Source of the DNA: Escherichia coli | GTDB lineage: Bacteria; Pseudomonadota; Gammaproteobacteria; Enterobacterales; Enterobacteriaceae | Direction: 5' to 3' (one strand) | DNA length: 4,783 bases | Assembly (NCBI RefSeq): GCF_003334815.1 | Contig: NZ_QOWO01000075.1 | Shown here: positions 1-4,783 of the stretch, piece by piece | How positions within the stretch are numbered: the first letter of the stretch is position 1 | Layout: every line of letters begins with the position of its first letter | Program-made: the position numbers and the translations under genes | Notes under the pieces: model-generated | What the model was told of the DNA's origin: nothing | What the model saw: the letters and a program-made list of their open reading frames with translations, nothing else | Database searches by the model: none

Positions 1-200
1 GGTCCCTCCTTCCCGTCTGCCGTGATTTTCCGGTCGTTCACCCGCTCAGATTTCGCGGTCTCACCCTCCAACTCCCGTCAGCCGTGTGCGTCAGGCTGCG
101 GCTTCCCTTGCGCCCTTGCATCCCCGCCTTATCGCCCGGCTTTTCTGGAGGCACGGCACCGCCCGGTGTCGCGGAATATGTGAACAACGGAGGAAATCCC

Positions 201-626
201 ATGCAGTATGCGAAACCTGTCACTCTGAACGTTGAAGAGTGCGACCGCCTTTCCTTTCTGCCTTACCTGTTTGGCAACGATTTTCTGTATGCCGAGGCGT
301 ATGTGTACGCGCTGGCGCAAAAAATGATGCCGGAATATCAGGGAGGCTTCTGGCATTTCATCCGCCTGCCGGATGGTGGCGGTTACATGATGCCGGATGG
401 CGACCGTTTTCATCTGGTCAACGGTGAAAACTGGTTTGACCGCACTGTGAGTGCTGATGCCGCAGGTATCATCCTGACTTCCCTTGTGATTAACCGCCAG
501 TTGTGGCTGTACCACGACAGCGGGGATGCGGGACTGACACACCTTTACCGGATGCGTGATGCGCAGTTGTGGAGCCACATTGAATTTCATCCCGAATGTA
601 ACGCGATTTACGCAGCACTGGACTGA
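201..626 (+). CDS. klcA: Anti-restriction protein, ArdB/KlcA family (141 aa)
   Basis: ATG at 201 preceded by GGAGG (189-193, 7-nt spacer). Translation carries family-typical blocks: [36 protein letters not shown] and C-terminal AIYAALD. The 141-aa length fits this family; the upstream in-frame start at 84 has no RBS and would give a poorly coding GC-rich extension. Confidence 0.85.
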
Positions 627-635
627 TTAACGGAC

Positions 636-654
636 GGGGCGGCGATGCCGCCCC
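636..654 (+). other. Intercistronic GC-rich hairpin (8-bp stem GGGGCGGC/GCCGCCCC, 3-nt loop), no U-tract
   Basis: Perfect inverted repeat 636-643 / 647-654 lying between the klcA stop (624-626) and the next gene's RBS (GGAG 661-664). Downstream sequence is not T-rich, so not a classic intrinsic terminator. Confidence 0.6.
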
Positions 655-672
655 TGTAAAGGAGACGAGAAC

Positions 673-1092
673 ATGTACTGTACTGTTAAAGAAATTATCC
701 GCGAAGTGCTGAATACAGACGTGCCGGACAGTGAATGTGTTTTTGCCGTGGTGCTGACCCGCGGGGATGTGCGCCACATAGCCCGGGACTGGAACCTGTC
801 AGACGATGAGCTGGAAACCGTCATGCAGCGGCTGGACGATGCTTTTGTATATGGCGCATGTGACAGAGTTGTTTCCGATATTGTCAATGAACTGATGGAG
901 GAAAAGCGCGTAAACCGTCTTGTAACAGTCCCTGCGGTGCTGCTGGAAAAAGTGATGGTGATGGCTGGTAGTGAAATTTATCGCCTCCATGCTGTAGGGA
1001 GCGAGAACGGGGGCGACGGTGACGCATTTGTCAGGGAAGAACGTGAGATTATGCGGGTAATGCGTCAGGCACTGGACGGGGAGAACGGGTAA
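673..1092 (+). CDS. Hypothetical leading-region protein, 139 aa (possibly DUF1380-like; assignment from memory, unverified)
   Basis: ORF with GGAG at 661-664 and 8-nt spacer to ATG 673. Acidic protein with coding-like composition; same strand and tight spacing with neighbours. Stop TAA 1090-1092 overlaps the next start. Confidence 0.75.
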   Translation: MYCTVKEIIREVLNTDVPDSECVFAVVLTRGDVRHIARDWNLSDDELETVMQRLDDAFVYGACDRVVSDIVNELMEEKRVNRLVTVPAVLLEKVMVMAGSEIYRLHAVGSENGGDGDAFVREEREIMRVMRQALDGENG

Positions 1093-1283
1093 TGAATATC
1101 AGCACGGAAACCCGCGAAATTCTGCGTAATTACAGGGCCGTGATTAATGCGCGGCGTCGTGAAATGGGGCAGAAACCGCTCACCACCGCGCAGATTGTTG
1201 ATGAAATCTGTGATTTTGTGGCGAATCAGCAGGCGGTTTTCCTCGGTGGTCACTACATCCTTCAGGGCAGCAGGCACAGGTGA
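1092..1283 (+). CDS. Small hypothetical protein, 63 aa, translationally coupled to the upstream ORF
   Basis: TAATG stop/start overlap at 1090-1094; GGGGAG at 1078-1083 with 8-nt spacer. No recognisable motif; called on context and coupling only. Confidence 0.5.
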   Translation: MNISTETREILRNYRAVINARRREMGQKPLTTAQIVDEICDFVANQQAVFLGGHYILQGSRHR

Positions 1284-1290
1284 TACAGGG

Positions 1291-1310
1291 CAGGCGGTGG
1301 AGGCCGCCTG
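1291..1310 (+). other. GC-rich hairpin just downstream of the 63-aa ORF stop (7-bp stem CAGGCGG/CCGCCTG, 6-nt loop)
   Basis: Inverted repeat 1291-1297 / 1304-1310 seen directly; begins 8 nt after the stop at 1281-1283. Confidence 0.45.
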
Positions 1311-1448
1311 TCAGCCCGCGCGAAAACCCCTGGCAGGCTGGCGCCTGCCGGAAGGGATGCGGGCCACGCTGGCGCGTCGCCCGTTACCCTTCCCGTTTGT
1401 GATGTGTCCGGAATGTTTTTTCCTGATGTTATGTTTCTGTGGTTACTG

Positions 1449-1477
1449 TTCTTCTTCTTCTTCTTCCTCTTCTTTCC
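1449..1477. repeat. Polypyrimidine simple-repeat tract containing (TTC)6 at 1449-1466
   Basis: Direct reading: ttcttcttcttcttcttc followed by ctcttctttcc; pyrimidine-only on the + strand for 29 nt. Confidence 0.9.
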
Positions 1478-1837
1478 GTTCCTCTCCTGTTTATGCCTTT
1501 TCCGGGCGTCCCCCTGGCGGGGCGGGCTGTCGTGAACGGAGCCAGCGGAGCTGTCTCCGCCCTGGCGGGCTTCCATCCCTGACGCAAAACCCCGGGTTTG
1601 CAGCGACCGGAACGGTCGCGCCACCCTTGTCGCGCCGTGGCCTGCGCTCCTGGCATCCCGGCAAAAAGACGCCGGGATGTAAGGCGCAACGCCGTTTCGC
1701 GCACGCGCTCTCCGTCGTTGCGGCGGGTCCCTGCTCATTGCCTGCCGGGTGCCACACACCCGTATGAGTCCCTGTCGCCGGGGGCTGATACAGCCACAAC
1801 CTGCCGCACTGACTGTCCAGGGTAAATGAACAGCCCA

Positions 1838-1873
1838 CAAAATTTTTTACCCAGAACCCGGTAAAAAATTTTG
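1838..1873. other. Perfect 14-bp AT-rich inverted repeat (CAAAATTTTTTACC / GGTAAAAAATTTTG) with 8-nt spacer
   Basis: Arms 1838-1851 and 1860-1873 are exact reverse complements. Flanked by a further imperfect pairing, 1813-1821 with 1882-1890 (8 of 9), suggesting a longer imperfect hairpin centred near 1855. Confidence 0.8.
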
Positions 1874-2252
1874 CGTTCTGCCCAGGACAGGTGCGTCAGG
1901 CCGTGGCAGTGATGCCCCTTGCGGCGAAGGTTCTCAAACGGGTGAAGTTCATACCACAGGGAATACAGCAGCAGGTTCCCGCGAAACGTCAAAACCGCGG
2001 CTCCCGAAACTCAACGGGTGATGTTCTTTAAAAATCAGGATTTATTTCAGGCTCCGGCAATACGCATTTATGTGTTCTGTCAGCATCCTGCTGACAGGTA
2101 ATGAGAACGCAGGAACAGAAGGAGGAATACACCGGAAAACGTCAGATGCAGATATGAAAAAAGCAGGTCAGGGACCTGCTTAATCCACGCCGAAGAGACT
2201 GTGCAACCAGTCTTTAAGGCACTGTTACCAACCTGTCATAAGGTATCCATTT

Positions 2253-2483
2253 ATGACTGTAAGCATTGTTTCACCTTCCGCAGCGGCTGTAAAGCCCCGT
2301 CGTCATACCCGTTTCAGACGCGAAGACATCCCCGCGCCGGAAATTGACCCCGTGCTGAAAGCCTTCGGGCGACACATTGCCCGGAGTTTTCGCCGGGGGC
2401 GTGGTGTACACATCCCCGCCATGAAAAACACGGCTTTCGGGCAGGTGCTCCGCACACTCGAACTGAAACGCGCTTTTAACTGA
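2253..2483 (+). CDS. Small arginine-rich hypothetical protein, 76 aa (possibly DUF905/UPF0401-like; unverified)
   Basis: ATG 2253 with weak SD (AAGG 2240-2243, 9-nt spacer); first ORF downstream of the structured element; co-oriented. Many R/K residues (KPRRHTRFRRED, RSFRRGRG). No motif recognised with certainty. Confidence 0.55.
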   Translation: MTVSIVSPSAAAVKPRRHTRFRREDIPAPEIDPVLKAFGRHIARSFRRGRGVHIPAMKNTAFGQVLRTLELKRAFN

Positions 2484-2491
2484 TGAGGTGA

Positions 2492-2511
2492 GCCGCCCCG
2501 CGAGGGGCGGC
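2492..2511 (+). other. Intercistronic GC-rich hairpin (8-bp stem GCCGCCCC/GGGGCGGC, GCGA tetraloop)
   Basis: Perfect inverted repeat 2492-2499 / 2504-2511 between the stop at 2481-2483 and the RBS AGGAG 2523-2527 of the next gene. Uses the same octamer pair as the 636-654 hairpin, in swapped arm order. Confidence 0.6.
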
Positions 2512-2534
2512 AACAGACAGAAGGAGAACATTTT

Positions 2535-3896
2535 ATGACATTATCAGCAATCACCATGACCGCCCCGGAAGCCGCCAGCCCGGTGCAGATGTACCGCGCG
2601 ACCTACTCACCGGATGATAACAAACTGCGCCTGTATGCCGCGTCACGTCTTGACCCGGAGACGTATAAAAAAGTGCATGATGCCGGTTTTCGCTGGGCAC
2701 CAAAACAGGCGCTGTTTGTCGCGCCAGCCTGGACACCGGGCCGGGAAGACGTGCTCCTCTCACTTGCCGGAGAGATTGAGGATGAAGACAGCACGCTCGC
2801 TGAACGTCAGGAAGCACGGGCGGAGCGGTTTACCGGATACAGCGGAAAGCGGGCCAGTGAATCCGCACAGGCACTTGATGAAGTGGAAAGACTGGCCGCG
2901 ATGATCCCGCCCGGTCAGCCCATTCTTGTGGGGCATCACAGCGAACGCCGCGCCCGTCGTGATGCGCAGCGTATTGAAAACGGCATGAAACGTGCCGTGA
3001 TGCTCTTTGAACGTGCGGAATACTGGGAAGAACGGGCGCGGTCGGCACTGCTTCACGCGAAGTATAAAGAACGCCCGGACGTTCGCTGGCGTCGTATCAA
3101 AAAAATCGAAGCGGATTTGCGCAAGGCTGAAAAGACCATCGCACAGTCGCAGAAATATCTGACGATGTGGCGGGCTGAATCGCTGGATCTGAATATGGCA
3201 AAACTCATCAGCAGTCATGACCATATCAGCGCCTGTTTCCCGCTGGATACGTATCCGCGCCCGGCAGAAAAAAGCCAGTATGAAGGGAGCCGGTCGTTAT
3301 GGTCGGCCCTGGATGATGACATCATCACCACGGAGCAGGCCCGCGAAATTGCGATCCGCTGTCATGAACGGCAGATTCAGCATCAGCAACGCTGGGTTAA
3401 CCACTATCAGAACCGCCTGATCTATGAGCGTGCCATGCTGGACGAAAGCGGCGGCGTGGTTACCCGGACACAGGATTTTGAGCCGGGCGGACAGGTTTTC
3501 AGCCGGGGCGAGTGGCTGACCATCATCCGCGTGAACAAAAGCAACGGGGCGGTGAGTTCAGTCACAACGCCGAATTACAGTTTTCTCGGGTACAGCGGCA
3601 CGATGAAAGTGACGCCCGATCGCATCACGGACTACAAAGCACCATCGGCAGAAGAGGCTGCCGTCGCCAGTCAGGCCGCGAAGCGTCCGCCGGTAGTCAA
3701 CTATCCGGGGGAAGGTTTCCGGGAAATGACAAAGGCACAGTGGGCCGCCCTGCCCCGGGACTGTAAGGCCGTGCGCAGTGTGGCAGAGACAGAAGACCAC
3801 GGGGCATACCGCTACCGCCGCACAATGGATAATAATTTCCGCCTGGTGAGTGTGTATATTACCGACATGAAAATCACGGAAATCCCACAGAAATAA
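2535..3896 (+). CDS. Protein of unknown function, 453 aa (possibly DUF3560-type leading-region protein; unverified)
   Basis: Long ORF with RBS AGGAG at 2523-2527 and 7-nt spacer to ATG 2535. Central highly charged, probably helical segment (ERQEARAERF ... RRARRDAQRIENGMKRAVMLFERAEYWEERARSALLHAKYKERPDVRWRRIKKIEADLRKAEKTIAQSQKYL). No catalytic motif recognised by eye. Confidence 0.9.
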   Translation: MTLSAITMTAPEAASPVQMYRATYSPDDNKLRLYAASRLDPETYKKVHDAGFRWAPKQALFVAPAWTPGREDVLLSLAGEIEDEDSTLAERQEARAERFTGYSGKRASESAQALDEVERLAAMIPPGQPILVGHHSERRARRDAQRIENGMKRAVMLFERAEYWEERARSALLHAKYKERPDVRWRRIKKIEADLRKAEKTIAQSQKYLTMWRAESLDLNMAKLISSHDHISACFPLDTYPRPAEKSQYEGSRSLWSALDDDIITTEQAREIAIRCHERQIQHQQRWVNHYQNRLIYERAMLDESGGVVTRTQDFEPGGQVFSRGEWLTIIRVNKSNGAVSSVTTPNYSFLGYSGTMKVTPDRITDYKAPSAEEAAVASQAAKRPPVVNYPGEGFREMTKAQWAALPRDCKAVRSVAETEDHGAYRYRRTMDNNFRLVSVYITDMKITEIPQK

Positions 3897-3901
3897 GGTA
3901 T

Positions 3902-3927
3902 ATCCCCCCGGGAAATCCCCGGGGGAT
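3902..3927 (+). other. Intercistronic hairpin containing two CCCGGG palindromes
   Basis: ATCCCCCCGGGAAATCCCCGGGGGAT: outer 7-bp stem 3902-3908 / 3921-3927, a C-C mismatch, inner 3-bp stem 3910-3912 / 3917-3919, loop AAAT. Lies between the stop at 3894-3896 and the RBS GGAG 3931-3934. Confidence 0.5.
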
Positions 3928-3942
3928 GACGGAGATAATGAC

Positions 3943-4506
3943 ATGCACAGTCAGTTAAGAGAACGTATCCGGCTGCTGCGCGCAAGGCTGGATAACGCCG
4001 CACCGGTTGCTGAAATCCGGGCTGAATCTCAGCTTTTTGTGACACCTGCCCCGGTCTGTGATCGCCTGGTGACGCTGGCGGAAATCAGCAATCGTGATCA
4101 CATTCTGGAACCCTCTGCCGGCACCGGGGCCATACTGCGGGCGATTCGGGATACCGCGCCGGAGGCCATGTGTGATGCGGTGGAGAGCAACAGCGGGCTG
4201 GTCCGGTATCTGCGGGAAAATTTTAACGGTGTCAGGGTACAGTGTGGCGACTTCATGGAATGGCAGCCGGTGCAGTATTACAGCCGGATTATCATGAATC
4301 CGCCGTTCAGCCACGGGCAGGATATCCGGCATATCCTGCGGGCCTTTTCCCTGCTGCGTCCGGGTGGCGTTCTGGTCGCCGTCTGTCTGAACGGGCCACG
4401 CCAGCAGGAGAAGCTGTTACCGTTTTCTGACATCCGCGAGGAGCTGCCGCGCGGCACGTTTGCTTATACCCATGTTCCGACGATGATTATTCGTCTGCGC
4501 GCCTGA
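3943..4506 (+). CDS. Orphan SAM-dependent methyltransferase, 187 aa (amino-methyltransferase fold; N6-adenine/N4-cytosine DNA MTase-like, no recognisable target-recognition domain)
   Basis: RBS GGAG 3931-3934 with 8-nt spacer. Motif I (AdoMet binding) ILEPSAGTGAIL near residue 55; motif IV NPPF near residue 119 (IIMNPPFSHGQD). Motif order I then IV and the small size indicate a minimal MTase core. No adjacent restriction endonuclease gene in the window. Confidence 0.85.
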   Translation: MHSQLRERIRLLRARLDNAAPVAEIRAESQLFVTPAPVCDRLVTLAEISNRDHILEPSAGTGAILRAIRDTAPEAMCDAVESNSGLVRYLRENFNGVRVQCGDFMEWQPVQYYSRIIMNPPFSHGQDIRHILRAFSLLRPGGVLVAVCLNGPRQQEKLLPFSDIREELPRGTFAYTHVPTMIIRLRA

Positions 4507-4577
4507 TGACACAGGCAGGCGGGAGGATAAATGCCCGTCTGCCCGTGCCGGGAAAAAGACCGCGCGCCGGTGGCGCT

Positions 4578-4609
4578 GAAAGGGGCCGCGCTGACGCGCC
4601 GCCCCTTTC
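4578..4609 (+). other. GC-rich hairpin downstream of the MTase (13-bp stem with one mismatch, 6-nt loop), contains GCCGCCCC
   Basis: GAAAGGGGCCGCG (4578-4590), loop CTGACG, CGCCGCCCCTTTC (4597-4609). Followed only by a short TTTC, so at best a weak terminator. Confidence 0.5.
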
Positions 4610-4654
4610 ATTGCGCGGACGTTCTGCTGTGGACTTCTGTCTTTTCAGAACGGT

Positions 4655-4783
4655 CATTTGTCTGTTACTGATGATGTTGTTGTTCCTGCTACTGCTACTG
4701 CTACTGTTCTTCTTTTTTCTGCTGCTCTGATTACTGTCTGTTTTGTTGTTCTCCTGCTTATGCCTTTTCCGGGCGTCCCCCTG
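4655..4783 (+). promoter_or_regulatory. Start of a second copy of the Frpo/ssi-like element (truncated by window end)
   Basis: 4751-4783 (ctcctgcttatgccttttccgggcgtccccctg) matches 1484-1516 at 32 of 33 positions. Upstream there are shared ttactgttcttctt and ctgatgtt blocks plus a different simple-repeat tract. Confidence 0.6.
4670..4750. repeat. Compound simple-repeat tract: (GAT)2(GTT)3 at 4670-4684, (CTGCTA)3 at 4686-4703, T-rich pyrimidine run
   Basis: Direct reading of the sequence; differs in unit and copy number from the tract at 1449-1477 in copy 1. Confidence 0.9.

Follow-up and report, generated by a model that had tools for sequence, protein, structure and literature searches.

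A class 2 single-stranded DNA promoter, cut by the window edge, is the probable source of klcA expression in a conjugative plasmid leading region

Introduction

What drives klcA, an anti-restriction gene in the leading region of a conjugative plasmid, when the DNA directly in front of it carries no promoter of the usual kind? The question is raised by a stretch of 4,783 nt from Escherichia coli (assembly GCF_003334815.1, contig NZ_QOWO01000075.1), here called the window, which belongs to the leading region of a conjugative plasmid of IncF/IncI type and opens 200 nt before klcA. A sequence-only reading of this DNA had proposed that the window begins inside a degenerate third copy of a structured element found at 1415-2250, and that klcA would also sit behind such an element.

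Hairpins that act as promoters in single-stranded DNA (ssDNA) are known from related plasmids. Six of them were described in pESBL by Wen et al. (NAR 2025, PMC12672017), who used transconjugant RNA-seq together with 5′ RACE and divided them into class 1 (ssi1-3/Frpo), class 2 (before klcA and ardA) and class 3 (before the M.EcoGIX operon). Class 2 was reported to be without sequence homology to class 1, class 3 to be unlike all other hairpins, and classes 2 and 3 to be conserved in F. The klcA operons of both pESBL and F were induced early in transconjugants, and this induction was specific to the single-stranded phase and prolonged in uvrD recipients (PMC12672017). According to a recent preprint (bioRxiv 10.64898/2026.01.09.698686), the copy of F, named ssp2, is located between yffB and yfgB (an ArdB homologue) and drives yfgB; in F, the one plasmid studied there in this respect, ssp2 stalls complementary-strand synthesis until it is opened by UvrD. 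A further homologue was named by Samuel et al. (2024, PMC11541004) as candidate Frpo' 4.

Results

Genetic context of the klcA-upstream region

All genes in the window are on the + strand. The first of them and its translation signal are as follows.

201-626, + strand: klcA/ardB-type anti-restriction gene (yfgB of F), an open reading frame with ATG at 201, annotated in relatives as "antirestriction protein"
189-194, + strand: ribosome-binding site GGAGGA of klcA, recognized by its sequence ahead of the ATG at 201

After klcA the + strand carries a DUF1380 gene, a small ORF, a non-coding stretch of ~970 nt, another small ORF, a DUF3560 gene and a SAM-dependent methyltransferase gene. In relatives, the same strand continues downstream with ssb, a parB-like gene, psiB, psiA and hok, and then traM/oriT, while the genes preceding the region are a DUF1281 gene, a DNA methylase gene and ycfA (yffB of F). 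The leading-region genes of these relatives run toward traM/oriT. Genes oriented to oriT have the transferred strand as their template, which is established knowledge and is also set out by Samuel et al. (2024, PMC11541004), so the minus strand of the window is taken as both the transferred strand and the template of the genes.

More than 5000 PLSDB plasmids, from Escherichia, Klebsiella, Salmonella and Shigella, carry the klcA-upstream element at an identity of at least 90%. One relative, L004 (NZ_CP133870), is 100% identical to the window over 1-1070 and diverges from base 1071, and another, L003, is identical over 1-260. The top full-length PLSDB match to the window reaches just 97.3% identity. 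Together with the end of the identity to L004 at 1070, this value marks the leading region as a recombinational mosaic, one common to IncF and IncI/K plasmids. Because of the identity over 1-1070, the sequence of L004 upstream of the window was used as a proxy for that of the source replicon. It contains two small GC-rich hairpins with short T-runs (L004 11795-11815 and 11878-11896) between the ycfA stop and the hairpin considered below. Both could terminate transcription of the upstream operon; the terminator scan reports one, against 0.6 expected by chance.

Short matches to the class 1 element

The element with which the start of the window had been compared, and the sequence match that had drawn most attention, are the following.

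1612-2025, − strand: class 1 (Frpo/ssi-type) ssDNA promoter, counted as copy 1 in the sequence-only reading (class 1 HMM E 1.8e-117; DNA fold z −9.9)
86-96 and again 1891-1901, + strand: 11-mer GTGCGTCAGGC, at its first site within the class 2 loop; invariant within class 2 and in a variable segment of class 1

The sequence at 1612-2025 differs very little from the Frpo2 construct of F given in supplementary file 11 of Samuel et al. The class 1 profile was made from 12 elements, namely ColIb-P9 Frpo1-3, F ssiD, Serratia, insect and Salmonella candidates, and three copies of the present lineage. Searched with it, the window, L001, L003, L004 and F yield all of their class 1 copies, at E values from 1e-61 to 1e-121, and every one of these is downstream of klcA.

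The individual observations behind the proposed third copy could be reproduced. The 11-mer occurs exactly twice in the window, its match lengthens to 15/17 identical positions, and past a 7-nt gap after this 17-mer, CCCTTGCG is found in both elements. Positions 1-24 resemble 1726-1751 in 17 of 26 alignment columns, with the GGTCCCT and CTGCCG blocks common to both, and there is a third short match, between 26-42 and 1498-1514. The + strand is indeed pyrimidine-rich at its start (C+T 0.68 in 1-120, with 41% C and 23% G, against 0.49 in the whole window). Furthermore, both elements are long hairpins ahead of leading-region genes. The similarity nevertheless stays at the level of chance. When 1-200 is aligned locally with 1415-2250, gaps being allowed, the best result is the 17-mer alone, with a score of 24 that is matched by 34/300 dinucleotide shuffles, and when 1-24 is aligned with 1415-2250, 361/500 shuffles score equally well or better. 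Alignment of the 1.2 kb upstream sequence of L004 plus window 1-200 with 1415-2250, the check that had been proposed together with the third copy, still gives a score of 24, which 147/300 shuffles reach. Moreover, the short matches are in inconsistent order (1 to 1726, 26 to 1498 and 86 to 1891) and are thus not colinear. The outcome that had been named in advance as refuting the third copy, a lack of colinearity once the upstream DNA is aligned, was therefore obtained.

Profile searches lead in the same direction. Nine elements lying upstream of klcA or ardA were searched by nhmmer with the class 1 HMM and gave no match at a threshold as permissive as E≤10, and the reverse search gives E 1.5 at best. 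By sequence, the klcA element falls outside class 1, as the 17-mer has a blastn E of 0.5 against the BLAST threshold of E≤1e-6 applied by Samuel et al. Its shape is not that of class 1 either: the apex is a GC-rich loop of ~135 nt with a z of about 0, and no small AT-rich apical loop is seen in it, whereas the class 1 copy of the window does have the AT-rich tip. The 11-mer segment itself varies among the ColIb, F ssiD, Serratia and insect copies of class 1, and it lies in the main stem in class 1 but in the loop in class 2. The absence of homology between the two classes reported by Wen et al. (PMC12672017) agrees with these results. Chance-level alignments, the lack of class 1 HMM matches and the position of the 11-mer in a class 1-variable segment led us to reject the degenerate third copy, and we regard descent of window 1-200 and its upstream sequence from a class 1 element, by decay, as extremely improbable. 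The match of GTGCGTCAGGC to 1891-1901 is best read as chance, given how the 11-mer varies. A role of GTGCGTCAGGC as a functional motif common to both classes was also considered and discarded, since it is variable within class 1 and has a different structural context in each class.

Some further features of the class 1 elements were noticed. CT-rich triplet-like tracts (TTC repeats; CTG/CTA repeats) lie at 1440-1480 and 4650-4745, immediately ahead of each class 1 element on the + strand, and are purine-rich on the transferred strand. In L001, a fourth class 1 element is represented by a fragment of 57 + 27 nt at 19497-19580, just past the third full copy. Four CDSs annotated as "hypothetical protein" in the GenBank record of L001 (AP026744), at 8008-8211 (+), 9956-10213 (−), 13222-13479 (−) and 18859-19092 (−), overlie class 2 and class 1 hairpins. 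The ORF at 1735-1992 (−) of the window likewise lies on a hairpin, and the RefSeq records of relatives are without annotation of such ORFs. These hairpin-overlapping ORFs are probably spurious.

Homology to class 2 promoters

The region upstream of klcA has the position of a class 2 element, in the leading region and directly before a klcA/ardB gene that can be read from the transferred strand. By comparing window 1-200 with the last 200 nt before pESBL klcA, 190/201 positions (94.5%) were found to be identical, and the comparison with the region upstream of pESBL ardA gave 184/202. The full element of L004 is identical to the yffB-yfgB intergenic region of F (ssp2) at 387/419 positions (92%), and directly upstream of this intergenic region F has exact matches to the primers used for ssp2 in the 2026 preprint. 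A class 2 HMM matches the window from 198 to 1 at E 4e-65, over profile positions 3-200 of 413, so the match ends where the window starts (nhmmer). A second class 2 copy stands ahead of ardA in L003.

In pESBL-EA11 the profile search found three class 1 elements, two class 2 elements (before klcA and ardA) and one weak class-2-like match before the methylase operon, a set that agrees with the six promoters and three classes published by Wen et al. The hairpin before the methylase operon is presumably the published class 3 promoter (ssp3):

approximately L004 8117-8281, F (L005) 2664-2822 and pESBL (L012) 3279-3444, − strand: presumed class 3 hairpin before the operon of the DUF1281 gene and the methylase gene (M.EcoGIX homologue)

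Against the strict class 2 profile these hairpins are marginal (nhmmer E 0.03-0.3), and E falls to about 1e-7 when the profile also includes insect Frpo*1 and Frpo*3.

From the homology, the hairpin, its truncation by the window edge and the lack of a duplex promoter, all computed here, we conclude that window 1-165 is very probably the gene-proximal two-thirds of a class 2 ssDNA promoter, an orthologue of F ssp2 and of the pESBL klcA promoter. The element is thus an already known one, described in 2025, which had been assigned to the wrong family when it was read as Frpo. The earlier proposal therefore holds in so far as the window does open within a structured element, namely in the loop of a hairpin whose left arm falls outside the window, and klcA does sit behind an element that is functionally alike, a hairpin-forming ssDNA promoter of the leading region. 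What does not hold is the family, and with it the degenerate copy of the element at 1415-2250. No Rfam family reaches its gathering score anywhere in the window.

Structure and variation of the hairpin

The intergenic region between ycfA and klcA, 413-415 nt long in relatives, folds as a long hairpin, with DNA z values of −6.3, −6.2 and −5.9 and no shuffled sequence folding as well. The part of it within the window is composed of the following.

1-112, − strand: most of the apical loop of ~135 nt (whole loop about −22 to 112), from the pair map of L004; near-invariant in 12 homologues
113-165, − strand: template arm of the hairpin stem, the 5′ one on the transferred strand; its partner is at −71 to −23, upstream of the window

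In the pair map of L004, window 113-165 pairs with 49 bases at −71 to −23 in 44 bp with pair probabilities of 0.96-1.0, and both arms were also recovered as inverted repeats I1 and I2 in a repeat search on L004. As the partner arm is outside the window, the hairpin was seen in the relatives that are identical to the window over 1-260 (L003) or 1-1070 (L004) and stand in for the source replicon. The palindrome folds equally well on the + and minus strands, and folding alone does not indicate the strand on which it acts.

Twelve homologues were aligned, from IncF, IncI-gamma/K and IncK2/Z plasmids, Salmonella, Klebsiella, F and the metagenome of an insect. Among them, the outer stem and the loop hardly vary, and the middle stem is variable. 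In the middle stem, the insect arms GTCACGAATGCA / TGCATTCGTGAC have five compensated differences from the window allele GGCGGGGATGCA / TGCATCCCCGCC. The insect arms pair at −26.0 kcal/mol with each other, against −15 to −22 in eight arm swaps involving insect sequence, and the outer stem shows one more compensated pair. The clear compensation in the middle stem is given by the insect homologue only; an arm swap between the two common E. coli alleles was not discriminating, as the arm of L001 pairs equally well with the partner of L004.

The middle stem (window 113-146 and the arm upstream of the window; columns 57-90 and 216-259 of alignment A2) occurs in two common alleles with opposite indel asymmetry. 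In the type A allele, that of the window, F and the insect element, the distance between the −35 and −10 positions is 15 nt on the non-template arm, against 19 nt on the template arm. In the type B allele (L001, L002, L006, L007 and the ardA copy of L003), it is 20 nt on the non-template arm and 15 nt on the template arm.

The putative promoter core

The arm outside the window, read from loop to base, has the direction of transcription on the transferred strand, so that it can serve as the non-template strand. Its sequence is CTTGCAT-N15-TAAGAT-GGAGGCACGGCAC, in which TTGCAT would be the −35 and TAAGAT the −10 hexamer of an ssDNA promoter. The corresponding positions on the template arm, within the window, are these.

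116-121, + strand: TTGCAT on the template arm, facing the putative −35, which itself is the reverse complement of −31 to −26 on the other arm
141-146, + strand: TTTTCT on the template arm, facing the putative −10 TAAGAT (reverse complement of −52 to −47); unpaired at 142-145
152-155, + strand: predicted ssDNA transcription start, near A153, placed by geometry about 6-9 nt beyond the −10

The mismatch between TAAGAT and TTTTCT at 142-145 opens an internal loop at the putative −10. CTTGCAT on the non-template arm is kept in F, in the insect element and in the presumed class 3 element, and no class 2 copy lacks TA(A/C)nnT, which is also conserved in insect Frpo*1 and Frpo*3 and in presumed class 3. 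A common core, TTGnnn-N15-TAnnnT-N4-5-G(G/T)CACGGC on the non-template arm, unites the type A class 2 copies, insect Frpo'4, Frpo*1 and Frpo*3, and presumed class 3; the type B copies have a spacer of 20 nt. This recurrence across class 2 type A, insect and presumed class 3 elements supports the assignment of the two hexamers. On the other hand, a spacer of 15 nt in the window allele type, which is short for sigma-70, against 20 nt in the other common type suggests that the −35 may be misplaced or dispensable. The exact hexamers and the start position are in this sense predictions for the window allele; a start was mapped by 5′ RACE in the pESBL homologue (Wen et al., PMC12672017). The predicted start at 152-155 is ~35 nt ahead of GGAGGA at 189-194.

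In agreement with the sequence-only reading, a sigma-70 consensus promoter for klcA in duplex DNA is absent from window 1-700 and from the same region of L004. The lack of a duplex consensus promoter fits transient expression.

We hypothesize that the element works as follows. On conjugation the minus strand of the window, as the transferred strand, would enter the recipient as ssDNA. There, 113-165 would pair with −71 to −23 to give a stem of ~50 bp closing the loop of ~135 nt. The stem would rebuild a duplex promoter, with the outside arm as non-template strand (−35 TTGCAT, 15-nt spacer, −10 TAAGAT in a small internal loop) and the inside arm as template. Host RNA polymerase could then start near 153 and transcribe klcA and the later genes before the complementary strand exists. 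It would mean that double-stranding removes the hairpin and, with no consensus promoter left, ends the expression, which would be transient. The gene klcA, at 201-626 directly downstream of the element, is proposed as the first one driven by it. The activity in ssDNA, the start sites and the roadblock on which this scheme draws are known from the literature on close homologues of the present allele.

The inverted repeat might instead act as RNA in the double-stranded plasmid, either as a terminator or insulator against read-through from ycfA or as a structured 5′ leader that controls the translation or stability of klcA mRNA. That the + strand folds as well as the minus strand, that the DNA separating the ycfA stop from the element has terminator-like hairpins, and that no duplex klcA promoter is seen would all be compatible with such a role. 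However, transcription starting near 153 as predicted would give a klcA mRNA without the hairpin, no T-run comes after the stem, and the published induction is tied to the single-stranded phase, with its prolongation in uvrD recipients (PMC12672017). We consider this role very unlikely, and the ssDNA promoter is the reading retained in what follows.

The apical loop and a role in replication

In the loop, at about −22 to 112, the + strand is rich in C and the transferred strand in G and A, and the loop contains a direct repeat.

11-24: first copy of the loop direct repeat, TCCCGTCTGCCGTG (L004 12011-12024), kept in 12/12 homologues
73-86: second copy of the loop direct repeat, TCCCGTCAGCCGTG (L004 12073-12086), kept in 12/12 homologues

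The two copies, TCCCGTC[T/A]GCCGTG, are 93% identical and 62 nt apart. The loop is no more structured than shuffled sequence on either strand (z +0.5 and −0.4). A folded apical domain, for example a three-way junction, was considered on account of small helices given by RNAalifold, and was rejected as the loop folds no better than shuffles on both strands.

Near-invariance of the loop from F and the IncI/IncK plasmids to an insect metagenome, its lack of structure, its purines on the transferred strand and the two repeats allow a speculative proposal, which we hold to be rather doubtful. The loop could be a sequence-specific ssDNA-binding platform for a host or plasmid protein, and it could be this platform, rather than the stem, that gives class 2 its stalling of complementary-strand synthesis. 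The loop is proposed as the determinant of stalling because the presumed class 3 element has a like promoter core and a shorter loop without the repeats, and shows no stalling.

A rival reading is that the hairpin serves mainly in DNA replication, as an ssi priming site or as a programmed roadblock to the complementary strand, with the expression of klcA being secondary. In F, a stalled 3′ end was located at the base of the ssp2 stem, deletion of ssp2 speeds the downstream conversion, and ssp3 in place of ssp2 does not fully restore transfer in some hosts or against EcoKI (10.64898/2026.01.09.698686). Moreover, the function of a promoter does not account for a long conserved loop. Against this, the same preprint and Wen et al. 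(PMC12672017) report promoter activity and control of yfgB/klcA, and the preprint ascribes priming to ssp1/Frpo. Replication as the main role is therefore possible but has, in our estimation, the smaller share of the probability by some distance. The roles in replication and as a promoter are compatible and not exclusive.

Discussion

Hairpin promoters of this kind allow the anti-restriction and SOS-inhibition genes of conjugative resistance plasmids to be expressed minutes after entry, before double-stranding. For the locus studied here, the result is that the edge of the window cuts a known regulatory element, and that the right family for it is class 2 and not Frpo. It also follows from the overlaps described above that several public "hypothetical protein" annotations sit on class 1 and class 2 hairpins. 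The current understanding is unchanged by this analysis.

Comparison with known systems

Among the known class 2 promoters (F ssp2; pESBL klcA and ardA), the element of the window is alike in its position between the ycfA/yffB and klcA/ardB homologues and has the same stem, loop and promoter core. It differs from them in the allele only, having a type A middle stem as in F, and the window holds only a part of the full element. Relative to F ssp2, the template arm in the window is minus one G beside TTGCAT, and the base opposite the −10 is different.

Frpo' 4, from the insect metagenome OFEI01000013.1 (Samuel et al., Nature 2024, PMC11541004, supplementary file 4), is a homologue of the whole element and aligns with the plasmid copies from end to end. 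Its loop is almost unchanged compared with that of the plasmid copies, and the changes in its middle stem are compensated. It was listed there as a Frpo-like candidate by structure and hexamers; by its sequence it is placed here in class 2 and not in Frpo.

The presumed class 3 hairpin and class 2 have in common the core CTTGCAT-N15-TAAnnT-N4-GGCACGGC and the loop ends GAAGCCGCAGC and GACCGGGTGA, likenesses that make a relationship between the two classes possible. Compared with class 2, both the stem and the loop of presumed class 3 are shorter, and the loop is without the two direct repeats. Class 3 (ssp3) was reported to be free of roadblock activity (bioRxiv 10.64898/2026.01.09.698686).

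Class 1 is represented by Frpo1 and Frpo2 (ssiD) of F and by ssi1-3 of ColIb-P9 (Masai and Arai, 1997; Bates et al., 1999; Couturier et al., 2023, PMC9849209). Class 2 does the same job, as a hairpin of the transferred strand that rebuilds a promoter for host RNA polymerase, and both are active only until the complementary strand is made, ahead of establishment and anti-defence genes. The two classes have no detectable sequence similarity, and their architecture is different: class 1 is a near-continuous hairpin of ~250 nt with an AT-rich tip and a small loop, whereas class 2 consists of a stem of ~50 bp and a loop of ~135 nt. In F, the transcripts of ssp1 appear to prime DNA synthesis, whereas ssp2 blocks it (bioRxiv 10.64898/2026.01.09.698686).

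Follow-up and report, generated by a model that had tools for sequence, protein, structure and literature searches.

The 4,783-nt stretch of Escherichia coli DNA analyzed here (contig NZ_QOWO01000075.1, hereafter the window) very probably comes from inside the leading region of an F-like (IncF, MOBF, MPF_F) plasmid. The interpretation of the window as IncF leading region, with the origin of transfer (oriT) to its right, is supported by gene content, by the order and orientation of the downstream genes in related plasmids, and by conserved hairpins in the non-coding DNA. The hallmark genes of such regions are present: the antirestriction gene klcA lies within the window, and ssb, psiB, and psiA follow downstream in 11 of 12 related loci with the complete segment. 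The biology concerned is already known: the IncF leading region, the orientation rule of its genes, and its single-strand promoters are established (PMC9849209; PMC11541004; PMC12672017).

Relatives and source replicon

More than 5000 plasmid records match the window, and the top ones do so at 96.9–98.0% identity over 100% of the window. There is no 100% match in PLSDB or in the complete E. coli genomes, where the top match reaches 98.0%. Exact-pattern scans of genome contigs and metagenome contigs for variants specific to the window found none, and an exact search with the methyltransferase protein retrieved numerous contigs, all of which differ from the window. The flanking context described below is that of the relatives and not of the window's own replicon; these are the 12 whole-segment loci (L001, L002, and L004–L013), together with classical F (NC_002483; L003). 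MOB typing, named as a check by the first-pass annotation of this DNA, classes the typed relatives as conjugative MOBF/MPF_F IncF plasmids.

Gene content and non-coding DNA

Six protein-coding genes are located on the plus strand, as the first-pass annotation had proposed, and all six are real. The same six are annotated by RefSeq in close relatives, and equal-length comparisons with relatives show, for each gene, that most substitutions affect third codon positions (1/1/23 for the DUF3560 gene and 5/2/27 for klcA). The first is a klcA/ardB-type antirestriction gene (201–626, 141 aa), known as yfgB in F and yciB in R100-like annotation. Its product matches Pfam PF03230 Antirestrict (E 2.4e-26, model positions 2–92 of 92) and PHROG 10132 anti-restriction protein, and relatives annotate it as “antirestriction protein.” It is followed by a DUF1380-family gene (673–1092, 139 aa), also known as ycjA, which RefSeq names “DUF1380 family protein” in relatives and which likewise has its substitutions biased to third codon positions, and then by a 63-aa ORF (1092–1283) whose start overlaps the stop codon of the DUF1380 gene (ATGA). 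The 63-aa ORF is annotated in RefSeq relatives including F, from which it differs by nine synonymous and two non-synonymous codon changes. Beyond a long gap comes a second group, referred to here as the cassette, which consists of a basic 76-aa ORF (2253–2483), a DUF3560 gene (ydbA; 2535–3896, 453 aa; Pfam PF12083), and a methyltransferase gene (3943–4506, 187 aa) with an NPPF motif. The 76-aa ORF is annotated in RefSeq relatives and shows four synonymous and two non-synonymous changes against L005. Five of the six proteins are without a family in NCBIfam, and neither the 63-aa nor the 76-aa ORF matches a family in NCBIfam or PHROG.

Non-coding DNA makes up 1589 nt, or 33%, of the window, and its longer stretches lie at 1–200, 1284–2252 (969 nt), and 4507–4783. 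The intergenic regions had been described as short and structured. This is correct for three spacers of 46, 51, and 46 nt, each with a GC-rich 8-bp hairpin (dG -18 to -21 kcal/mol), whereas the 969-nt gap and the one-third of the window that is non-coding do not fit the description. In the 46-nt spacer ahead of ycjA, a Shine-Dalgarno sequence accompanies the hairpin (dG -18.4 kcal/mol, z -3.3). The spacer at 1284–1482 contains a pyrimidine-rich (TTC)8.7 microsatellite (1449–1474; Tandem Repeats Finder), within which sits a three-base difference unique to the window (1449–1451). The post-cassette spacer (4507–4749), where the window diverges most from its relatives, holds a 15-bp GC hairpin formed by an inverted repeat (4577–4610) and a (CTGCTA)3.5 repeat (4686–4706; Tandem Repeats Finder); miRNA and sRNA matches near 4512–4618 were dismissed as chance. 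Long minus-strand ORFs were also rejected as genes, being either shadows of the plus-strand genes or located within GC-rich non-coding DNA.

Downstream region and position of oriT

In 11 of the 12 whole-segment loci the rightward order is an Frpo copy, ssb, a DUF905 gene, a ParB-like gene, psiB, and psiA, with ssb starting about 0.54–0.86 kb beyond the window end. Where the sequence extends farther right, hok, a DUF932 gene, an SLT transglycosylase gene, an F-type nic motif, and traM are encountered. Seven of the 12 loci have the nic motif (GTGTGGTGCTTTTGGTGGTGAG) between the SLT gene and traM, at 8.1–8.8 kb from the window end. The prediction that ssb/psiB/psiA-type genes and then oriT would lie beyond position 4783 is therefore confirmed in the relatives, and the transglycosylase gene that had been named among the flanking features to look for is found there too, on the strand opposite to the other leading-region genes. 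In all eight loci that reach oriT (seven relatives and F), oriented like the window, the nic motif is on the minus strand; on the strand nicked at the F TraI site it reads 5'-GTGT|GGTGCTTTTGG-3'. It follows that the minus strand is the one transferred and serves as template for all six genes, in agreement with the earlier suggestion that they are transcribed from the transferred strand toward oriT. The distance to nic in the relatives places the window within the first ~15 kb, consistent with the early entry into the recipient that had also been anticipated.

It is unlikely that the window is a relic whose right-hand genes have been lost or displaced, whether in a derivative that is rearranged or not conjugative or in an F-like element inserted in the chromosome, but some observations point in that direction. 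In L013 the ssb–oriT stretch is replaced by IS2, an integrase fragment, and raffinose (sugar-utilisation) genes, and in L010 and L012 IS66 follows psiA. Among the best 5000 matching plasmids 502 are predicted to be non-mobilizable and 505 mobilizable only, and 151 of 12112 E. coli matches (~1%) are chromosomal. Furthermore, methyltransferase, Frpo, and ssb are contiguous in only 2428 of the 3135 complete-genome records of E. coli that carry the cassette (megablast level), a linkage counted with a methyltransferase-to-ssb query; a 12.9-kb query from window to oriT was uninformative, with only 479 records at 80% coverage, because the psiA–oriT stretch is mosaic. On the other hand, those 2428 contiguous records themselves speak for the linkage, ssb, psiB, and psiA are kept in all whole-segment loci except one, 80% of the best 5000 matches are typed as conjugative, and the window genes and the Frpo hairpin are intact, with no signs of decay. 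We thus retain the reading of the window as part of an IncF leading region with oriT to the right.

Putative single-strand promoter hairpins

The 969-nt gap contains on the minus strand a complete 541-bp Frpo/ssi class 1 (ssp1) repeat (1483–2023), which we regard, by homology and conserved fold, as an Frpo-type single-strand promoter with putative promoter activity. Frpo of F was reportedly recognized as a single-strand promoter by Masai and Arai in 1997. The window copy is 91.7% identical to F Frpo2, which lies directly upstream of ssbF, and 82.5% identical to Frpo1, upstream of ygeA; it also aligns to L001 12969–13510 and L004 9675–10216, just upstream of ssb. At its core the minus strand folds into an imperfect hairpin of 315 nt (1695–2009, 116 pairs), close to the 328 nt given for Frpo (PMC9849209; PMC7690428), and the minus-strand fold has a dG of -153.6 kcal/mol (z -7.5). 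Across 23 distinct Frpo copies, 102 pairs are 98.7% paired, seven of them with compensatory changes, compared with 40–48% in slid controls, and the observed values were reached by 0–1 of 500 shuffles. Like F Frpo1 and Frpo2 and ssi1–3 of ColIb-P9, the window copy stands directly upstream of co-oriented leading genes, but it differs from Frpo1 and Frpo2 in that it precedes an unstudied cassette instead of ssb or ygeA. Two candidate -35 elements can be placed, TGGACA (1818–1813) beside an AT-rich stem and a conserved internal loop, and the invariant TTGACG (1992–1987) close to the stem base; neither has the canonical 17-nt spacing to a good -10. An 85-aa minus-strand ORF inside the hairpin (1735–1992), which is a CDS in some records and matches PHROG 31045, is not regarded as a gene, given that other copies carry 1-nt indels that disrupt its frame and that all minus-strand frames are open across the hairpin because of its high GC content.

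The first 34 nt of a second Frpo copy are present on the minus strand at the right edge (4750–4783), with looser similarity from 4699, and in relatives this copy extends to ~33 nt before ssb. The two copies are 3267 bp apart and appear in the window as a direct repeat of 1432–1516 with 4699–4783. At the left edge, upstream of klcA, minus-strand positions 1–165 represent the right arm and centre of a class-2 hairpin (ssp2, “Frpo3”), with the left arm ~73 nt past the window edge. In L004 the equivalent minus-strand region forms a long hairpin spanning window positions -73 to 165 (dG -101 kcal/mol, z -4.2), and window 113–165 is complementary to the F sequence immediately left of the window. Positions 1–165 are the positional homologue, at 90.5% identity, of the F region upstream of yfgB/ardB, which is described as ssp2/class 2/Frpo3 (PMC12672017; bioRxiv 2026.01.09.698686; bioRxiv 2025.04.03.647016). 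[quoted passage not shown]

These hairpins bear on whether co-orientation could be a matter of ordinary operon structure or replication co-direction, unrelated to the transferred strand, which we consider very improbable. Within the window alone the co-orientation is not beyond chance, because the six genes amount to only two or three transcription units; it is striking only in the relatives, where 22 consecutive CDS over several units share one orientation. In addition, the nicked strand is the template, the gap hairpins, which carry compensatory changes, have homologues among the single-strand promoters proven by experiment, and the same orientation rule emerged from a survey of 21,907 conjugative elements, in which anti-defence, methyltransferase, and SSB families of the leading region are all oriented for T-strand transcription (PMC11541004).

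An antisense RNA on the minus strand

The statement that the window has no credible minus-strand genes needs to be corrected, since an AS-pc01-like antisense RNA gene is found on that strand at 2158–2293, with a promoter at 2293–2265, an RNA of about 2258–2158, and a terminator at 2181–2161 followed by T6. AS-pc01 is an antisense RNA of plasmid pHK01 (Rfam RF02875; Jiang et al., 2017, FEMS Microbiol Ecol 93:fix090). The Rfam match is full-length (model positions 1–99, 68.7 bits, E 5e-11) but stays below the gathering score of 79, and the RNA is best described, from its sequence, as a diverged AS-pc01 homologue rather than a curated member of the family. It resembles the pHK01 RNA in its full model length, three hairpins (fold z -3.45), terminator, and antisense position to the start of a small leading-region ORF, and differs from it in the middle hairpin and loop 1, which are of another sequence type. 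Hairpin 2 occurs in two sequence types, in which pairing is maintained by compensatory changes, and window 2166–2186 is an exact match to a published AS-pc01 RT-PCR primer (PMC12370729). By scan, the promoter is sigma-70-like (TTTACA-17-TGaAACAAT), and it is invariant in 12 loci. The RNA covers the Shine-Dalgarno sequence and ATG of the 76-aa ORF (2239–2255). A plus-strand match to AS-pc01 at 2078–2184 (26.8 bits) was weak and was dismissed as chance.

The DUF3560 protein and the methyltransferase

The methyltransferase contains the motifs TPAP, EPSAGTG, and NPPF at positions 34, 56, and 119 and matches Pfam MTS and other methyltransferase families, while its PHROG matches are to DNA methyltransferase domains of giant proteins (E to 6e-32). 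Its best PDB relative is the catalytic domain of the M.TaqI N6-adenine DNA methyltransferase (E 9.5e-6). As predicted from sequence it shares with the gamma class (M.TaqI) the elements TP..V, E-P-x-x-G-x-G, and NPPF in gamma order; the 187-aa protein, a predicted SAM-dependent amino-methyltransferase catalytic domain, differs from the M.TaqI type in having no target-recognition domain. It also resembles M.EcoGIX as a leading-region gene without a partner restriction enzyme (PMC11541004; PMC12672017) but belongs to another Pfam family than the M.EcoGIX-like PF01555 methylase, which in relatives lies upstream of the window. The DUF3560 protein matches Pfam PF12083 over residues 89–206 (E 1.1e-36). 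A sequence search found no PDB relative for it, and Foldseek against PDB with its moderate AF2 model (pLDDT 69.5) yielded nothing beyond coiled-coil noise (best E 0.078). Of 101 long distant homologues, 95 join DUF3560 in a single protein with a domain that is homologous to the methyltransferase of the next gene, and the DUF3560 protein is probably the non-catalytic partner of that downstream methyltransferase.

A prophage or phage-plasmid origin of the segment is hardly credible: its support consists of PHROG matches for KlcA, DUF3560, the methyltransferase, and the spurious hairpin ORF, and of fused homologues located in one case beside a terminase gene and in another in an integrase/resolvase island, but megablast of the window against 50,697 phage records gave no match, all close relatives are IncF plasmids carrying tra genes, and no tRNA, integrase, or phage structural gene is present in the window or the relatives' flanks apart from the integrase fragment of L013. 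The chromosomal or prophage surroundings that the first-pass annotation had set against its own reading are thus not what the database matches reveal, the chromosomal share of E. coli matches being the ~1% given above.

Comparison with classical F

The closest known system is the leading region of F (~54–66 kb) and of R100/R1-type IncFII plasmids. Window 1–2023 is colinear with F at 90.5% identity, and F shares yfgB/ardB, DUF1380, the 63-aa ORF, and then Frpo, in the same orientation relative to nic. The likeness to F and the R100/R1 type continues in the relatives through ssb, DUF905, the ParB-like gene, psiB, psiA, hok, DUF932, SLT, oriT, and traM. In F the 63-aa ORF is followed by a single Frpo and then by ssb, DUF905, the ParB-like gene, psiB, hok, DUF932, SLT, and traM; psiA is missing from the listed gene table of F. 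F lacks window 2024–4749, that is, the antisense RNA, the 76-aa ORF, the DUF3560 gene, and the methyltransferase, and it has one Frpo copy where the window lineage has two direct copies flanking the cassette. The single Frpo of F is a mosaic, with a centre like window copy 1 (95–98%) and an ssb-proximal end 96–100% identical to the copies upstream of ssb versus 82.9% to window copy 1, and this is the pattern expected from a deletion between two Frpo repeats. The cassette is carried by 2766 of 5426 complete E. coli genomes, or about half.

A model for early expression

Published work on F and pESBL describes how the incoming single strand folds into promoter-mimicking hairpins that host RNA polymerase transcribes before the complement is made, and homologues in both plasmids are expressed early and transiently (zygotically) in the recipient (PMC9849209; PMC12672017). 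Since these promoters act on the single strand, genes needed at once have to be coded with the transferred strand as template. Given the position and strand of nic in the relatives, the minus strand of the window enters the recipient 5' end first, its right edge before its left and after psiA, psiB, and ssb. The class-2 hairpin with its right arm at 1–165 would drive klcA, the DUF1380 gene, and the 63-aa ORF as one unit; the Frpo-type hairpin at 1483–2023 would drive the 76-aa ORF, the DUF3560 gene, and the methyltransferase as a second; and the Frpo copy from 4750 would drive ssb and the psi genes of relatives as a third. Hairpin promoters of this kind would be extinguished once the DNA is double-stranded, and the antisense RNA, with its ordinary duplex-dependent promoter, could from then on silence the first ribosome-binding site of the cassette.

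It is possible, although our judgement leans against it, that the 76-aa ORF, DUF3560, and the methyltransferase form an early methylation cassette with two-layer timing, that DUF3560 is a detached recognition half, and that classical F is a deletion form. The first layer would be the hairpin promoter, active only while the plasmid is single-stranded. The second would be the AS-pc01-type promoter, an ordinary duplex-dependent one, which would fire only after complementary-strand synthesis, its RNA then silencing the cassette by blocking its first ribosome-binding site. The DUF3560 protein would recognize the substrate, as the separated half of a two-part amino-methyltransferase acting on incoming DNA, and the cassette may be gained and lost by recombination between the flanking Frpo repeats.

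Implications

The main value of the finding is a correct annotation and little beyond, together with the observation that oriT can be placed from gene content and orientation by a reader without tools. The cassette itself is common in E. coli yet absent from the laboratory model F. Its largest gene, that for DUF3560, is tied by fusions to the adjacent methyltransferase, which gives a testable lead to a role in anti-restriction or establishment for the IncF plasmids that dominate in the clinic.

Flanking Context of the Window in Plasmid Relatives

More than 5000 plasmid records match the window, with Escherichia, Klebsiella, Salmonella, and Shigella as their main sources; of 5426 complete E. 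coli genomes, 3869 have plasmids matching it. The chromosomal share of the E. coli matches is about 1%, and none of 50,697 phage records matched the window. The closest matches are NZ_CP074882.1 (98.0%), AP026744.1 (97.3%), and NZ_CP028383.1 (96.9%); the latter two are typed as conjugative MOBF/MPF_F IncF plasmids and the first has the same F-type tra genes, while 20% of the best 5000 matching plasmids are not typed as conjugative. No record or contig identical to the window was found, and the flanking context was read in relatives, namely 12 loci carrying the whole segment (three found via BLAST, eight through an identical methyltransferase protein, and one drawn from the range of weaker hits) and classical F.

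The first-pass annotation predicted that ssb/psiB/psiA-type genes and then oriT lie beyond position 4783, and such genes are indeed present to the right in 11 of the 12 loci, in the order Frpo copy (a single-strand DNA promoter), ssb, DUF905, a 650-aa ParB-like gene, psiB, and psiA. Between the window end and the start of ssb lie about 0.54 kb in the three nearest relatives; in the others this distance is about 0.54–0.86 kb. Classical F is without the three-gene cassette of the window (76-aa ORF, DUF3560 gene, and methyltransferase gene): its 63-aa ORF is followed by a single Frpo copy and then by ssb, DUF905, the ParB-like gene, and psiB, and its listed gene table has no psiA. Seven of the 12 loci and F continue with hok, DUF932, an SLT transglycosylase gene, an F-type nic motif, and traM, which places both oriT and the expected lytic transglycosylase to the right of the window segment in these loci. 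The SLT gene is on the strand opposite to the leading-region genes. IS66 follows psiA in two relatives. In one whole-segment locus (NZ_CP173444.1, 13835–22835) an ssb fragment, IS2, an integrase fragment, and genes for raffinose utilisation come after the window segment and the Frpo copy adjoining it; here ssb-psiB-oriT has been replaced, and the locus is an IS-mediated truncation of the leading region. At the scale of complete E. coli genomes, methyltransferase, Frpo, and ssb are contiguous in at least 2428 of 3135 cassette-bearing records.

The nic motif, GTGTGGTG(C/A)TTTTGGTGGTGAG, is on the minus strand in all eight loci that reach oriT (seven relatives and F). The TraI protein of F cuts the strand bearing this motif and stays attached to its 5' end, and therefore the minus strand is transferred 5' to 3', with the right edge of the window ahead of the left. 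This strand is the template of all six window genes, in agreement with the earlier proposal that leading-region genes are read from the transferred strand toward oriT. Early entry into the recipient, also proposed, fits the position of the nic motif 8.1–8.8 kb beyond the window end in the seven relatives: at a transfer rate of about 620 nt/s (PMC9849209), we infer that the window would enter some 13–22 s after the start of transfer.

Gene Content and Orientation

The ORF list and the annotation of close relatives concur on six genes, all on the plus strand, and the co-orientation of the protein-coding genes noted at first pass is thereby confirmed. These are the antirestriction gene klcA (201–626; Pfam PF03230, E 2.4e-26), a DUF1380-family gene (673–1092), a 63-aa ORF (1092–1283) whose start overlaps the stop of the preceding gene, a 76-aa ORF (2253–2483), a DUF3560 protein gene (2535–3896; PF12083), and a gene for a 187-aa SAM methyltransferase (3943–4506). 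In comparison with relatives, third codon positions take most of the substitutions in each of the six, and thus all are maintained as coding sequence by purifying selection. Long minus-strand ORFs were rejected as genes, being shadows of plus-strand genes or lying in GC-rich non-coding DNA. One of 85 aa (1735–1992) appears as a CDS in the annotation of some records and makes up PHROG 31045; it lies inside the Frpo hairpin, where all frames are open, and the single-base indels that break the frame in other copies indicate that this ORF is an annotation artefact. The statement that the minus strand has no credible genes nevertheless fails for RNA, as an AS-pc01-like antisense RNA is encoded there at 2158–2258.

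With only two or three transcription units among the six genes, co-orientation within the window could by itself be due to chance; the relatives show 22 CDS in a row with the same orientation. The intergenic regions were described as short and structured, which holds for three spacers of 46, 51, and 46 nt with GC-rich hairpins and does not hold for the 969-nt gap at 1284–2252. Both window ends are non-coding, and non-coding DNA amounts to 33% of the window. The spacer hairpins (635–654, 2492–2511, and 3903–3926) have GC-rich 8-bp stems with dG of −18 to −21 kcal/mol and are not followed by a T-run; a Shine-Dalgarno sequence lies directly downstream of each. Instead of terminators, they may be structures that stabilise mRNA or that form in single-strand DNA.

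Single-strand Promoter Elements

A 541-bp Frpo repeat, recognized by homology to the Frpo elements of F and forming a minus-strand hairpin, occupies 1483–2023. Its identity is 91.7% to the F element that directly precedes ssbF (Frpo2) and 82.5% to the one preceding ygeA (Frpo1). The hairpin itself (1695–2009, minus strand) is an imperfect structure of 315 nt with 116 pairs (dG −153.6 kcal/mol, z −7.5). Its pairing is kept in 98.7% of cells over 23 distinct copies, compared with 40–48% in slid controls, and seven pairs show compensatory changes; the observed values are reached by 0–1 of 500 shuffles. Two placements are candidates for the −35/−10 boxes of this copy. A second Frpo copy starts at about 4750 and in relatives stops 33 nt before ssb, and the right arm of a class-2 element upstream of klcA, named ssp2 or 'Frpo3' (bioRxiv 2026.01.09.698686, bioRxiv 2025.04.03.647016), lies at 1–165. 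[quoted passage not shown]

The window would thereby comprise parts of three single-strand-driven units. Before complementary-strand synthesis, only genes templated by the incoming strand would be expressible, and the strict co-orientation would arise because single-strand-driven units express only such genes.

Pyrimidine-rich microsatellites, (TTC)8.7 at 1449–1474 and (CTGCTA)3.5 at 4686–4706, are found just upstream of each Frpo copy and count among the sites at which the window departs from its relatives. Typical E. coli IncF plasmids have three places matching the Frpo hairpin, and some Klebsiella pneumoniae plasmids (e.g., NZ_CP101543.1 and NZ_CP107347.1) have seven to nine separate ones, a distribution that suggests amplification of single-strand promoter units in the latter.

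A Cassette Between Frpo Repeats and a Putative Split Methyltransferase

The cassette, consisting of the 76-aa ORF, the DUF3560 gene, and the methyltransferase gene, lies between two direct Frpo repeats of 541 bp, spaced 3267 bp apart in the window lineage; 2766 of the 5426 complete E. coli genomes carry it. Classical F is without the segment corresponding to window 2024–4749 and has one Frpo copy instead of two; that copy (9071–9610 of the F locus) is a mosaic of the two window-lineage copies, consistent with loss of the cassette from F by recombination between the repeats.

No solved relative of the DUF3560 protein was found, and its structure model is of moderate quality. Its homologue set comprises the 147 best 50%-cluster representatives, 101 of which are at least 560 aa long. 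In 95 of these 101, a stretch homologous to the window methyltransferase (E 1e-15 to 1e-39) lies C-terminal of the DUF3560-protein homology, in the same order as the two window genes, and 93 of the 95 carry an [ND]PP[FYW] motif. Foldseek AFDB matches agree with this fusion, and the fused forms examined lie in other mobile elements. Given the fusion, the adjacent window genes represent one widespread protein in split form, and their two products very likely act together. The window methyltransferase is similar to the catalytic domain of M.TaqI and is without a recognition domain. The pair looks like a split two-part methyltransferase, with the DUF3560 protein as the putative recognition half.

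A Candidate Antisense Off-switch

The antisense RNA (2158–2258, minus strand) matches the Rfam family AS-pc01 over the full model length with 68.7 bits (E 5e-11), which is below the gathering score of 79. It has a promoter-like site at 2293–2265 (−10 box at 2270–2265), invariant in the 12 loci, a terminator at 2181–2161 (both minus strand), and a three-hairpin fold (z −3.45). Hairpin 2 remains paired in two sequence types through compensatory changes, and hairpin 1 complements both the Shine-Dalgarno sequence and the ATG start codon of the 76-aa ORF. Within the mRNA of this ORF (2234–2257, plus strand), GTCATAAG can pair with TTTATGAC, sequestering the Shine-Dalgarno sequence and start codon; at dG −6.8 kcal/mol this is a weak fold that does not differ significantly from shuffles, but its stem is kept in both sequence types.

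The template of the antisense RNA is the non-transferred strand and its predicted promoter is of the ordinary duplex type, and so it would be made only after complementary-strand synthesis. In the established plasmid it would help silence the cassette, for which it may be an off-switch.

Overall, the interpretation of the first-pass annotation is supported, with two corrections to its observation (spacer length and the minus-strand RNA gene). Published work already covers the IncF leading region together with its single-strand promoters and orientation rule; the timing of the cassette and the split methyltransferase offer modest leads that can be tested.

Follow-up and report, generated by a model that had tools for sequence, protein, structure and literature searches.

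A klcA/ardB-family anti-restriction gene behind a probable class 2 single-stranded DNA promoter element in the leading region of an IncF plasmid from Escherichia coli

Introduction

Proteins of the ArdB/KlcA family are carried by conjugative plasmids and act against Type I restriction-modification (R-M) systems. ArdB of plasmid R64 relieves restriction by type IA, IB and IC systems and by two Type I systems of Bacillus licheniformis, whatever their recognition site, and is inactive against BREX and type III systems (PMC10149784). Its inhibition of EcoR124I and EcoAI in vitro is incomplete (PMC10149784); BlihIA is fully inhibited in vitro by a 30-fold excess of ArdB(R64), and a protein from which Asp141 has been deleted is inactive (PMC12429846). 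In work on KlcA and ArdB homologs, each of the four Type I families was inhibited in vivo; there was little anti-modification, ClpXP was not required, and no inhibition of EcoKI was seen in vitro (PMC2836571). The favoured but unproven idea is that ArdB blocks translocation or cleavage by HsdR through contacts with DNA and the R-complex (PMC10149784). Anti-restriction activity depends on expression level (PMC11602122), and high codon adaptation has been reported for the family.

Early expression of these genes during conjugation has been traced to promoters that work on single-stranded DNA (ssDNA). In transconjugants klcA is induced from a class 2 ssDNA promoter, with a transcription start mapped by 5' RACE in pESBL and conservation of the promoter in F (PMC12672017). 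The element was named ssp2 (bioRxiv 10.64898/2026.01.09.698686) and was found independently as 'Frpo3'; its function has been published for F and pESBL (PMC12672017; bioRxiv 10.64898/2026.01.09.698686; 10.1101/2025.04.03.647016). In F, where the klcA copy is called YfgB in a preprint from the Lesterlin laboratory, ssp2 drives yfgB and stalls complementary-strand synthesis until UvrD resolves the hairpin. Its deletion lowered transfer 5-fold into EcoKI+ recipients, from 21-fold to undetectable into natural E. coli strains, and 36-fold into a recipient with the type II system EcoGIII, a loss that was reversed when ssp3 took the place of ssp2 (bioRxiv 10.64898/2026.01.09.698686). Promoters of the class 1, Frpo type were described by Couturier 2023 (PMC9849209). 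Among the protein families enriched in leading regions, Samuel et al. 2024 list KlcA-like proteins (family 9), DUF1380 (family 7) and DUF3560 (family 28).

The klcA gene and its product

We analysed a stretch of 4,783 nt of Escherichia coli DNA (contig NZ_QOWO01000075.1, assembly GCF_003334815.1), referred to here as the window. The coding sequence at 201-626 (+ strand) comprises 141 codons followed by TGA and is the ortholog of yfgB of F, yfeB of R64 and yciB of R100-type plasmids; we call it klcA. The start at ATG 201 is sound, with the Shine-Dalgarno sequence GGAGGA (189-194, + strand) placed 6 nt 5' of it and the same 426-nt coding sequence present in the RefSeq annotation of every related plasmid examined. 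A longer reading from GTG 84 (180 aa, 117 nt more) was rejected: that codon lies inside the promoter hairpin, lacks a Shine-Dalgarno sequence and is used by no annotation. Comparison with the alleles of F, R64 and pRM10466 gave pairwise dN/dS values of 0.04-0.16, and klcA is therefore under purifying selection. An identical copy of the protein is encoded on other plasmids.

The original prediction assigned the product to the ArdB/KlcA family from short conserved blocks, and proposed a Pfam search as a check. That search returned a significant match to Antirestrict (PF03230, E 2.4e-26, model positions 2-92 of 92), and membership of the ArdB/KlcA anti-restriction family is confirmed. Sequence matches to KlcA (2KMG, E 2e-18) and ArdB (2WJ9, E 2.3e-8) in the PDB and to the 'anti-restriction protein' family PHROG 10132 (E 1.7e-20) agree with it; a search of NCBIfam with KlcA gave no match. 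All five blocks occur in the translation of 201-626, as FLPYLFG (residues 19-25), GGFWHF (48-53), DGGGYMMPD (58-66), SADAAGI (84-90) and AIYAALD (135-141). In an alignment of 21 sequences they coincide with columns that are invariant (P21, W51, G59, G60, D66, N77, G89 and I136) or nearly so (among them F19, L20, F24, G25, G48, G49, H52, S84, A85, A87, A88, Y137 and D141), which bears out the claim that they are characteristic of the family. This alignment combined close and 65-80% identical relatives with KlcA(pBP136) and ArdB(CFT073) from the PDB. Because the best 120 of 333 matches in the protein search were all close relatives (at least 64% identity), the family-wide reading of the motifs depends on these two sequences, which were added by hand.

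An AlphaFold2 model built on the same alignment reached a pLDDT of 79.7, with residues 1-23 disordered and of low confidence. Compared with the whole PDB by Foldseek, it gave significant matches to 2KMG (TM 0.79) and 2WJ9 (TM 0.72) only. The protein does not belong to the ArdA/Ocr class of DNA mimics: it has no Pfam match to ArdA, its fold is matched by KlcA/ArdB alone, and its net charge is only -9.

The upstream promoter element

The DNA in front of klcA (about 1-166, - strand) corresponds by homology with the F and R64 elements to the gene-proximal half of ssp2. The interior of the hairpin occupies about 1-100 and the proximal arm about 100-166, of which 146-166 form a perfect basal stem. 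The strand that folds is the transferred one (the - strand of the window). The distal arm of the hairpin lies upstream of base 1, so that the edge of the window cuts the element. With only the proximal arm in the window, ssp2 in the source molecule is presumably intact, judging from its relatives. On the distal arm, TTGCAT...TAAGAT may represent the -35 and -10 elements.

Positions 1-200 are nearly identical to the DNA 5' of F yfgB and of R64 ardB and 95.9% identical to the copy 5' of R64 ardA, and 113-165 match F 10481-10529 in inverted orientation. When the full elements of F and pRM10466 were folded as the transferred strand, each formed a long hairpin whose basal stem is perfect over 21 bp (z -7.0 and -5.8, respectively). 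Six copies keep the stem, with compensatory changes in both partners of 18 pairs, and these copies include loci in which KlcA is only 66-73% identical. A consensus scan found no sigma-70-like promoter on the + strand anywhere in the window, though all six genes lie on that strand; the three promoter-like sites that it did find are all on the - strand. The absence of + strand sigma-70-like promoters fits expression from promoters on single-stranded DNA.

Organisation and plasmid context

The DNA of the window comes from the leading region of a conjugative plasmid of the IncF (F-like) group. As a whole it matches more than 5000 PLSDB plasmids at 90-97% identity, mostly conjugative plasmids of Escherichia, Klebsiella, Salmonella and Shigella, and it was found in 3869 of 5426 complete E. 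coli genomes (about 70%), nearly always on plasmids. In complete plasmids klcA is preceded by maintenance genes, DUF1281, a DNA methylase, DUF1380 and a hypothetical gene, and is followed by DUF1380, orf63, in some cases orf76, DUF3560 and a methyltransferase, and then ssb, a parB-like gene, psiB, psiA, hok and oriT/traM. The array has a single orientation, klcA running the same way as ssb and psiB, and klcA lies on the strand templated by the transferred strand, between the maintenance genes and ssb-psiB-psiA-hok-oriT/traM. The leading-region setting that had been proposed from the letters alone is borne out by this order.

Within the array, klcA is followed after a 46-nt gap by a DUF1380 gene, and this by orf63 through a TAATG stop/start overlap; that these three genes form one transcription unit behind ssp2, with klcA first, holds. 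The earlier suggestion that klcA heads the gene block is right for this unit and wrong for the window as a whole. In complete plasmids same-strand DUF1281, DNA methylase and DUF1380 genes lie upstream, so klcA is not first in the array, and the DUF3560 and methyltransferase genes, with orf76, are a separate unit with its own Frpo-type promoter and no operon partners of klcA.

Variants of klcA that are 66-73% identical (loci L004, 4001-4969, and L006, 4001-7623) carry an upstream spacer of 450-510 nt with the same hairpin. The genes downstream differ: in L004, ardA comes directly after klcA, with a homolog of the theta subunit of DNA polymerase III, whereas in L006, a locus of the Edwardsiella type, orf76, DUF3560 and the methyltransferase gene come next with nothing between. 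Modules have thus been shuffled within the island. We considered DUF1380 and orf63 as obligate partners of klcA and rejected the idea, both being absent 3' of klcA in these two loci. The modular synteny therefore points to the neighbours as fellow cargo of an anti-defence island and not as partners of klcA. The view of the neighbours as anti-defence candidates stands, as a proposal already published for families 7 and 28 (Samuel et al. 2024); any fixed tie of those genes to klcA does not.

In the 46-nt gap 3' of klcA, an 8-bp hairpin made entirely of G and C (GGGGCGGC-GAT-GCCGCCCC) occupies 636-654. It was considered as a terminator and set aside; it has no T-run, for which reason it is probably not one, and it is absent from the list of the terminator scan. 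Similar G+C-rich hairpins without T-runs follow orf76 (2485-2512) and the methyltransferase gene (4577-4610). All three may serve in mRNA stabilisation or as single-strand structures.

Neighbouring genes and a second promoter

The second gene of the klcA unit (673-1092, + strand) encodes an acidic protein of 139 aa (pI 4.5), a weak member of DUF1380 (Pfam E 0.0012) that corresponds to YcjA and is named 'DUF1380 family protein' in RefSeq. It has no sequence relative in the PDB, the protein search returned only close homologs, and its AlphaFold2 model (pLDDT 57.6, pTM 0.35) was too poor for a fold search. The third gene, orf63 (1092-1283, + strand), encodes a basic protein of 63 aa and is annotated as a hypothetical protein in F, R64 and pRM10466.

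A separate transcription unit starts at a class 1, Frpo-type ssDNA promoter repeat at 1414-2023 (- strand), whose hairpin on the transferred strand spans about 1730-1975. The repeat is one of three copies per plasmid, each of about 580 nt and 85-98% identical; it is 89.9% identical to the copy upstream of ssb, 89.3% to the copy after hok and 82.5% to the Frpo1 region of F. It is colinear with the Frpo2 region of F, and its transferred-strand fold has a z of -8.2. Relative to F it is an extra copy, one that drives orf76-DUF3560-methyltransferase rather than ssb. The start of the next Frpo-type repeat (4699-4783, - strand), which precedes ssb in complete plasmids, is cut by the end of the window. 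A pyrimidine-rich tract stands before each repeat (1432-1516 and 4699-4783); these tracts include a (TTC)8.7 microsatellite at 1449-1474 and (CTGCTA)3.5 at 4686-4706, and are the probable site of the indels by which BLAST alignments of different plasmids are broken up. In the Frpo2 region of F, RefSeq has a 'hypothetical protein' on the - strand (L002, 11808-12164), the equivalent of which in the window is a 192-aa open reading frame at about 1262-1840 (- strand); it lies inside the structured promoter repeat and is probably not a real gene.

The module served by this promoter (2253-4506, + strand), which F lacks, comprises orf76 (2253-2483), the DUF3560 gene (2535-3896) and a gene for a 187-aa methyltransferase (3943-4506). 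The DUF3560 protein has 453 aa (Pfam DUF3560, E 1.1e-36) and no sequence relative in the PDB; NCBIfam gave no match for the products of orf63, orf76 or DUF3560. The methyltransferase carries the N6-adenine motif NPPF, matches M.TaqI (E 9.5e-6) and DNA methyltransferase families of PHROG, and resembles the M.TaqI-type catalytic domain and the methylase domains of giant phage proteins. It shows no obvious target-recognition domain and is too short to hold one. Its gene always lies 3' of the one for the DUF3560 protein (453 aa), a possible source of DNA binding for the enzyme. Conservation of the trio extends to plasmids of the Edwardsiella type.

A full-length match to the Rfam family AS-pc01 ('antisense to pHK01_035') lies on the - strand at 2158-2258, scoring 68.7 bits (E 5e-11), below the gathering score of 79. 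On the same strand a promoter-like TTTACA-17-AACAAT with TG lies at 2293-2265 and a hairpin resembling a terminator, followed by a T-run, at 2181-2161; the two bracket the match, which overlaps the ribosome-binding site and start (2253) of orf76. Because the template for such an RNA is the + strand, it could be made only from double-stranded plasmid, and a possible role is therefore to shut down the orf76-DUF3560-methyltransferase unit once the plasmid is established.

Proposed role and alternatives

We conclude that 201-626 is very probably the klcA/ardB anti-restriction gene of an IncF leading region, expressed early against Type I R-M. The anti-defence role foreseen for it agrees with measurements on ArdB(R64), a protein of 92% identity that relieves Type I restriction (PMC10149784, PMC12429846). 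Type I anti-restriction, the need for Asp141, zygotic induction, the mapped start and the roadblock are taken from the literature on homologs that are 92-98% identical, and the allele in the window would be expected to behave as they do.

In the scheme we propose, the transferred strand (the - strand of the window) would enter the recipient as single-stranded DNA, and the inverted repeat of roughly 250 nt just 5' of klcA, ssp2, would fold into a hairpin resembling a double-stranded promoter. From it host RNA polymerase could transcribe klcA, probably together with the two small genes that follow, while no complementary strand yet exists. As in F, the hairpin may stall complementary-strand synthesis until UvrD melts it, which would prolong early expression. 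The 141-aa globular KlcA/ArdB protein, no DNA mimic, would thus accumulate before the plasmid is present as unmethylated duplex, and would block restriction by Type I enzymes of all families at any recognition site, possibly, as is still a hypothesis in the field, at the translocation or cleavage step of HsdR. Modification would be largely spared, so that the host methylase could modify the plasmid, and conversion to duplex DNA would then turn the promoter off.

Two other readings of the function deserve attention. KlcA could chiefly or additionally inhibit another helicase-nuclease defence such as Cas3, with Type I anti-restriction only a part of its activity. AcrIC11, a homolog of KlcA in sequence and fold, blocks degradation by Cas3 but not binding of Cascade (PMC10810201), which fits inhibition of a helicase-nuclease step and not of target recognition, and parallels ArdB, which blocks restriction and not modification; a preprint of 2026 treats ArdB/KlcA/AcrIC11 as one family. 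We regard this reading as unlikely for the gene in the window. Somewhat less likely still is that native klcA brings no meaningful anti-restriction benefit and that the protection credited to the ssp2 unit comes from the hairpin roadblock, from DUF1380 and orf63, or from both. Clean deletions of klcA in pB10 and of ardB in RIP113 caused no detectable change of restriction in conjugation (PMC11602122), and the effect in F could belong to the downstream genes because the promoter, and not klcA, was deleted. Inhibition of type II systems is not known for the ArdB family, and the loss with EcoGIII, reversed by ssp3, is not expected of ArdB and therefore leaves some room for a contribution from downstream genes. 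Against this reading stand the strong purifying selection on klcA, the presence of the window in about 70% of complete E. coli genomes, the codon adaptation reported for the family, the direct activity of the 92% identical ArdB(R64), and plasmids in which DUF1380 and orf63 are missing 3' of klcA.

A chance reading frame or decayed pseudogene at 201-626 is so improbable that it hardly needs to be entertained, given family E-values of 1e-18 to 1e-26, full length, an intact C-terminal Asp, a strong Shine-Dalgarno sequence, the low dN/dS and the identical protein on other plasmids. We retain the early-expressed Type I anti-restriction gene as our reading. A broader version, for which we see a small but real chance, is that the klcA unit protects beyond Type I, whether through KlcA acting on a Cas3-like helicase-nuclease or through the DUF1380 and 63-aa proteins acting as inhibitors of other defences. 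If one or both of these small proteins did so, the 36-fold loss of transfer into the EcoGIII recipient when F lacks ssp2 transcription would be explained.

Most resistance and virulence plasmids of the IncF and IncI groups in Enterobacteriaceae carry the gene, which helps such plasmids to cross restriction barriers between strains. The gene itself, the ssDNA promoter, its early induction and the idea of an anti-defence island for the neighbours have all been published between 2009 and 2026, and the copy in the window adds nothing new to them.

Comparison with known systems

The closest named relative is YfgB of the F plasmid (NC_002483, 56755-57180), with which KlcA shares 138 of 141 residues (98%), the three substitutions being A109V, H113Q and S125R. 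The two loci also agree in the promoter DNA 5' of the gene and in DUF1380 and orf63 3' of it, being colinear over 1-2023 of the window, and yfgB sits behind ssp2/'Frpo3', as klcA probably does here. The two loci differ beyond that point: in F the Frpo copy after yfgB leads directly into ssb, whereas the window has an additional Frpo copy together with orf76-DUF3560-methyltransferase in between.

ArdB of R64 (yfeB; RefSeq NC_005014) is of equal length and identical at 130 of 141 residues (92%, 11 substitutions), and the C-terminal Asp141 is kept in KlcA of the window. The two downstream genes are also shared, and so, as far as the gene-proximal half shows, is the class 2 promoter upstream; R64 is an IncI1/MOBP plasmid and that of the window is IncF/MOBF. 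More distant are KlcA of the IncP-1beta plasmid pBP136 (2KMG, 39% identity) and ArdB of E. coli CFT073 (2WJ9, 32%), which have the Pfam family, the fold and the conserved motifs in common with the protein described here. The klcA of IncP plasmids belongs to the kor-regulated kilC operon (klcA-klcB-korC) and is not known to have an ssDNA promoter in front of it. The copies of CFT073 and of the CP4-57 type are genes of chromosomal islands, unlike klcA of the window. Another candidate for the closest named protein, KlcAHS of KPC plasmids, was set aside on the basis of its description, as only 43% identical to KlcA136 and on another backbone.

ArdA and Ocr share with KlcA a biological purpose and a position in the leading region, and ArdA of IncI1 also stands behind a promoter of the class 2 type, but their fold and mechanism are unrelated to those of KlcA/ArdB. 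ArdA and Ocr are DNA mimics that attach to the HsdMS core and block modification as well, whereas KlcA/ArdB are globular, do not mimic DNA and spare modification (PMC2836571).

Follow-up and report, generated by a model that had tools for sequence, protein, structure and literature searches.

Conserved GC-rich mRNA hairpins punctuate the leading-region operons of an IncF conjugative plasmid

In the leading region of an IncF conjugative plasmid, short GC-rich hairpins follow the stop codons of successive cistrons. These hairpins are real, conserved mRNA structures that are confined to noncoding DNA. They are not intrinsic terminators, since they lack a U-tract and the operon runs on beyond them. 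The explanation that we consider most likely, and to which we give about an even chance, is that they protect or insulate the mRNA of each cistron.

The window, i.e. the whole stretch of 4,783 nucleotides of Escherichia coli DNA that was analyzed, is part of such a leading region, and is matched by more than 5000 plasmids, most of them conjugative. It contains an operon of klcA/ardB, a DUF1380 gene and orf63, followed by an Frpo-type ssDNA promoter and a second operon of orf76, a DUF3560 gene and a methyltransferase gene (table 1); orf76 and the methyltransferase gene both terminate at tandem stops (TGATGA). Both operons read rightwards, use the transferred (minus) strand as their template and are driven by ssDNA promoters. 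The coding fraction of the window is 67%. For comparison the plasmid AP026744 (L001; 61 kb, 82% coding, 97% identical) was used, in which the genes are ordered from klcA to psiB, with oriT and traM downstream. In conjugation, the genes of the leading region reach the recipient cell before the others of the plasmid.

Table 1. Features of the window and the basis of their assignment.
Feature	Position	Strand	Basis and remarks
End of noncoding segment upstream of klcA	1..200	-	putative 'class 2' ssDNA promoter site, by position
klcA/ardB-type antirestriction gene	201..626	+	ORF; labelled 'antirestriction protein' in matching plasmids
Hairpin J1, GGGGCGGC-GAT-GCCGCCCC	636..654	+	RNA fold -18.4 kcal/mol, z -3.0
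DUF1380 gene	673..1092	+	ORF
orf63, closes klcA operon	1092..1283	+	ORF
Operon-end hairpin after orf63, GGCAGGCGGU-GGAG-GCCGCCUGUC	1289..1312 (initial annotation: 1291-1310)	+	-20 kcal/mol, z -1.3
Two more operon-end hairpins	1332-1349 and 1350-1393	+	latter imperfect, 20-nt arms
Pyrimidine-rich (CTT)n tract	1433..1483	+	precedes ssDNA-promoter repeat
Frpo/ssi-type ('class 1') ssDNA-promoter repeat	1484..2035	-	fold and alignment
Candidate antisense RNA, Rfam AS-pc01-like	2158..2258	-	ends at terminator-like hairpin 2181-2161
orf76, small basic protein, opens second operon	2253..2483	+	ORF
Hairpin J4, GCCGCCCC-GCGA-GGGGCGGC	2492..2511	+	fold z -4.8
DUF3560 gene	2535..3896	+	ORF
Hairpin J5	3902..3927	+	7 pairs, C.C mismatch, 3 pairs; z -2.0
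Core of J5, CCCCCGGG-AAATC-CCCGGGGG	3905-3925	+	
Class I SAM-dependent methyltransferase gene, closes second operon	3943..4506	+	ORF
First operon-end hairpin past methyltransferase stop	4514..4543	+	about -25 kcal/mol
Third operon-end hairpin	4577..4610 (initial annotation: 4578-4609)	+	begins 71 nt past stop
Pyrimidine-rich tract and first 25 nt of next Frpo-type repeat	4664..4783	+	

An ssDNA promoter upstream of klcA/ardB has been described (Wen et al. 2025, PMC12672017; bioRxiv 10.1101/2025.04.03.647016), and the klcA and ssb operons have been placed under ssDNA promoters (PMC12672017, PMC9849209); the 'class 2' promoter upstream of klcA is named Frpo3 in one preprint. In the window, the transferred strand of the 'class 1' repeat forms a long stem-loop (DNA fold -155.7 kcal/mol, z -7.4) with a 14-bp palindrome at its apex (1838-1873), and the three copies of this block in AP026744 are near-identical throughout. 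The repeat that begins at the end of the window is the copy found upstream of ssb in full plasmids. The AS-pc01-like candidate RNA covers the start codon of orf76; its score (68.7 bits) lies under the Rfam gathering score of 79.

Cistron junctions in these operons come in two forms, either an overlapping stop and start without a hairpin, or a hairpin-bearing spacer of ~45-60 nt. In the latter the stop codon is followed by 1-21 nt (median 9), a hairpin of 7-10 bp, almost pure G/C, with a loop of 3-7 nt, and then a strong Shine-Dalgarno sequence, mostly 3-11 nt further on (about 20 nt at ykfF/parB). J1 begins 10 nt past the stop of klcA, with GGAG (661-664) 6 nt and the DUF1380 ATG (673) 18 nt downstream. 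For J4 the corresponding distances are 9 nt, 11 nt (GGAG, 2523-2526) and 23 nt (DUF3560 ATG, 2535), and for J5 they are 6 nt, 3 nt (GGAG, 3931-3934) and 15 nt (methyltransferase ATG, 3943). At the DUF1380/orf63 junction the stop and start overlap (TAATG, 1090-1094), and the fold there was unstructured, with no hairpin.

The initial annotation had listed five stem-loops, and all five were present on reading the sequence and in the folds; the observation as a whole was confirmed in part. Its statement that every gene junction carries one does not extend to the DUF1380/orf63 overlap. Likewise, the placement between a stop codon and the next ribosome-binding site is true of 636-654, 2492-2511 and 3902-3927 only, and not of the hairpins at the operon ends (1291-1310 and 4578-4609). 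The latter of these, said to sit just after a stop codon, begins 72 nt past it, and a first and stronger hairpin downstream of the methyltransferase stop (4514-4543) had been overlooked. The octamers of 636-654 do recur in 2492-2511 with the arms in reversed order (GGGGCGGC/GCCGCCCC). The 4578-4609 hairpin also holds the octamer, but only its GCCCC part pairs (with GGGGC), so the same stem is not reused.

The multi-hairpin blocks past orf63 and past the methyltransferase gene form a second class of hairpins. These blocks are mutually homologous and make up the beginning of a repeated block that precedes each Frpo-type promoter. The hairpin at 4514-4543 is homologous to that at 1289-1312 and carries a conserved sense-strand G.U pair, and 1350-1393 aligns to the AP026744 counterpart of 4577-4610. 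At 1289-1312, which has no ribosome-binding site downstream, G.U pairs form on the sense strand; the hairpin is kept in L008, L009 and L011, with G.U pairs in the sense strand only. The whole segment 4504-4640 folds with a z of -3.9. Noncoding DNA extends for about 940 nt past 1291-1310, and past 4578-4609 it reaches the end of the window (about 820 nt in AP026744). Arm polarity depends on the strand, and this too speaks for RNA: of 47 internal hairpins, 34 have a C-rich 5' arm, and of 22 operon-end hairpins, 21 have a G-rich one.

The number of such structures exceeds that expected by chance. Nine perfect, GC-rich hairpins (stem of 7 bp or more, loop 3-8) were counted in the window, compared with 0.94 +/- 0.97 in dinucleotide shuffles, and none of the nine lay inside the coding 67% of the window (binomial p 5e-5). 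GCCGCCCC and GGGGCGGC together occur five times in the window, each time within the hairpins initially noted. A similar frequency of the octamer in coding sequence had been named beforehand as an outcome against the initial annotation; in AP026744 it occurs seven times, always in noncoding DNA, and the claim was not refuted.

The punctuation of operons proposed in the initial annotation was upheld in other plasmids. In the leading-region operons of AP026744, all seven spaced junctions carry a hairpin (-17 to -21 kcal/mol), compared with 1 of 13 junctions at -17 kcal/mol or stronger in the tra region (Fisher p 1e-4). Equivalent punctuation was found in one IncI/K plasmid and in the IncW plasmid R388. 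In a small sample from MG1655, 4 of 10 spaced co-directional junctions reached -17 kcal/mol, indicating that hairpins past stop codons are generally not rare; those of MG1655 have A/U-containing stems, and at least one (secA/mutT) is a clear terminator.

The hairpins are selected as structures, as follows from compensatory changes at homologous junctions. Their positions are kept between lineages in which the flanking proteins are only 27-86% identical, while the stems are altered by paired substitutions. J1 is kept in four lineages (L003, L004, L008, L009), in one of which, L004, a C-G pair has become U-A by a double change. J4, the loop of which is a GNRA tetraloop closed by a C-G pair, is kept in L003-L009, with a sense-strand G.U pair in L008 and a GGGA loop in L004. 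In a 13-lineage alignment of J5, five of nine pairs showed changes on both sides and 94% of cells paired, which was matched by none of 500 shuffles.

The strand on which this selection acts was indicated by the loops. Among 30 non-redundant tetraloops, 18 were GNRA or UNCG in the sense (mRNA) strand and one in the antisense (transferred) strand, an asymmetry which points to selection on RNA, although many of the compared hairpins are homologous and their counts are not independent events. The parB/psiB loop varies between lineages as UUCG, UGCG, UCCG, GAAA and GCGA. Moreover, several stems contain G.U pairs in the sense strand only (e.g. -20.6 vs -7.5 kcal/mol). Over the whole window, folding energy was only weakly strand-asymmetric (mean difference -1.08 kcal/mol vs -0.54 in shuffles).

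The mRNA stem-loop reading of the initial annotation is thus favored by the tetraloops. In the proposed mechanism, each hairpin would be a fast-folding, highly stable stem-loop at the end of a cistron, which would block 3'-to-5' exonucleases as well as RNase E access or scanning over the stretch that is not translated. With the hairpin in place, the adjoining ribosome-binding site would also be spared from long-range pairing, and a brief burst of transcripts from single-stranded DNA could in this way yield more protein per cistron. The link of the hairpins to the upstream cistron, which is seen where the genes downstream of klcA or DUF3560 vary and also at operon ends, speaks for this proposal.

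Alternatively, the hairpins could adapt transcription to a single-stranded template by keeping newly made RNA from pairing back onto the transferred strand. Without a non-template strand nothing displaces the RNA, and a hairpin in each untranslated gap, mirrored in the template, would keep downstream ribosome-binding sites accessible and limit RNA:DNA hybrids to designated priming sites. This proposal agrees with the selection on the RNA strand and the fast folding of GNRA/UNCG loops, with the position directly 5' of each Shine-Dalgarno sequence, with the absence of hairpins from overlapping, translationally coupled junctions, and with their higher frequency in the leading region than in tra. 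RNA made from ssDNA promoters is also reported to hybridize with DNA, and these RNA-DNA hybrids to serve as primers of DNA synthesis (Masai and Arai 1997, cited by bioRxiv 10.64898/2026.01.09.698686). It is nevertheless unlikely. Hairpins trail the last genes of operons, where there is no ribosome-binding site to free, and they remain behind klcA or DUF3560 even where another gene comes next. The establishment operons of R388 carry such hairpins too, and these operons are presumably driven by conventional dsDNA promoters, in which case operons with ssDNA promoters would not be alone in having the feature.

A role in translation rather than in mRNA decay, i.e. insulation of the ribosome-binding site from upstream structure, a standby platform for ribosomes, or uncoupling of cistrons by blocking 70S scanning, is quite unlikely. 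It would fit the short gap to the Shine-Dalgarno sequence (3-11 nt in the window), which is usually faced by the G-rich arm, and the translational efficiency adaptation reported for leading-region genes (bioRxiv 10.1101/2025.04.03.647016). However, the operon-end hairpins have no ribosome-binding site downstream, the distance to the next start varies where the downstream gene differs (Pantoea loci L013-L016), and it is with the upstream gene that the hairpin co-segregates.

The GC-rich stems, stable tetraloops and position directly past stop codons are reminiscent of terminators, and the hairpins could act as weak attenuators or pause sites without a U-tract, which would give the operon a gradient of polarity, perhaps more effectively on an ssDNA template. 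This is improbable. No T-run follows any of the five hairpins initially noted, none of which was listed in a terminator scan of the window, and on this point the initial annotation was right; for internal hairpins, the 8 nt downstream contain 1.2 T on average. True terminators, with a hairpin and T-run, are present at the ycfA and yccB operon ends in the same region, so that the distinction looks deliberate. Furthermore, genes located downstream in these operons undergo strong induction at an early stage of conjugation (PMC12672017).

With DNA parameters, the palindromes form hairpins on the transferred strand too (-10 to -12 kcal/mol, z down to -5.6), where they could serve as priming or primosome sites, as pause sites for complementary-strand synthesis, to which the large ssDNA-promoter stem-loop is a known roadblock, or as SSB-free landmarks. 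A role while the region is single-stranded in transfer, also raised in the initial annotation, is however very unlikely, as the special tetraloops (18 vs 1) favor the strand opposite to the transferred one and the sense-only G.U pairs become C.A mismatches on it. In addition, arm polarity follows gene direction, and the hairpins keep their place with respect to stop codons and Shine-Dalgarno sequences.

Least probable of all, and hardly credible, is that a mobile or repeated palindrome (REP, BIME or MITE-like) has been copied to these sites, or that the hairpins are a mere by-product of high GC: GCCGCCCC recurs, and the 20-mer of J4 is found identically at a non-homologous junction (L025 parB/psiA), with matches also in the hairpins past IncI ardA and past R388 ardC, but the flanks are unrelated, copying or inversion would not produce the arm swap, the stems change over time in a compensatory manner while their positions stay fixed, nine hairpins were counted against 0.94 in shuffles, the octamer is absent from coding DNA, and many copies with conserved flanks or target-site duplications were not found elsewhere in host genomes. 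Since 7-8 bp stems of G/C only and 12 favored loops give about 1,500-3,000 sequences, such coincidences are expected. The interpretation given in the initial annotation was supported in part, and its 'family' does not hold in the sense of common descent.

The proposed protection or insulation of mRNA has a parallel in the REP/BIME extragenic palindromes, which act as intercistronic mRNA stabilizers, e.g. at malE-malF in E. coli. Both are GC-rich stem-loops without a U-tract, found on the mRNA strand either between cistrons or behind them, and both are proposed to hold up 3'-to-5' exonucleases, so that parts of a single operon transcript differ in stability. The window hairpins are not members of this group, as the initial term 'REP-like' might imply: the REP consensus is absent from them, their stems are of 7-10 bp compared with imperfect palindromes of ~35-40 nt, and they are not dispersed repeats of a shared sequence, the stem at each junction evolving by compensatory change. 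In their 7-10 bp GC-rich stem, frequent GNRA/UUCG loop and position a few nt past the stop they resemble Rho-independent terminators, but have no U-tract and a Shine-Dalgarno sequence 3-11 nt downstream, and the operon continues; genuine ends of the hairpin and T-run type lie past ycfA and yccB.

In phage T7, the early genes, which include the anti-restriction gene 0.3 and are on the first DNA to enter the cell, are separated by RNase III processing hairpins that, once processed, stabilize the upstream message. The likeness lies in stem-loop punctuation between the cistrons of a first-entering, anti-defence-rich operon of a mobile element. However, the T7 sites are irregular duplexes of about 20 bp that are cut by RNase III, whereas the window hairpins are too short to be substrates. 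The Frpo/ssi promoters (Frpo1-3; classes 1-3) share the region and the plasmids with the junction hairpins and are noncoding secondary-structure elements as well. They are stem-loops of several hundred nt in the transferred strand that rebuild -35/-10 boxes upstream of operons, whereas the junction hairpins are of 19-32 nt, lie inside operons or at their ends, and bear the signature of sense RNA.

The 4783-nt window has matches in over 5000 plasmids of enterobacteria, most of them conjugative IncF plasmids, the best being the 61-kb plasmid AP026744.1 (97.3% identity). The counterpart of the window in AP026744 is flanked by the stbAB/yccB region on one side and by ssb-parB-psiB-psiA on the other, with oriT and traM further downstream, and the window was therefore assigned to the leading region. 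The established polarity of F transfer places the leading region behind the nicked 5' end. It follows that the transferred strand is the minus strand of the window, i.e. the template of all of its genes.

The 970 nt that separate orf63 from orf76 include a repeat some 550 nt long (about 1484-2035), and minus-strand DNA of this repeat forms an extended stem-loop when folded (-155.7 kcal/mol, z -7.4). AP026744 carries three near-identical copies, 5' of orf76, ssb and yeiA. This repeat is the 'class 1' Frpo/ssi single-strand-DNA promoter, which passages in two papers (PMC9849209, PMC12672017) describe from F and IncI plasmids. The segment 5' of klcA is assigned to a 'class 2' promoter (Frpo3) in passages of PMC12672017 and of a preprint (bioRxiv 10.1101/2025.04.03.647016), so that the window comprises two operons with ssDNA promoters, plus the beginning of a third promoter block. 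Ahead of each Frpo-type copy stands a (CTT/CTG)n tract (window 1433-1483 and 4664-4750) that is pyrimidine-rich and poorly conserved; on the transferred strand it reads as purines.

Coordinates of genes, Frpo-type repeats and tandem stop codons in the window and in AP026744 (locus L001)
Feature	Window	Strand	AP026744 (L001)
klcA/ardB	201-626	+	
DUF1380 gene	673-1092	+	
orf63	1092-1283	+	
orf76	2253-2483	+	
DUF3560 gene	2535-3896	+	
class I SAM methyltransferase gene	3943-4506	+	
Frpo-type repeat	1484-2035 and 4759-4783		about 12950-13500 and about 18570-19120
Tandem stops TGATGA	2481-2486 and 4504-4509		8006-8011 and 16373-16378

The initial annotation listed five GC-rich hairpins (636-654, 1291-1310, 2492-2511, 3902-3927 and 4578-4609), and both reading of the sequence and folding reproduced their positions and structures. 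As it had noted, no T-run follows any of them (3' tails TGTAAAGG, TCAGCCCG, AACAGACA, GACGGAGA and ATTGCGCG), and the terminator scan reported none. The octamer pair said to form swapped arms at 636-654 and 2492-2511 was found exactly, with GGGGCGGC at 636 and 2504, GCCGCCCC at 647, 2492 and 4598, and no other copy in the window. GC-rich perfect hairpins (stem at least 7 bp, loop 3-8) numbered nine in the window against 0.94 +/- 0.97 in dinucleotide shuffles, and none of the nine lay in coding DNA, which occupies 67% of the window (p 5e-5). Moreover, all seven copies of the octamer, in either orientation, in the whole of AP026744 (82% coding) were noncoding, so recurrence of the octamer inside coding sequence was not observed. 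Given the shuffles, the restriction to noncoding DNA and the distribution of the octamer, chance is not an explanation for these hairpins.

The annotation went too far in placing a hairpin at every gene junction, since the DUF1380 gene and orf63 overlap (TAATG) and no hairpin is present there. The order stop codon, hairpin, Shine-Dalgarno sequence holds only for 636-654, 2492-2511 and 3902-3927; the hairpins at 1291-1310 and 4578-4609 stand at operon ends. The last of these, reported to lie just after a stop codon, begins 72 nt past it, and a stronger hairpin at 4514-4543 had been overlooked. The operon-end regions are mutually homologous (1289-1312 with 4514-4543, and 1350-1393 with 4577-4610), and make up the opening, less conserved part of the block that stands ahead of each Frpo repeat. 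Hairpins start 1-21 nt (median 9) 3' of the stop codons. It was also found that tandem in-frame stops (TGATGA) directly precede the hairpin in the orf76, methyltransferase, ycfA and parB genes.

The gene junctions in the leading operons of AP026744 are of two kinds, either overlapping or abutting (6 cases) or spaced by 44-60 nt. All seven spaced junctions (yfcB/ycfA, klcA/DUF1380, orf76/DUF3560, DUF3560/methyltransferase, ssb/ykfF, ykfF/parB and parB/psiB) carried a hairpin with an energy between -17 and -21 kcal/mol, whereas the tra region of AP026744 had one at 1 of its 13 spaced junctions (Fisher p 1e-4). Most operon ends of the leading region also had one. A like pattern was present in an IncI/K plasmid, including the 3' side of ardA, and among the leading/establishment genes of the IncW plasmid R388 (NC_028464.1) hairpins were found 3' of ardC, of two small ORFs and of the DUF3560 gene. 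In 50 kb of MG1655, a sample too small for a firm rate, strong hairpins occurred at 4 of 10 spaced co-directional junctions, and a post-stop hairpin is therefore not rare in itself. The stems in MG1655 contain A/U, and at least one of the hairpins is a clear terminator. What is distinctive in the leading region is the combination of position inside operons, absence of a U-tract, nearly pure G/C stems, special loops and conservation across lineages.

A DUF3560-anchored search with one genome per species gave 80 loci, and the IncF gene order was kept in 11 Enterobacterales loci, where the flanking proteins were 27-86% identical to those of AP026744. Every junction in the compared lineages had a hairpin at the same place, with its sequence altered pairwise. 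At yfcB/ycfA the variants were AUCGCCGCC-UUCG-GGCGGCGAU, CGCCCCGC...GCGGGGCG and CACGCCGC-UCCG-GCGGCGUG, and in the klcA hairpin GGGGCGGC was replaced by GGGGCGGU, with the partner arm ACCGCCCC. At parB/psiB they were CCGCCCCG...CGGGGCGG, CGCUGCCC-GAAA-GGGCAGCG and ACCGCCC-UCCG-GGGCGGU, these compensatory changes being read from the sequences and not from pair counts (the MAFFT alignment had two misregistered rows). For the hairpin after the DUF3560 gene, an alignment of 13 lineages had 94% of cells paired and 5 of 9 pairs altered on both sides, values reached by none of 500 column shuffles, while slid registers paired 36-63%. Judged by compensatory substitutions at homologous positions in the compared sequences, the junction hairpins behave as RNA structures under purifying selection.

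Outside Enterobacterales, 26 of 58 loci had a stem of 7 bp or more after the fused gene (mean z only -1.5), but these loci are uninformative for the hairpin after the DUF3560 gene because most encode a single DUF3560-methyltransferase fusion. The two domains are usually one fused ORF there (loci L017-L081; e.g. L017, 101-2056), and in enterobacterial plasmids they are two genes, split at the hairpin and Shine-Dalgarno site (window 3894-3945). Since the pairing is conserved across many phyla, the two domains probably act together.

Variation was also seen around the klcA hairpin. In a close relative (L003, 4512-4566) the DUF1380 gene is missing and the klcA hairpin with its Shine-Dalgarno sequence is followed directly by orf63, and in L004, L008 and L009 the hairpin is the same and the sequence 3' of it differs, which makes the hairpin the 3' boundary of a klcA module within a mosaic region. 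Contigs 98-99% identical to the IncF leading region (L002 and L003) come from metagenome-assembled genomes labelled Oscillospiraceae and Oscillibacter, and are more probably a product of misbinning than evidence of a Firmicutes host.

Because a palindrome folds on both strands, strand-specific features were examined. The two extra-stable RNA tetraloop classes are GNRA and UNCG. Among 30 non-redundant hairpins with 4-nt loops, these classes accounted for 18 of 30 loops on the mRNA strand and 1 of 30 on the transferred strand, with about 5% expected by chance. They were usually C-G closed, and the loop at single junctions varied between UUCG, UGCG, UCCG, GAAA and GCGA. Sense-strand G.U pairs, which are C.A mismatches on the transferred strand, occurred in the hairpin after orf76 in L008, in the hairpin after DUF3560 in L010 and in operon-end hairpins, giving energy contrasts of, e.g., -20.6 vs -7.5 kcal/mol; by reading of the sequences, L014 and L016 likewise had such pairs. 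C predominated in the 5' arm of 34 of 47 internal hairpins, and G in that of 21 of the 22 hairpins at operon ends. The G-rich arm of internal hairpins mostly adjoins the Shine-Dalgarno sequence, the klcA hairpin being the exception (L001, L003-L013 and L025). Over whole 60-nt post-stop windows the asymmetry between sense and antisense folding energy was weak once composition was controlled, and reliance was therefore placed on the loop classes and the specific G.U pairs. These data are good but not conclusive evidence that the mRNA would be the selected molecule, since the whole-window asymmetry is weak and homologous hairpins are not independent.

The recurrence of the octamer had been taken as the sign of a family. 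Shared descent is contradicted by the unrelated flanks of the hairpins and by the swapped arms of 636-654 and 2492-2511, which neither duplication nor inversion can produce. The 20-mer after orf76, GCCGCCCCGCGAGGGGCGGC, is also present 3' of parB in Erwinia dacicola (L025, 10668-10687), a non-homologous junction, and CTCCCCCGCTCCGGCGGGGG lies 3' of both ardA in the IncI/K plasmid (L083, about 18710-18735) and ardC in R388 (L084, about 22565-22590, minus strand). Stems of 7-8 bp made only of G/C, combined with a dozen favoured loops, allow only about 1,500-3,000 sequences, so that convergence is the simplest account of identical hairpins at unrelated junctions; transfer of hairpins or occasional copying is possible.

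In the window the 3' ends of the hairpins lie 3-11 nt from strong Shine-Dalgarno sequences, and hairpins remain with the upstream gene where the downstream gene is absent or different. We consider the chances about even that the hairpins are stem-loops that protect or insulate the ends of cistrons. In this role they would act as a barrier to 3' exonucleases and to RNase E access across the one part of the transcript that is not translated, and would leave the next ribosome-binding site free of structure. Such protection would raise the yield from a brief burst of transcription, which stops once the DNA turns double-stranded.

It is unlikely that the hairpins are instead an adaptation to the ssDNA template, keeping the nascent mRNA off the incoming strand. 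Ultra-stable tetraloop hairpins would then fold co-transcriptionally in every untranslated gap, with their complements folding in the template; ribosome loading would be licensed cistron by cistron, and RNA:DNA hybrids and priming of the complementary strand would be limited to promoter-proximal sites. If true, the hairpins would be a new class of functional element in the conjugative 'zygotic induction' programme. A purely translational role is quite unlikely. Weak attenuation is improbable, and across lineages the internal hairpins had a mean of 1.2 T within the next 8 nt. A role in the transferred DNA strand, on which the hairpins would still form as ssDNA (-10 to -12 kcal/mol), is very improbable. 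A repeat element or composition artefact is barely credible beside the shuffles and the octamer counts.

Leading-region operons carry anti-restriction, anti-SOS and ssDNA-binding genes that decide the establishment of resistance plasmids in a new host, and recent work on them has centred on ssDNA promoters. If the hairpins set the yield or lifetime of early transcripts, they would add a second, post-transcriptional layer to the establishment programme and offer a simple target for mutational tests. A stop codon, a GC tetraloop hairpin and a strong Shine-Dalgarno sequence within a 45-60 nt spacer form a signature that could help to flag operons of the leading region or of establishment in plasmids and ICEs lacking annotation, and to tell which strand is transcribed. 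In the parts of the literature reached by full-text search, coverage was of large ssDNA-promoter stem-loops, with no mention of small junction hairpins, and passages of one preprint (bioRxiv 10.1101/2025.04.03.647016) report no trend in palindrome density along leading regions.

The only sizeable Rfam hit in the window was away from the five hairpins, a match to AS-pc01 ('antisense to pHK01_035') at 2158-2258 on the minus strand (68.7 bits, E 5e-11, just below the gathering score of 79). Its end coincides with a terminator-like hairpin on the minus strand (2181-2161), which has a T-run behind it, and the orf76 start codon (2253) is covered by the match. These three features suggest a candidate antisense RNA that may control orf76, the first gene of the orf76-DUF3560-methyltransferase operon.

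Regarding known systems, the Rfam scan of the window gave no family at gathering score at any of the five hairpins, and the only overlap was a chance-level match to mir-6827 at 4570-4618 (22.1 bits vs a gathering score of 80, E 0.61). The suggestion that the hairpins are REP-like was not borne out, as the REP consensus (GCCKGATGCGRCGY...) was matched 6 times at 3 mismatches (expectation 4.2) and never at a hairpin. REP/BIME elements, whose proposed role is to shield upstream mRNA from 3' exonucleases, are imperfect palindromes of about 35-40 nt with many dispersed copies of shared sequence, whereas the window hairpins measure 19-32 nt and have stems that vary from junction to junction and from lineage to lineage, with only short GC words recurring. 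attC-like recombination sites and RNase III sites were dropped on size and shape, the stems being perfect over 7-10 bp with neither extrahelical bases nor a 20-bp duplex. Frpo/ssi promoters are stem-loops of several hundred nt on the transferred strand that reconstitute -35 and -10 boxes 5' of an operon. The junction hairpins are short and lie inside operons, the Frpo-type element is separate, and the promoter-box check of the window found no promoter hexamers at them; identity with ssDNA promoters was rejected, since both size and position are wrong. Intrinsic terminators share with them a GC-rich hairpin soon after the stop codon, but have a U-tract (at least 5 T in 8 nt) directly 3' of the stem, which the junction hairpins lack, in agreement with the view that they are not terminators. 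True terminators, with hairpin plus T-run, follow ycfA and yccB in the same region. Intercistronic stabiliser hairpins are already known in kind, and the junction hairpins of the leading region are a new, systematic instance of them in a topical setting.

Follow-up and report, generated by a model that had tools for sequence, protein, structure and literature searches.

Overlapping DUF1380 and AreA/YffA genes behind klcA of F-like plasmids as probable separable modules of an early anti-restriction operon

ArdB of R64 and KlcA of RP4 have reportedly been studied as single proteins. For the operons headed by KlcA homologues in F and pESBL, the available text of a 2025 NAR study from the Yamaichi laboratory (PMC12672017) reports induction in transconjugants by RNA-seq, which in the recipient is transient and comes straight after transfer. 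The start site of pESBL klcA was mapped there by 5' RACE and assigned to a 'class 2' ssDNA promoter, a homologous one is marked in F, and the class 2 ssDNA promoters of klcA and ardA, whose start sites are mapped, resemble each other; ssDNA promoters are described as turning off once the complementary strand has been made (PMC12672017). The same text places Frpo2 upstream of ssb in F and the KlcA operon upstream of Frpo2. Throughout this available text the early operons of klcA and ardA are treated by their lead genes, and their small downstream cistrons are not characterized.

The families themselves have been catalogued. In Samuel et al. 2024 (PMC11541004, supplementary file 3), KlcA makes up family 9, at position 16 from oriT; family 14, 'YcjA/YcgC/YfeC/YubJ', counts 3,145 members at a median position of 15 from oriT; and family 6, 'AreA/YffA/YchA', counts 4,048 members at a median of 15 genes from oriT and is listed as 'Uncharacterized'. 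Only 31 of the 3,145 members of family 14 matched ArdB structures in that study, and family 6 gave no match to its anti-restriction and anti-CRISPR sequence and structure sets (PMC11541004). We analysed two small overlapping genes that belong to these two families and lie directly behind klcA in a stretch of 4,783 bases, hereafter the window. Both are thus already known: thousands of plasmids, F among them, carry annotated copies, and both families stand in the catalogue as prevalent leading-region families. What we add is small, namely that AreA/YffA closes ArdA as well as KlcA operons, and that the two genes of the apparent pair can occur apart.

The klcA operon and its place on conjugative plasmids

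All six genes of the window lie on the + strand. The first, at 201..626, is a klcA/ardB-type anti-restriction gene of 141 aa (Pfam Antirestrict PF03230, E 2.4e-26; PHROG anti-restriction, E 1.7e-20) and forms the first cistron of the operon. It is followed by ORF1 (673..1092, 139 aa, stop TAA at 1090-1092) and by ORF2 (1092..1283, 63 aa, ATG at 1092-1094), the last cistron. Further along lie a 76-aa ORF (2253-2483), a gene for a DUF3560 protein (2535-3896) and one for a class I SAM methyltransferase (3943-4506), and the approximately 970 bases between ORF2 and the 76-aa ORF are non-coding and strongly structured. The first-pass annotation had described an acidic 139-aa protein and a 63-aa ORF that overlap by TAATG next to klcA, and both the coordinates and the overlap were confirmed.

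The gap of 46 nt between klcA and ORF1 holds just two elements, both read from the + strand sequence: a GC-rich intercistronic stem-loop, GGGGCGGC-GAT-GCCGCCCC (636..654), which is also found in the RNA fold, and a Shine-Dalgarno sequence, AAGGAG (659..664), located 8 nt 5' of the ORF1 ATG. On the same strand, directly 3' of the ORF2 stop, the sequence reads as a 7-bp GC stem-loop (1291..1310) that has no T-run and was not called by the terminator scan.

Structured DNA flanks the three genes on both sides. By homology and fold, positions 1..200 (minus strand) are the 3' part of a structured intergenic region 5' of klcA, a class-2-type ssDNA promoter hairpin that is cut by the start of the window, and they share 93-98% identity with the stretch 5' of klcA in F and in two further plasmids (L001 and L003). 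Folded as ssDNA, the full 415-nt klcA-upstream region of L001 reaches a dG of -105 kcal/mol, with a z of -5.4 against shuffles. L001 is a near-identical plasmid, and the homology extends to the sequence 5' of klcA in F and in an IncI plasmid. We infer that the transferred strand, on which the klcA-upstream hairpin forms, is the minus strand of the window, which would then be the template for all six genes. On the other side, the intergenic region at 1283..2023 (minus strand) is homologous to the interval between the 63-aa gene and ssb of F, the Frpo2 region (89% identity to F 57837-58609), and includes a long hairpin at about 1700-2030 whose ssDNA fold has a dG of -93 kcal/mol and a z of -9.8. 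The next transcription unit starts in this region, at which the klcA operon therefore ends.

Because ORF1 and ORF2 share the strand of klcA, are separated from it by only 46 nt and are directly followed by the next promoter element, their geometry points to them as cistrons 2 and 3 of the early klcA unit. The location proposed for them by the first-pass annotation, between an anti-restriction gene and a structured element, is borne out, with klcA on one side and the Frpo2-like hairpin on the other, and a structured hairpin is present 5' of klcA as well. The accompanying proposal of early-expressed establishment factors is reasonable at the level of the operon, given that the KlcA operons of F and pESBL are induced in transconjugants, in pESBL through a class 2 promoter, as far as the available text of the published work goes (PMC12672017).

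More than 5,000 plasmids in PLSDB match window positions 600-1400 at a nucleotide identity of at least 80%. The majority are conjugative plasmids of the IncF and IncI groups hosted by Escherichia, Klebsiella, Salmonella and Shigella, and their records annotate klcA as 'antirestriction protein', ORF1 as 'DUF1380 family protein' and ORF2 as 'hypothetical protein'. In the matching records the flanks hold partition genes on one side and ssb/psiB/psiA on the other, that is, the leading region. Plasmid F itself carries the klcA-ORF1-ORF2 trio at 56755-57837, with ORF1 at 57227-57649 and ORF2 at 57646-57837. ORF1 and ORF2 are very common genes of the section with which F-like conjugative plasmids first enter a recipient.

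Two coding genes of the DUF1380 and AreA/YffA families

We compared nine plasmid alleles, 87-99.5% identical, by the Nei-Gojobori method and obtained dN/dS values of 0.09 for klcA, 0.30 for ORF1 and 0.11 for ORF2. The variable sites of ORF2 in these alleles fall at codon positions 1, 2 and 3 in the proportion 2/4/15. Alternative frames gave values above 1, including those of a long overlapping + strand ORF at 1147-1767 and of a 70-aa antisense ORF at 1065-1277 (dN/dS 4.2); the sole alternative frame that did not exceed 1 is an antisense one that has its third codon positions in common with the gene and contains no listed ORF. In ORF1, a search for positive selection found no 20-codon window with a dN/dS above 0.5. 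ORF1 is also a mosaic of two alleles over three segments. Judged from these comparisons, ORF1 and ORF2 are both protein-coding and under purifying selection.

For ORF2, the possibility had to be weighed that it is a chance ORF, or that its conservation stems not from a protein but from an element in the DNA or RNA, as might be suspected of a short frame that has no Pfam family and adjoins highly structured DNA. However, the low dN/dS, the concentration of variation at third positions, the values above 1 in other frames and the retention of both the overlap and the GGAG motif upstream of its start argue that the 63-aa ORF is a real gene. Its frame is moreover open in distant plasmids and in many genera at 46-62% protein identity, a ribosome-binding motif lies at the correct spacing, the AF2 model has a pLDDT of 86, and the RNA around the start has a z of -1.0. 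Conservation in related plasmids, the lack of which would have marked the frame as accidental, was thus found, and as far as sequence evidence goes the chance-ORF reading is refuted; we give it practically no weight.

ORF1 encodes an acidic protein with a pI of 4.53 and a net charge of about -12. It matches the Pfam family DUF1380 (PF07128) only weakly by itself (E 1.2e-3, 19.4 bits, profile positions 1-106 of 137), yet 11 of the 17 members of its clade match PF07128 at E <=1e-3, the best at 1.7e-14. Aligned with hhalign, the ORF1 clade and the bona fide DUF1380 clade found next to a methylase gave a probability of 99.8% and an E of 1.2e-27 over 139 aligned columns. Foldseek with the AF2 model of ORF1 against AFDB50 returned DUF1380 proteins only, down to 17-26% identity and at probability 1.0, and NCBI labels proteins identical to ORF1 'DUF1380 family protein'. 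From the clade profile alignment, the 11/17 PF07128 matches and the AFDB50 neighbours we conclude that ORF1 is a divergent member of the DUF1380 family. In the AF2 fusion model described below, the ORF1 part is predicted with moderate confidence (mean pLDDT 56-90 per 10-residue block) as an all-alpha structure of six helices. Relatives are few: among 1.84 billion cluster representatives a profile search brought up no more than 137, many of them fragments, among which are full-length homologues at 25-60% identity. Across annotations the protein is named YcjA, YubJ, YcgC or YfeC. A few genes 5' of ORF1, the same plasmids carry a DUF1380 paralogue that is homologous to the ORF1 clade and follows an orphan methylase and YubE.

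ORF2 is mildly basic (pI 9.8), and its distant homologues are near neutral, with net charges of +0.6 to +1.8. No significant Pfam family was found for it, a match to DUF7420 being weak (E 0.03). Three proteins named AreA in UniRef (P0376, P0389 and P0415) align with 100% of ORF2 at 62-63% identity, entries under the names YffA and AreA in AFDB match at 51-95% identity, and the homologues together span 46-98%; ORF2 is a member of the AreA/YffA family. The origin of the name AreA could not be traced in our literature search. Modelled alone by AF2 (pLDDT 86), ORF2 is predicted to form two helices, at residues 5-24 and 32-61, the N-terminal one rich in arginine, while its conserved end, AV(F/Y)LGG(H)(F/Y)I, is modelled as a beta hairpin and not as a helix in the fusion. 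A relationship to YubE, the small protein encoded before the DUF1380 paralogue, was considered and rejected (hhalign probability 0.2%), and a Ral/Lar-like function, considered for the size and the anti-restriction context of ORF2, found no sequence support.

The profile HMM searches that the first-pass annotation had called for thus place ORF1 in DUF1380, weakly by direct match and firmly by profile-profile comparison, and give no significant Pfam family for ORF2. Its remark that neither protein has a recognizable catalytic motif stands as well, as neither matches an enzyme family in Pfam, NCBIfam or PADLOC. No functional assignment came from Pfam, NCBIfam, PHROG, PADLOC or a PDB sequence search, and fold searches of PDB and AFDB50 returned no relatives outside the proteins' own families. 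Likeness to the known anti-restriction proteins ArdA, ArdB/KlcA, Ocr and Ral/Lar was not found in Pfam, PHROG or the PDB sequence and fold searches, and likeness to toxin or antitoxin families was not found in PADLOC, Pfam or NCBIfam. In the literature searched, both families surfaced in gene lists or as unrelated words only, with no function assigned.

The junction and the separability of the pair

Within the 3' end of ORF1, a GGAG ribosome-binding motif for ORF2 (1080..1083, + strand) lies 8 nt before the ORF2 ATG, and the stop of ORF1 and the start of ORF2 overlap as TAATG (1090..1094, + strand) with one base in common. Comparison of alleles revealed a second form of the junction, ATGA with a 4-nt overlap, in F and in L002, L003, L006, L007 and L013. 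Coupled translation, which had been deduced from the TAATG, is plausible: the overlap is kept in both forms, and in both the GGAG stands 8 nt before the ATG. No unusual RNA structure that would hide the ORF2 start, and so enforce coupling, was detected (z -1.0). Since ORF2 has a GGAG of its own at 8 nt and the RNA of its start region is this little structured, independent initiation would be possible too.

In several distant lineages, spacers of 10-50 nt that carry their own ribosome-binding site separate ORF1 and ORF2. In L009, L010, L023 and L024 the ORF2 homologue follows after 13 nt with its own AAGGAG and a GTG start, and in L019 after 10 nt; in L013 and L014 it is joined by an ATGA overlap. 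In L016 and L017 it lies 50 nt downstream and contains an in-frame stop, and it is intact in the relatives L047, L049 and L051. Coupling in the F/I lineage looks like local compaction and not like a sign of obligate stoichiometry.

Among 5,426 complete E. coli genomes, ORF1 was found in 3,477 (4,733 records) and ORF2 in 3,493 (4,763 records), and the klcA-ORF1-ORF2 block, covered to at least 80%, in 3,435 (4,647 records). Both genes are present in approximately 97% of the E. coli records that have either. In 4,761 of its 4,763 records ORF2 shows a nucleotide identity of 90% or more, whereas most copies of ORF1 lie at 80-90%. This co-occurrence mainly reflects one successful lineage. A functional unit, too, would be expected to leave the trio nearly unbroken in the dominant E. 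coli lineage.

Deeper sampling gave a different picture. We scanned one genome per species from the side of ORF2 and obtained 29 loci with an ORF2 homologue, from Escherichia, Klebsiella, Raoultella, Enterobacter, Citrobacter, Lelliottia, Hafnia, Salmonella, Pantoea and others. The gene immediately 5' of the homologue encodes ArdA in 14 of the 29 (called by Pfam PF07275, E 8.5e-33), KlcA in 5 and a DUF1380-like protein in 10, and in the ArdA- and KlcA-adjacent loci modules of a hairpin plus Shine-Dalgarno sequence, similar to 636..664 of the window, precede the ORF2 homologue. In one locus (L026) ORF1 is missing, and an ORF2 protein 98% identical to that of the window directly follows the same hairpin and Shine-Dalgarno sequence. 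In L008 ORF1 is frameshifted and ORF2 intact. A position after ArdA or KlcA could also be inherited synteny of a cassette flank and not common function.

Viewed from ORF1, KlcA lies upstream of the distant ORF1-type gene in every locus with a visible upstream gene, and roughly half of the deep lineages sampled have an ORF1-type gene without ORF2. The latter was absent after the ORF1-type gene in L011/L012, where about 17 nt of its start are left, and in L015, L021 and L022, and apparently also in L018, a short contig. An acidic GGGD/GGGS loop is found in the ORF1 of lineages that have ORF2, and most ORF2-less lineages are without it (exceptions P0296 and P0326); by sequence, the loop tracking ORF2 hints at some co-adaptation of the two proteins. 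The co-occurrence across plasmid genomes that the first-pass annotation had asked about therefore holds nearly always within E. coli and is broken both ways in the deeper sampling.

Four of these observations could be taken to mean that ORF1 and ORF2 form an obligate two-subunit factor, made in fixed proportion by coupled translation and joined in a heteromeric complex of an acidic ORF1 and a basic ORF2: the opposite charges, the overlap conserved in two forms in IncF and IncI plasmids and in the distant L013, the joint presence in E. coli, and the loop that follows ORF2. We nevertheless consider such a complex unlikely. In 19 of the 29 loci ORF2 stands after ArdA or KlcA without a DUF1380-like gene, and these include the 98%-identical allele; ORF1-type genes are frequent without ORF2, spacers with their own Shine-Dalgarno sequence replace the overlap, and ORF2 stays intact beside a frameshifted ORF1. 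An AF2 fusion of ORF1-(G4S)6-ORF2 gave no confident complex (pTM 0.39), its ORF2 part being less confident than ORF2 alone, in what was a crude test by a monomer model with a shallow paired alignment and no PAE. Hence, the functional or stoichiometric relationship that had been read from the overlap is not supported by these data, and the prediction of the pair as a complex did not yield a confident one. The same loci weigh against a toxin-antitoxin-like addiction pair of an acidic ORF1 antitoxin and a small ORF2 toxin. Although two small overlapping plasmid genes of opposite charge would suit it, and this leading region does contain other toxin-antitoxin genes of the hok type, ORF2 often occurs without ORF1, an intact toxin gene beside a frameshifted antitoxin, as L008 would have, should not be tolerated, neither protein matches a toxin or antitoxin family (PADLOC, Pfam, NCBIfam), and an ssDNA promoter, silent once a plasmid is established, is ill-suited to addiction. 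We regard this reading as very improbable.

ORF2 might instead be a small regulator or nucleic-acid binder that acts on the ssDNA promoter, the operon mRNA or a host promoter and closes early expression, ORF1 being an unrelated passenger. This would agree with the arginine-rich N-terminal helix and the pI of 9.8, with its invariable place at the end of ArdA and KlcA operons, which alike have class-2 ssDNA promoters, and with its stronger conservation compared with ORF1. On the other hand, ORF2 matches no HTH, RHH or other DNA-binding family or fold, and the charge is not kept in its near-neutral distant homologues. The ssDNA promoters are, by the available text of PMC12672017, also self-limiting on complementary-strand synthesis, and since they are already off once that strand is made, a dedicated ORF2 repressor is not required. 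This reading seems doubtful to us.

Separable accessory modules and comparison with known systems

With moderate confidence, we favour the reading that ORF1 and ORF2 are cistrons 2 and 3 of the klcA operon and separable accessory modules of early anti-restriction operons. We read them as independent modules because what is constant for ORF2 is its place as last gene of an ArdA or KlcA operon, and what is constant for ORF1 is its place after KlcA. In the F/I lineage the two are packed together with overlapping stop and start, and ribosomes that end on ORF1 would re-initiate on ORF2, aided by the GGAG of the latter. The proteins would not form an obligate complex; they would be small, non-enzymatic helical modules that were added independently to anti-restriction operons. 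ORF2 (AreA/YffA) would be a conserved terminal cistron of ArdA- and KlcA-type operons, and DUF1380 proteins seem to recur behind anti-restriction functions, as methylase-YubE-DUF1380 and as KlcA-DUF1380. To go by context only, both proteins most likely bind host or plasmid proteins in the short ssDNA phase of establishment, and such binding would support escape from restriction or from another early host response. The tighter link to anti-restriction would be that of ORF2.

A bolder proposal, which we put forward tentatively, is that ORF2 is a widespread anti-restriction accessory: a 63-aa helical last cistron of any class-2 ssDNA-promoter operon, be it led by ArdA or by KlcA. If so, it may act in the same host pathway as ArdA and KlcA, which is Type I restriction-modification or its proteolytic control, or it may widen protection to a second defence system, and a second family of accessory factors would be the DUF1380 proteins, ORF1 among them. 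The genes are present on plasmid F and in plasmids of about two thirds of complete E. coli genomes, they rank among the largest leading-region families, and in F and pESBL their operon is induced soon after plasmid entry. What had been an unknown pair can now be put as a testable question, namely whether AreA/YffA contributes to escape from restriction; should it do so, it would be a common component of plasmid anti-defence and a possible target against the spread of resistance.

Compared with Type II toxin-antitoxin pairs, ORF1 and ORF2 are likewise two small overlapping genes of opposite charge; unlike such pairs, they do not co-occur obligately, match no corresponding family and stand behind a promoter that is wrong for addiction. 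With KlcA/ArdB and ArdA they have the operon and, presumably, the timing of expression in common, and ORF1 is similarly small and acidic, but there is no likeness in sequence or fold. Closer are the families themselves. Members of DUF1380 (PF07128), the YcgB/YubF-type proteins of enterobacterial plasmids, are, like ORF1, of approximately 135-145 aa, with an N-terminal MYGT-type start, a conserved V-T-V-P-A core and a helical structure. The DUF1380 paralogue of the same plasmids, like ORF1, lies behind an anti-restriction function in the leading region; the ORF1 clade differs from it in always following KlcA and not methylase-YubE, and the acidic GGGD/GGGS loop found in part of the ORF1 clade is absent from the paralogues. 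ORF2 shares both its size of 63 aa and its leading-region position with the AreA/YffA family, from which it shows no difference. The closest match for the locus as a whole is offered by F and the IncI plasmids, in which the gene order is that of the window, with a structured promoter region 5' of klcA and an Frpo2-type element 3'.

Allelic variation in ORF1 and ORF2

ORF1 (673-1092, +), which encodes the 139-aa DUF1380-like protein, is a mosaic: comparison of the window with L002-L007, loci from other plasmids that carry homologues of the pair, distinguishes two allele types, with at least three segments of the gene (residues about 58-75, 79-106 and 126-139) shuffled among plasmids. As judged from the allele sequences, such shuffling indicates recombination within the gene. 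The preceding anti-restriction gene klcA (201-626, +) and ORF2 (1092-1283, +), which encodes the 63-aa AreA/YffA-family protein, are far more uniform than ORF1.

ORF1 and ORF2 are each inactivated in some lineages. ORF2 carries an in-frame stop in L016 (4461-4655) and L017 (2728-2913), reading RRRES*LSPV, whereas it is intact in the related loci L047, L049 and L051; in L008 (3001-3418) ORF1 is frameshifted and ORF2 intact. The stop and the frameshift are lineage-specific inactivations.

Four of the loci, L026, L029, L032 and L041, lie on contigs recorded under Streptomyces morookaense and under Oscillibacter/Oscillospiraceae MAGs; the plasmid leading regions on these contigs are of the E. coli type. 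Their ORF2 protein is 95-98% identical to that of the window in three of the four and 62% identical in L041, and their presence in these assemblies is almost certainly due to contamination or mis-binning.

Stem-loops and exchange of neighbouring genes

In these leading-region operons, a short, perfect stem-loop rich in GC, with an AAGGAG-type SD after it, stands in front of almost all cistrons. In the window such stem-loops lie at 636-654, 2489-2513 and 3903-3925, the first of them, GGGGCGGC-GAT-GCCGCCCC, standing before ORF1. In L026-L054 one is also found just upstream of the ORF2 homologue, and where an ArdA gene immediately precedes that homologue the stem-loop reads CCGGCGGGG-AAA-CCCGCCGG. 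It seems that genes come and go between these stem-loop/SD modules, as in the case of ORF1 in L026, and the stem-loops may act as recombination signals, or as signals for mRNA processing and stability.

In some plasmids, KlcA and the ORF2 homologue are separated by a tandem pair of DUF1380-like genes (L023, 4111-4987; L035, 1561-2485; L042, 1563-2487). In plasmids of the Salmonella/Citrobacter type, an 84-aa protein homologous to the theta subunit of DNA polymerase III (PF06440) is encoded after the ORF2 homologue (L009, 4470-4724; L010, 4100-4354; L024, 5363-5617).

A candidate antisense RNA at the 76-aa ORF

Downstream, positions 2253-4506 hold a unit that encodes a basic 76-aa ORF (2253-2483), a DUF3560 protein of 453 aa and a class I SAM methyltransferase of 187 aa. 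The methyltransferase is similar to the methylase domain found in large phage proteins and to PADLOC mad2 (E 1.3e-19). On the minus strand at 2158-2258, a match to Rfam AS-pc01 ('Antisense to pHK01_035') spans the full model length, at a sub-threshold score (68.7 bits, where the gathering score is 79; E 5e-11). It is flanked by a sigma-70-like promoter (2265-2293, -; TTTACA, 17 nt, AACAAT, with TG) and by a terminator-like hairpin with a T-run (2161-2181, -). From its sequence, this element looks like a small antisense RNA across the 5' end of the 76-aa ORF.

Intergenic elements and comparison with plasmid F

Each long intergenic region contains one pyrimidine-rich (CTT/CTG)n tract (1432-1516 and 4699-4783), the window ending inside the second. 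Both tracts end in the same 34-nt sequence of the TTATGCCTTTTCCGGGCGTCCCCCTG type, the two copies being 97% identical, and this sequence is found in F too. Tract and 34-nt end may constitute a module common to Frpo-type elements.

A long and very stable ssDNA hairpin (1700-2030, -; dG -93 kcal/mol, z -9.8) is homologous to the region upstream of ssb in F, Frpo2. The settings differ: in F the counterpart precedes ssb, whereas in the window the hairpin precedes the unit of 76-aa ORF, DUF3560 protein and methyltransferase, a unit that is missing from F and many relatives, where ORF2 leads directly to ssb.

Follow-up and report, generated by a model that had tools for sequence, protein, structure and literature searches.

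A probable third copy of the class 1 single-strand promoter in the leading region of IncF-type plasmids

What occupies the long gap between two short ORFs in a stretch of Escherichia coli DNA of 4783 bp (hereafter the window) was the question raised by this locus. The gap, which spans 1284–2252 (969 bp) between a 63-aa ORF and a 76-aa ORF, had been described in a sequence-only reading as holding a non-coding, structured element at 1415–2252 that recurs at the right end of the window. It was proposed to be a single-strand promoter of the type known as Frpo or ssi in conjugative plasmids. The region is indeed GC-rich and dense in inverted repeats, with a GC content of 0.705 at 1501–1700 and a fold of −233.8 kcal/mol for the whole gap (z −9.7).

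Long stop-free stretches were found in all six frames of the gap, and hypothetical proteins are annotated here in some database records. A coding function, whether as a protein of 187 aa on the − strand, one of 160 aa on the + strand or a small Leu/Phe-rich peptide in a pyrimidine-rich tract, is nevertheless extremely improbable. The stop-free frames shift between orthologous copies that are 97% identical, substitutions relative to F Frpo1 are spread evenly over the codon positions (23/28/24) without a third-position excess, and copies of the module that contains the element differ through 1- and 2-nt indels. The long ORFs were ruled out as genes by the frame shifts and the lack of third-position bias, and the small hydrophobic peptide by stop codons in its frame in the copies designated B and C below. 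The gap region is non-coding, as the sequence-only reading had held.

Thousands of IncF-type plasmids match the entire window at 96–97% identity, and the majority are predicted to be conjugative. In pRM10466-2 the gene order is klcA/ardB (antirestriction), a DUF1380 gene, the 63-aa ORF, the gap studied here, the 76-aa ORF, a DUF3560 gene and a gene for a class I SAM methyltransferase. A second gap is followed by ssb, a DUF905 gene, a parB-like gene, psiB, psiA and hok/sok, and a third by ygeA/B-like genes, a DUF932 gene and an SLT transglycosylase gene, after which come traM, traJ, traY and further genes. F ssiE, which adjoins oriT, maps immediately ahead of traM in this plasmid. In transfer of the F type the 5′ end at nic enters the recipient first and the leading region next. 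Judged by this gene order, the window is leading-region DNA with oriT to its right, and the − strand is therefore the transferred strand and the template for all of the + strand genes. This polarity had been deduced earlier from the uniform direction of the genes, and the presence of oriT/ssiE, traM, traJ and the tra operon to the right in near-identical plasmids bears it out. Class 1 elements lie in the leading region and have their downstream genes templated by the transferred strand, and this arrangement was established here from the context in pRM10466-2 and F.

A further element was observed at the left edge of the window, where a class 2 single-strand promoter that precedes klcA/ardB is represented at 1–165 by its right half, the 5′ arm when the transferred strand is considered. 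It is cut by the window start, is complete in pRM10466-2 at 13629–13866, and shares 88% identity over 172 nt with the insect-metagenome Frpo'4. The class also goes under the names ssp2, 'Frpo3' and Samuel's Frpo'4.

The recurrence at the right end of the window is real. A repeat search found 71% identity over 85 nt between 1432–1516 and 4699–4783, and a pattern check gave 32/33 matches, with a T/C change as the sole difference, for a 33-nt core at 1484–1516 and 4751–4783. The number of chance matches of such quality expected in 4.8 kb is about 1e-11, which is negligible. When module boundaries were determined from an alignment of five modules, the repeated unit was found to extend from about 1484 to 2036 (approximately 550 bp), and the second copy was found to be cut by the window end, leaving only its start (4655–4783, comprising a pyrimidine tract at 4655–4750 and a flank at 4751–4783). 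Three copies are present in pRM10466-2, namely copy A (the one studied here), copy B upstream of ssb, equivalent to Frpo2, and copy C upstream of ygeA, equivalent to Frpo1, while F has the equivalents of B and C only. Complete copy B in pRM10466-2 has a flank that starts near 18440 and hairpin homology at 18637–18985, and is followed there by ssb, the DUF905 gene, the parB-like gene, psiB and psiA, which agrees with the earlier claim that co-oriented genes follow each copy.

Two aspects of the sequence-only reading required revision. The first 100 nt of the proposed element do recur, but the promoter is elsewhere; the recurring part consists of the pyrimidine tract and the first 33 nt of the flank, and the hairpin lies at 1694–2010. 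The proposed extent of 1415–2252 does include a Frpo-type hairpin, but 2037–2252 lies outside the Frpo element and is a copy-specific leader with an antisense RNA gene.

Directly 3′ of the stop codon of the 63-aa ORF, GC-rich local hairpins (1284–1414) lie outside the repeated module and are copy-specific, with 97% identity to the stretch upstream of F Frpo2 and merely 33–51% to other copies. They are followed by the variable pyrimidine-rich tract (1415–1483), which is (CTT)n on the + strand, 83% C+T, and on the transferred strand is purine-rich and incapable of self-pairing. Triplet slippage was apparent in both pyrimidine tracts of the window, their length varying in 3-nt units among near-identical plasmids and among copies with no conservation of a reading frame, and they are always found immediately to the left of the conserved flank. 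The flank (1484–1693, 210 nt), which starts with the 33-nt core, is on the transferred strand located 3′ of the hairpin and hence upstream of the promoter. Its mean pairwise identity among five copies is 92.8%, against 86–90% for the hairpin arms, its structure is moderate (z −2.8), and partial conservation extends to a Salmonella IncFII plasmid and to the tails of the ColIb ssi elements. It is better conserved than the hairpin and may contribute to the function of the module. It falls outside the 328/351-nt definition of ssiD.

The hairpin (1694–2010, − strand) is imperfect and 317 nt long, with the 3′ arm at 1694–1855, the 5′ arm at 1856–2010 (read from 2010 to 1856) and the loop at 1852–1859 when viewed in the duplex. 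Samuel et al. 2024 (Supplementary Table 2) supplied the reference Frpo and ssi sequences. Over 340 nt, F ssiD/Frpo was 78% identical to the − strand of the window from 2012 to 1680 (E 8e-70), and ColIb-P9 ssi2 and ssi3 aligned to the central part of the hairpin (79% over 96 nt for ssi3). In 1768–1937, 167 of 170 positions were identical to the F Frpo2 fragment used in the functional Frpo-acrIIA4 construct. Folding of the − strand of 1676–2036 produced the single long imperfect hairpin that the proposal had called for, with approximately 117–120 bp and an energy of −98.1 kcal/mol (z −8.1).

The pairing is conserved in the family. Eight members were compared (three IncF paralogues, F Frpo1 and Frpo2, and Serratia and insect-metagenome variants), and in their consensus hairpin of 85 pairs 94.2% of cells were paired, versus 37–48% in registers slid by 1–3 columns. 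Changes on both sides were found in 12 pairs, and the covariation score of 0.171, versus 0.108 in shuffles and equalled in none of 500, is supportive rather than decisive because the set of eight is small and partly made up of close relatives. In all six copies examined the transferred strand was more stable than its complement by 7–15 kcal/mol (9 kcal/mol for the studied copy) on account of G:T pairs, an asymmetry that selection on the transferred strand would be expected to produce. More distant relatives were sought in two ways. The best 5000 PLSDB matches in a distant-mode BLAST search were all close relatives with none divergent, and the pattern TGTCCNGGGN{55,85}CCCTGGAC, which proved too loose, returned only chance matches (Nocardia, Streptomyces) in 298 Gb of contigs. 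Homology, fold and context agree with the earlier suggestion of a Frpo/ssi-like single-strand promoter. Together with the covariation and strand bias observed for copy A, they lead us to infer that the gap element is very probably a third paralogue of the class 1 ssDNA promoter (Frpo, ssi, ssp1) and active as a single-strand promoter.

The hairpin can be read as a promoter in two ways that differ in the arm assigned as the non-template strand. In the reading that we prefer this is the 3′ arm, with a likely −35 hexamer TGGACA at 1814–1819, a likely −10 hexamer TGTATC at 1787–1792 and a predicted start near 1921 (all but the start on the − strand). The position of TGGACA was confirmed and its role as the −35 is an assignment, as is that of TGTATC, which is a poor match to the consensus with a G at −11. 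The start (1917–1925, + strand), which would be templated by the 5′ arm, is predicted from the −10 position and the duplex register. TGTATC is at a conserved internal loop (1786–1789 opposite 1911–1913) that is unpaired in eight of the eight aligned members. The two hexamers are separated by 21 nt, a 3-nt bulge (1810–1812) included, and by 18 nt on the template arm. Beyond TGGACA on the 3′ arm is an unpaired 8-nt bulge, TTCATTTA (1823–1830, duplex view), bulges of this kind (G-T/C-n-CAT-T/C-T) being conserved in the F, ColIb, Salmonella and insect variants. The A+T-rich apical stem and loop (1836–1875, − strand, with 1836–1851 paired to 1860–1875) are likely to form an UP-like element upstream of the −35; the A+T-rich apical stem is missing from the insect-metagenome variants.

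In the other reading the non-template strand is the 5′ arm, with TTGAGA (1937–1932) separated by 17 nt from CATCAC (1914–1909) and transcription proceeding up through the loop. It was attractive initially, as TTGAGA is invariant in the eight members and its partner is variable. It was demoted because the functional Frpo-acrIIA4 fragment, which starts at the equivalent of 1768 in the window, does not include the partner of TTGAGA, and because ColIb has no equivalent. That fragment retains TGGACA, the internal loop and approximately 20 bp further. The 3′-arm reading is also favoured by the presence of TGGAC(A/T) or TAGACA at a conserved distance of 17–18 nt ahead of the internal loop in F Frpo1, ColIb ssi2/3 and the Serratia and insect copies, by the neighbouring class 2 promoter, whose hexamers occupy the 3′ arm in the same orientation, and by the A+T-rich UP element that Samuel et al. 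place upstream of the −35. Both readings give a + sense RNA directed toward the 76-aa ORF. A −10 inside the 8-nt bulge was also considered and was rejected as there is no −35 at a workable distance. We observed a 1-nt discrepancy between the deposited F ssiD sequence (GenBank accession number D90178), which has GGGGCATACTGCC, and the complete F sequence (NC_002483, near position 15880), which has GGGGCATCACTGCC; it is in the internal-loop region and alters the −10-likeness of that arm.

With the 3′ arm as the non-template strand, a route from DNA entry to expression can be proposed. During conjugation the − strand would enter the recipient 5′ end first, oriT being to the right of the window, and 1694–2010 would snap back into a hairpin of approximately 120 bp while the strand is still single-stranded. 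The upper stem would thereby rebuild a duplex sigma-70 promoter made up of the A+T-rich apical stem, the TGGACA −35 and a pre-melted internal loop with the TGTATC −10. Host RNA polymerase would then start near 1921 and read the 5′ arm followed by the remaining transferred strand, producing an mRNA of + sense that would cover all three genes (the 76-aa HU-like ORF and those for the DUF3560 protein and methyltransferase), and the same transcript could also prime synthesis of the complementary strand. Once the strand had been copied the hairpin would be gone and the promoter off. A promoter scan found no + strand sigma-70 promoter in 1250–2320, leaving the operon without an evident double-strand promoter. 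Transcription by sigma-70 polymerase from single-stranded but not double-stranded DNA, together with early zygotic induction, has been reported in the literature for F Frpo1 and Frpo2 and for pESBL ssi1–3. Deletion of F Frpo2 abolishes early ssb and yfjA expression (Couturier et al. 2023), and Frpo-acrIIA4 on the transferred strand of the leading region rescued transfer approximately 225-fold (Samuel et al.).

The operon served by copy A (2253–4506, + strand), delineated from the ORFs and the annotation of pRM10466-2, consists of three genes. The 76-aa HU-like ORF (2253–2483, +) has a weak match to Pfam PF14908 (E 1.9e-4) and is followed by the gene for the DUF3560 protein (2535–3896, +) and the gene for the class I SAM methyltransferase of 187 aa (3943–4506, +), which has NCBIfam matches and an NPPF motif at residues 119–122. 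Neither the other two products of the operon nor klcA had a match in the NCBIfam search. The methyltransferase shows weak similarity to Erm/KsgA N6-adenine methyltransferases and is probably an orphan leading-region amino-methyltransferase. Short hairpins made almost purely of G and C were seen in every intergenic gap of the + strand operons (636–654, 2492–2511, 3904–3925 and 4578–4609), for example GGGGCGGC-GAT-GCCGCCCC. They have no T tail and could stabilise mRNA or form in the single strand.

Between the module and the first gene is a leader that is unique to copy A in the five-module alignment (2037–2252, + strand, 216 nt, with a hairpin at 2076–2097), whereas in copies B and C the gene is within approximately 30 nt of the module. 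The leader is 94% conserved in two other plasmids. At 2116–2124 it retains AGAAGGAGG, which aligns with the ribosome-binding site directly before ssb in copy B; no start codon follows at a usable distance, and this may be a relic of an older promoter–gene junction.

The right end of the leader overlaps an antisense RNA gene on the − strand (2153–2293). Promoter and terminator scans identified its own sigma-70 promoter (TTTACA-17-AACAAT, 2293–2265) and an intrinsic terminator (2181–2161), opposite the start codon of the 76-aa ORF, and the RNA (2258–2153) has a three-hairpin fold (z −4.1) and spans the ribosome-binding site and ATG of that ORF. The sense leader forms a mirror hairpin (GTCATAA...TTATGAC) with the start codon in its stem. 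The RNA resembles AS-pc01 (Rfam RF02875), which is antisense to pHK01_035 and likewise overlaps the start of the orthologous 76-aa ORF. Model positions 1–99 are fully matched, and three hairpins and an own promoter and terminator are shared, but the middle hairpin has diverged and the score of 68.7 bits (E 5e-11) is under the gathering score of 79, so the window RNA is a diverged homologue of AS-pc01 and not a member at the curated threshold. For comparison with an AS-pc01 orthologue pFAM22321 was used in place of pHK01 (GenBank accession number HM355591); its orthologous site scored 89.7 bits, above the gathering score, and differs in the middle hairpin by a compensatory change from G:C to A:T. 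The leader, the start-codon hairpin and the antisense RNA may limit the output of copy A. As the template for the antisense RNA is the + strand, the RNA can be produced only once the complementary strand exists. It is thus conceivable, if doubtful, that copy A is a two-layer sensor of strandedness, in which the hairpin would fire only when the plasmid is single-stranded and the antisense RNA would then pair with the ribosome-binding site and ATG of the first gene, shutting off leftover mRNA. In that case the HU-like ORF, and perhaps also the DUF3560 and methyltransferase genes, would be expressed in a sharp pulse. No paper linking AS-pc01 to single-strand promoters was found in the literature.

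Among known elements, F Frpo2 (ssp1b, upstream of ssb) is the most informative for comparison. It is the same module on the same strand with the same placing relative to oriT, and beyond the nearly identical core it shares 91% of the flank and 98–99% of the upper hairpin arms, but only 78% of the lower 5′ arm. It serves ssb, whereas copy A serves the 76-aa ORF, DUF3560 and methyltransferase genes, and it has no counterpart of the 216-nt leader with antisense RNA. None of the three genes served by copy A has a homologue in the F leading region. When informative sites in the F Frpo2 module (9839–10643 in F, compared with 1284–2036 in the window) were examined, they were of the copy A type to about 1919 and matched copy B from about 1940 onward, and some patches of conversion lay in the interval. 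The two copies are repeated in the same direction at a distance of 3267 bp, and a mosaic module that lacks the intervening block is the product expected from recombination between them. F Frpo2 thus looks like a recombinant of copy A and the ssb copy B. Repeat-mediated gain and loss has been proposed for IncI plasmids, and Couturier et al. raised such recombination as a risk.

F Frpo1/ssiD, found upstream of ygeA and ygeB, has the same hairpin architecture and internal loop as copy A; the apical stem and arms differ at approximately 30% of positions, with compensatory changes, and the 3-nt spacer bulge is missing. The class 1 elements of IncI1 plasmids (ssi1–3 of ColIb-P9/pESBL) share the apical A+T stem, the 8-nt bulge, the CCCTGGAC motif and the internal loop, with approximately 79% identity over the central 80–96 nt, and like the IncF elements they occur as three dispersed copies, each ahead of an operon. 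In the lower stem and flank they have little sequence relationship to copy A, and the genes downstream differ (ardA, psiB and others). The promoters of class 2 (ssp2, 'Frpo3') and class 3 (ssp3) (Wen 2025; Fraikin 2026 preprint) work on the same principle in the same leading region but have no sequence homology to 1694–2010. The class 2 hexamers are TTGCAA and TaCgAT (with two mispairs), located on the 3′ arm as in the reading preferred here. In the literature, roadblock activity has been shown for ssp2 and is unreported for class 1.

Other roles for copy A have to be weighed against promoter activity. Copy A could be a silent duplicate, a substrate for recombination or a scar of cassette shuffling between Frpo repeats; in favour of this are the mosaic structure of F Frpo2 and the gain and loss proposed for IncI plasmids, and the lower 5′ arm of copy A (1915–2010) has diverged to merely 77–79% identity to the other copies. 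Yet this arm still pairs and resembles the Serratia/insect lineage rather than random decay, the hairpin (−94.5 kcal/mol) is on a par with those of F Frpo1 (−90.1 kcal/mol) and Frpo2 (−84.6 kcal/mol), the promoter core is that of a functional fragment at all but three positions, and copy A has been kept with its own leader in at least 3198 of the best 5000 matching PLSDB plasmid records. We therefore regard silence of copy A as very improbable. Slightly more improbable still is an ordinary double-stranded regulatory or terminator region, acting through protein-binding sites or through terminators or stabilisers of the klcA operon at the RNA level. The GC-rich hairpins at 1284–1414 lie directly after a stop codon, as such a region would require, and G/C-only hairpins recur in every intergenic gap, but the scan found no terminator-like site on the + strand, and the 317-nt hairpin, the stability bias towards the transferred strand and the homology to a demonstrated single-strand promoter would all be left unexplained.

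A stronger contender, though still on the unlikely side, is that priming (ssi) is the main role, with the hairpin supplying an RNA primer for the complementary strand and gene expression being secondary. Frpo was originally identified as ssiD, the transcripts of which prime DNA synthesis in vitro, and a recent preprint describing priming and roadblock behaviour reports that in vivo the early conversion downstream of ssp1a and ssp1b is sensitive to rifampicin (Fraikin 2026). Priming is compatible with promoter function, however, and deletion of Frpo1 or Frpo2 abolishes expression of the downstream genes (Couturier et al. 2023); in the window a three-gene operon follows and no other + strand promoter was detected.

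F Frpo (ssiD) was reportedly characterised in vitro by Masai and Arai in 1997, and the ColIb ssi elements are said to have been the subject of genetic and in vitro studies between 1999 and 2004. A BLAST survey in 2024 found 13 089 homologues in 6006 elements (Samuel et al.), and a scheme of three classes of ssDNA promoters has been set out using RNA-seq and 5′ RACE (Wen 2025). The class is thus already known, with characterisation going back to 1997 and in vivo validation in 2023–2025, and copy A, for which no paper naming it as a third IncF copy was found, is an obvious homologue with a validated core that leaves the current view of the mechanism unchanged. What it adds concerns the IncF-type plasmids themselves. 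The direct repeats of approximately 550 bp would account for the gain and loss of blocks of leading-region genes. Most IncF-type plasmids appear to have a third class 1 promoter before a putative orphan amino-methyltransferase operon, which has been lost in F, so that studies of F alone miss one early operon. Single-strand promoters let conjugative plasmids express anti-defence and establishment genes before the host reacts, and are for this reason relevant to the spread of antibiotic resistance.

Follow-up and report, generated by a model that had tools for sequence, protein, structure and literature searches.

The DNA analysed here is a 4783-nt stretch (referred to below as the window) from the leading region of an IncF plasmid. 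It was matched by more than 5000 plasmid records, mostly from Escherichia, Klebsiella, Salmonella and Shigella, and mostly conjugative. In the closest record, an IncFIA plasmid, the region is situated between the stb partition genes and ssb-psiB-psiA-oriT-traM, and every leading gene is placed on the plus strand, as are all genes of the window. Since oriT (with traM) lies to the right of the window, i.e., downstream of it, the minus strand is both the transferred strand and the template of the leading genes.

The coding sequences and the other features of the window are listed in Table 1. A non-coding stretch of 970 nt separates the 63-aa ORF (which ends at 1283) from the 76-aa ORF (which starts at 2253), and a second one follows the methyltransferase gene and continues past the window end. 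A comparison with Rfam identified no family over the repeat tract or the Frpo core described below; the sole match was an AS-pc01-like antisense RNA elsewhere.

Table 1. Genes, promoter-associated elements and repeat tracts located in the 4783-nt window
Feature	Position	Strand	Description
Antirestriction gene klcA/yciB	201–626	+	
DUF1380 gene	673–1092	+	
63-aa ORF	1092–1283	+	
GC-rich hairpin ahead of the copy 1 head	1361–1382	+	GGGCCACGC-TGGC-GCGTCGCCC
Head of copy 1 (type T1)	1404–1490	+	spacer rich in T and poor in A, mostly pyrimidines; A 6%, C 25%, G 16%, T 53%
Polypyrimidine run of copy 1	1449–1477	+	unbroken, 29 nt; includes (TTC)6 at 1449–1466; direct reading
Core-proximal head part	1473–1491	+	TTTCCGTTCCTCTCCTGTT; predicted to pair with the purine-rich tail at 2114–2138 (P 0.7–0.8, full-length fold)
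Conserved repeat unit common to all copies	1483–2040	+	~545 nt; left module 1483–1679; part homologous to F ssiD/Frpo 1680–2012; hairpin tip 1831–1880
Purine-rich, T-poor tail	2090–2165	+	A 45%, T 11%; SD-like string AGAAGGAGGA at 2117–2126
76-aa ORF	2253–2483	+	
DUF3560/ydbA	2535–3896	+	
SAM-dependent methyltransferase	3943–4506	+	
GC-rich hairpin ahead of the copy 2 head	4577–4610	+	15-nt arms, 93% complementary
Head of copy 2 (type T2)	4640–4757	+	spacer rich in T and poor in A; A 10%, C 22%, G 19%, T 49%
Tract of copy 2	4670–4718	+	(GAT)2(GTT)3 at 4670–4684; (CTGCTA)3.5 at 4686–4706; TGTTCTTC; T6 run at 4713–4718
Start of conserved repeat copy 2 (ssb-side Frpo)	4750–4783	+	truncated by the window end

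Each of the two repeat tracts is located inside a head of 85–120 nt, which borders a conserved repeat of ~545 nt. Hairpins homologous to the one ahead of the copy 1 head also precede the heads of E. coli copy 2, of the Klebsiella IncF(K) copies and of the IncI1 copies, and the tail of copy 1 has its homologue in the region of copy 2 that contains the ssb ribosome-binding site.

An earlier, sequence-only reading of the window had drawn attention to a (TTC)6 array within a 29-nt polypyrimidine run at copy 1. This was confirmed by direct inspection and by Tandem Repeats Finder, which reported a period-3 TTC array at 1449–1474 (8.7 copies, 91% matches); on the transferred (minus) strand the tract reads (GAA)n. 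A period-6 CTGCTA array at copy 2 (4686–4706; 3.5 copies, 100% matches) was the only other array found by this program in the window. When the window was simulated 3000 times with a first-order Markov model, no simulation attained the period-3 stretch of 18, the period-6 stretch of 21 or the pyrimidine/purine run of 29 that occur in the real sequence.

Each tract passes into the shared conserved sequence TCTCCTG(T/C)TTATGCCTTTTCCGGGCGTCCCCCTG, which starts at ~1483 and ~4750, in agreement with the earlier statement that the two copies end in the same core. The same reading had presented the tracts as different. Different units are indeed found at each copy, but the tracts are not wholly different, since they have ACTGTTCTTCTT in common and the segments 1432–1516 and 4699–4783 are 71% identical. 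The two tracts are diverged homologues, each with the expansion of a different unit.

Identity of the conserved core

From their sequence, the element copies are known class-1 ssDNA promoter repeats (Frpo/ssi), which would be active on the minus (transferred) strand. We assign them to this group because of their leading-region context, their homology to ssiD/Frpo and the stable fold predicted for the transferred strand. The F ssiD sequence (D90178; taken from the supplement of Samuel et al. 2024, PMC11541004) aligns to 1680–2012 on the minus strand (78% identity over 340 nt, E = 8e-70). The functional Frpo2 construct (Samuel et al. 2024) aligns to 1768–2023 with 92% identity; the Frpo2 fragment drove an anti-CRISPR gene during conjugation (Samuel et al. 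2024, PMC11541004). The predicted minus-strand DNA fold has a minimum free energy (MFE) of −197.8 kcal/mol (z = −9.9 versus shuffles), with its hairpin tip at 1831–1880. The orientation of the copies also fits membership in Frpo/ssi: the transferred strand templates the downstream genes, and the reference plasmid has three copies of the ~545-nt unit, each upstream of one of the genes ydbA, ssb and yeiA.

Hairpins of the Frpo type recruit RNA polymerase on the incoming single strand, which leads to early and transient expression of the leading genes (PMC9849209, PMC11541004, PMC12672017). A consensus scan of the core for −35/−10 boxes gave no convincing hexamers, and the transcription start is not confidently placed from the sequence.

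The tract at 1449–1477 is separated by 203 nt from the region of homology to F ssiD, and it ends 291 nt before the functional Frpo2 construct begins. Judging from these alignments, it is located outside the sequence necessary or sufficient for promoter function, and it borders the conserved repeat, not the promoter. The earlier description of slippage-prone repeats immediately upstream of a conserved regulatory core is therefore true of the conserved repeat, but untrue of the known promoter hairpin.

Repeat number, recombination and composition among related plasmids

A 141-nt query spanning the copy 1 tract matched 3041 plasmid records, only four of which were at least 99% identical to this segment; in full-length matches in other plasmids its length was 132–168 nt. 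A sample of ten complete plasmids and ~120 metagenome loci carrying an exact 26-mer of the core yielded 171 core copies, whose heads were of three types: (i) type T1, located before ydbA, with the unit (TTC)n (n = 2–12; 28 distinct alleles in 43 copies), (ii) type T2, located before ssb, with the unit (CTGCTA)n (n = 1–9; 37 distinct alleles in 49 copies), and (iii) type T3, located before yeiA/ygeA, with an 18-mer unit (n = 1–2; 19 distinct alleles in 64 copies). Most of the alleles originate from short-read metagenome assemblies, in which the arrays are shorter than one read; the complete plasmids give the same range of n, and the ten of them alone cover (TTC)3 to (TTC)12.

Even in groups of copies with identical flanks (at least 180 nt), n still varied: {3,4,5,6}, {5,6,12}, {1,4,5,6,8}, {4,5,6,9} and {6,7,9}. 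This indicates that the repeat number changes faster than point substitutions accumulate. The distribution of n was broad and unimodal, not two-state. The hypervariable spacer proposed in the sequence-only reading was thus borne out between plasmids, and the comparison of repeat copy number across relatives that had been suggested as a check returned widely different, not identical, numbers. A scan of species-representative genomes for a conserved 27-mer detected only four stray contigs and was uninformative.

The earlier reading had further suggested a recombination hotspot between the copies. Deletions between copies and head/tail chimeras occur often. In at least a fifth of the classifiable copies the head type did not match the tail type (defined by the downstream gene): a T1 head was combined with an ssb tail in 7 copies, a T2 head with a yeiA tail in 7, a T3 head with a copy 1 tail in 5 and a T3 head with an ssb tail in 4. 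Some of the chimeras found on metagenome contigs may be assembly artefacts; one chimera is a complete plasmid, in which a T1 head is followed directly by ssb. These events run through the conserved core, however, and not through the repeats. Recombination through the core is documented for IncI plasmids (PMC3817090), and for F it was anticipated (PMC9849209). The conserved core of ~545 nt serves as the substrate, and the dissimilar repeats mark the events; the head type therefore shows which Frpo copies have recombined.

The base composition of the heads was compared across plasmid lineages. The E. coli IncF heads contain 6–12% A and 46–53% T. A pyrimidine-rich head, with 5–7% A and 44–45% T, is also found in a Klebsiella IncF(K) plasmid, in which the promoter hairpin has just ~70% identity. 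The IncI1 plasmid ColIb-P9 has a shorter T-rich, A-poor head without repeats; this bias is weak (A 13%, T 38%) in one of the two copies examined. The layout of GC hairpin, T-rich and A-poor head, structured core and purine-rich tail is common to IncF, IncF(K) and IncI1. Five A-poor/T-rich regions were detected in 25 kb of the plasmid locus L001, and three of these correspond to the three Frpo heads. A GT-rich, A-poor region at 4010–4181 of L001, similar by composition, was set aside; it adjoins the partition genes stbA/stbB and is of a different sequence kind, possibly representing the centromere-like repeats of these genes. Because the heads of different lineages are alike in composition and not in sequence, head composition seems to be constrained while length and exact sequence are not.

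The lengths of the heads also follow a triplet pattern. Distances to the core from a fixed anchor upstream of it were congruent modulo 3 for 13 of 14 distinct lengths of T1, 12 of 15 of T2 (two of the three exceptions look like mis-anchored copies) and 3 of 3 of T3. On the minus strand, one register with 55–77% A-R-N triplets was present in every allele of T1, T2 and T3, so that the three head types have one 3-nt register in common; the (A-R-N)n periodicity is absent from the IncI1 heads. The simplest reading is that triplet slippage built the tracts, with the hexamer and 18-mer units inheriting the register. The modulo-3 lengths and the constant register could also reflect selection, and not a triplet origin of the units.

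One source of such selection would be a small ORF. The candidates are a Leu/Phe-rich product on the sense strand, e.g., MMLLF(LL)nLFFFFLLL, and on the minus strand a Lys/Asn/Ser-rich tail after a conserved MEARQGGD... start. The nearly complete congruence of the length classes, the A-R-N-rich frame found in every allele and the presence of ORFs open on both strands are what coding sequence might be expected to show. Nevertheless, A-poor or T-poor sequence is stop-free by composition alone, the candidate starts are not accompanied by an SD, and frameshift alleles occur (3 of 39 T1 copies and one T2 copy). In addition, 1-nt indels in the core interrupt the long minus-strand ORF between copies, the C-termini differ wholly between copies, and the ORFs across the tracts had no match in NCBIfam or Pfam. 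We consider a coding function extremely improbable, and it was rejected on the basis of the missing NCBIfam/Pfam matches and SD, the frameshift alleles and the core indels.

The same periodicity could be viewed as a property of the purine-rich (GAA)n/(AGCAGT)n ssDNA that acts directly on the transferred strand: as a poor substrate for SSB or RecA, as an (A-R-N)n site for Hfq, or, in T1 only, as a putative triplex formed by a homopurine mirror repeat and slowing complementary-strand synthesis just before the promoter. The minus-strand (A-R-N)n periodicity is strong in the full tracts, the template for complementary-strand synthesis carries the 29-nt homopurine mirror repeat of T1, and at a different leading-region promoter conversion is known to meet structural roadblocks (bioRxiv 10.64898/2026.01.09.698686). 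That roadblock was reported for ssp2, however, and not for class-1 promoters (bioRxiv 10.64898/2026.01.09.698686), which counts against a direct effect here. With respect to H-DNA/triplex formation, an R·Y run of 29 nt with (GAA)n symmetry is present in T1. T2 and T3 are not homopurine, since purines interrupt them on the sense strand, and the heads thus do not have this property in common. The (A-R-N)n/Hfq-type periodicity was set aside as a curiosity, as it is inherent to triplet repeats, becomes ambiguous once the repeats are collapsed and is lacking in the IncI1 heads. We regard a direct effect on the transferred strand as highly unlikely.

Predicted folding and candidate roles of the head

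The influence of repeat number on promoter folding, which had been proposed as phase or length variation, was examined by folding the minus strand from 1284 to 2060 with (TTC)n at n = 0, 2, 3, 4, 5, 6, 8, 12 and 20. According to these predictions, which are thermodynamic models of naked DNA that ignore SSB and RNA polymerase, the MFE structure of the core was identical for all (TTC)n from 0 to 20, with an MFE shift below 1 kcal/mol. The predicted pairing probability on the transferred strand was 0.01–0.13 in the repeat versus 0.67 in the core. Variation of (CTGCTA)n between 0 and 12 left the predicted pairing of the ssb SD/ribosome-binding site in RNA unchanged. With the tract placed 203–291 nt outside the promoter, predicted to be unpaired and without effect on the fold, the proposed influence on promoter folding was not upheld, and for these reasons copy-number variation is most likely near-neutral, with no phase-variation switch.

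In the contingency loci of Haemophilus, Neisseria and Campylobacter, repeats are found either in the −35/−10 spacer or in an ORF, where the unit length is not divisible by 3, and the change of one unit toggles expression. A locus of this type, as envisaged in the sequence-only reading, would have a repeat number selected to vary that tunes or switches the adjacent ssDNA promoter. The hypermutable repeats do adjoin a regulatory element, and alleles are very diverse among otherwise identical flanks. However, the units are multiples of 3 and are situated outside any conserved ORF and outside the −35/−10 spacer, so that an on/off logic is missing. The distance of the tract from the promoter hairpin, the lack of a predicted structural effect of copy number and the unimodal distribution of n also argue against such a locus, which we regard as very unlikely.

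Two roles that are compatible with a neutral repeat number were considered for the head. In the first, the pyrimidine-rich head would be kept for pairing, across the Frpo domain, with the purine-rich, SD-bearing tail of the downstream gene. Read-through RNAs containing the head would have their ribosome-binding site (RBS) sequestered, and Frpo-started RNAs, which lack the head, could be translated; on the transferred strand, this pairing would also close the domain. A head rich in pyrimidines and poor in A is accompanied on the sense strand by a tail rich in purines and poor in T at every copy, and the core-proximal head part of copy 1 pairs with the tail in full-length folds (Table 1). In copy 3 of L001, 18528–18543 is predicted to pair with 19137–19153 (the yeiA RBS) with P ~1.0, forming a 16/17 inverted repeat, and this duplex is better than those of shuffled heads (z = −3.0, p = 0.003). 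In RNA, the predicted P(paired) of the region from SD to AUG was 0.73–0.84 with the head versus 0.45–0.53 without it, with UGUUCUUCUU predicted to pair with AGAAGGAGA. The head was also the predicted SD partner in three Klebsiella copies (0.51–0.69) and in one IncI1 copy (0.69).

On the other hand, composition-matched shuffled heads of T1 and T2 pair equally well (z about −0.8), and any unstructured CU-rich stretch is predicted to pair with a free SD. No compensatory changes were observed between T3 head variants and their tails, head/tail chimeras are frequent, and no pairing was found with the actual RBS of the gene that follows copy 1 or with that of IncI1 ssb. Specific head/tail complementarity was set aside as an explanation for the heads, being significant for copy 3 only and showing no covariation. 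A masking role of the head is thus rather doubtful.

In the second role, the head would act as a terminator or insulator: an unstructured, U-rich RNA with an excess of C over G could serve for Rho loading, aided by the GC hairpin just upstream, so that transcription of the upstream operon would stop before entering the next ssDNA promoter and unfolding or occluding it. As rut sites are set by composition, length and sequence could drift. The head begins ~120 nt past the upstream stop codon, directly after the hairpin conserved in IncF, IncF(K) and IncI1, and its repeats are predicted to be unpaired. Heads are among the 78-nt windows with the highest C/G ratios, ranking 2nd and 6th in the 4783-nt window, 2nd and 8th in L001, and 3rd, 4th and 7th in the Klebsiella locus. 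When the features of a rut site (at least 70–80 nt, C well above G) were considered, this ratio was 2.2–4.0 for the T1, T3 and Klebsiella heads and 1.6 for T2, which is barely richer in C than in G (C 22%, G 19%); in one IncI1 head G exceeds C. The feature common to all lineages is T-rich/A-poor, and not C-rich/G-poor, which weakens the case. The copy 3 hairpin scores terminator-like, but it is the only one of four scanned hairpin regions with the intrinsic-terminator pattern, and intrinsic termination was not retained as a general property. We regard an insulating role as possible, though unlikely.

The two roles can be combined. The head would then be a functional module of the ssDNA-promoter cassette, i.e., an anti-Shine-Dalgarno or closing strand and possibly also a Rho-loading site. 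Upstream-operon transcripts made from dsDNA would be terminated or left untranslated, and only head-less Frpo transcripts produced on incoming ssDNA would express ssb, psiB and the anti-defence genes. (TTC)n would represent a reiterated anti-SD for AGAAGGAGG, and repeats would be tolerated because many registers work. Such a module, which is quite unlikely, would add a second, RNA-level lock confining leading-gene expression to entry. Overall, the probability that the spacer acts as an insulator or masks translation is modest.

Interpretation and comparison with known systems

The repeat tracts are probably slippage-prone microsatellites in a T-rich, A-poor head, with a length variation that amounts to near-neutral noise and does not constitute a phase-variation switch. 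Replication slippage would lengthen and shorten the arrays, with units of 3, 6 and 18 nt, at a higher rate than that of point substitution in the flanks. The tracts would be tolerated outside the promoter hairpin, being single-stranded in the predicted transferred-strand fold and leaving it unaltered, within a spacer that appears to be constrained in base composition and free in length and exact sequence. It should be noted that the conserved composition implies some function of the head and counts against a near-neutral reading.

Promoters of the Frpo type drive the first genes expressed upon entry of F-like resistance plasmids, i.e., those for anti-restriction, SOS inhibition and SSB. Prior work on Frpo centred on the hairpin; here, each repeat was found to have a flank of conserved composition and hypervariable length. 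If the head insulates the promoter or masks the downstream RBS, it helps to explain the silence of the leading genes once the plasmid is established. If it has no such role, the tracts are neutral microsatellites, and the spurious ORFs that they create can be ignored by annotators.

The core that follows each tract resembles the Frpo/ssi systems of IncF and IncI1 plasmids (Masai & Arai 1997; Couturier 2023, PMC9849209; Samuel 2024, PMC11541004; Wen 2025, PMC12672017) in context, orientation, presence in multiple copies and a stable transferred-strand hairpin. In contrast, the repeat tract is no part of the element as defined or tested in those studies. The searchable Frpo/ssi literature contains no mention of the pyrimidine-rich head or its repeats, which does not prove their absence from it; as far as this literature shows, the tracts are an undescribed detail of a known element.

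With the contingency loci of Haemophilus, Neisseria and Campylobacter, the tracts share short tandem repeats near expression signals and a repeat number changing much faster than by point mutation; they differ in having units of 3, 6 and 18 nt outside a conserved ORF and the promoter spacer, with no predicted effect on the fold. A long-range sequestration of a ribosome-binding site is exemplified by the fbi/tac pairing of hok mRNA, which is encoded by the same plasmids. As in that case, a distant complementary segment is predicted to occlude a downstream SD in the longer transcript form only. Here, however, the pairing is known from predictions, and the complementarity is sequence-specific for copy 3 only, without covariation.

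Rut regions and intergenic insulators are untranslated, unstructured and pyrimidine-rich stretches of at least 80 nt after the end of an operon, and they tolerate changes of sequence and length. The head is similar to them in the length of the stretch, its position, its richness in pyrimidines and its tolerance of change, and C exceeds G in most copies. However, the excess of C is weak in T2 and is reversed in one IncI1 head.

Finally, the tracts are comparable to the loci used in VNTR/MLVA typing. The literature consulted did not describe this locus as a typing marker. Like those loci, the tracts display a multi-allelic, intergenic polymorphism of repeat number, with at least eight (TTC)n and at least nine (CTGCTA)n alleles among closely related replicons. 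They differ in being carried by a conjugative plasmid, with two or three paralogous loci per plasmid. As multi-allelic markers, (TTC)n and (CTGCTA)n could separate near-identical IncF plasmids in outbreak tracing.

Rearranged Frpo loci

In plasmid NZ_CP035849.1, a deletion has fused the methyltransferase ORF (…CACGGGCAGGATA) directly to (CTGCTA)7 (~13000-13052), and therefore the annotated gene runs on through the repeat. This shows that the microsatellite contains a deletion endpoint.

Two other arrangements were observed among the compared loci. In NZ_MW800638.1 (10140-10697), which lacks the ydbA-methyltransferase segment, a T1 head with (TTC)12 leads straight into the ssb-type tail and the ssb gene. 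This arrangement would fit recombination of Frpo copy 1 with copy 2. In NZ_CP103744.1, a group II intron (ltrA; 10343-12010) is located between the methyltransferase gene and ssb, the usual site of Frpo copy 2, and only one core copy was found in this locus.

Elements associated with the heads and neighboring genes

The hairpin located directly 5' of the head (consensus GGGCCGCGC-TGAC-GCGCCGCCC) is conserved in E. coli IncF, Klebsiella IncF(K) and IncI1 plasmids, which indicates that the ancestral repeat unit begins farther upstream than the tract.

Features identified in the window and in two of the compared loci (L135 and L136)
Feature	Locus	Coordinates	Strand	Remarks
C/T-rich, GC-rich region	window	1-200		5' of klcA
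GC-rich hairpin	window	1361-1382; 4577-4610		directly 5' of head
GC-rich hairpin	L136	3840-3862		directly 5' of head
GC-rich hairpin	L135	8730-8760		directly 5' of head
AS-pc01 match ("antisense to pHK01_035")	window	2158-2258	minus	Rfam, 68.7 bits, E = 5e-11

A 16/17 inverted repeat links the copy-3 head (TTTCCTCCTGTTCTGA; 18528-18543 of L001, the locus with three Frpo copies) with the yeiA ribosome-binding region (TCAGATACAGGAGGAAA; 19137-19153). The arms lie ~600 nt apart, and their predicted pairing probability on the transferred strand is ~1.0.

The region preceding klcA probably represents the class-2 ssDNA promoter (ssp2/"Frpo3") reported in papers from 2025-26. A 17-nt direct repeat occurs both in this region (86-102, GTGCGTCAGGCTGCGGC) and in the Frpo hairpin (1891-1907, GTGCGTCAGGCCGTGGC) and may be a shared promoter or start-site motif.

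The score of the AS-pc01 match is below the Rfam gathering score of 79. The match ends in a terminator-like hairpin (minus strand, 2181-2161), short of the Frpo core. It probably corresponds to an antisense RNA opposite the start of the 76-aa ORF (2253).

Short contigs labelled Streptomyces morookaense, Oscillibacter MAG and Collinsella MAG (L011-L013) carry a 27-mer identical to part of the Frpo left module, most likely representing contamination or mis-binned enterobacterial plasmid DNA.

A-R-N register of the heads

On the minus strand, a single 3-nt A-R-N register, accounting for 55-77% of triplets, extends across all head types (1404-1490 and 4640-4757 in the window), and its anchoring relative to the core is the same in each of them. 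The A-R-N triplets of the heads resemble the motif recognized by the distal face of Hfq, but the register probably arose as a side effect of triplet slippage.

Follow-up and report, generated by a model that had tools for sequence, protein, structure and literature searches.

Frpo (ssiD) was described in 1997 and, according to reviews and later papers, its single-stranded form folds into a stem-loop that presents -35 and -10 sequences to Escherichia coli RNA polymerase. In vivo, the leading genes downstream depend for their early expression on the two F plasmid copies, Frpo1 and Frpo2 (PMC9849209), and Frpo and ssi1 to ssi3 are now named class 1 single-strand promoters, with start sites mapped by 5' RACE (PMC12672017). 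Frpo and ssi transcripts also prime complementary-strand synthesis (bioRxiv 2026.01.09.698686). The leading genes are reported to be silent in donors and to be switched off after conversion to duplex, and a review states that holoenzyme and SSB suffice for Frpo in vitro. Frpo hairpins have been described as containing, besides a -10 and a -35, a UP element that is rich in A+T and lies upstream of the latter (Samuel et al., PMC11541004), and in the reviews and later papers on Frpo and ssi that were searched, no positions of the -35, -10, UP element, or +1 are stated in the text.

A Frpo-type element in an IncF leading region

The window (the whole stretch of DNA analyzed, 4,783 nucleotides) is the leading region of an IncF conjugative plasmid and matches more than 5000 plasmid records, mostly conjugative plasmids of Escherichia, Klebsiella, Salmonella, and Shigella. 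The best match is an IncFIA, MOBF conjugative plasmid, on which genes for a methylase, a klcA-type antirestriction protein, and a DUF1380 protein are followed by a noncoding stretch, genes for a DUF3560 protein and a SAM methyltransferase, a second noncoding stretch, and then ssb, a parB-like gene, psiB, psiA, and the transfer genes, all on one strand. The window genes are plus-strand genes oriented in the direction of ssb, psiB, psiA, and oriT, and the minus strand is thus both the transferred strand and the template.

The noncoding stretch at 1283 to 2252 holds a unit of ∼540 nt, of which the same plasmid has two more copies, one of them ahead of ssb. Its identity is 91.8% to Frpo2 of F and 82.9% to Frpo1 (both over ∼526 nt), and in F Frpo2 the arms of the tip are identical to those in the window and a single loop base differs. 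Three features of class 1 promoters are present, namely a location in the leading region, homology to Frpo or ssi, and a long stable hairpin on the transferred strand. The perfect palindrome within this unit, which is the subject of this study, is almost certainly the apical stem of a Frpo2-type single-strand promoter. The element is a near-copy of the promoter described in 1997 and restudied from 2023 to 2026, and is already known; the A/T tip is part of the published Frpo sequences, and the palindrome is most likely the "UP element" drawn in published figures. The palindrome itself therefore adds little new, and the additions made here are modest ones drawn from sequence comparison: an apparently invariant core, ends that seem to covary, a recurrent G.G mismatch, and a tip that may be exchangeable.

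Enterobacterial Frpo-like sequence, 73 to 92% identical to the window element, is also present on two contigs labeled Streptomyces morookaense (L069 and L070), and is probably contamination of the Streptomyces assembly. These came from a scan of a genome contig collection with the 15-mer GCGAAACGGCGTTGC, a pattern too short for that collection, in which nearly all matches were chance ones and only L021, L050, L069, and L070 were real relatives.

Other features of the window lie around the element. Positions 1 to 200, upstream of klcA (201 to 626), hold one arm, the one nearer the gene, of a class 2 single-strand promoter (ssp2/"Frpo3"); the full class 2 hairpin is present at L001:7850-8200 and, in F, at L002:6400-6760, and its 3' arm on the transferred strand carries TTGCAT-15-TAAGAT. 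Pyrimidine-rich (CTT)n-like tracts, which are purine-rich on the transferred strand, precede each class 1 unit (1432 to 1490 and 4640 to 4757) and differ in length between copies and in F. The only Rfam match in the window is on the minus strand at 2158 to 2258, an antisense RNA resembling RF02875 AS-pc01 (68.7 bits against a gathering score of 79, E = 5e-11) that has a sigma-70-like promoter, TTTACA-17-AACAAT with a TG (2293 to 2265), and a terminator hairpin (2181 to 2161), and that overlaps the ribosome-binding site and start of a 76-aa open reading frame (ORF) at 2253 to 2483.

Structure and conservation of the hairpin tip

On the plus strand the left and right arms of the palindrome read CAAAATTTTTTACC and GGTAAAAAATTTTG, respectively, and are exact reverse complements of 14 bp separated by the 8-nt spacer CAGAACCC, as a first, sequence-only reading of this DNA had described. 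It is the longest perfect hairpin in the window, and in 300 dinucleotide-preserving shuffles of the whole window (hairpin loops of 3 to 20 nt), the longest perfect hairpin was 6 to 11 bp and never reached 12 bp. That reading also placed the palindrome in an AT-rich island within GC-rich surroundings, which agrees with the base composition (69% A+T in the 36-nt palindrome unit and 66% G+C in the flanking sequence from 1501 to 2000), and proposed flanking complementarity between 1813-1821 and 1882-1890, which is correct for eight of the nine positions, the ninth being a T.T mismatch. An Rfam search of the window gives no match at the palindrome.

On the minus strand the palindrome forms the tip of a long imperfect hairpin (Table 1), so that its suggested place in a stem of a single-strand promoter element is borne out by both fold and homology. 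The minus-strand fold of 1480 to 2060 has z = -7.4, and the hairpin is more stable on the minus strand than on the plus strand (-66.1 versus -58.3 kcal/mol) and has more G.T pairs (four versus two), which fits with function on the transferred strand. The tip stem (CGCAAAATTTTTTACC/GGTAAAAAATTTTGTG) consists of the palindrome extended by a G.T pair and a C.G pair, below which are, in order, an aa/gg mismatch, CAG/CTG pairs, the bulge confined to the 3' arm, GGG/CCC pairs, a T.T mismatch, CTGTCC/GGACAG, a 3-nt bulge, and a stem of ∼17 bp. These are followed by an internal loop (C-atc-AC-t-G on the 5' arm and C-t-GT-atca-G on the 3' arm), GGGGC/GCCCC, and a further ∼30 bp. Two -35-like hexamers flank this conserved loop, TGGACA on its tipward side in the 3' arm and TTGAGA on its baseward side in the 5' arm.

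Table 1. Positions of the class 1 element and its parts in the window (the minus strand is the transferred strand)
Feature	Positions	Strand	Remarks
Whole repeat unit, ∼540 nt	∼1491..2030	-	Common to the plasmid's other Frpo copies and to F Frpo1 and Frpo2
Main imperfect hairpin, 74 bp	1754..1948	-	Class 1 (Frpo-type) single-strand promoter
Full apical stem	1836..1875	-	16 bp including one G.T wobble; dG ∼ -12.6 kcal/mol
Right palindrome arm	1860..1873	-	Minus strand reads CAAAATTTTTTACC; 5' arm of tip
8-nt spacer	1852..1859	-	Minus strand reads GGGTTCTG; fold narrows the loop to 4 nt, GTTC
Left palindrome arm	1838..1851	-	Minus strand reads GGTAAAAAATTTTG; 3' arm of tip; would be the nontemplate side in the tip-to-base model
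8-nt bulge, TTCATTTA	1823..1830	-	3' arm, between the tip and the -35-like duplex
-35-like TGGACA	1814..1819	-	Pairs with 1884-1889; first T mismatched (T.T)
Candidate premelted -10, TGTATC	1787..1792	-	Conserved internal loop, opposite 1908-1914; putative, from the tip-to-base model
Putative transcription start zone of plus-sense RNA	1919..1922	+	On the template arm, ∼7 nt beyond the -10 loop

Comparison of 39 copies from 20 loci, together with the published Frpo and ssi sequences, shows that the tips are varied. Type 1 tips, including those of F and ColIb, have the form CAAAA(T/G)TTTTT../..AAAAA(T/G)TTTTG with a loop of 4 to 8 nt; type 2 tips (Klebsiella and Serratia) read AAATTTTTTTCGGCC/GGCCGGGAAAAATTT with a 20-nt loop; and the short type 3 tips have CGCGG-TTTA-CCGCG in place of the palindrome. 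A fourth tip is present in a Raoultella copy, the 3' arm of which still contains CAAAAAA. Class 1 copies within one plasmid differ in their tips in L131 (K. pneumoniae pC250_1), L133, and L134, where the tips are A/T-rich and extended, short and GC-rich, or of a fourth type (L134, near 9721), and this suggests that tips may be exchanged between copies.

Seventeen distinct type 1 tips from IncF, IncI, and Salmonella relatives were aligned for covariation, and the tip helix is paired in 92% of the cells of this small and related set, for which the shuffle control overstates significance. Six A/T pairs are invariant, at the G/C ends five pairs have changes in both partners (e.g., ACC/GGT versus GCC/GGC), and the central pair is T.A in 7 of the 17 tips and a G.G mismatch in 10. 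With A/T pairs that are invariant and G/C ends that covary, selection appears to act on the A-tract/T-tract sequence as well as on pairing. In one IncI copy, a T-to-A change repairs the T.T mismatch of ColIb ssi.

Conservation extends below the tip. When a ColIb copy is compared with IncF plasmids by BLAST, alignment is limited to a single block that begins at CTGTCC, includes the palindrome, and reaches CCCCTGGAC. The sequence CCCTGGAC is almost invariant across the family, with the first T of TGGACA in a G.T pair in relatives, and all relatives have an asymmetric loop with CAT(T/C)T at the position of the bulge (8 to 13 nt, in the 3' arm only), which could serve as a hinge or as a single-strand contact. 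Even short-tip elements retain this CAT(T/C)T bulge, which separates the tip from the TGGAC duplex.

At a coverage of 80% or more, the 149-nt short-tip element matches at least 2708 plasmid records, and one Klebsiella plasmid carries a short-tip copy at the position of the window element, upstream of the DUF3560 and methyltransferase genes, and has A/T tips on its other copies. The palindrome is thus kept in homologous elements of IncF, IncI, and Salmonella relatives, although the short-tip subfamily lacks it, which makes it an accessory module and not the core of the promoter. The A/T tip would accordingly be expected, from these comparisons, to contribute at most an accessory function.

The same evidence bears on the proposal that TAAAAAAT, in the palindrome, is an easily melted -10 within the stem and thus part of the promoter core. 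The region does melt easily and TAAAAA agrees with TATAAT at four of six positions, but there is no -35 partner at the proper distance of 16 to 19 nt, the hexamer varies (to GGCAAAAAG or GGGAAAAATTTA in relatives), with the leading T lost in most homologues, and the stem is perfectly paired, the conserved mismatched loop of the family being elsewhere. Together with the absence of the palindrome from the short-tip subfamily, these points leave the -10 reading with scarcely any chance of being correct. A start just downstream of the palindrome is likewise not expected, as the candidate -10 loop is ∼45 nt further down the stem and the start would lie beyond it, in the zone listed in Table 1.

Orientation of the promoter and the part played by the tip

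The results above establish the identity, structure, conservation, and dispensability of the palindrome, and we infer an orientation for the promoter, a promoter numbering, and a contact with the alpha subunit; on balance, the palindrome is probably the UP-like upstream end of a hairpin promoter that is read from tip to base, as well as its stable cap. In this tip-to-base model, the minus strand of the window would enter the recipient single-stranded during conjugation, and its main hairpin would fold and mimic duplex promoter DNA for the host sigma-70 RNA polymerase, driving early and transient expression of the 76-aa ORF, the DUF3560 gene, and the methyltransferase gene until complementary-strand synthesis removes it. 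The 3' arm would be the nontemplate strand, with TGGACA as the -35, a spacer of ∼18 bp (plus the 3-nt bulge), and the mismatched loop TGTATC as the -10. Transcription would proceed from the tip to the base, toward the genes, and the palindrome, being neither the -10 nor the -35, would cap the promoter-distal end. On the assumption that the 8-nt bulge is looped out of the helix, its A6T4 duplex would lie at about -47 to -56 and could be a UP-element-like dock for the alpha C-terminal domains, raising promoter strength. On the same numbering, the A/T tract would be at -47 to -55 in ColIb and at about -49 to -58 in R100-type elements, and the hairpin arm would extend from ∼ -60 at the tip to ∼ +30 at the base (∼ +20 in the construct of Samuel et al.), which is about the length that an RNA polymerase covers on a promoter.

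Several observations favor the tip-to-base orientation. The functional Frpo2-acrIIA4 fragment of Samuel et al., which drives acrIIA4 from the transferred strand, starts at GTCCCTGTCGCC and ends at GTCCC, and when it is folded TTGAGA and TTGACG are unpaired and TGGACA and the loop are still in the stem. A clear TTGCAT-15-TAAGAT is found on this arm of the class 2 hairpin as well, pointing the same way, and the sequence ahead of it, TTCACTTTACCC, is similar to TTCATTTACCC-TGGACA in the window element. Salmonella variants have, at the homologous place, TTGGAT or TTGCGC, 16 nt ending in TGc, and then TAC..., with nothing comparable on the other arm, and the block conserved between IncI and IncF elements is the tip and the TGGAC duplex. 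In addition, the pair formed by the first base of TGGACA is never a Watson-Crick pair but T.T or T.G, so that the duplex plasmid reads AGGACA or CGGACA, which fits with a promoter that functions only when the strand is folded. In the duplex sequence from 1280 to 2300, a scan found no plus-strand promoter of the sigma-70 consensus type.

The palindrome arms each match the UP distal consensus AAAWWTWTTTT with one mismatch and are the best matches in the window, although any A/T palindrome tends to match. The invariance of the A/T core points to a readout of sequence or shape, for which the simplest candidate would be two alpha C-terminal domains.

The -10 candidates of the tip-to-base model (TGTATC, TGTCTT, and TACTCC) lack the canonical A-11/T-7 pattern, and a position-weight-matrix scan for -35/-10 pairs in 13 diverse copies gives no candidate that is consistently best, so the promoter orientation is not fixed by sequence alone. 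A promoter running from base to tip, which is rather unlikely although it has several points in its favor, would have TTGAGA-17-CATCAC on the 5' arm and take the 3' arm as its template, and the palindrome would be a structural cap or turn-around: RNA polymerase, and later DNA polymerase III with UvrD, would go up the stem, round the loop, and down again, with the short-loop palindrome nucleating folding, the A/T tip being easy to melt, and a U-rich transcript perhaps setting the ends of primer RNAs. By position-weight matrix, TTGAGA-17-CATCAC scores equally well or better in F-type copies, and it is a recurrent match among copies of the F, Serratia, and insect types, in which the -11 position is an unpaired A; Klebsiella-type copies have TAAACG or TAAACC as the -10. 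The 5'-arm block TTTGAGAACCTTCGCCGC is also more conserved than its pairing partner, and Frpo transcripts are reported to act as primers. However, the functional Samuel et al. construct contains nothing for TTGAGA to pair with, and the candidate is weak or absent in the IncI and Salmonella types despite their having the same architecture. As for the cap, a GC tip of 5 to 6 bp caps the hairpin in thousands of plasmids, and capping alone leaves the invariant A/T core unexplained.

The TTGAGA hexamer is contained in one copy of a direct repeat, AACGGGTGA(A/T)GTTC (transferred strand, TCACCCGTT(T)GAG), at 1937 to 1950 and 2013 to 2026, the other copy of which is near the end of the repeat unit.

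Further candidates were considered and rejected. TTGTGG-17-GACAGT would place the 8-nt bulge inside the spacer and leave ∼9 bp of helix, and the short-tip subfamily lacks that TTG; TTGACG-17/19 in the basal extension is unpaired in the Samuel et al. construct and absent from IncI copies. An intrinsic terminator is excluded by the A/T-rich stem and by a scan that gave no terminator-like site at the palindrome.

Two additional readings concern the palindrome as a site or structure in its own right. The first, which the sequence-only reading raised in part, is that a dimeric or DNA-bending protein (such as Fis, IHF, HU, H-NS, or one encoded by the plasmid) recognizes the A-tract/T-tract duplex, either within the folded hairpin or in double-stranded plasmid DNA, and that the promoter is thereby modulated, or silenced in donors. 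Fis sites have a G and a C 14 positions apart around an A/T center, and GCAAAATTTTTTACC has this Fis-site-like arrangement; moreover, the invariant A/T core and the G.G center in 10 of the 17 variants suggest a readout beyond pairing. Nonetheless, we consider a dedicated protein site quite improbable, as the palindrome is dispensable in a large subfamily, no such factor is named or suggested in the Frpo literature searched, and holoenzyme and SSB are all that is needed in vitro, according to a review. The second reading is that the palindrome nucleates a cruciform, its perfect A/T center lowering the barrier to extrusion in the supercoiled plasmid and giving some promoter activity in the absence of conjugation. 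A/T-rich centers favor cruciform extrusion, and here a perfect 14-bp center lies within a 195-nt imperfect inverted repeat. The 8-nt bulge and the many mismatches disfavor a long cruciform, however, and the reported silence of the leading genes in donors and after conversion to duplex also speaks against it, such that this reading is highly improbable.

Returning to the tip-to-base promoter, a broader interpretation, which is speculative and on the whole unlikely, is that the tip is an exchangeable strength module: its UP-like duplex would exist only in the folded strand, its sequence would itself be selected, and a swap to a GC tip would tune induction of the operon on entry. In a more radical variant of this idea, two quasi-symmetric promoters would share one premelted loop, with mRNA made from tip to base and primer RNA made from base to tip and ending at the A/T tip. 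Frpo-type promoters turn on antirestriction, anti-SOS, and other antidefense genes within minutes of the entry of a resistance plasmid, and a division of the hairpin into core and accessory parts would help in predicting the strength of gene induction across plasmids and in designing synthetic single-strand promoters.

Comparison with UP elements and described single-strand promoters

The palindrome resembles the UP elements of sigma-70 promoters (e.g., rrnB P1) in having an A-tract followed by a T-tract that matches AAAWWTWTTTT at 10 of 11 positions, and in being upstream of a -35-like hexamer at what would be -47 to -56. It differs in that the candidate in the window forms by intrastrand pairing, is separated from the -35 by an 8-nt bulge, and has no proximal AAA subsite. 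The class 2 promoter (ssp2/"Frpo3," upstream of klcA) is likewise a long hairpin of the transferred strand with a 3'-arm promoter directed toward the base and a TTCAC(T)TTACCC-TTGCAT context, but it has a branched apex with no A/T-rich tip and a much better -10 (TAAGAT).

Relationships are closer within class 1. The short-tip elements of Klebsiella, Enterobacter, and Citrobacter (Frpo' 5/6 of Samuel et al.) share the basal stem, -10 loop, bulge, and TGGAC with the window element, with CGCGG-TTTA-CCGCG replacing the palindrome and the CAG/CTG pairs. Frpo1 (ssiD) of F and ssi1 to ssi3 of ColIb-P9 have the same hairpin architecture and a CAAAA.TTTTTG/CAAAAA.TTTTG tip beside CTGTCC and CCCTGGAC, but their tips are mismatched (G.G, T.T, or A.A) whereas that of the window is perfect, and the basal halves of the ColIb-P9 ssi and IncF elements are not alignable. 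Frpo2 of F (ssp1b, upstream of ssb) has the same arms, bulge, TGGACA, and loop as the window element within its 91.8% identity, and differs in its setting: the copy in the window precedes a small ORF and the DUF3560 and methyltransferase genes, an operon that F lacks, and a further copy is located before ssb.

Follow-up and report, generated by a model that had tools for sequence, protein, structure and literature searches.

A diverged AS-pc01-type antisense RNA predicted opposite the start of ydaB in an IncF plasmid leading region

FinP, the antisense RNA of traJ, is a constitutive, cis-encoded small RNA (sRNA) built of stem-loops and a terminator and directed against the leader and ribosome binding site (RBS) of its target, and a transient burst occurs in new transconjugants. 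Similarly, CopA acting on CopT in the tap-repA leader of R1, and Inc RNA acting on repY-repZ of IncI/B plasmids, recognize a structured leader via complementary stem-loops. Ribosome-loading or Shine-Dalgarno (SD)-like sites far upstream of a structured start are known from tisB, whose standby site is blocked by IstR-1, and from cryIIIA (STAB-SD). The described RNA closest to the present locus is AS-pc01 (Rfam RF02875, "antisense to pHK01_035"), the sRNA first described on the IncFII plasmid pHK01; RNA-seq of pHK01 by Jiang et al. in 2017 reportedly underlies the Rfam entry. In F-like plasmids, transfer of the T-strand begins at oriT with the 5' end, so that the leading region goes in first, and the genes of this region decide the establishment of conjugative resistance plasmids in new hosts. 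Single-stranded-DNA promoters of the Frpo/ssi type have been described (PMC9849209, PMC12672017); leading-region genes are expressed from single-stranded DNA and are off after conversion (PMC9849209; bioRxiv 2026.01.09.698686). The current literature ascribes this transient expression entirely to promoters that switch themselves off, and no mention of antisense RNA in leading-region control was found in the leading-region literature examined.

The window analyzed here, the whole stretch of 4,783 nt, is found in E. coli IncF conjugative plasmids at 96-97% identity, and thousands more matches at 90-95% were obtained by megablast. The window is an IncF plasmid leading region. Its gene order, taken from annotated relatives, is as follows.

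201-626: klcA-like antirestriction gene
673-1092: DUF1380 gene
between the DUF1380 gene and the non-coding stretch: 63-aa ORF
1284-2023, plus strand: non-coding stretch of about 750 nt, predicted Frpo-type repeat
2253..2483, plus strand: ydaB, 76 aa
2535-3896: DUF3560 gene
3943-4506: SAM methyltransferase gene
from near 4510: second non-coding, Frpo-like repeat
3' of the second non-coding repeat: ssb, psiB and psiA

The non-coding stretch 1284-2023, called an "element" in a preliminary description of this DNA, matches the Frpo2 region, which precedes ssb on the F plasmid, with 89% identity in an alignment of 775 positions, and the F Frpo1 region with 82% identity; its Frpo homology ends sharply at 2023. 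As single-stranded DNA, the minus strand 2045..1680 folds into a single long hairpin (-98.5 kcal/mol, z -9). Given this homology and the long hairpin in the T-strand, the element is a predicted Frpo/ssi-type single-stranded-DNA promoter repeat. Its -35 and -10 hexamers and start site could not be placed by eye, and we infer that the start lies upstream of 2023. In the F plasmid (L033, 9838-10644; the counterpart in the window is 1284-4783), ssb comes directly after the 63-aa ORF and a single Frpo repeat. Classical F lacks the ydaB-DUF3560-methyltransferase cassette, which two Frpo-like repeats flank in the window, and this absence is consistent with gain or loss of the cassette through recombination between the repeats.

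The 76-aa YdaB protein is highly basic and, from its sequence, has no hydrophobic segment. Its homologues, named YdaB or DUF4496 in some sources, are confined to Enterobacterales plasmids. The Pfam match is weak (PF14908, E 1.9e-4), and no family was found in NCBIfam or PHROGs. The AF2 model consists of two helices (pLDDT 77), for which a Foldseek search of the PDB gave nothing below E 1. The features predicted at the ydaB start and in its leader are listed below.

2157..2258, minus strand: cis-antisense sRNA of about 100 nt, AS-pc01 family (Rfam match, position, covariation, fold)
2293→2265, minus strand: predicted sigma-70 promoter of the sRNA, extended -10 (promoter scan, conservation, synonymous constraint)
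2235..2257, minus strand: sRNA stem-loop 1 (Rfam model, folding, hairpin scan)
2189..2220, minus strand: sRNA stem-loop 2 (Rfam model, covariation, folding)
2161..2181, minus strand: sRNA stem-loop 3, predicted intrinsic terminator (terminator scan, helix 3 pairing)
2021..2157, plus strand: remnant of a 75-aa gene, orf75 (alignment to intact orf75)
2077..2097, no strand assigned: perfect 9-bp hairpin on the orf75 deletion junction
2119..2125, plus strand: AAGGAGG, SD-like, without a start codon (lineage comparison)
2155..2157, plus strand: conserved TGA, stop of the upstream ORF or its remnant (lineage comparison)

The window holds five perfect hairpins of at least 9 bp, compared with a mean of 0.17 over 300 dinucleotide shuffles. 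Recomputation reproduced, with the coordinates given in the preliminary description, the hairpins at 2077-2097 (CTGTCAGCA/TGCTGACAG) and 2161-2181 (AAGCAGGTC/GACCTGCTT), each with 9 bp and a 3-nt loop. The AGACTG/CAGTCT hairpin also exists, but its real position is 2196-2213, one nucleotide from the reported 2197-2214. Overlooked before was a fourth hairpin, with 7 bp and a 9-nt loop, at 2235-2257; it contains the SD and start codon of ydaB. Folding as RNA, which had been proposed as a check, gave a stable structure for each hairpin (z -4 to -5). As for the A6 said to precede 2161-2181, an A-run does span 2157-2162, but no more than four of its As lie outside the 9-bp stem; the other two belong to the A:T pairs that form the stem base.

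The identity of three of these hairpins is provided by Rfam. The RF02875 model aligns over its full length (1-99) to the minus strand at 2258..2158 with 68.7 bits and E 5.4e-11. The score falls short of the gathering cutoff (79 bits), an operational threshold and not a biological feature. For comparison, pEG356, a pHK01-like and near-identical IncFII plasmid, was used in place of pHK01 (HM355591). There, the canonical AS-pc01 (109.6 bits) occupies 20373..20276 on the minus strand and spans position 20368, where the orthologous 76-aa gene starts, just as the window match overlaps the ydaB start at 2253. pHK01_035 is accordingly taken as the ydaB ortholog from this pHK01-like record. Because the placement over the start of the 76-aa gene is the same, the predicted window sRNA is a diverged positional ortholog of pHK01 AS-pc01, sub-threshold and previously unannotated. 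The two share a three-stem-loop layout and the same terminator sequence; they differ in the sequence of loop 1, the SD of ydaB being AAGGT in the window and not AAGGAG, and in mismatches at 3 of the 13 consensus pairs of stem-loop 2 in the window allele. A plus-strand AS-pc01 match at 2078-2184 (26.8 bits, E 0.12) was rejected as a mirror or shape artefact that pairs the 2077-2097 hairpin with the terminator hairpin. AS-pc01 has been detected by RT-PCR in STEC vesicles (PMC12370729), and one primer of that study is identical to window 2166-2186.

The window sRNA folds at -38.2 kcal/mol (z -4.0; z -5 to -9 in other alleles) and is complementary to the ydaB leader, the SD and the first two codons. 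The mirror of stem-loop 1 on the mRNA holds the SD (AAGG, 2240-2243) and the AUG (2253-2255) of ydaB, and the hairpin at 2196-2213 is the tip of stem-loop 2. Stem-loop 3 was recognized by the terminator scan as nine pairs followed by TTTTC on the minus strand. It has a 9-bp stem with 5 GC pairs and a U-tract at 2160→2157, and the T-run reaches six contiguous Ts when the two basal pairs are counted. The proposal that 2161-2181 resembles a minus-strand intrinsic terminator is thus borne out at the level of prediction. The role suggested for it, a shield of the element against stray antisense transcription, is replaced by another, since it would end a dedicated minus-strand sRNA of about 100 nt.

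A promoter of matching orientation is predicted inside ydaB codons 5-14. It consists of a -35 TTTACA (2293→2288), a 17-nt spacer, a TGA extension and a -10 AACAAT (2270→2265); with 9 of 12 consensus hexamer positions plus the TG, it falls in the extended -10 class. The predicted start at about 2258 coincides with the first position of the RF02875 model. The -35 is invariant in all 21 loci of the close group, and the -10 varies there at its third base only; in the distant group, the sequences read TGGACA-17-TGT-AACAAT. The coding sequence bears a corresponding trace. At third positions, the entropy of ydaB codons 1-14 is 0.41 bits and that of codons 15-76 is 0.89 bits, and the fraction of identical codons is 0.885 and 0.632, respectively. 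The 14-codon stretch with the lowest entropy, codons 4-17 (0.36 bits), is the one that contains the -10, the TG and the -35. The putative promoter imposes a synonymous-site constraint on ydaB.

The breadth of conservation was assessed with ydaB loci gathered independently of the RNA, from plasmid matches over identity classes and from a one-genome-per-species scan with a YdaB alignment, giving 28 distinct loci with 44-99% protein identity. A covariance model of our own (R1), built from 20 sequences, scores 93.1 bits on the window sRNA and detects a minus-strand sRNA over the start of ydaB in every one of the 28 loci. These include eight distant loci outside the training set, from Pantoea, Mixta, Erwinia, Cedecea and Intestinirhabdus (E 9e-9 to 1.4e-5), in which the Rfam model gives no match at E <= 0.1. 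Rfam at E <= 0.1 matches 13 ydaB loci from other species, and only 3 of them reach the cutoff while the other 10 lie below it. Pairing is maintained in 89.3% of alignment cells, compared with at most 46% when the partners are slid. Double changes occur at 18 of 28 pairs, and none of 500 shuffles reached the observed covariation score, which was computed on an alignment that had been fitted to model R1. Double changes affect all seven pairs of helix 1; helix 3 is 98.7% paired, with compensatory changes at apical pairs. Independent folds also give three hairpins (z -4 to -9). Consequently, the layout of three stem-loops with a final terminator that characterizes AS-pc01 is backed by covariation.

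The strand on which these helices act may be read from wobble pairs. G·U cells outnumber A·C cells by 20 to 1 in helix 1 and by 7 to 0 in helix 3, whereas helix 2 has 9 G·U and 27 A·C cells. This asymmetry favors a minus-strand RNA for helices 1 and 3 and the sense strand for helix 2, a pattern consistent with two RNAs, sense and antisense, that are both structured. Since A·C cells prevail in helix 2, its mirror structure on the mRNA may also matter.

Compared with FinP, the window sRNA likewise combines stem-loops with a terminator and shows complementarity to a plasmid gene at its leader and RBS, and both FinP and AS-pc01 are detected on pEG356. The sequences are unrelated, however, and FinP has two stem-loops, needs FinO and targets a transfer activator. 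CopA and Inc RNA resemble the window sRNA as cis-antisense RNAs of plasmids that act on a structured leader. On the other hand, they block a leader peptide translationally coupled to rep, whereas the window sRNA directly covers the RBS of its target, and the mini-ORF in the ydaB leader is not conserved in length. The tisB standby site and the cryIIIA STAB-SD are possible analogues of the AAGGAGG only; the latter lies about 127 nt from the ydaB AUG, outside the cover of the antisense RNA.

The remainder of the leader has a different origin. In Citrobacter and Klebsiella IncF plasmids, an intact orf75 with its own SD and ATG directly follows the Frpo repeat; it is intact and annotated at two loci (L008, L009) and open at four more (L015, L017, L022, L024). 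Its stop is a TGA that lies within the A-tract belonging to the sRNA terminator. In the alignment, window 2021-2157 covers a dozen codons from the N-terminal end of orf75 and some 23 from its C-terminal end, among them those for the N-terminal QAxAxRxY and for the C-terminal SGW...QKE...stop; it has lost the SD and ATG as well as the central part of the gene. In pRS218, the resulting remnant is annotated as a 45-codon ORF, and in the window allele a further 1-nt deletion inside 2077-2097 breaks even this ORF. Judged by this alignment, 2021-2157, including the hairpin 2077-2097, is what remains of a deleted 75-aa gene, and this remnant would explain the odd look of the ydaB leader. The hairpin sits on the deletion junction and is absent in lineages with an intact orf75. 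It was read by eye in other E. coli-type alleles as 8-9 bp with G·U pairs, and its perfect 9-bp form is specific to the lineage of the window; it is likely a by-product and relic. The three hairpins first seen as parts of one leader thus separate, as 2161-2181 and 2196-2213 belong to the predicted sRNA and 2077-2097 to a lineage-specific pseudogene remnant. A comparison ruled out orf75 as a YdaB paralogue, and no family was found for orf75 or for an unrelated 114-aa ORF (Pfam and PHROGs for the latter), which is the gene before ydaB in L020, L021 and L025-L032. This 114-aa ORF ends ...K-E-x...Q-K-stop at the same AAGGAGG...TGA module. The shared end implies that the alternative upstream genes are joined to this module immediately 5' of the AAGGAGG.

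The AAGGAGG at 2119-2125, which had been pointed out as a strong SD with no properly spaced start codon, is the sole AGGAGG within the window. It is not a failed gene start; it derives from in-frame AAG GAG G (K-E codons) near the 3' end of orf75; flagging it was nevertheless worthwhile in view of its conservation at the nucleotide level. Of 28 distinct lineages, 26 have the exact motif, the exceptions being L007 (GAGGAGG) and L023 (TGGAGG). It is placed 29, 20 or 17 nt before the conserved TGA and is kept regardless of the upstream sequence, be it orf75, the 114-aa ORF or a remnant, at least four of which arose by independent deletions. The two codons invariably read AAG GAG, without a single AAA or GAA, although the next 17-29 nt diverge freely, and this difference argues for selection on the nucleotides. 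In the close group, no start codon lies 4-12 nt past the motif. In the distant group, an in-frame ATG or GTG mostly follows only 2 nt after it, too close for use, and folding places the motif in the loop of a small hairpin. No conserved pairing partner emerged, as the partners in minimum free energy folds differ between lineages; CACCTTCC in ydaB codons 7-9 was rejected because it is not conserved in the distant group. A frameshift signal of the dnaX/prfB type (SD-like motif, A AAA AAG, hairpin) was likewise rejected, since the heptamer is located past the stop codon and the spacing does not fit. The antisense-RNA model does not explain the conservation of the AAGGAGG, and a ribosome-tethering, standby or stabilizing site is a guess.

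For the two items outside the sRNA, it is quite possible, if on balance doubtful, that the hairpin 2077-2097 and the AAGGAGG are simply functionless relics of orf75, kept by recency or hitch-hiking. Both lie inside the remnant, the perfect 9-bp hairpin is restricted to one lineage, and the motif corresponds to orf75 codons. The AAGGAGG, however, persists in lineages with the 114-aa ORF and with the independent remnants, and its codons are invariant amid diverging sequence, which points to nucleotide selection instead. A wider reading, and an improbable one, was that the mRNA has a structured 5' leader in which the hairpins, the orphan SD and a mini-ORF exert attenuation or translational control. 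The sense strand does fold into mirror hairpins of similar stability, helix 2 has more cells with G·U in the sense than in the antisense strand, and the ydaB AUG lies in a 7-8-bp mRNA stem (-6.8 kcal/mol). In addition, the ATG at 2154, like the AAGGAGG, is conserved; it overlaps the TGA at 2155-2157 (ATGA), which itself overlaps the A-tract encoding the U-tail of the sRNA, and it opens the nine-codon ORF that had been described (stop TAA, 2181-2183). The ATG at 2146 also opens a short ORF, although this reads M-Q-I-stop rather than two codons. Against such a leader, an attenuator terminator is missing, as none of the plus-strand hairpins has a U-run behind it, and the mini-ORF from 2154 ranges from 5 to at least 29 codons across lineages, which leaves no leader ORF of conserved length and lends no support to a functional leader peptide. 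Helices 1 and 3 favor the minus strand, and the hairpin 2077-2097 is missing where orf75 is intact. The two remaining hairpins are better accounted for by the sRNA, given the conserved minus-strand promoter, the terminator and the Rfam match.

Two further readings concern what the hairpins and YdaB might be. The location in a leading region beside a Frpo-type hairpin would suit DNA-level signals on the transferred strand, such as priming (ssi) sites or a replication roadblock, and single-stranded-DNA promoter hairpins are reported to stall complementary-strand synthesis (bioRxiv 2026.01.09.698686). This is very improbable here: helices 1 and 3 accept G·U pairs (36 such cells when all helices are counted), although these are mismatches in DNA; the hairpins are short, 6-9 bp against a Frpo stem of about 150 bp; and a promoter and a terminator are predicted to bound a 100-nt unit homologous to an Rfam-curated sRNA family. 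That YdaB is the toxin of a type I toxin-antitoxin pair with the antisense RNA as antitoxin is scarcely credible, even though a cis-antisense RNA covers the RBS of a small ORF and a hok/sok locus resides in the same leading region. Type I toxins are small hydrophobic membrane proteins, whereas YdaB is basic, lacks a hydrophobic segment in its sequence and is modeled by AF2 as two helices, predicted to be amphipathic. NCBIfam gives it no family, and nothing marks it as a toxin. At one locus (L007, described below), a frameshifted ydaB and an sRNA without its U-tract point to joint decay.

Based on the results presented above, the explanation that probably covers the locus best is a minus-strand, AS-pc01-type antisense RNA that would silence ydaB after entry, while the other features lie in the orf75 remnant. 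The sRNA would be transcribed from the extended -10 sigma-70 promoter inside ydaB and end at the stem-loop 3 terminator. It would then pair with the fully complementary ydaB leader, and occlusion of the RBS or cleavage of the duplex would most likely turn YdaB off, a repression step proposed by analogy with FinP/traJ and CopA/repA. Control of the 76-aa gene, which had been suggested from the hairpins, would thus be post-transcriptional, but not through a sense-strand attenuator or a structured leader.

The direction of transfer gives this scheme a timing. On the map of an annotated relative, oriT lies between the SLT gene and traM; together with the polarity of the T-strand, this placement makes the T-strand the minus strand of the window and the template of ydaB. 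The Frpo-type promoter upstream of ydaB would fire on this incoming single strand. The plus strand is absent from the incoming DNA, so the antisense RNA should be made only after conversion to double strand. A naive recipient would consequently see an unopposed burst of ydaB mRNA on entry, followed by silencing. Conversion to double strand is itself reported to silence Frpo promoters (bioRxiv 2026.01.09.698686), and for this reason the need for an antisense brake is unproven.

A more elaborate proposal is that the ydaB leader is a switch responding to the strand state of the DNA, through the antisense RNA, with a functional AAGGAGG as a second component; taken as a whole, we regard it as unlikely. 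The antisense RNA would sense the establishment of the plasmid and close the expression window opened by the single-stranded-DNA promoter, and it would also silence ydaB of an incoming plasmid if the recipient already has a relative. The AAGGAGG would serve as a ribosome-tethering, standby or mRNA-stabilizing site for the expression of ydaB from transcripts made on single-stranded DNA.

The core finding is ordinary in kind, a diverged and unannotated member of a known sRNA family. What is new here is the breadth of the family, the logic of the strand state and a conserved SD-like motif without an explanation. The sRNA, already known although few studies have dealt with it, is placed right over a gene predicted to be Frpo-driven. 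Its conservation extends through the entire YdaB family, far past the reach of the Rfam cutoff, and it would not be made from the incoming strand. Taken together, these three points suggest a simple, testable second layer of control.

Several individual loci deserve mention. In the Salmonella Kentucky plasmid CP082621 (L007, 1229-1400), the terminator lacks its U-tract and one stem pair, and ydaB, which is unannotated, is frameshifted by a 1-nt deletion; gene and antisense RNA appear to be decaying together. Raoultella ornithinolytica (NZ_BCYR01000022.1) has two ydaB copies about 2.8 kb apart (L020 and L022), each with its own antisense RNA of a different sequence type, and Entomohabitans and Mixta also have two copies each, on separate contigs. 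The ydaB of Pantoea sp. BAV 3049 (L026) is on a chromosome-sized contig of 5.17 Mb and may be part of an integrated element. Near-identical E. coli-type loci (L011 and L012) occur in metagenome-assembled genomes labeled Oscillibacter or Oscillospiraceae (Firmicutes), most likely labels that reflect binning contamination.

Elsewhere in the window, perfect GC-rich hairpins of 7-8 bp without a U-run are found at 636-654, 1291-1310, 2492-2511 and 3905-3925, about 10 nt past the stop codons of the klcA-like gene, the 63-aa ORF, ydaB and the DUF3560 gene, with the next SD soon after; they could be intercistronic mRNA stabilizers or single-stranded-DNA structures. Pyrimidine-rich trinucleotide tracts occur at 1449-1475 (TTC/CTT) and 4665-4751 (CTG/CTA/GTT), each directly left of the conserved core of its Frpo-like repeat; the core TTATGCCTTTTCCGGGCGTCCCCCTG is common to both copies, and the tracts differ. 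Finally, a perfect 9-bp hairpin, GCAGGATATCCGGCATATCCTGC, lies at 4317-4339 within the methyltransferase coding region.

Follow-up and report, generated by a model that had tools for sequence, protein, structure and literature searches.

What is the short, arginine-rich reading frame that follows a candidate single-strand promoter in the leading region of a conjugative plasmid of the IncF type, and at what moment of the plasmid's life would its product be made? The stretch of DNA analysed here, referred to below as the window, is 4,783 bp long and represents a part of such a leading region; it is matched by more than 5,000 PLSDB records at 90–97% identity. A previous interpretation of the same DNA, made from its letters without database searches (the sequence-only reading), had regarded this frame as the first gene behind the promoter, supposed that its product would be the first one made in the recipient, and proposed nucleic-acid binding from its highly basic composition.

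The features of the window are gathered in Table 1. The listed genes of the annotated order are all encoded by the plus strand; the T (transferred) strand, which from the established geometry of F-type transfer we take to be the minus strand, would be their template. Past the window, in the direction of oriT, the relatives carry ssb, a DUF905 gene, a ParB-like gene, psiB, psiA, hok and a DUF932 gene. The frame in question, ydaB, is separated by a gap of 51 nt from ydbA, which has an independent Shine–Dalgarno sequence, and the DNA match to Klebsiella runs through the GC-rich hairpin of this gap, up to position 2528 of the window. The third cistron encodes a methyltransferase-like protein with the motif NPPF at residue 119, matching both the MTase_II and the orphan methyltransferase models. 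The comparison with the F plasmid revealed that the ydaB–ydbA–methyltransferase module is absent from F. An operon with M.EcoGIX was also considered and rejected, M.EcoGIX being a 227-aa methylase located upstream of klcA and outside the window.

Table 1 Features of the 4,783-bp window, with their positions, strands and the basis of each assignment
Feature	Position	Strand	Basis
klcA-type antirestriction gene	201–626	+	Annotated relatives
DUF1380 gene	673–1092	+	Annotated relatives
63-aa ORF after the DUF1380 gene		+	Annotated relatives
Non-coding stretch of ~960 bp between the 63-aa ORF and ydaB			Annotated relatives
Homologue of the Frpo-type (class 1) single-strand promoter, expected rightward transcription	1483–2023	+	blastn to F Frpo2/Frpo1
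Leader/spacer, degenerate remnant of a 75-aa upstream ORF	2034–2157	+	Klebsiella comparison
Predicted AS-pc01-like cis-antisense sRNA, ~100 nt, three hairpins	2158–2258	-	Rfam RF02875
Predicted intrinsic terminator hairpin of the sRNA, 9 bp, followed by a T run (together to 2155)	2161–2181	-	Terminator scan
Shine–Dalgarno-like sequence of ydaB, UAAGGU	2239–2244	+	Sequence; 8 nt 5' of the ATG
ydaB CDS, 76 aa, Arg-rich, YdaB/YdfB family	2253–2483	+	Sequence, homologues, dN/dS
Predicted sigma-70 promoter of the sRNA, within ydaB codons 5–14	2265–2293	-	Promoter scan
GC-rich intercistronic hairpin in the ydaB/ydbA gap, GCCGCCCC-GCGA-GGGGCGGC, without a T run	2492–2511	+	Sequence
ydbA, DUF3560, 453 aa, next cistron after ydaB	2535–3896	+	Pfam PF12083 (1e-36), annotation
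Class I SAM-dependent DNA-methyltransferase-like gene, 187 aa, third cistron	3943–4506	+	NCBIfam, PHROG, PADLOC
Beginning of a further Frpo copy, which precedes ssb in related plasmids	4510–4783	+	Repeat families, F Frpo matches

Concerning the coding status of ydaB, it should be pointed out that the window, a GC-rich DNA, contains 60 open reading frames of at least 30 aa, so the size of a frame by itself proves nothing. The frame extends from the ATG at 2253 to the TGA at 2481–2483 and its product, MTVSIVSPSAAAVKPRRHTRFRREDIPAPEIDPVLKAFGRHIARSFRRGRGVHIPAMKNTAFGQVLRTLELKRAFN, contains 12 arginines and 4 lysines versus 5 acidic residues (D/E), giving a net charge of +11 and a computed pI of about 12, in agreement with the high basicity claimed before. 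Its counterpart in the Klebsiella IncFII(K) plasmids is 77% identical at the DNA level, with both the frame and the length kept and no indels; the differences are distributed over the first, second and third codon positions as 10, 9 and 31, and the dN/dS ratio is 0.11 (Nei–Gojobori). The gene was found by tblastn in at least 5,000 PLSDB plasmids, and 94 of the 120 best homologues have exactly 76 residues. The coding status is settled by these comparative data—the dN/dS ratio, the kept length and the homologues—on which ydaB is a real gene under purifying selection; both the frame itself and its conservation, the absence of which the sequence-only reading would have taken as evidence against its proposal, have thus been borne out. 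In the sources the gene is named YdaB or hypothetical protein, the latter being the PGAP designation, and the searched literature contains no experiments on YdaB.

A profile search among 1.84 billion representatives retrieved 86 cluster representatives at E ≤ 1e-3, mostly of 75–120 aa, the top matches in AFDB50 bearing the names YdaB and YdfB (UniProt/AFDB entries), with YdfB being the paralogue from IncI1. YdaB/YdfB is a small family of very basic proteins of 75–90 aa from conjugative plasmids of Enterobacterales, ydaB being its founding member. In the alignments, the N-terminus is variable with the exception of two invariant residues, I5 and V13, and is followed by a basic stretch R-x-H-x-R-I-x-R and by a core of the form IDPxLKAFGRHIA ... 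V(H/R)IPAM ... G(Q/H)xLRxLELKRA. The protein of the window has the features by which the family may be recognised, i.e. a length of 75–90 aa and the core G/A-R-H-I-A...V-(H/R)-I-P-A-(M/L)-x5-G-(Q/H)-x-L-R-x-L-E-(L/I)-x-R-A. The C-terminal 45 residues are strongly conserved, down to homologues of 35–45% identity, with synonymous variation in the DNA. All the retrieved loci—25 from contigs of one genome per species, together with plasmid and metagenome loci—come from Enterobacterales and have a leading-region context. In the window and in those loci that reach the transfer genes, the family gene is situated between ssb/psiB/ardA and traM or nikA, on the same strand, and in the loci examined its orientation is always that of a gene transcribed from the T strand.

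With regard to structure, the AF2 model of YdaB (pLDDT 76.5; above 84 for residues 31–70) predicts a disordered Arg-rich N-terminal tail (RRHTRFRR) and two helices, residues 33–47 and 59–75, with pLDDT of 84–90, so that the protein may be described as a predicted helix-loop-helix core carrying a disordered basic tail. A linked-dimer model, built from tandem copies with a Gly-Ser linker as a test of the ribbon-helix-helix arrangement, was of low confidence (pLDDT 49.8, pTM 0.29) and yielded no new strands; no helix-turn-helix was detected in YdaB, either. The searches against NCBIfam, PHROG and PADLOC gave no significant match, nor did the comparison with solved and predicted folds outside the family, and the best result of the sequence-profile search in the PDB was uL4 at an E-value of 0.097, not significant. 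The earlier statement that no family motif can be recognised securely was therefore correct, apart from a weak partial match to one Pfam model considered below. The identity with DUF905/UPF0401, a Pfam test that had been suggested, turned out negative, since there is no match to PF06006 even at E ≤ 10; DUF905 is a separate gene located after ssb.

The element upstream of ydaB had been described as a candidate single-strand promoter. According to blastn, positions 1–2023 of the window correspond to positions 8554–10610 of F, from klcA through Frpo2, at 90.5% identity, this homology ending 34 nt before the ATG of the F ssb gene; the segment 1483–2023 is also 82.5% identical to Frpo1 of F. The analysis of direct repeats places the element at approximately 1452–2033, and a related plasmid (L001) possesses three direct Frpo copies, one each before ydaB, ssb and a ygeA-like gene. 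The minus (T) strand of the segment 1700–2040, folded as DNA, gives a long imperfect hairpin with an energy of -94 kcal/mol (z -9.4). Based on the homology with F, the direct copies and the strong hairpin of the T strand, the element is identified as a true homologue of Frpo, oriented as required, so the candidate has been confirmed as such by sequence comparison. Early expression in F depends on both Frpo1 and Frpo2 (PMC9849209), and RNA polymerase-dependent transcription from single-stranded DNA, with the start site mapped, has been shown for the elements of F and pESBL (PMC9849209, PMC12672017); by analogy, the copy preceding ydaB would be expected to act as a promoter, too. A second single-strand promoter in the leader (2030–2270) was considered and rejected, the minus-strand fold there having a z of only -1.9 and consisting of short hairpins only.

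Whether ydaB deserves to be called the first gene behind this promoter depends on the lineage. The homology with F stops at 2023, and 230 nt lie between Frpo and the ATG of ydaB. Frame 2 of this leader, ending with QEQKEEYTGKRQMQI and a stop codon, matches the end of a Klebsiella frame, DQLKKEEEEAGSKPQI followed by a stop codon, the window having stop codons further upstream; in the Klebsiella IncFII(K) plasmids the corresponding ORF of 75 aa, located between Frpo and ydaB, is intact. In one of the compared loci (L004), the Frpo-like element is at 3399–3773 and the 75-aa ORF follows at 3783–4010. In most other members of the family, the ydaB-like gene is preceded by one to three genes, and the upstream neighbour in other plasmids, a protein of 114–144 aa, is more constant than the downstream partners; the upstream gene of 114 aa has no match in Pfam or NCBIfam. 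The sequence evidence thus makes ydaB the first intact cistron of its own unit, and this in a lineage-specific manner, so that the earlier designation holds for the window as far as intact frames are concerned, although not for the relatives and not without a leader carrying a remnant of an ORF. The further expectation, that YdaB would be produced first in the recipient, was wrong: roughly 11 kb separate the ydaB unit from oriT, and two Frpo copies, those preceding ssb and the ygeA-like gene, enter before that of ydaB, which makes the ydaB unit the third one from oriT; its product would not be the first to appear in the recipient.

The sequence-only reading missed the feature from which most can be learned about this locus, a gene for an antisense sRNA lying over the start of ydaB. 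The match to the Rfam family RF02875 runs on the minus strand from 2258 to 2158, end to end with the positions 1–99 of the model and with the same three hairpins, at 68.7 bits (E 4e-12); owing to the divergence of stem-loop 2, the score stays under the gathering threshold of 79. The Klebsiella homologue, at the identical position relative to ydaB, scores 97.7 bits. RF02875, or AS-pc01, is described in Rfam as "Antisense to pHK01_035", and we infer that pHK01_035 is ydaB. By virtue of the cis overlap, the sRNA would be complementary to the ydaB mRNA from its 5'UTR across the Shine–Dalgarno sequence and the AUG up to nucleotide 6 of the coding sequence. It has the elements of its own transcription unit on the minus strand, namely a predicted promoter with a -35 box TTTACA, a spacer of 17 nt and an extended -10 box TGaAACAAT, and a predicted intrinsic terminator. 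The fold of the sRNA has an energy of -38.2 kcal/mol (z -4.0), and two of its stems exhibit compensatory changes between E. coli and Klebsiella. The promoter-bearing segment of the ydaB frame, nucleotides 16–54, is nearly invariant between these two, third positions included. The folding of the plus-strand RNA predicts a hairpin at 2233–2258 in the mRNA, which holds both the Shine–Dalgarno sequence and the AUG and mirrors stem-loop 1 of the antisense RNA. At the level of sequence and comparison, the existence of the sRNA gene may be regarded as demonstrated.

This arrangement was followed across 23 distinct loci of the IncF, IncI, Hafnia, Serratia, Yersinia and Buttiauxella types, whose YdaB-like proteins are 35–50% identical to that of the window. 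An antisense RNA of about 100 nt, ending in a hairpin and a U run, is predicted in all 23, and the single-sequence folds share a common layout, i.e. a region opposite to the start and the Shine–Dalgarno sequence, a GC-rich middle hairpin, and a terminator GCAG...CTGC with a U run. Pairing in the terminator helix is preserved in 97% of the cells over the 23 loci, with covariation between GC and AU pairs. RNAalifold on a MAFFT alignment of the antisense regions recovered the terminator only; the middle hairpin folds in each sequence and is misaligned. An antisense promoter with a score of at least 9 is present within the 5' end of the coding sequence in 23 of 23 loci, and 20 of them reach a score of 10. 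Only 0.2% of shuffles and 2.5% of other windows do so, and no site of the plus strand does. The homologous -35 box (TTTACA or TGGACA) with a 17-nt spacer is found in 22 loci; in the exception (L006), the best-scoring promoter is a different site and the sRNA is predicted to be shorter, of about 85 nt. The -10 box overlaps the codons of (S/T)-I-(I/V) and the -35 box those of (Y/A)-V-(K/Q), and it is this overlap with the promoter boxes that would account for the invariant I5 and V13 in the otherwise variable N-terminus. Rfam RF02875 detects one distant copy weakly, at 30 bits, and the IncI and other plasmids score 30 bits or less; the family as curated covers only the close sequences of the IncFII type, the wider conservation found here being absent from the model. 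It should be noted that ydaB as a hypothetical protein and the sRNA as a narrow Rfam family are already in the databases; the coupling of the sRNA with ydaB throughout the family, the promoter embedded in the coding sequence and the implied strand-asymmetric timing appear to be new.

The strand on which each element resides suggests a mechanism, the timing of which is deduced from what is known of F-type transfer and of Frpo. When the T strand enters the recipient, the Frpo hairpin would recruit RNA polymerase, and, by homology to Frpo1 and Frpo2, the ydaB–ydbA–methyltransferase unit would be transcribed before the complementary strand exists. The template of the sRNA would be the non-transferred (plus) strand, and the recipient lacks this strand as long as the complement has not been synthesised; no sRNA would therefore be expected until the plasmid is double-stranded, and in its absence at entry YdaB would be translatable only within this single-stranded interval. 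After the conversion to the double-stranded form, the sRNA would pair with the Shine–Dalgarno sequence and the AUG and shut ydaB off, the downstream cistrons possibly being dampened as well. On balance, YdaB would be made briefly in the new transconjugant and ydaB would stay silent in cells in which the plasmid is established, and the antisense sRNA thus probably limits YdaB to a brief period after entry. As for the activity of the protein, its basic composition, charge and predicted disorder, above all the Arg-rich tail, favour nucleic-acid binding as the most likely one, as had been proposed before; YdaB would bind the incoming DNA or RNA, maybe alongside the DNA-modification or anti-restriction genes that nearly always follow. 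Taken together, a leading-region gene within a Frpo-driven unit, with an antisense shut-off that leaves a pulse of a nucleic-acid-binding YdaB, is the explanation we consider best, and the balance of probability leans slightly in its favour. A more far-reaching version, in which the antisense gating of the whole family constitutes an "entry timer" and YdaB is a SymE-like nucleic-acid-binding effector, potentially toxic if its synthesis is sustained and aiding the establishment of IncF and IncI plasmids, is put forward tentatively and is rather to be doubted than believed as a whole.

Some published data bear on these proposals. In pO157, the gene EDL933_RS28935, 97% identical to ydaB, is transcribed and increased 9.6-fold after ciprofloxacin (stranded RNA-seq); at the protein level, the DUF3560 product was detected and that of EDL933_RS28935 was not. 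This fits silencing in established cells, although the evidence from the non-detection is weak, the detection of small and basic proteins being difficult. In the IncI1 plasmid pESBL, Tn-seq found Hp17 to be neutral with respect to maintenance as well as to transfer into a laboratory strain; Hp17 matches the YdfB homologue by its size and by its position after ArdA and Hp16. Any role of YdaB would on this ground have to be a conditional one. Neutral behaviour in Tn-seq is usual for conditional establishment genes.

Two other functional explanations deserve to be weighed against the antisense-limited pulse. YdaB and AS-pc01 could be a type I toxin–antitoxin system of the SymE/SymR kind, in which YdaB would inhibit growth as a nucleic-acid-binding protein and the sRNA would be the antitoxin, serving post-segregational killing or stabilising the region between the recombining Frpo repeats. 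Its architecture is that of symE/symR, with an antisense RNA over the ribosome-binding site and the start and a promoter just inside the coding sequence, and the sRNA and the small protein have been kept as a unit in all 23 loci, so the pairing of an antisense RNA with the translation-initiation region, characteristic of type I systems, is present here by the cis overlap of the predicted sRNA. Leading regions are enriched in toxin–antitoxin genes (PMC11541004), the distance from ydaB to hok/sok is a few kb, and the presence of the mRNA with an undetected protein in pO157 would fit as well. The small hydrophobic membrane peptide, however, which is typical of type I toxins although not universal among them, is not what is seen here, YdaB being hydrophilic, with its strong positive charge and no membrane or hydrophobic segment; ydaB is, moreover, embedded in operons with neighbours 43–90 nt away on either side rather than forming a stand-alone cassette, and in the pESBL Tn-seq the short intergenic stretch in which the antisense gene would be located was not reported as a maintenance region, the coding sequence being neutral. 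A toxin–antitoxin function is held to be unlikely, although not far-fetched. Somewhat harder to credit is the proposal that YdaB serves the product of the following DNA-modification or anti-restriction gene as an accessory or regulatory subunit, for instance by directing the methyltransferase to the incoming single-stranded DNA or by regulating its gene in the manner of a controller protein. What speaks for it is that the family gene is followed, 43–67 nt on, by an N6-methyltransferase-like gene (approximately 16 loci), a DUF4942 gene, or a DUF3560 gene plus the NPPF methyltransferase, and that M.EcoGIX and similar leading-region methyltransferases have single-stranded DNA as a substrate and confer protection from restriction (PMC4288162, PMC7736820). 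The downstream partners are, however, not homologous to one another, and some of them are no methyltransferases, such as DUF932 (L033), which follows at the like distance, and the proteins of 145–211 aa with unknown function in the Buttiauxella plasmids, the N6-methyltransferase-like protein itself being a truncated one of 276 aa without the catalytic NPPY motif. The more constant neighbour is the upstream one, and YdaB shows no helix-turn-helix. With partners so heterogeneous, the link to methyltransferases may reflect only the general make-up of leading regions.

The remaining two explanations concern the nature of ydaB itself. That it might be just a translated leader, the translation of which opens the mRNA for ydbA, or a frame that merely hosts the antisense promoter, is suggested by the N-terminal 15 codons, constrained by that promoter rather than by protein function, and by the sequestration of the start region of the ydaB mRNA in a hairpin. 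This role is contradicted by the C-terminal core of 45 residues, strongly conserved as amino acids despite synonymous variation and modelled confidently by AF2, and the 51-nt gap together with the separate Shine–Dalgarno sequence of ydbA does not favour it either; we thus regard it as very improbable. A miniature nucleoid protein of the HU/IHF type is the explanation given the least credence, hardly any chance being left to it. It stems from the sole Pfam match of YdaB, to HU-CCDC81 (PF14908, formerly DUF4496), with an i-E-value of 1.9e-4 over residues 23–62, and from the name DUF4496 or "CCDC81 family HU domain 1" borne by some database entries. The match is, however, partial (positions 16–55 of a model of 89), it is shared by only 3–4 of 32 family members, and the alpha-alpha-beta-beta-beta-alpha fold with beta arms that defines HU proteins is not the fold predicted for YdaB, so that the membership was rejected.

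Returning to the preferred reading, the Frpo-driven unit with its antisense shut-off, its relevance follows from the distribution of the gene: ydaB is present on at least several thousand sequenced plasmids of the IncF type, and the YdfB paralogue on about two thousand more, apparently of the IncI1 type. Plasmids of these two types are the main vehicles of the spread of antibiotic resistance in Enterobacteriaceae. The coupling with an antisense RNA whose template strand would be absent at entry provides a testable model of a protein confined to the first minutes in a new host, and a conserved N-terminal motif, puzzling as protein sequence, would be explained by the promoter that the other strand carries at this place. 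Silent mutations of this promoter would represent a simple genetic handle on the function of YdaB. If the tentative entry timer were true, it would define an unrecognised class of antisense-gated early conjugation factors on thousands of clinical IncF/IncI plasmids.

Among the known systems, the ydaB unit resembles the early genes of F that are driven by Frpo (ssb, psiB and ygeA; PMC9849209), with an element 82–90% identical and the same orientation with respect to oriT and the T strand. Transient expression from single-stranded DNA would be expected for the ydaB unit as it is for these genes. The genes of F start, however, 33–34 nt after the element, whereas ydaB is preceded by a leader of 230 nt carrying the predicted antisense sRNA gene; the Frpo early genes of F are not known to have an antisense RNA. 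With hok/sok (flm), ydaB shares a site in the leading region and an antisense RNA from the opposite strand that blocks the translation of a small protein, the block being a proposal in the case of ydaB. Hok is a hydrophobic membrane toxin translated via coupling to mok. YdaB, by contrast, is highly basic and soluble, and no similarity to sok of Rfam is found at the ydaB locus. In symE/symR of E. coli, a cis-encoded antisense RNA of about 80–100 nt covers the ribosome-binding site and the start, its promoter lying in the first codons of the target, and SymE is a small, hydrophilic, nucleic-acid-binding protein with an AbrB-like fold, which is SOS-regulated and chromosomal. The likeness consists in the antisense RNA over the translation start, the promoter inside the coding sequence and a small hydrophilic target; the difference is that YdaB matches SymE neither in fold nor in sequence and belongs to an operon of a plasmid leading region behind a single-strand promoter. 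Altogether, ydaB with its sRNA is rated as a variant of the cis-antisense-gated small proteins.

The module formed by ydaB, ydbA and the methyltransferase gene is absent from the F plasmid (window 2024-4750 versus 10610-10650 of the F locus L014), and in the window it is flanked by two direct copies of Frpo, the F-plasmid single-strand promoter; a recombination event between these repeats could therefore remove or introduce the module as a cassette. Directly upstream of each copy lie pyrimidine-rich, microsatellite-like tracts, the repeats across the two sites being (TTC)n, (CTG/CTA)n and TGTTG; on the transferred strand these tracts read as runs rich in purines. The 85-aa hypothetical protein annotated in some records within the Frpo hairpin, its ORF overlapping the repeated non-coding Frpo element, is probably a spurious call. 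Three gaps between cistrons each contain a perfect, very GC-rich hairpin (listed in the table with the other features), all of them short, positioned 20-30 nt 5' of the next Shine-Dalgarno sequence and devoid of a T run; these could represent mRNA-stabilising elements, processing elements or ssDNA structures.

Features of the window and of retrieved loci carrying YdaB-like genes
Feature	Location	Strand	Position or context
GC-rich perfect hairpin	window 632-655		klcA/DUF1380 gap
GC-rich perfect hairpin	window 2492-2511		ydaB/ydbA gap
GC-rich perfect hairpin	window 3906-3926		ydbA/methyltransferase gap
Pyrimidine-rich tracts	window 1441-1490 and 4671-4750		directly 5' of each Frpo copy
85-aa ORF	L001 (related plasmid) 9729-9986; window 1735-1992	minus	inside Frpo hairpin
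Conserved 114-144-aa protein gene	L013 4562-4906; L008 5553-5915; L011 4428-4862		5' of YdaB-like gene
'N-6 DNA methylase' gene	L013 5298-6128; homologues in L006, L015-L026, L029		3' of YdaB-like gene

Concerning the wider neighbourhood, the steadiest neighbour of the YdaB-like genes is a gene whose 114-144-aa product matches nothing in Pfam or NCBIfam. This gene ends approximately 85 nt 5' of most of them, its stop codon adjoining the antisense terminator, and is missing from the window's own E. coli IncF lineage. On the downstream side, many plasmids of Enterobacter, Cedecea, Pantoea, Lelliottia and Serratia carry an 'N-6 DNA methylase' of only 276 aa, possessing the SAM-binding motif I (DPASGAAG) and lacking the catalytic NPPY/F motif. 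This protein could be methyltransferase-like yet inactive, perhaps acting as a decoy or anti-restriction factor.

In one IncI-type contig (L007 6001-6240), the YdfB-like ORF of the protein P0160 opens with an 18-residue peptide also encoded in the non-coding start of the window (22-183), 5' of klcA, a match indicating a putative recombination junction that fuses a klcA-upstream element to the ydfB core.

The plasmid pO157 is non-conjugative. After ciprofloxacin, its leading-region genes (20613-21609 and 23948-24403 in the EDL933 locus L041) are strongly up-regulated—klcA 33-fold, the DUF1380 gene 23-fold and ssb 7-fold—and an old ORF call, Z_L7079, listed between the DUF1380 gene and ydaB, rises 125-fold (PMC11125564 Table 2). 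This table position suggests that Z_L7079 is located in the Frpo region; if so, its increase would suggest that Frpo-type elements fire outside conjugation, upon DNA damage or exposure of ssDNA.

Follow-up and report, generated by a model that had tools for sequence, protein, structure and literature searches.

The IncF plasmid gene ydbA appears to encode, as a separate protein, the N-terminal part of a methyltransferase that is fused in most mobile elements

Results

Genes of the window and their plasmid setting

The 4,783-base stretch of Escherichia coli DNA that was analysed, hereafter called the window, includes two transcription units of the same orientation (Table 1). The first is headed by a klcA/ardB-type gene, which is annotated as encoding an antirestriction protein in matching plasmids, and has its last ORF end at nucleotide 1283; a long non-coding stretch separates it from the second, which consists of a 76-aa ORF starting at nucleotide 2253, followed by ydbA and ydcA. 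The name ydaB used here for the 76-aa ORF is suggested by the R100-style gene order, and ydbA and ydcA are gene names found in other papers, where the ydcA of plasmid pS88 is described as a putative adenine-specific DNA methylase. The 453-aa ORF is the ydbA gene of R100/R1-type IncF plasmids and belongs to the Pfam family DUF3560. It is a real, intact and conserved gene: the sequence AAGGAG (nucleotides 2521-2526) is located 8 nt 5' of its ATG, its product shows 99% identity to a 453-aa protein cluster with 5,613 member sequences, and its dN/dS is 0.12 in the comparison with a 76%-identity homologue and 0.10 with a 68%-identity homologue. The first-pass annotation, made from the sequence, had placed this protein between an early promoter-like element and an orphan methyltransferase, co-oriented with klcA, and this arrangement was borne out. 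The same annotation called ydbA the largest gene of the island, which holds for the ORFs of the window but not for the plasmids at large, where a ParB-like gene located further along is larger.

Table 1. Features of the window and regions of the YdbA protein
Feature	Nucleotides	Residues	Strand	Basis or remark
klcA/ardB-type anti-restriction gene, first of the preceding operon	201-626		+	PHROG 10132 'anti-restriction protein', E 1.7e-20
DUF1380 gene, klcA operon	673-1092		+	ORF; annotated likewise in matching plasmids
63-aa ORF, last of the klcA operon	1092-1283		+	ORF; annotated likewise in matching plasmids
Frpo-type single-strand promoter element, ~540 nt	1483-2023		-	Similarity to F copies, minus-strand fold, inverted repeats
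76-aa basic ORF (ydaB-type), first of the ydbA transcription unit	2253-2483		+	ORF; PGAP call at the same place in related plasmids
ydbA, 453 aa	2535-3896		+	ATG start, TAA 3894-3896; longest ORF in the window
YdbA N-terminal extension		1-18		Low model confidence
YdbA small alpha/beta N-domain	2589-2795	19-87		
YdbA DUF3560 three-helix bundle	2796-3170	88-212		Basic, arginine-rich
YdbA middle region with long helix 266-304	3171-3446			
YdbA C-terminal region, SH3-like barrel and alpha/beta subdomain	3447-3893	305-453		Basic
GC-rich hairpin in the 46-nt ydbA-ydcA spacer	3898-3930		+	-21 kcal/mol; upstream of the ydcA Shine-Dalgarno
ydcA, 187-aa methyltransferase	3943-4506		+	Gamma-type N6-adenine core by motifs; no target-recognition domain
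Next Frpo-type copy, start only (rest cut off by the window end)	4699-4783		-	Direct repeat with 1432-1516

The window matched at least 5,000 plasmid records of PLSDB, and among the matches listed 3,818 covered 80% or more of the query, mostly with identities of 90-99%. The hosts of these plasmids, most of which are conjugative, belong to Escherichia, Klebsiella, Salmonella and Shigella. AP026744 (IncFIA, MOBF) is the closest complete record, and here the segment is located in the leading region, with the partition genes on one side and ssb-psiB-psiA-traM on the other. The F plasmid is colinear with nucleotides 1-2023 of the window at 90% identity and the match stops just before ssb. F has no ydaB-ydbA-ydcA segment, and its Frpo copy is directly followed by ssb. 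The module is therefore accessory, and the direct repeats that bracket it could be a route for its gain or loss.

The Frpo-type element

The element upstream of ydaB-ydbA-ydcA has a core inverted repeat at about nucleotides 1757-1944, with its centre at 1831-1880, and F has a second Frpo-type copy to which nucleotides 1483-2023 show 82% identity. The minus strand of the region 1420-2040 folds into a long hairpin (-155 kcal/mol, z = -9.5), which agrees with the Frpo single-strand promoters described previously (PMC12672017). The hairpin is on the transferred strand, which acts as the template, and the direction of transcription is towards ydbA. There are three copies of the 540-nt element in AP026744, one before ydaB-ydbA-ydcA, one before ssb, which is 94% identical, and one nearer oriT. 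A search of the plus strand between nucleotide 1283 and ydbA yielded no sigma-70-like site. Since the Frpo-type element is directly upstream and there is no recognisable sigma-70 promoter, ydaB-ydbA-ydcA is probably transcribed from the entering T-strand, early and in the new host, as homology with F also indicates.

Domain organization of YdbA

The DUF3560 model (PF12083) matched residues 89-206 of YdbA with an E value of 1.1e-36 over model positions 3-121 of 124, and the same domain was found in 108 of 108 aligned homologues. An AlphaFold2 model of the protein (mean pLDDT 93, pTM 0.81) defined the regions listed in Table 1. The highly charged helical segment that had been noticed at about residues 90-210 corresponds to three modelled helices (88-122, 135-179 and 181-212), and the 125 residues between 88 and 212 include 28 lysines and arginines and 19 aspartates and glutamates (38% charged, net +9, pI 10.2). 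The pI of the whole protein is 8.85 and that of the C-terminal domain 9.3; the basic character of YdbA as a whole and of its two largest regions led us to reject a DNA mimic with anti-restriction function. The fold match of the C-terminal region to an SH3-like barrel of the KOW/Tudor type is modest.

The family alignment has 12 invariant and about 60 near-invariant columns, distributed across all four regions, with Arg and Trp predominating among the invariant residues. The best conserved part is the N-domain of about 65 residues. Invariant in the DUF3560 bundle are R91, W164, R186, R187 and R196; the bundle also has a conserved loop, GQPILVGHHS, whose residues H134, H135 and S136 reach a conservation of 90% or more across the homologues, and the long helix of the middle region carries the invariant residues H290, R294 and E298.

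No catalytic family of Pfam, NCBIfam or PADLOC was matched by YdbA, in agreement with the first reading, which had recognised no catalytic motif. ParA, ParB and Rep families were likewise unmatched, and no homology of YdbA to proteins of plasmid partition or replication was detected. Searches of Pfam, NCBIfam, PHROG and PADLOC produced no match to ArdA, ArdB/KlcA, ArdC or Ocr-like families. Neither the protein nor the family profile found a match for the YdbA part among PDB sequences, and whole-protein fold searches returned generic helical bundles and no confident DNA-binding fold. PHROG searches hit unknown-function families only, among them DUF3560 families in phages that are shorter and have no methyltransferase (profiles of 355 and 213 positions). 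A resemblance of the N-domain to small plasmid domains with the pattern GxRW...K.W was considered and dropped, as the whole-protein Pfam search showed no such match. LPD domains are absent from the 453-aa YdbA, which is not itself a polyvalent protein.

YdcA, a minimal methyltransferase core

The gene that follows ydbA starts behind the Shine-Dalgarno sequence GGAG (nucleotides 3931-3934). Its product has a short N-terminal helix followed by the motifs QLFVTP, EPSAGTG and NPPF, in this order, and ends about 65 residues past NPPF. The YdcA family profile matches M.TaqI (E 2.6e-7), KsgA and Erm. In PADLOC, DNA methyltransferase models scored best (MAD2, E 1e-19) and Type II and orphan models were matched too; the similarity to rRNA adenine methyltransferases is weak and far below that to the DNA methyltransferase models. 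Judging from these motifs and profiles, YdcA is a minimal gamma-type (EcoKI/TaqI-like) N6-adenine DNA methyltransferase core lacking a target-recognition domain, which in M.TaqI is separate and C-terminal. In both phage matches whose annotation was inspected the core is part of a larger protein, one of 2,715 aa and the other a 543-aa DUF4942 fusion whose gene adjoins a Lar-like restriction-alleviation gene, and a further match is annotated as a DarB-like protein. The EcoKI/TaqI-like adenine methyltransferases of DarB-like polyvalent proteins also have an N-terminal helix and a TP motif (PMC5512222).

Relatives of YdbA are fused to a YdcA-like core

A search of 1.84 billion representative proteins yielded 3,898 relatives of YdbA, 695 of them with E < 1e-30. 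Alignments typically encompass residues 20-451, that is, the N-domain, the DUF3560 bundle, the middle helix and the C-terminal domain. The relatives with 45-55% identity are mostly 630-750 aa in length and YdbA aligns to their first ~440 residues; BLAST identified the additional ~180 residues at their C-terminus as homologous to YdcA, with 40-47% identity. Both YdbA and YdcA were matched colinearly in one chain in 101 of 267 retrieved homologues, and the whole YdbA-like region was fused to a YdcA-like core in 76 of the 107 aligned homologues, where Pfam found MTS or other methyltransferase domains. In these fused proteins of about 600-750 aa the YdbA-like part makes up about the first three-quarters, and the linker is variable and rich in Pro and Ala. 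It is thus almost certain that YdbA and the N-terminal part of these fused enzymes are homologous.

An independent sample of 80 IMG/VR loci gave the same picture: 72 had both parts in one ORF, 2 had them in adjacent genes, 2 had a methyltransferase nearby and 4 had none, three of these four being cut by the end of the contig. Full-length YdbA-like genes with no methyltransferase nearby were found at two loci, with 3.5 kb (L007) and 5.8 kb (L044) of downstream sequence. Around the fused relatives there was no conserved neighbour family, the commonest occurring in just 6 of the 80 loci, and some relatives are located in phages, where they adjoin portal and terminase genes. When a fused protein (P0143) was used as the query, at least 80% of its length was found in one contiguous place in all of the 5,000 best plasmid records. 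Fused genes are carried by plasmids of Acidovorax, Comamonas, Burkholderia, Cupriavidus and Pseudomonas, with ssb, DUF932, ArdC-like, RadC and other methylase genes as neighbours. One relative of 1,394 aa (P0150) has an LPD29 domain and a duplicated N-domain, which indicates that the YdbA module is used in polyvalent proteins; LPD29 was the only extra domain found among the very long relatives, and in this protein alone.

The split in enterobacterial plasmids

In the window YdcA is absent from the ydbA polypeptide and is encoded by a separate ORF in another reading frame. The homology of YdcA to the fused cores identifies ydbA-ydcA as a split member of the fused family. Among the enterobacterial homologues every form down to 68% identity is split, the spacer measuring 45-46 nt and the methyltransferase gene encoding 187-191 aa. 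These split forms make up one clade inside the fused diversity, and the split is therefore a single derived event that occurred inside the linker. The 76%- and 68%-identity homologues have a spacer hairpin at the same place and of different sequence. The frame of ydcA relative to ydbA is +1 in the window and in one further homologue (L091) and 0 in AP026744 and in another (L092), so that there is no conserved recoding geometry, and programmed read-through or frameshifting re-creating the fusion was ruled out. The dN/dS values of ydbA and ydcA are both between 0.10 and 0.20, indicating that the two halves are under purifying selection and have been retained since the split.

Discussion

YdbA as a probable partner of YdcA

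The first-pass annotation considered ydbA a candidate for a novel anti-defence or establishment factor with an activity of its own. The first part of this proposal is consistent with the leading-region setting and with the enrichment of the family in such regions (Samuel et al. 2024), and the second is weakened by the fusion to a methyltransferase in most relatives, methylation being a known anti-restriction strategy. The occurrence of YdbA and methyltransferase as one polypeptide in most relatives ties ydbA to the neighbouring methyltransferase gene and makes its likely role that of a subunit of a device for anti-restriction by methylation. Four facts make a partnership the most economical reading: the near-exclusive pairing, in fixed order, with one type of methyltransferase, the core without a recognition domain, the basic and arginine-rich character of YdbA, and the retention of both genes after the split. 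The location in the leading region, behind a single-strand promoter, by klcA and upstream of ssb and psiB, points to an action at plasmid entry.

A functional partnership between YdbA and YdcA is accordingly considered probable. In its full form our preferred reading, to which we assign a probability of about one half, is that YdbA is a non-catalytic partner of YdcA that binds or targets nucleic acid and is expressed early from the entering strand for methylation of the plasmid. In most mobile elements the counterpart of YdbA, ~440 residues long, is joined by a variable Pro/Ala-rich linker to a small TaqI/EcoKI-like N6-adenine core, and in enterobacterial plasmids one ancestral split introduced into this linker a stop codon followed by a hairpin and a new ribosome-binding site, which gave YdbA (453 aa) and YdcA (187 aa). 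Upon transfer, the Frpo-type promoter on the entering T-strand would direct transcription of ydaB-ydbA-ydcA in the new host. The basic, arginine-rich DUF3560 helices of YdbA, together with its basic SH3-like C-terminal region, would bind nucleic acid or a host protein located on it, and YdbA bound to the entering DNA would recruit or activate YdcA, which could then introduce m6A into the incoming plasmid ahead of the restriction enzymes. Restriction evasion as the net effect is a more tentative proposal, with chances slightly below even. A bolder version is unlikely: YdbA would be a new nucleic-acid-targeting subunit that turns a DarB-type core devoid of a recognition domain into a promiscuous methylase specific for the entering strand or for hairpins, and once separated from the core it might in addition work by itself, with the incoming DNA or a factor of the host as its target. 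If true, it would define a second single-strand methylation system in leading regions, self-sufficient at the plasmid level, beside M.EcoGIX.

Alternative roles

The main alternative is that YdbA has an anti-defence or establishment activity of its own and is merely co-expressed or co-delivered with the methyltransferase, as are the domains of polyvalent proteins, for example by coating or shielding the entering DNA or the Frpo hairpins, or by binding RNA polymerase, SSB or a restriction complex. Fusions in polyvalent proteins often join independent activities and not subunits (PMC5512222), which counts against a partnership. The variable Pro/Ala-rich linker of the fused forms, the rare standalone YdbA-like genes with no methyltransferase nearby and the phage families with DUF3560 alone point in the same direction, and so do the 1,394-aa polyvalent relative with its LPD29 domain and second N-domain and the pairing of the methyltransferase core elsewhere with unrelated N-terminal modules. 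The SH3-like barrel of YdbA, moreover, resembles adaptor-type barrels such as the PcrA/UvrD Tudor and NusG KOW domains, which are protein- or RNA-binding adaptors. However, about 95% of the informative relatives have the same type of methyltransferase in a constant order, no other catalytic or effector domain recurs alongside YdbA, the core has no recognition domain of its own, and no similarity of YdbA to known anti-restriction, anti-CRISPR or defence-related families was found, so that we regard an independent activity as rather unlikely. It is less probable still that the pair methylates plasmid or host nucleic acid for expression, replication or strand discrimination and not for evading restriction. 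Regulatory roles are possible for plasmid methyltransferases (PMC11602122), the leading-region enzyme M.EcoGIX has been linked to the mode of replication and to DNA polymerase I (PMC7736820), and the YdcA core has a weak similarity to rRNA adenine methyltransferases. DNA methyltransferase models fit YdcA much better than the rRNA ones, however, the family is found in phages and in plasmids with unrelated replication systems and has no conserved neighbours, and the position behind a single-strand promoter argues for a transient function at entry.

That YdbA is itself an enzyme, with the conserved loop GQPILVGHHSERR as its active site, seems very improbable. AP026744 carries the label 'ydbA: hydrolase', the table of Samuel et al. 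includes the UniProt-derived names 'Hydrolase' and 'Predicted HD superfamily hydrolase', and the histidines and serine of the loop and H290 are conserved as described above; but Pfam searches with E values up to 10 found nothing other than DUF3560, the NCBIfam, PDB-sequence and fold searches gave no hydrolase match, and Arg, Trp and Tyr residues of long helices make up most of the conserved positions, a pattern typical for a binding surface and not for an active site. As the HD domain gave no match at any E value up to 10, the names referring to a hydrolase or HD protein were discarded. Finally, a housekeeping function in partition, replication or transfer, which for the first-pass annotation was the finding that would count against its proposal, has in its favour the residence of the gene on conjugative plasmids and nothing further that we found. 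F replicates, partitions and transfers without ydaB-ydbA-ydcA, no ParB, Rep or Tra family was matched, and the phage relatives are next to portal and terminase genes; the lack of ydbA in F effectively refutes a role of this kind.

Comparison with known systems

The closest relatives of the putative YdbA-YdcA pair are the fused DUF3560-methyltransferase proteins, such as WP_011798648.1, a 658-aa protein of the Pseudomonas aeruginosa plasmid pIPM3H3-GES5, and the product of an Acidovorax sp. JS42 plasmid gene annotated as 'Methyltransferase type 11'. They are colinear with YdbA over residues ~20-451 at 45-52% identity and with YdcA at 40-47%, and their genes are found in a leading-region-like neighbourhood with ssb, DUF932 and ArdC-like genes. 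Unlike the arrangement in the window, with two genes, ydbA ending at its own stop codon and ydcA having a new ribosome-binding site beyond the spacer hairpin, they are one polypeptide with a Pro/Ala-rich linker. DarB of phage P1 and the DarB-like proteins share with YdcA the N-terminal helix, the TP motif, the motif NPP(F/Y) and the lack of a recognition domain, and in DarB the core is embedded among accessory modules and deployed against restriction at DNA entry. Its core is flanked by LPD36 and an SNF2 helicase, whereas the accessory part in the present case is the YdbA region with its DUF3560 domain, and an ATPase is absent; DarB is packaged, while YdbA and YdcA would be made in the recipient from a single-strand promoter; and no homology between DarB and YdbA was detectable.

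M.EcoGIX and M.BceJIII are leading-region m6A methyltransferases specific for single strands (Fomenkov et al. 2020, PMC7736820). M.EcoGIX is a precedent: like YdcA it is an orphan adenine methyltransferase of the leading region, its orientation fits expression from the entering strand, and it is proposed to block restriction of pESBL. On purification M.EcoGIX and M.BceJIII lost their activity along with DNA polymerase I, and fusion of the methyltransferase to PolI restored the activity (PMC7736820), which suggests that these enzymes need a partner. The putative partner of YdcA is encoded by the plasmid, unlike that of M.EcoGIX, and the two methyltransferases differ in type, M.EcoGIX being of the beta class (DPPY) and YdcA gamma-type (NPPF). 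On these IncF plasmids the M.EcoGIX homologue is a separate 'DNA methylase' gene upstream of klcA. ArdC, another leading-region protein expressed in the recipient, consists of a single-strand DNA-binding domain and a metalloprotease, and its proposed coupling of a nucleic-acid-binding module to an enzymatic one would be a feature of YdbA-YdcA too; however, no similarity in sequence or fold between ArdC and YdbA was detected, and the enzymatic partner here is a methyltransferase on a separate polypeptide.

Previous knowledge and significance

The family is not new: Pfam lists it as DUF3560, and thousands of records carry its annotation. In Suppl. Table 1 of Samuel et al. (2024) it is family 28 of the largest families enriched in leading regions, with significant enrichment, 1,913 members, a median position of 12 from oriT and the strand of the T-strand genes, and it bears the label 'Uncharacterized; DUF3560; Methyltransferase domain protein', assigned via structural similarity to a UniProt entry. 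The description of ydbA as uncharacterised thus stands as far as function is concerned, no experimental or functional study of DUF3560 or ydbA having been found in the literature, but the family had already been catalogued. What the present analysis adds is explicit evidence that ydbA corresponds to the N-terminal module, now detached, of a fused methyltransferase with a wide distribution, together with the layout of the split and a description of YdbA at the domain level.

The ydbA-ydcA pair is probably an orphan methyltransferase of mobile elements with an accessory module. Thousands of sequenced resistance and virulence plasmids of the IncF type, from E. coli, Klebsiella, Salmonella and Shigella, carry it, and the ydbA family is one of the larger uncharacterised families with enrichment in the part of the DNA that a recipient receives first. 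The link between the two genes raises the question of whether YdbA gives YdcA its DNA binding, specificity or activity and whether the pair shields entering plasmids. If so, it would be clear how so small a methyltransferase core, lacking a recognition domain, reaches its substrate, and IncF plasmids would have a second methylation-based defence at entry. The natural fused and split versions are ready controls.

A gene sharing the name ydbA is present in the gonococcal genetic island, where a mutant had no DNA-secretion phenotype. Three spacers of chromosomal CRISPR arrays of Klebsiella target ydbA.

Possible gain or loss of the ydaB-ydbA-ydcA unit

The ydaB-ydbA-ydcA unit is flanked on both sides by direct copies of the approximately 540-nt Frpo-type element, a single-strand promoter repeat (Table). 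The F plasmid does not include this unit, and one of its Frpo-type copies runs directly into ssb. Taken together, these two features suggest that ydaB-ydbA-ydcA has been gained or lost through recombination between Frpo-type copies.

Table. Repeats, hairpins and promoter-like site in the window and in the compared locus L001.
Feature	Coordinates	Strand	Details
Frpo-type element copies, window	1432-2023 and 4699-4783
Frpo-type element copies, L001	9706-10246, 12969-13510 and 18584-19123
Promoter-like site	2293-2265	minus	TTTACA-17-AACAAT with TG
Terminator-like hairpin and T-run	2181-2161	minus
Perfect 8-bp GC stem	2492-2511		GCCGCCCC gcga GGGGCGGC; between the 76-aa ORF stop and the ydbA Shine-Dalgarno
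Stable GC hairpin	3898-3930		-21 kcal/mol; downstream of the ydbA stop codon, ahead of the ydcA ribosome-binding site

Candidate regulatory elements

Nucleotides 2158 to 2258 of the window, minus strand, matched Rfam AS-pc01 (RF02875, described in Rfam as 'antisense to pHK01_035') with 68.7 bits and an E value of 5e-11, under the gathering score of 79. The match is framed by a promoter-like site and a terminator-like hairpin on the same strand, and covers the 5' end of the 76-aa ORF, which starts at 2253, together with the sequence upstream of it. Judging from this overlap, the putative AS-pc01-type antisense element may control the ydaB-ydbA-ydcA unit.

Two further hairpins are located between genes of the unit. 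The 57-nt stretch at 2481-2537, which includes the stem preceding ydbA, has a folding z of -4.8, and no T-run follows this stem. At the site equivalent to that of the hairpin between ydbA and ydcA, homologues of 76% and 68% identity also possess a hairpin, the sequence of which is not the same. The lengths of the C/G tracts vary among close plasmids, and as a result the ydbA-ydcA spacer is 46 nt in the window and 45 nt in AP026744, the closest complete plasmid. Possible roles of the ydbA-ydcA hairpin include setting the expression ratio, defining a transcript end or forming a structure in single-stranded DNA.

In the EHEC plasmid pO157, transcripts of leading-region genes increase with ciprofloxacin: 5.1-fold for the DUF3560 gene, 33-fold for klcA and 125-fold for a neighbouring hypothetical gene (PMC11125564). 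Therefore leading-region units can also be activated in established cells under DNA stress.

Modular organization of relatives

In the YdbA relative P0150 (1,394 aa), the N-terminal domain of YdbA, about 65 residues long, occurs twice (second copy: 33% identity, E 9e-10), and an LPD29 domain lies at the C-terminal end; the DUF3560-methyltransferase module is therefore sometimes part of polyvalent proteins. In Pseudomonas phage PSA-2T (locus L094, 1334-2965), DUF4942 takes the place of the YdbA module and is fused to the same methyltransferase core, which keeps its N-terminal helix, so this core seems able to exchange its N-terminal modules. This gene adjoins a Lar-like restriction-alleviation gene.

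Chromosomal CRISPR arrays of Klebsiella pneumoniae include three spacers against the DUF3560 gene, and more against the adjacent methyltransferase and the small upstream ORF (PMC6965323).

The leading region of the Citrobacter plasmid CP045204 (locus L091) encodes, at 3381-3635, a protein homologous to the theta subunit of DNA polymerase III (PF06440), with the klcA operon on one side and the ydbA unit on the other.

What the first reader, a model, noticed from the sequence alone, without database searches (positions are those of the whole stretch)
3943..4506. Minimal orphan methyltransferase (motif I plus NPPF) with no target-recognition domain and no cognate nuclease
The ILEPSAGTGAIL (AdoMet binding) and NPPF (catalytic) motifs in a protein of only 187 aa indicate a stripped-down amino-methyltransferase core. 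With no restriction enzyme next to it, it may protectively methylate incoming plasmid DNA, possibly with relaxed specificity or on ssDNA, or act as a decoy. The same NPPF motif occurs in rRNA m2G methyltransferases (RsmC/RsmD-like), so the substrate (DNA, RNA or protein) is unresolved.
Basis: partly seen in the sequence, partly recalled or inferred. Interest (0 to 1): 0.7.

Follow-up and report, generated by a model that had tools for sequence, protein, structure and literature searches.

The report
Split plasmid methyltransferase with neighbouring partner
The 187-residue methyltransferase is real, but it is the common IncF plasmid gene ydcA: the detached catalytic half of a larger enzyme whose other half (ydbA) is the gene just upstream, probably made as the plasmid enters a new cell to methylate its DNA against restriction, although this has never been tested.

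Summary
ORF 3943-4506 (+) encodes a 187-aa Rossmann-fold methyltransferase. Motif I, NPPF and all other catalytic motifs are conserved, and it has no target-recognition domain (TRD).

The window is the leading region of an IncF-type conjugative plasmid, present at 90-97% identity in more than 5000 plasmids. The gene is ydcA, long annotated as a "putative adenine-specific DNA methylase" but never characterised.

Sequence searches place it nearer gamma-class N6-adenine DNA methyltransferases (M.TaqI, and domains inside giant phage virion proteins) than RsmC/RsmD. KsgA/Erm-type RNA enzymes are not excluded.

It is not a self-contained minimal enzyme. In Betaproteobacterial plasmids and many metagenomic relatives, the upstream 453-aa DUF3560 protein (ydbA) and this domain form one 580-730-aa polypeptide. 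In Enterobacterales the gene is split in the linker, and the two genes stay adjacent down to 50% identity.

The module lies downstream of a third copy of the Frpo/ssiD single-stranded-DNA promoter. The classic F plasmid lacks the module.

Best model (about 0.5): a two-component adenine DNA methyltransferase, expressed on plasmid entry, that protects incoming DNA. Substrate and specificity remain untested. It is a variant of a recognised class (leading-region orphan methyltransferases), of moderate interest.

The parts
1432..2033 (.). First copy of a ~580-nt direct repeat unit. The second copy starts at 4699 and runs off the window end. The two copies flank the ydaB-ydbA-ydcA module.
   Evidence: One search finds copies at 1432-1516 and 4699-4783, spacing 3267. 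One search finds three copies in the homologous plasmid L001, with spacings 3259 and 5635.
1680..2012 (-). Frpo/ssiD-type single-stranded-DNA promoter, read on the transferred (template) strand. Predicted to drive rightward transcription of the module while the DNA is still single-stranded.
   Evidence: 78% identity to F plasmid ssiD (D90178) over 340 nt, E 8e-70. As ssDNA it folds into one long hairpin, dG -97.9 kcal/mol, z -9.0. Promoter function of this copy is inferred by homology (PMC12672017).
2253..2483 (+). Small first ORF of the module (76 aa). It occupies the position of a ydaB-type gene, but that family assignment was not tested here. Function unknown.
   Evidence: annotated as a hypothetical protein. 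A small ORF also follows the Frpo copy in L018.
2535..3896 (+). ydbA, a 453-aa DUF3560 protein. Proposed partner subunit of the methyltransferase.
   Evidence: Pfam DUF3560 1.1e-36. Fused end to end with the methyltransferase domain in 43 of 116 distinct relatives and in Betaproteobacterial plasmids. Adjacent to the methyltransferase gene in L003, L004, L006, L015, L017 and L018. AlphaFold pLDDT 90.9.
3904..3925 (+). GC-rich hairpin in the 46-nt ydbA-ydcA spacer, just upstream of the ydcA Shine-Dalgarno sequence.
   Evidence: dG -21 kcal/mol, z -2.0 (weak). Function unknown.
3943..4506 (+). ydcA, a 187-aa gamma-type amino-methyltransferase catalytic domain. Motifs: X QLFVTP 30-35; I LEPSAGTG 55-62; II E81; III DF 103-104; IV NPPF 119-122; VIII LPRGTFxYTxVxT 168-180.
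4699..4783 (.). Start of the next repeat/Frpo copy. In the full plasmid this copy precedes ssb.
   Evidence: L001 16932-17280 is 84% identical to ssiD.

Best explanation
ydcA encodes the catalytic subunit of a two-gene (ydbA + ydcA) exocyclic-amine methyltransferase, most probably an N6-adenine DNA methyltransferase.

Ancestrally, and still in many plasmids, the DUF3560 protein and the methyltransferase domain are one polypeptide joined by an Ala/Pro/Glu-rich linker. In Enterobacterales the gene has been split within that linker. YdcA keeps only a short N-terminal helix plus the complete Rossmann core.

Proposed mechanism:
1. The pair lies in the plasmid leading region, downstream of an Frpo-type promoter that is active only on the entering single strand.
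2. Both proteins are therefore made in the recipient within minutes of transfer.
3. They reassemble, with YdbA supplying substrate binding or targeting in place of a TRD.
4. The complex methylates adenines on the incoming plasmid strand or the nascent duplex before host restriction enzymes can cut.

Shown here: the gene, the fold, the motifs, the fusion/split relationship, the conserved adjacency, the plasmid context and the homology of the promoter.

Inferred: physical interaction, DNA as the substrate, adenine N6 as the target atom, timing of expression for this particular promoter copy, and the anti-restriction effect.
For: Catalytic competence:
- All motifs X-I-II-III-IV-V-VIII are invariant across 21 homologues of 50-87% identity.
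- dN/dS is about 0.26 for ydcA and 0.065 for ydbA, from a single pair.
- The AlphaFold core has pLDDT 87.6.

DNA-methyltransferase affinity:
- PADLOC: mad2 1.3e-19 and Type II methyltransferases 3e-10.
- PHROGs: 'DNA methyltransferase' and giant-protein families at 1e-25 to 6e-32.
- The 'TP cap + helix + NPP(F/Y)' signature is the one Iyer et al. 2017 describe for EcoKI/TaqI-like adenine methyltransferases of mobile elements (PMC5512222).

Partner:
- Among the top hits, 116 are under 70% identical to YdcA. Of these, 43 are full YdbA-methyltransferase fusions and 21 more carry part of YdbA.
- pALIDE201 has one 679-aa CDS. Residues 22-458 match YdbA (46% identity, E 7e-132) and residues 518-679 match YdcA 30-187 (43% identity, E 1e-31).
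- The genes stay adjacent at 45-63% identity in IncF-like, IncI-like, Serratia and Pantoea plasmids and in metagenomic contigs.

Timing and context:
- The leading region runs klcA ... ssb, psiB, psiA, oriT.
- Frpo homology and the ssDNA hairpin are shown. The same promoter-to-genes order occurs in L018.
- Class-1 ssDNA promoters drive zygotic induction in F and pESBL (PMC12672017).
- Leading-region orphan methyltransferases are a recognised, enriched class (PMC11541004). One of them, M.EcoGIX, protects entering DNA (PMC7736820).
- Related domains sit in virion-borne phage proteins, which Iyer et al. interpret as delivered with the DNA.
Against: - No experiment on YdcA or YdbA was found.
- Pfam N6_Mtase is not significant (E 0.71), and the best Pfam and NCBIfam hits are generic or RNA-type: MTS, RrnaAD, Erm, KsgA.
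- A profile that includes the fusions hits Dim1 (1.6e-8) about as well as TaqI (4.7e-8).
- The YdbA fold gave no recognisable DNA-binding or TRD-like match.
- A YdbA-YdcA interaction was not modelled.
- Activity of this Frpo copy has not been measured, and the classic F plasmid does without the module.
Confidence: 0.5

Rival explanations
1. A truly stand-alone minimal methyltransferase. YdcA needs no partner and methylates single-stranded plasmid DNA with little or no sequence specificity. YdbA has an unrelated function.
For: - The core fold and all catalytic motifs are complete in 187 aa.
- ssDNA substrates need no base flipping or duplex-reading TRD (inference).
- M.EcoGIX shows that promiscuous single-strand methylation exists in leading regions.
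- 21 of 116 relatives are stand-alone in length.
- One stand-alone relative (L016) had no detectable YdbA upstream, although that contig is short.
Against: - Fusion with full-length YdbA is the commonest architecture among the nearest relatives.
- The two genes stay adjacent in 7 of the 8 stand-alone contexts examined (the window, L003, L004, L006, L015, L017 and L018, but not L016), sometimes with 4-nt overlaps.
- The residues before motif X are conserved in the split forms (M1, L5, R8, I9 invariant), which suggests a retained docking element.
Confidence: 0.17
2. An RNA adenine methyltransferase of the KsgA/Erm/METTL5 kind. It would modify host rRNA or tRNA, or plasmid transcripts or primer RNAs made at Frpo, during establishment.
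For: - NCBIfam best hits are Erm (7.6e-8) and KsgA (1.2e-6).
- Pfam RrnaAD scores 1e-4.
- The profile hit to Dim1 is 1.6e-8.
Against: - Scores are 28-32 bits against curated cut-offs of 171-212 bits, and cover only the SAM-binding half.
- The C-terminal RNA-binding domain of KsgA/Erm is absent.
- DNA-methyltransferase models score far higher.
- The domain family lives in plasmid leading regions and in phage virion proteins next to DNA-handling functions.
Confidence: 0.13
3. A protein methyltransferase (HemK/PrmC- or PrmA-like) that modifies a host or plasmid protein such as a release factor, SSB or YdbA itself.
For: - Weak hits to PrmC (3.9e-5) and HemK structures.
- NPPF/NPPY is shared with glutamine-N5 methyltransferases (established knowledge of the HemK family).
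Against: - The scores are very low.
- The HemK N-terminal substrate domain is absent.
- The family context is dominated by DNA-related functions.
Confidence: 0.05
4. A catalytically irrelevant SAM-binding protein or decoy, for example one that sequesters SAM or occupies host restriction complexes.
For: None directly. Some phages counter Type I restriction by removing SAM (general knowledge).
Against: - The substrate-side residues are invariant: N119, P121, F122 and F173 (P120 is nearly invariant), together with the TP cap.
- Purifying selection acts on the gene.
- Stoichiometric sequestration of SAM is implausible (inference).
Confidence: 0.04

Closest known systems
M.EcoGIX / M.BceJIII (single-strand-specific, leading-region orphan methyltransferases; Fomenkov et al. 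2020, PMC7736820)
   Same: Both are orphan adenine-methyltransferase candidates in the early-transferred region of IncI/IncF plasmids. [quoted passage not shown] The proposed role, protecting entering DNA from restriction, is the same.
   Different: M.EcoGIX is beta-class, with DPPY near the N terminus and motif I at the C terminus (PF01555). These plasmids carry their own M.EcoGIX homologue as a separate 227-aa gene about 6 kb away (L001:9614-10297). YdcA is gamma-type (X-I-...-IV NPPF), is unrelated beyond the fold, is paired or fused with DUF3560, and is uncharacterised.
M.TaqI and EcoKI-type HsdM (gamma-class N6-adenine DNA methyltransferases)
   Different: It does not reach the Pfam N6_Mtase threshold (E 0.71). 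It lacks the TaqI C-terminal TRD, the HsdM N-terminal domain, and any HsdS or HsdR partner. The neighbouring YdbA shows no similarity to HsdS.
Methyltransferase domains of polyvalent proteins of phages and conjugative elements (Iyer et al. 2017; archetype P1 DarB)
   Same: The same domain type, at 38-39% identity, is embedded in giant virion proteins: Pseudomonas phage H66 gp60 (3787 aa, residues 1967-2114, E 1.5e-27) and Shewanella phage X14 gp1. These proteins are interpreted as first-in effectors that protect entering DNA.
   Different: P1 DarB itself matches only weakly (10-20 bits). YdcA lacks the LPD36 and SF2-helicase partners of the DarB module. Its partner is DUF3560, which the polyvalent-protein survey does not name.
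KsgA/Dim1/Erm rRNA adenine dimethylases and METTL5-TRMT112
   Different: The sequence scores are far below family cut-offs. YdcA has no RNA-binding C-terminal domain. Its genomic setting is a mobile-element entry module.

Membership tests
Gamma-class (EcoKI/TaqI-like) N6-adenine DNA methyltransferases | Seven-stranded Rossmann SAM-methyltransferase fold | tested here: met
Gamma-class (EcoKI/TaqI-like) N6-adenine DNA methyltransferases | Linear motif order X, I, II, III, IV (NPP[YF]), V-VIII, with the TP cap before the N-terminal helix | tested here: met
   QLFVTP 30-35, LEPSAGTG 55-62, E81, DF 103-104, NPPF 119-122 and LPRGTFxYTxVxT 168-180, with the key residues invariant in alignment A1. The signature is as described in PMC5512222.
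Gamma-class (EcoKI/TaqI-like) N6-adenine DNA methyltransferases | A target-recognition domain in the polypeptide, or a specificity subunit (HsdS) | tested here: not met
   No residues remain outside the core. No HsdS-like gene is present. YdbA is only a candidate substitute.
Gamma-class (EcoKI/TaqI-like) N6-adenine DNA methyltransferases | Match to the family profile (Pfam N6_Mtase PF02384) at a significant level | tested here: not met
   E 0.71, 9.6 bits, residues 32-67 only. phmmer to M.TaqI is significant at 9.5e-6.
Gamma-class (EcoKI/TaqI-like) N6-adenine DNA methyltransferases | Demonstrated m6A formation on DNA | not testable with these tools
   Needs a methylome or an enzyme assay. No publication was found.
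DUF3560-methyltransferase fusion family (uncharacterised, on mobile elements) | Methyltransferase domain homologous and colinear with the C-terminal domain of the fusions, and a DUF3560 protein homologous to their N-terminal 450 aa | tested here: met
   Here the two parts are separate adjacent genes, so this is a split member.
M.EcoGIX-type single-strand-specific methyltransferases (beta class) | Beta-class order with N-terminal DPPY, C-terminal FxGxG and Pfam PF01555 | tested here: not met
   YdcA has NPPF after motif I and no PF01555 hit. The PF01555/DPPY gene is a different ORF of the same plasmids.
KsgA/Erm rRNA adenine dimethylases (PF00398) | Full-length profile match above the curated cut-off, and a C-terminal helical RNA-binding domain | tested here: not met
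   Erm scores 32 bits against a cut-off of 212 and KsgA 28.1 against 171. The Pfam match covers model positions 9-94 of 263 only. No C-terminal domain is present.
RsmC/RsmD m2G rRNA methyltransferases | Family-specific profile match (NCBIfam RsmC/RsmD, Pfam Cons_hypoth95) | tested here: not met
DarB-type polyvalent-protein module (LPD36 - methyltransferase - SF2 helicase) | Close methyltransferase homology to DarB, with flanking LPD36 and helicase domains | tested here: not met
   DarB residues 87-194 score only 10-20 bits. No helicase or LPD36 is in the window.

The most novel reading that the evidence does not exclude
YdbA-YdcA, and the fused DUF3560-methyltransferases, would be a previously undescribed class of two-part nucleic-acid adenine methyltransferase. 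A helical/beta DUF3560 protein of no known fold family would replace the TRD. The enzyme would act on the single-stranded transferred strand, or on RNA-DNA hybrids made at Frpo, during the first minutes of conjugation. IncF/IncI plasmids would then carry a second, mechanistically distinct layer of broad anti-restriction methylation beside M.EcoGIX.
Probability: 0.3. Interest if true: 0.7.

Novelty: new variant of a known kind. Interest (0 to 1): 0.45.

Why it matters
IncF and IncI plasmids are the main carriers of antibiotic-resistance genes in Enterobacterales, and their establishment in a new host depends on leading-region functions. This gene pair is present in thousands of such plasmids (at least 3818 of the 5000 best plasmid matches cover at least 80% of the window). 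It belongs to families enriched in leading regions (PMC11541004), yet neither protein has been studied.

Recognising the two genes as halves of one enzyme changes how the experiment should be designed: express both genes, or a natural fusion. It may also explain why ydcA alone would give no methylation motif.

If the pair is a low-specificity methyltransferase acting on entering DNA, it would be a second route, independent of M.EcoGIX, ArdA and KlcA, by which plasmids evade restriction. It would also give DUF3560 a function.

Tried and rejected
- NCBIfam and PADLOC gave nothing for YdbA or the small ORFs.
- Literature searches for DUF3560, ydbA/ydcA and 'leading region + SAM-dependent methyltransferase' found no functional study.
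- The hypothesis that YdcA is a DarB-type domain was rejected. DarB matches only weakly, and LPD36 and the helicase are absent.
- The hypothesis that YdcA is the M.EcoGIX homologue was rejected. That homologue is a different, beta-class gene.
- Near-identical E. coli 'fusions' of 582 aa (P0125, P0126; singletons at 99% identity) and other chimeric clusters were not used as evidence. They look like frameshift or assembly products.
- Partial 'C-part + methyltransferase' metagenomic proteins (21 cases) may be truncated at contig ends and were treated cautiously.
- Records for F (AP001918), R64 (AP005147) and pESBL (CP003290) were not in the collections. Direct transcript evidence for this module in pESBL could therefore not be checked.
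- Rfam found nothing above threshold in the window.
- The sigma-70 and terminator scans gave nothing relevant to the module.
Full report
**1. The observation.**
ORF 3943-4506 (+) is present exactly as described. It has an ATG start, a TGA stop, 187 codons and a GGAG Shine-Dalgarno sequence 8 nt upstream. ILEPSAGTGAIL occupies residues 54-65 and NPPF residues 119-122. NPPF is the only [DN]PP[YFW] match in any of the six frames of the window.

The protein is a genuine member of a large family:
- Pfam gives MTS (1e-6), Methyltransf_25 and RrnaAD.
- PHROGs profiles match at up to 6e-32.
- A search of 1.84 billion cluster representatives returns 9797 relatives at E<1e-3 and 4734 at E<1e-10.
- Homologues of 50-87% identity from Salmonella, Citrobacter, Serratia, Pantoea and Erwinia plasmids keep the same start and the same length of about 187 aa.

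**2. Where the window comes from.**
The whole 4783-nt window matches more than 5000 plasmid records at 90-97% identity, mostly conjugative plasmids of E. coli, Klebsiella, Salmonella and Shigella. In the annotated homologue pRM10466-2 (IncFIA, MOBF) it lies in the leading region. The gene order is: beta-class 'DNA methylase', DUF1380, antirestriction KlcA (window 201-626), DUF1380 (673-1092), a 63-aa ORF, a non-coding stretch, a 76-aa ORF (2253-2483), a DUF3560 protein (2535-3896), this methyltransferase, a non-coding stretch, ssb, DUF905, a ParB-like gene, psiB, psiA, hok, and then oriT/traM.

All these genes point away from oriT on the + strand. The transferred strand is therefore the - strand, which is their template.

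In older annotations the two genes are ydbA and ydcA. In plasmid pS88, ydcA is called 'putative adenine-specific DNA methylase' (PMC3438092). No restriction nuclease or PADLOC defence protein is nearby.

**3. Anatomy of the protein.**
An alignment of 21 homologues (A1) shows invariant or nearly invariant residues at every catalytic motif of an amino-methyltransferase, in gamma order:
- QLFVTP, residues 30-35 (motif X, the 'TP cap')
- LEPSAGTG, residues 55-62 (motif I)
- E81 (motif II)
- D103-F104 (motif III)
- N119-P-P-F122 (motif IV)
- LLxPGG (motif V)
- CxxGPRQ, residues 148-154
- LPRGTFxYTxVxT, residues 168-180 (motif VIII)

The AlphaFold model (pLDDT 87.6) is a canonical seven-stranded Rossmann core spanning residues ~31-187. 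It is preceded by one helix (3-17) and a disordered stretch (18-30). The polypeptide has no room for a target-recognition domain.

A single-pair comparison with pRM10466-2 gives dN/dS of about 0.26 for ydcA and 0.065 for ydbA. This is consistent with functional proteins rather than decaying ones.

**4. Which methyltransferase family.**
- DNA enzymes: HsdM (18.6), M.BseCI (18.4), M.TaqI (17.4, with the highest identity at 30%), CamA.

Sequence evidence leans towards DNA enzymes of mobile elements:
- The best PDB sequence match is M.TaqI at 9.5e-6.
- PADLOC gives mad2 at 1.3e-19, Type II methyltransferases down to 3e-10 and 'orphan MTase' at 3e-8.
- PHROGs gives 1e-25 to 6e-32 to methyltransferase domains, some annotated as DNA methyltransferase.

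By contrast, NCBIfam Erm, KsgA and PrmC hits are 23-32 bits against cut-offs of 171-212 bits. Pfam N6_Mtase is not significant (E 0.71). A profile that includes the fused relatives hits Dim1 (1.6e-8) and M.TaqI (4.7e-8) about equally.

The combination of a TP cap, a helix and NPP(F/Y) is what Iyer et al. describe for the EcoKI/TaqI-like adenine methyltransferases of phage and plasmid polyvalent proteins (PMC5512222).

My reading is that this is an exocyclic-amine, most probably N6-adenine, methyltransferase. It is closer to DNA than to RNA enzymes, but it is not assignable to a curated family. The specific RsmC/RsmD suggestion rests only on the generic MTS domain.

**5. The main new point: it is half of a larger protein.**
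Among the best 150 representatives, 116 are less than 70% identical to YdcA. Their architectures are as follows:
- 43 are proteins of 485-1453 aa, mostly 575-730 aa. Their N-terminal ~450 residues are a full-length homologue of the upstream protein YdbA (phmmer E 1e-65 to 1e-143), and their extreme C terminus is the YdcA domain at 41-50% identity.
- 21 carry part of YdbA plus the methyltransferase domain.
- 21 are stand-alone in length.
- 31 have short N-terminal extensions that were not identified.

A tblastn search of plasmids shows the fused form annotated as one CDS in conjugative plasmids of Acidovorax, Alicycliphilus, Comamonas, Cupriavidus, Diaphorobacter, Pandoraea, Burkholderia, Paraburkholderia and Pseudomonas aeruginosa. 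In Klebsiella, Raoultella, Serratia, Enterobacter and E. coli the same match falls on two CDS.

In Alicycliphilus pALIDE201 (MOBF, MPF_F) the 679-aa CDS sits among ssb, DUF932, kleA and radC. Its parts align as follows:
- Residues 22-458 match YdbA end to end (46% identity, E 7e-132).
- Residues 459-517 are an Ala/Pro/Glu-rich linker.
- Residues 518-679 match YdcA residues 30-187 (43% identity, E 1e-31).

The split in Enterobacterales therefore falls within the linker.

Foldseek against AFDB50 finds the same fused proteins in Pandoraea, an uncultured deltaproteobacterium (A0A212J123) and Pelobacter, and further DUF3560 proteins of fusion-like length in Planctomycetes and Novosphingobium. A0A212J123 is the entry through which Samuel et al. 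labelled the DUF3560 family 'Methyltransferase domain protein' in their supplementary table.

Gene adjacency is kept wherever the protein is stand-alone and context could be read:
- L003 (50% identity) and the Serratia plasmid L006.
- An IncI-like NikA/MOBP Salmonella plasmid, L018.
- Metagenomic contigs L015 and L017, with a 4-nt gene overlap in L015.
- A Pantoea-type plasmid, L004, where YdbA itself is split into three colinear ORFs (89 + 191 + 152 aa) ahead of the methyltransferase.

Only one short phage-like contig (L016) showed no YdbA upstream.

**6. What YdbA looks like.**
Pfam recognises only DUF3560, at residues 89-206. The AlphaFold model (pLDDT 90.9) has these elements:
- a small alpha/beta domain (residues 20-83);
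- three helices of about 31-45 residues (88-212, the DUF3560 part);
- a further long helix (266-304);
- a beta-rich C-terminal region (320-442).

That YdbA supplies substrate binding or targeting is therefore an inference from the fusion and the synteny. It is made by analogy with HsdS for HsdM and TRMT112 for METTL5. It is not a demonstrated property.

**7. Expression context.**
Window 1680-2012, read on the - (transferred) strand, is 78% identical over 340 nt to the F plasmid ssiD/Frpo sequence listed by Samuel et al. (E 8e-70). As ssDNA it folds into a single long hairpin (dG -97.9 kcal/mol, z -9.0).

It is part of a ~580-nt unit present three times in pRM10466-2: before this module, before ssb and after hok. 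The window contains the first copy and the first 85 nt of the second, at a spacing of 3267 nt.

Classic F has only two copies and lacks the ydaB-ydbA-ydcA module altogether. There, klcA, DUF1380 and the 63-aa ORF are followed directly by Frpo and ssb. The module therefore behaves as a cassette bounded by Frpo repeats.

The same order (Frpo, small ORFs, DUF3560, methyltransferase, ssb) occurs in the IncI-like plasmid L018.

Class-1 ssDNA promoters (Frpo, ssi1-3) have been shown to drive strong transconjugant-specific induction in F and pESBL, and to be active only in the single-stranded form (PMC12672017). For this particular copy, that activity is inferred by homology.

**8. Relation to what is known.**
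Orphan methyltransferases are a recognised and enriched class in plasmid leading regions (PMC11541004). One of them, M.EcoGIX, has been characterised. It is a beta-class DPPY enzyme that methylates single strands at SAY and helps establishment against restriction (PMC7736820).

That enzyme's homologue is a different gene of these same plasmids. It is 227 aa, with DPPY at residue 27 and FAGSGST near the C terminus (L001:9614-10297). These plasmids therefore carry two unrelated leading-region methyltransferases.

Related YdcA-type domains (38-39% identity) are embedded in giant virion proteins:
- Pseudomonas phage H66 gp60: 3787 aa, annotated as verified by mass spectrometry (note truncated), domain at residues 1967-2114, E 1.5e-27.
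- Shewanella phage X14 gp1: about 2740 aa, next to the tailspike gene.

These belong to the 'polyvalent protein' world of first-in effectors. The archetype P1 DarB matches only weakly (10-20 bits), and its LPD36 and helicase partners are absent here.

A methylome survey of E. coli ST131 counted only the M.EcoGIX homologue on its IncF plasmid (PMC4659465). I did not check whether that plasmid carries ydcA.

**9. Verdict.**
The gene is common and long annotated but uncharacterised.

The most useful correction is that it should not be viewed, or tested, as a self-sufficient minimal enzyme. It is the catalytic module of a DUF3560-methyltransferase that has been split into two adjacent genes. It lies in an Frpo-headed leading-region cassette.

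The best-supported mechanism is early, protective adenine methylation of the incoming plasmid DNA by a YdbA-YdcA complex (confidence about 0.5). The rivals are partner-independent ssDNA methylation (0.17), RNA methylation (0.13), protein methylation (0.05) and a non-catalytic role (0.04).

It is a new architectural variant within a known kind. Interest is moderate (0.45). It would rise to about 0.7 if the pair proves to be a new type of two-part methyltransferase directed at single-stranded DNA.

Noticed in passing
window 1432-2033 and 4699-4783; L001 13452-14033, 16711-17292, 22346-22925; L002 (F plasmid): The ydaB-ydbA-ydcA module (about 3.26 kb) is bounded by direct copies of a ~580-nt Frpo-containing repeat. 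The classic F plasmid has only two copies and lacks the module, which suggests gain or loss by recombination between ssDNA-promoter repeats.
   Followed up: partly
window 2158-2258 (- strand): An Rfam match to AS-pc01 (RF02875, 'antisense to pHK01_035') scores 68.7 bits, just under the gathering score of 79. It overlaps the start of the 76-aa ORF and ends at a terminator-like hairpin (2181-2161). It may be an antisense regulator of the module's first gene.
   Followed up: no
window 1449-1480 and about 4680-4730: (TTC)n / CT-rich tracts at the upstream edge of each repeat copy generate spurious poly-Leu/Phe/Ser ORFs in several frames. They are purine-rich on the transferred strand. Their function is unknown.
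   Followed up: no
window 3904-3925: A GC-rich hairpin (dG -21 kcal/mol, z -2.0) lies in the 46-nt ydbA-ydcA spacer, immediately before the ydcA ribosome-binding site.
   Followed up: partly
L001:9614-10297: The same leading region carries a second, unrelated methyltransferase. It is 227 aa and beta class, with DPPY at residue 27 (M.EcoGIX type). These plasmids therefore encode two different early methyltransferases.
   Followed up: partly
L004:4560-6594: In a Pantoea-type plasmid the YdbA homologue is itself split into three colinear ORFs (89, 191 and 152 aa), followed by the 197-aa methyltransferase. This marks domain boundaries at about residues 70 and 260 of YdbA.
   Followed up: partly
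L011 (Pseudomonas phage H66 gp60, residues 1967-2114); L010 (Shewanella phage X14 gp1): YdcA-type methyltransferase domains are embedded in virion proteins of 2700-3800 aa, without any DUF3560 part.
   Followed up: partly
window 2535-4506 (literature, PMC6965323): Chromosomal CRISPR spacers of Klebsiella pneumoniae are reported to match the DUF3560 gene (three spacers), the SAM-methyltransferase gene and the ORF just upstream of the SAM-methyltransferase gene, on hundreds of plasmids.
   Followed up: no
window 201-626, 673-1092, 1092-1283: The KlcA/ArdB-type antirestriction gene, a DUF1380 gene and a 63-aa ORF form the preceding operon. The first 200 nt of the window may contain the 'class 2' ssDNA promoter described upstream of klcA in PMC12672017.
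   Followed up: no
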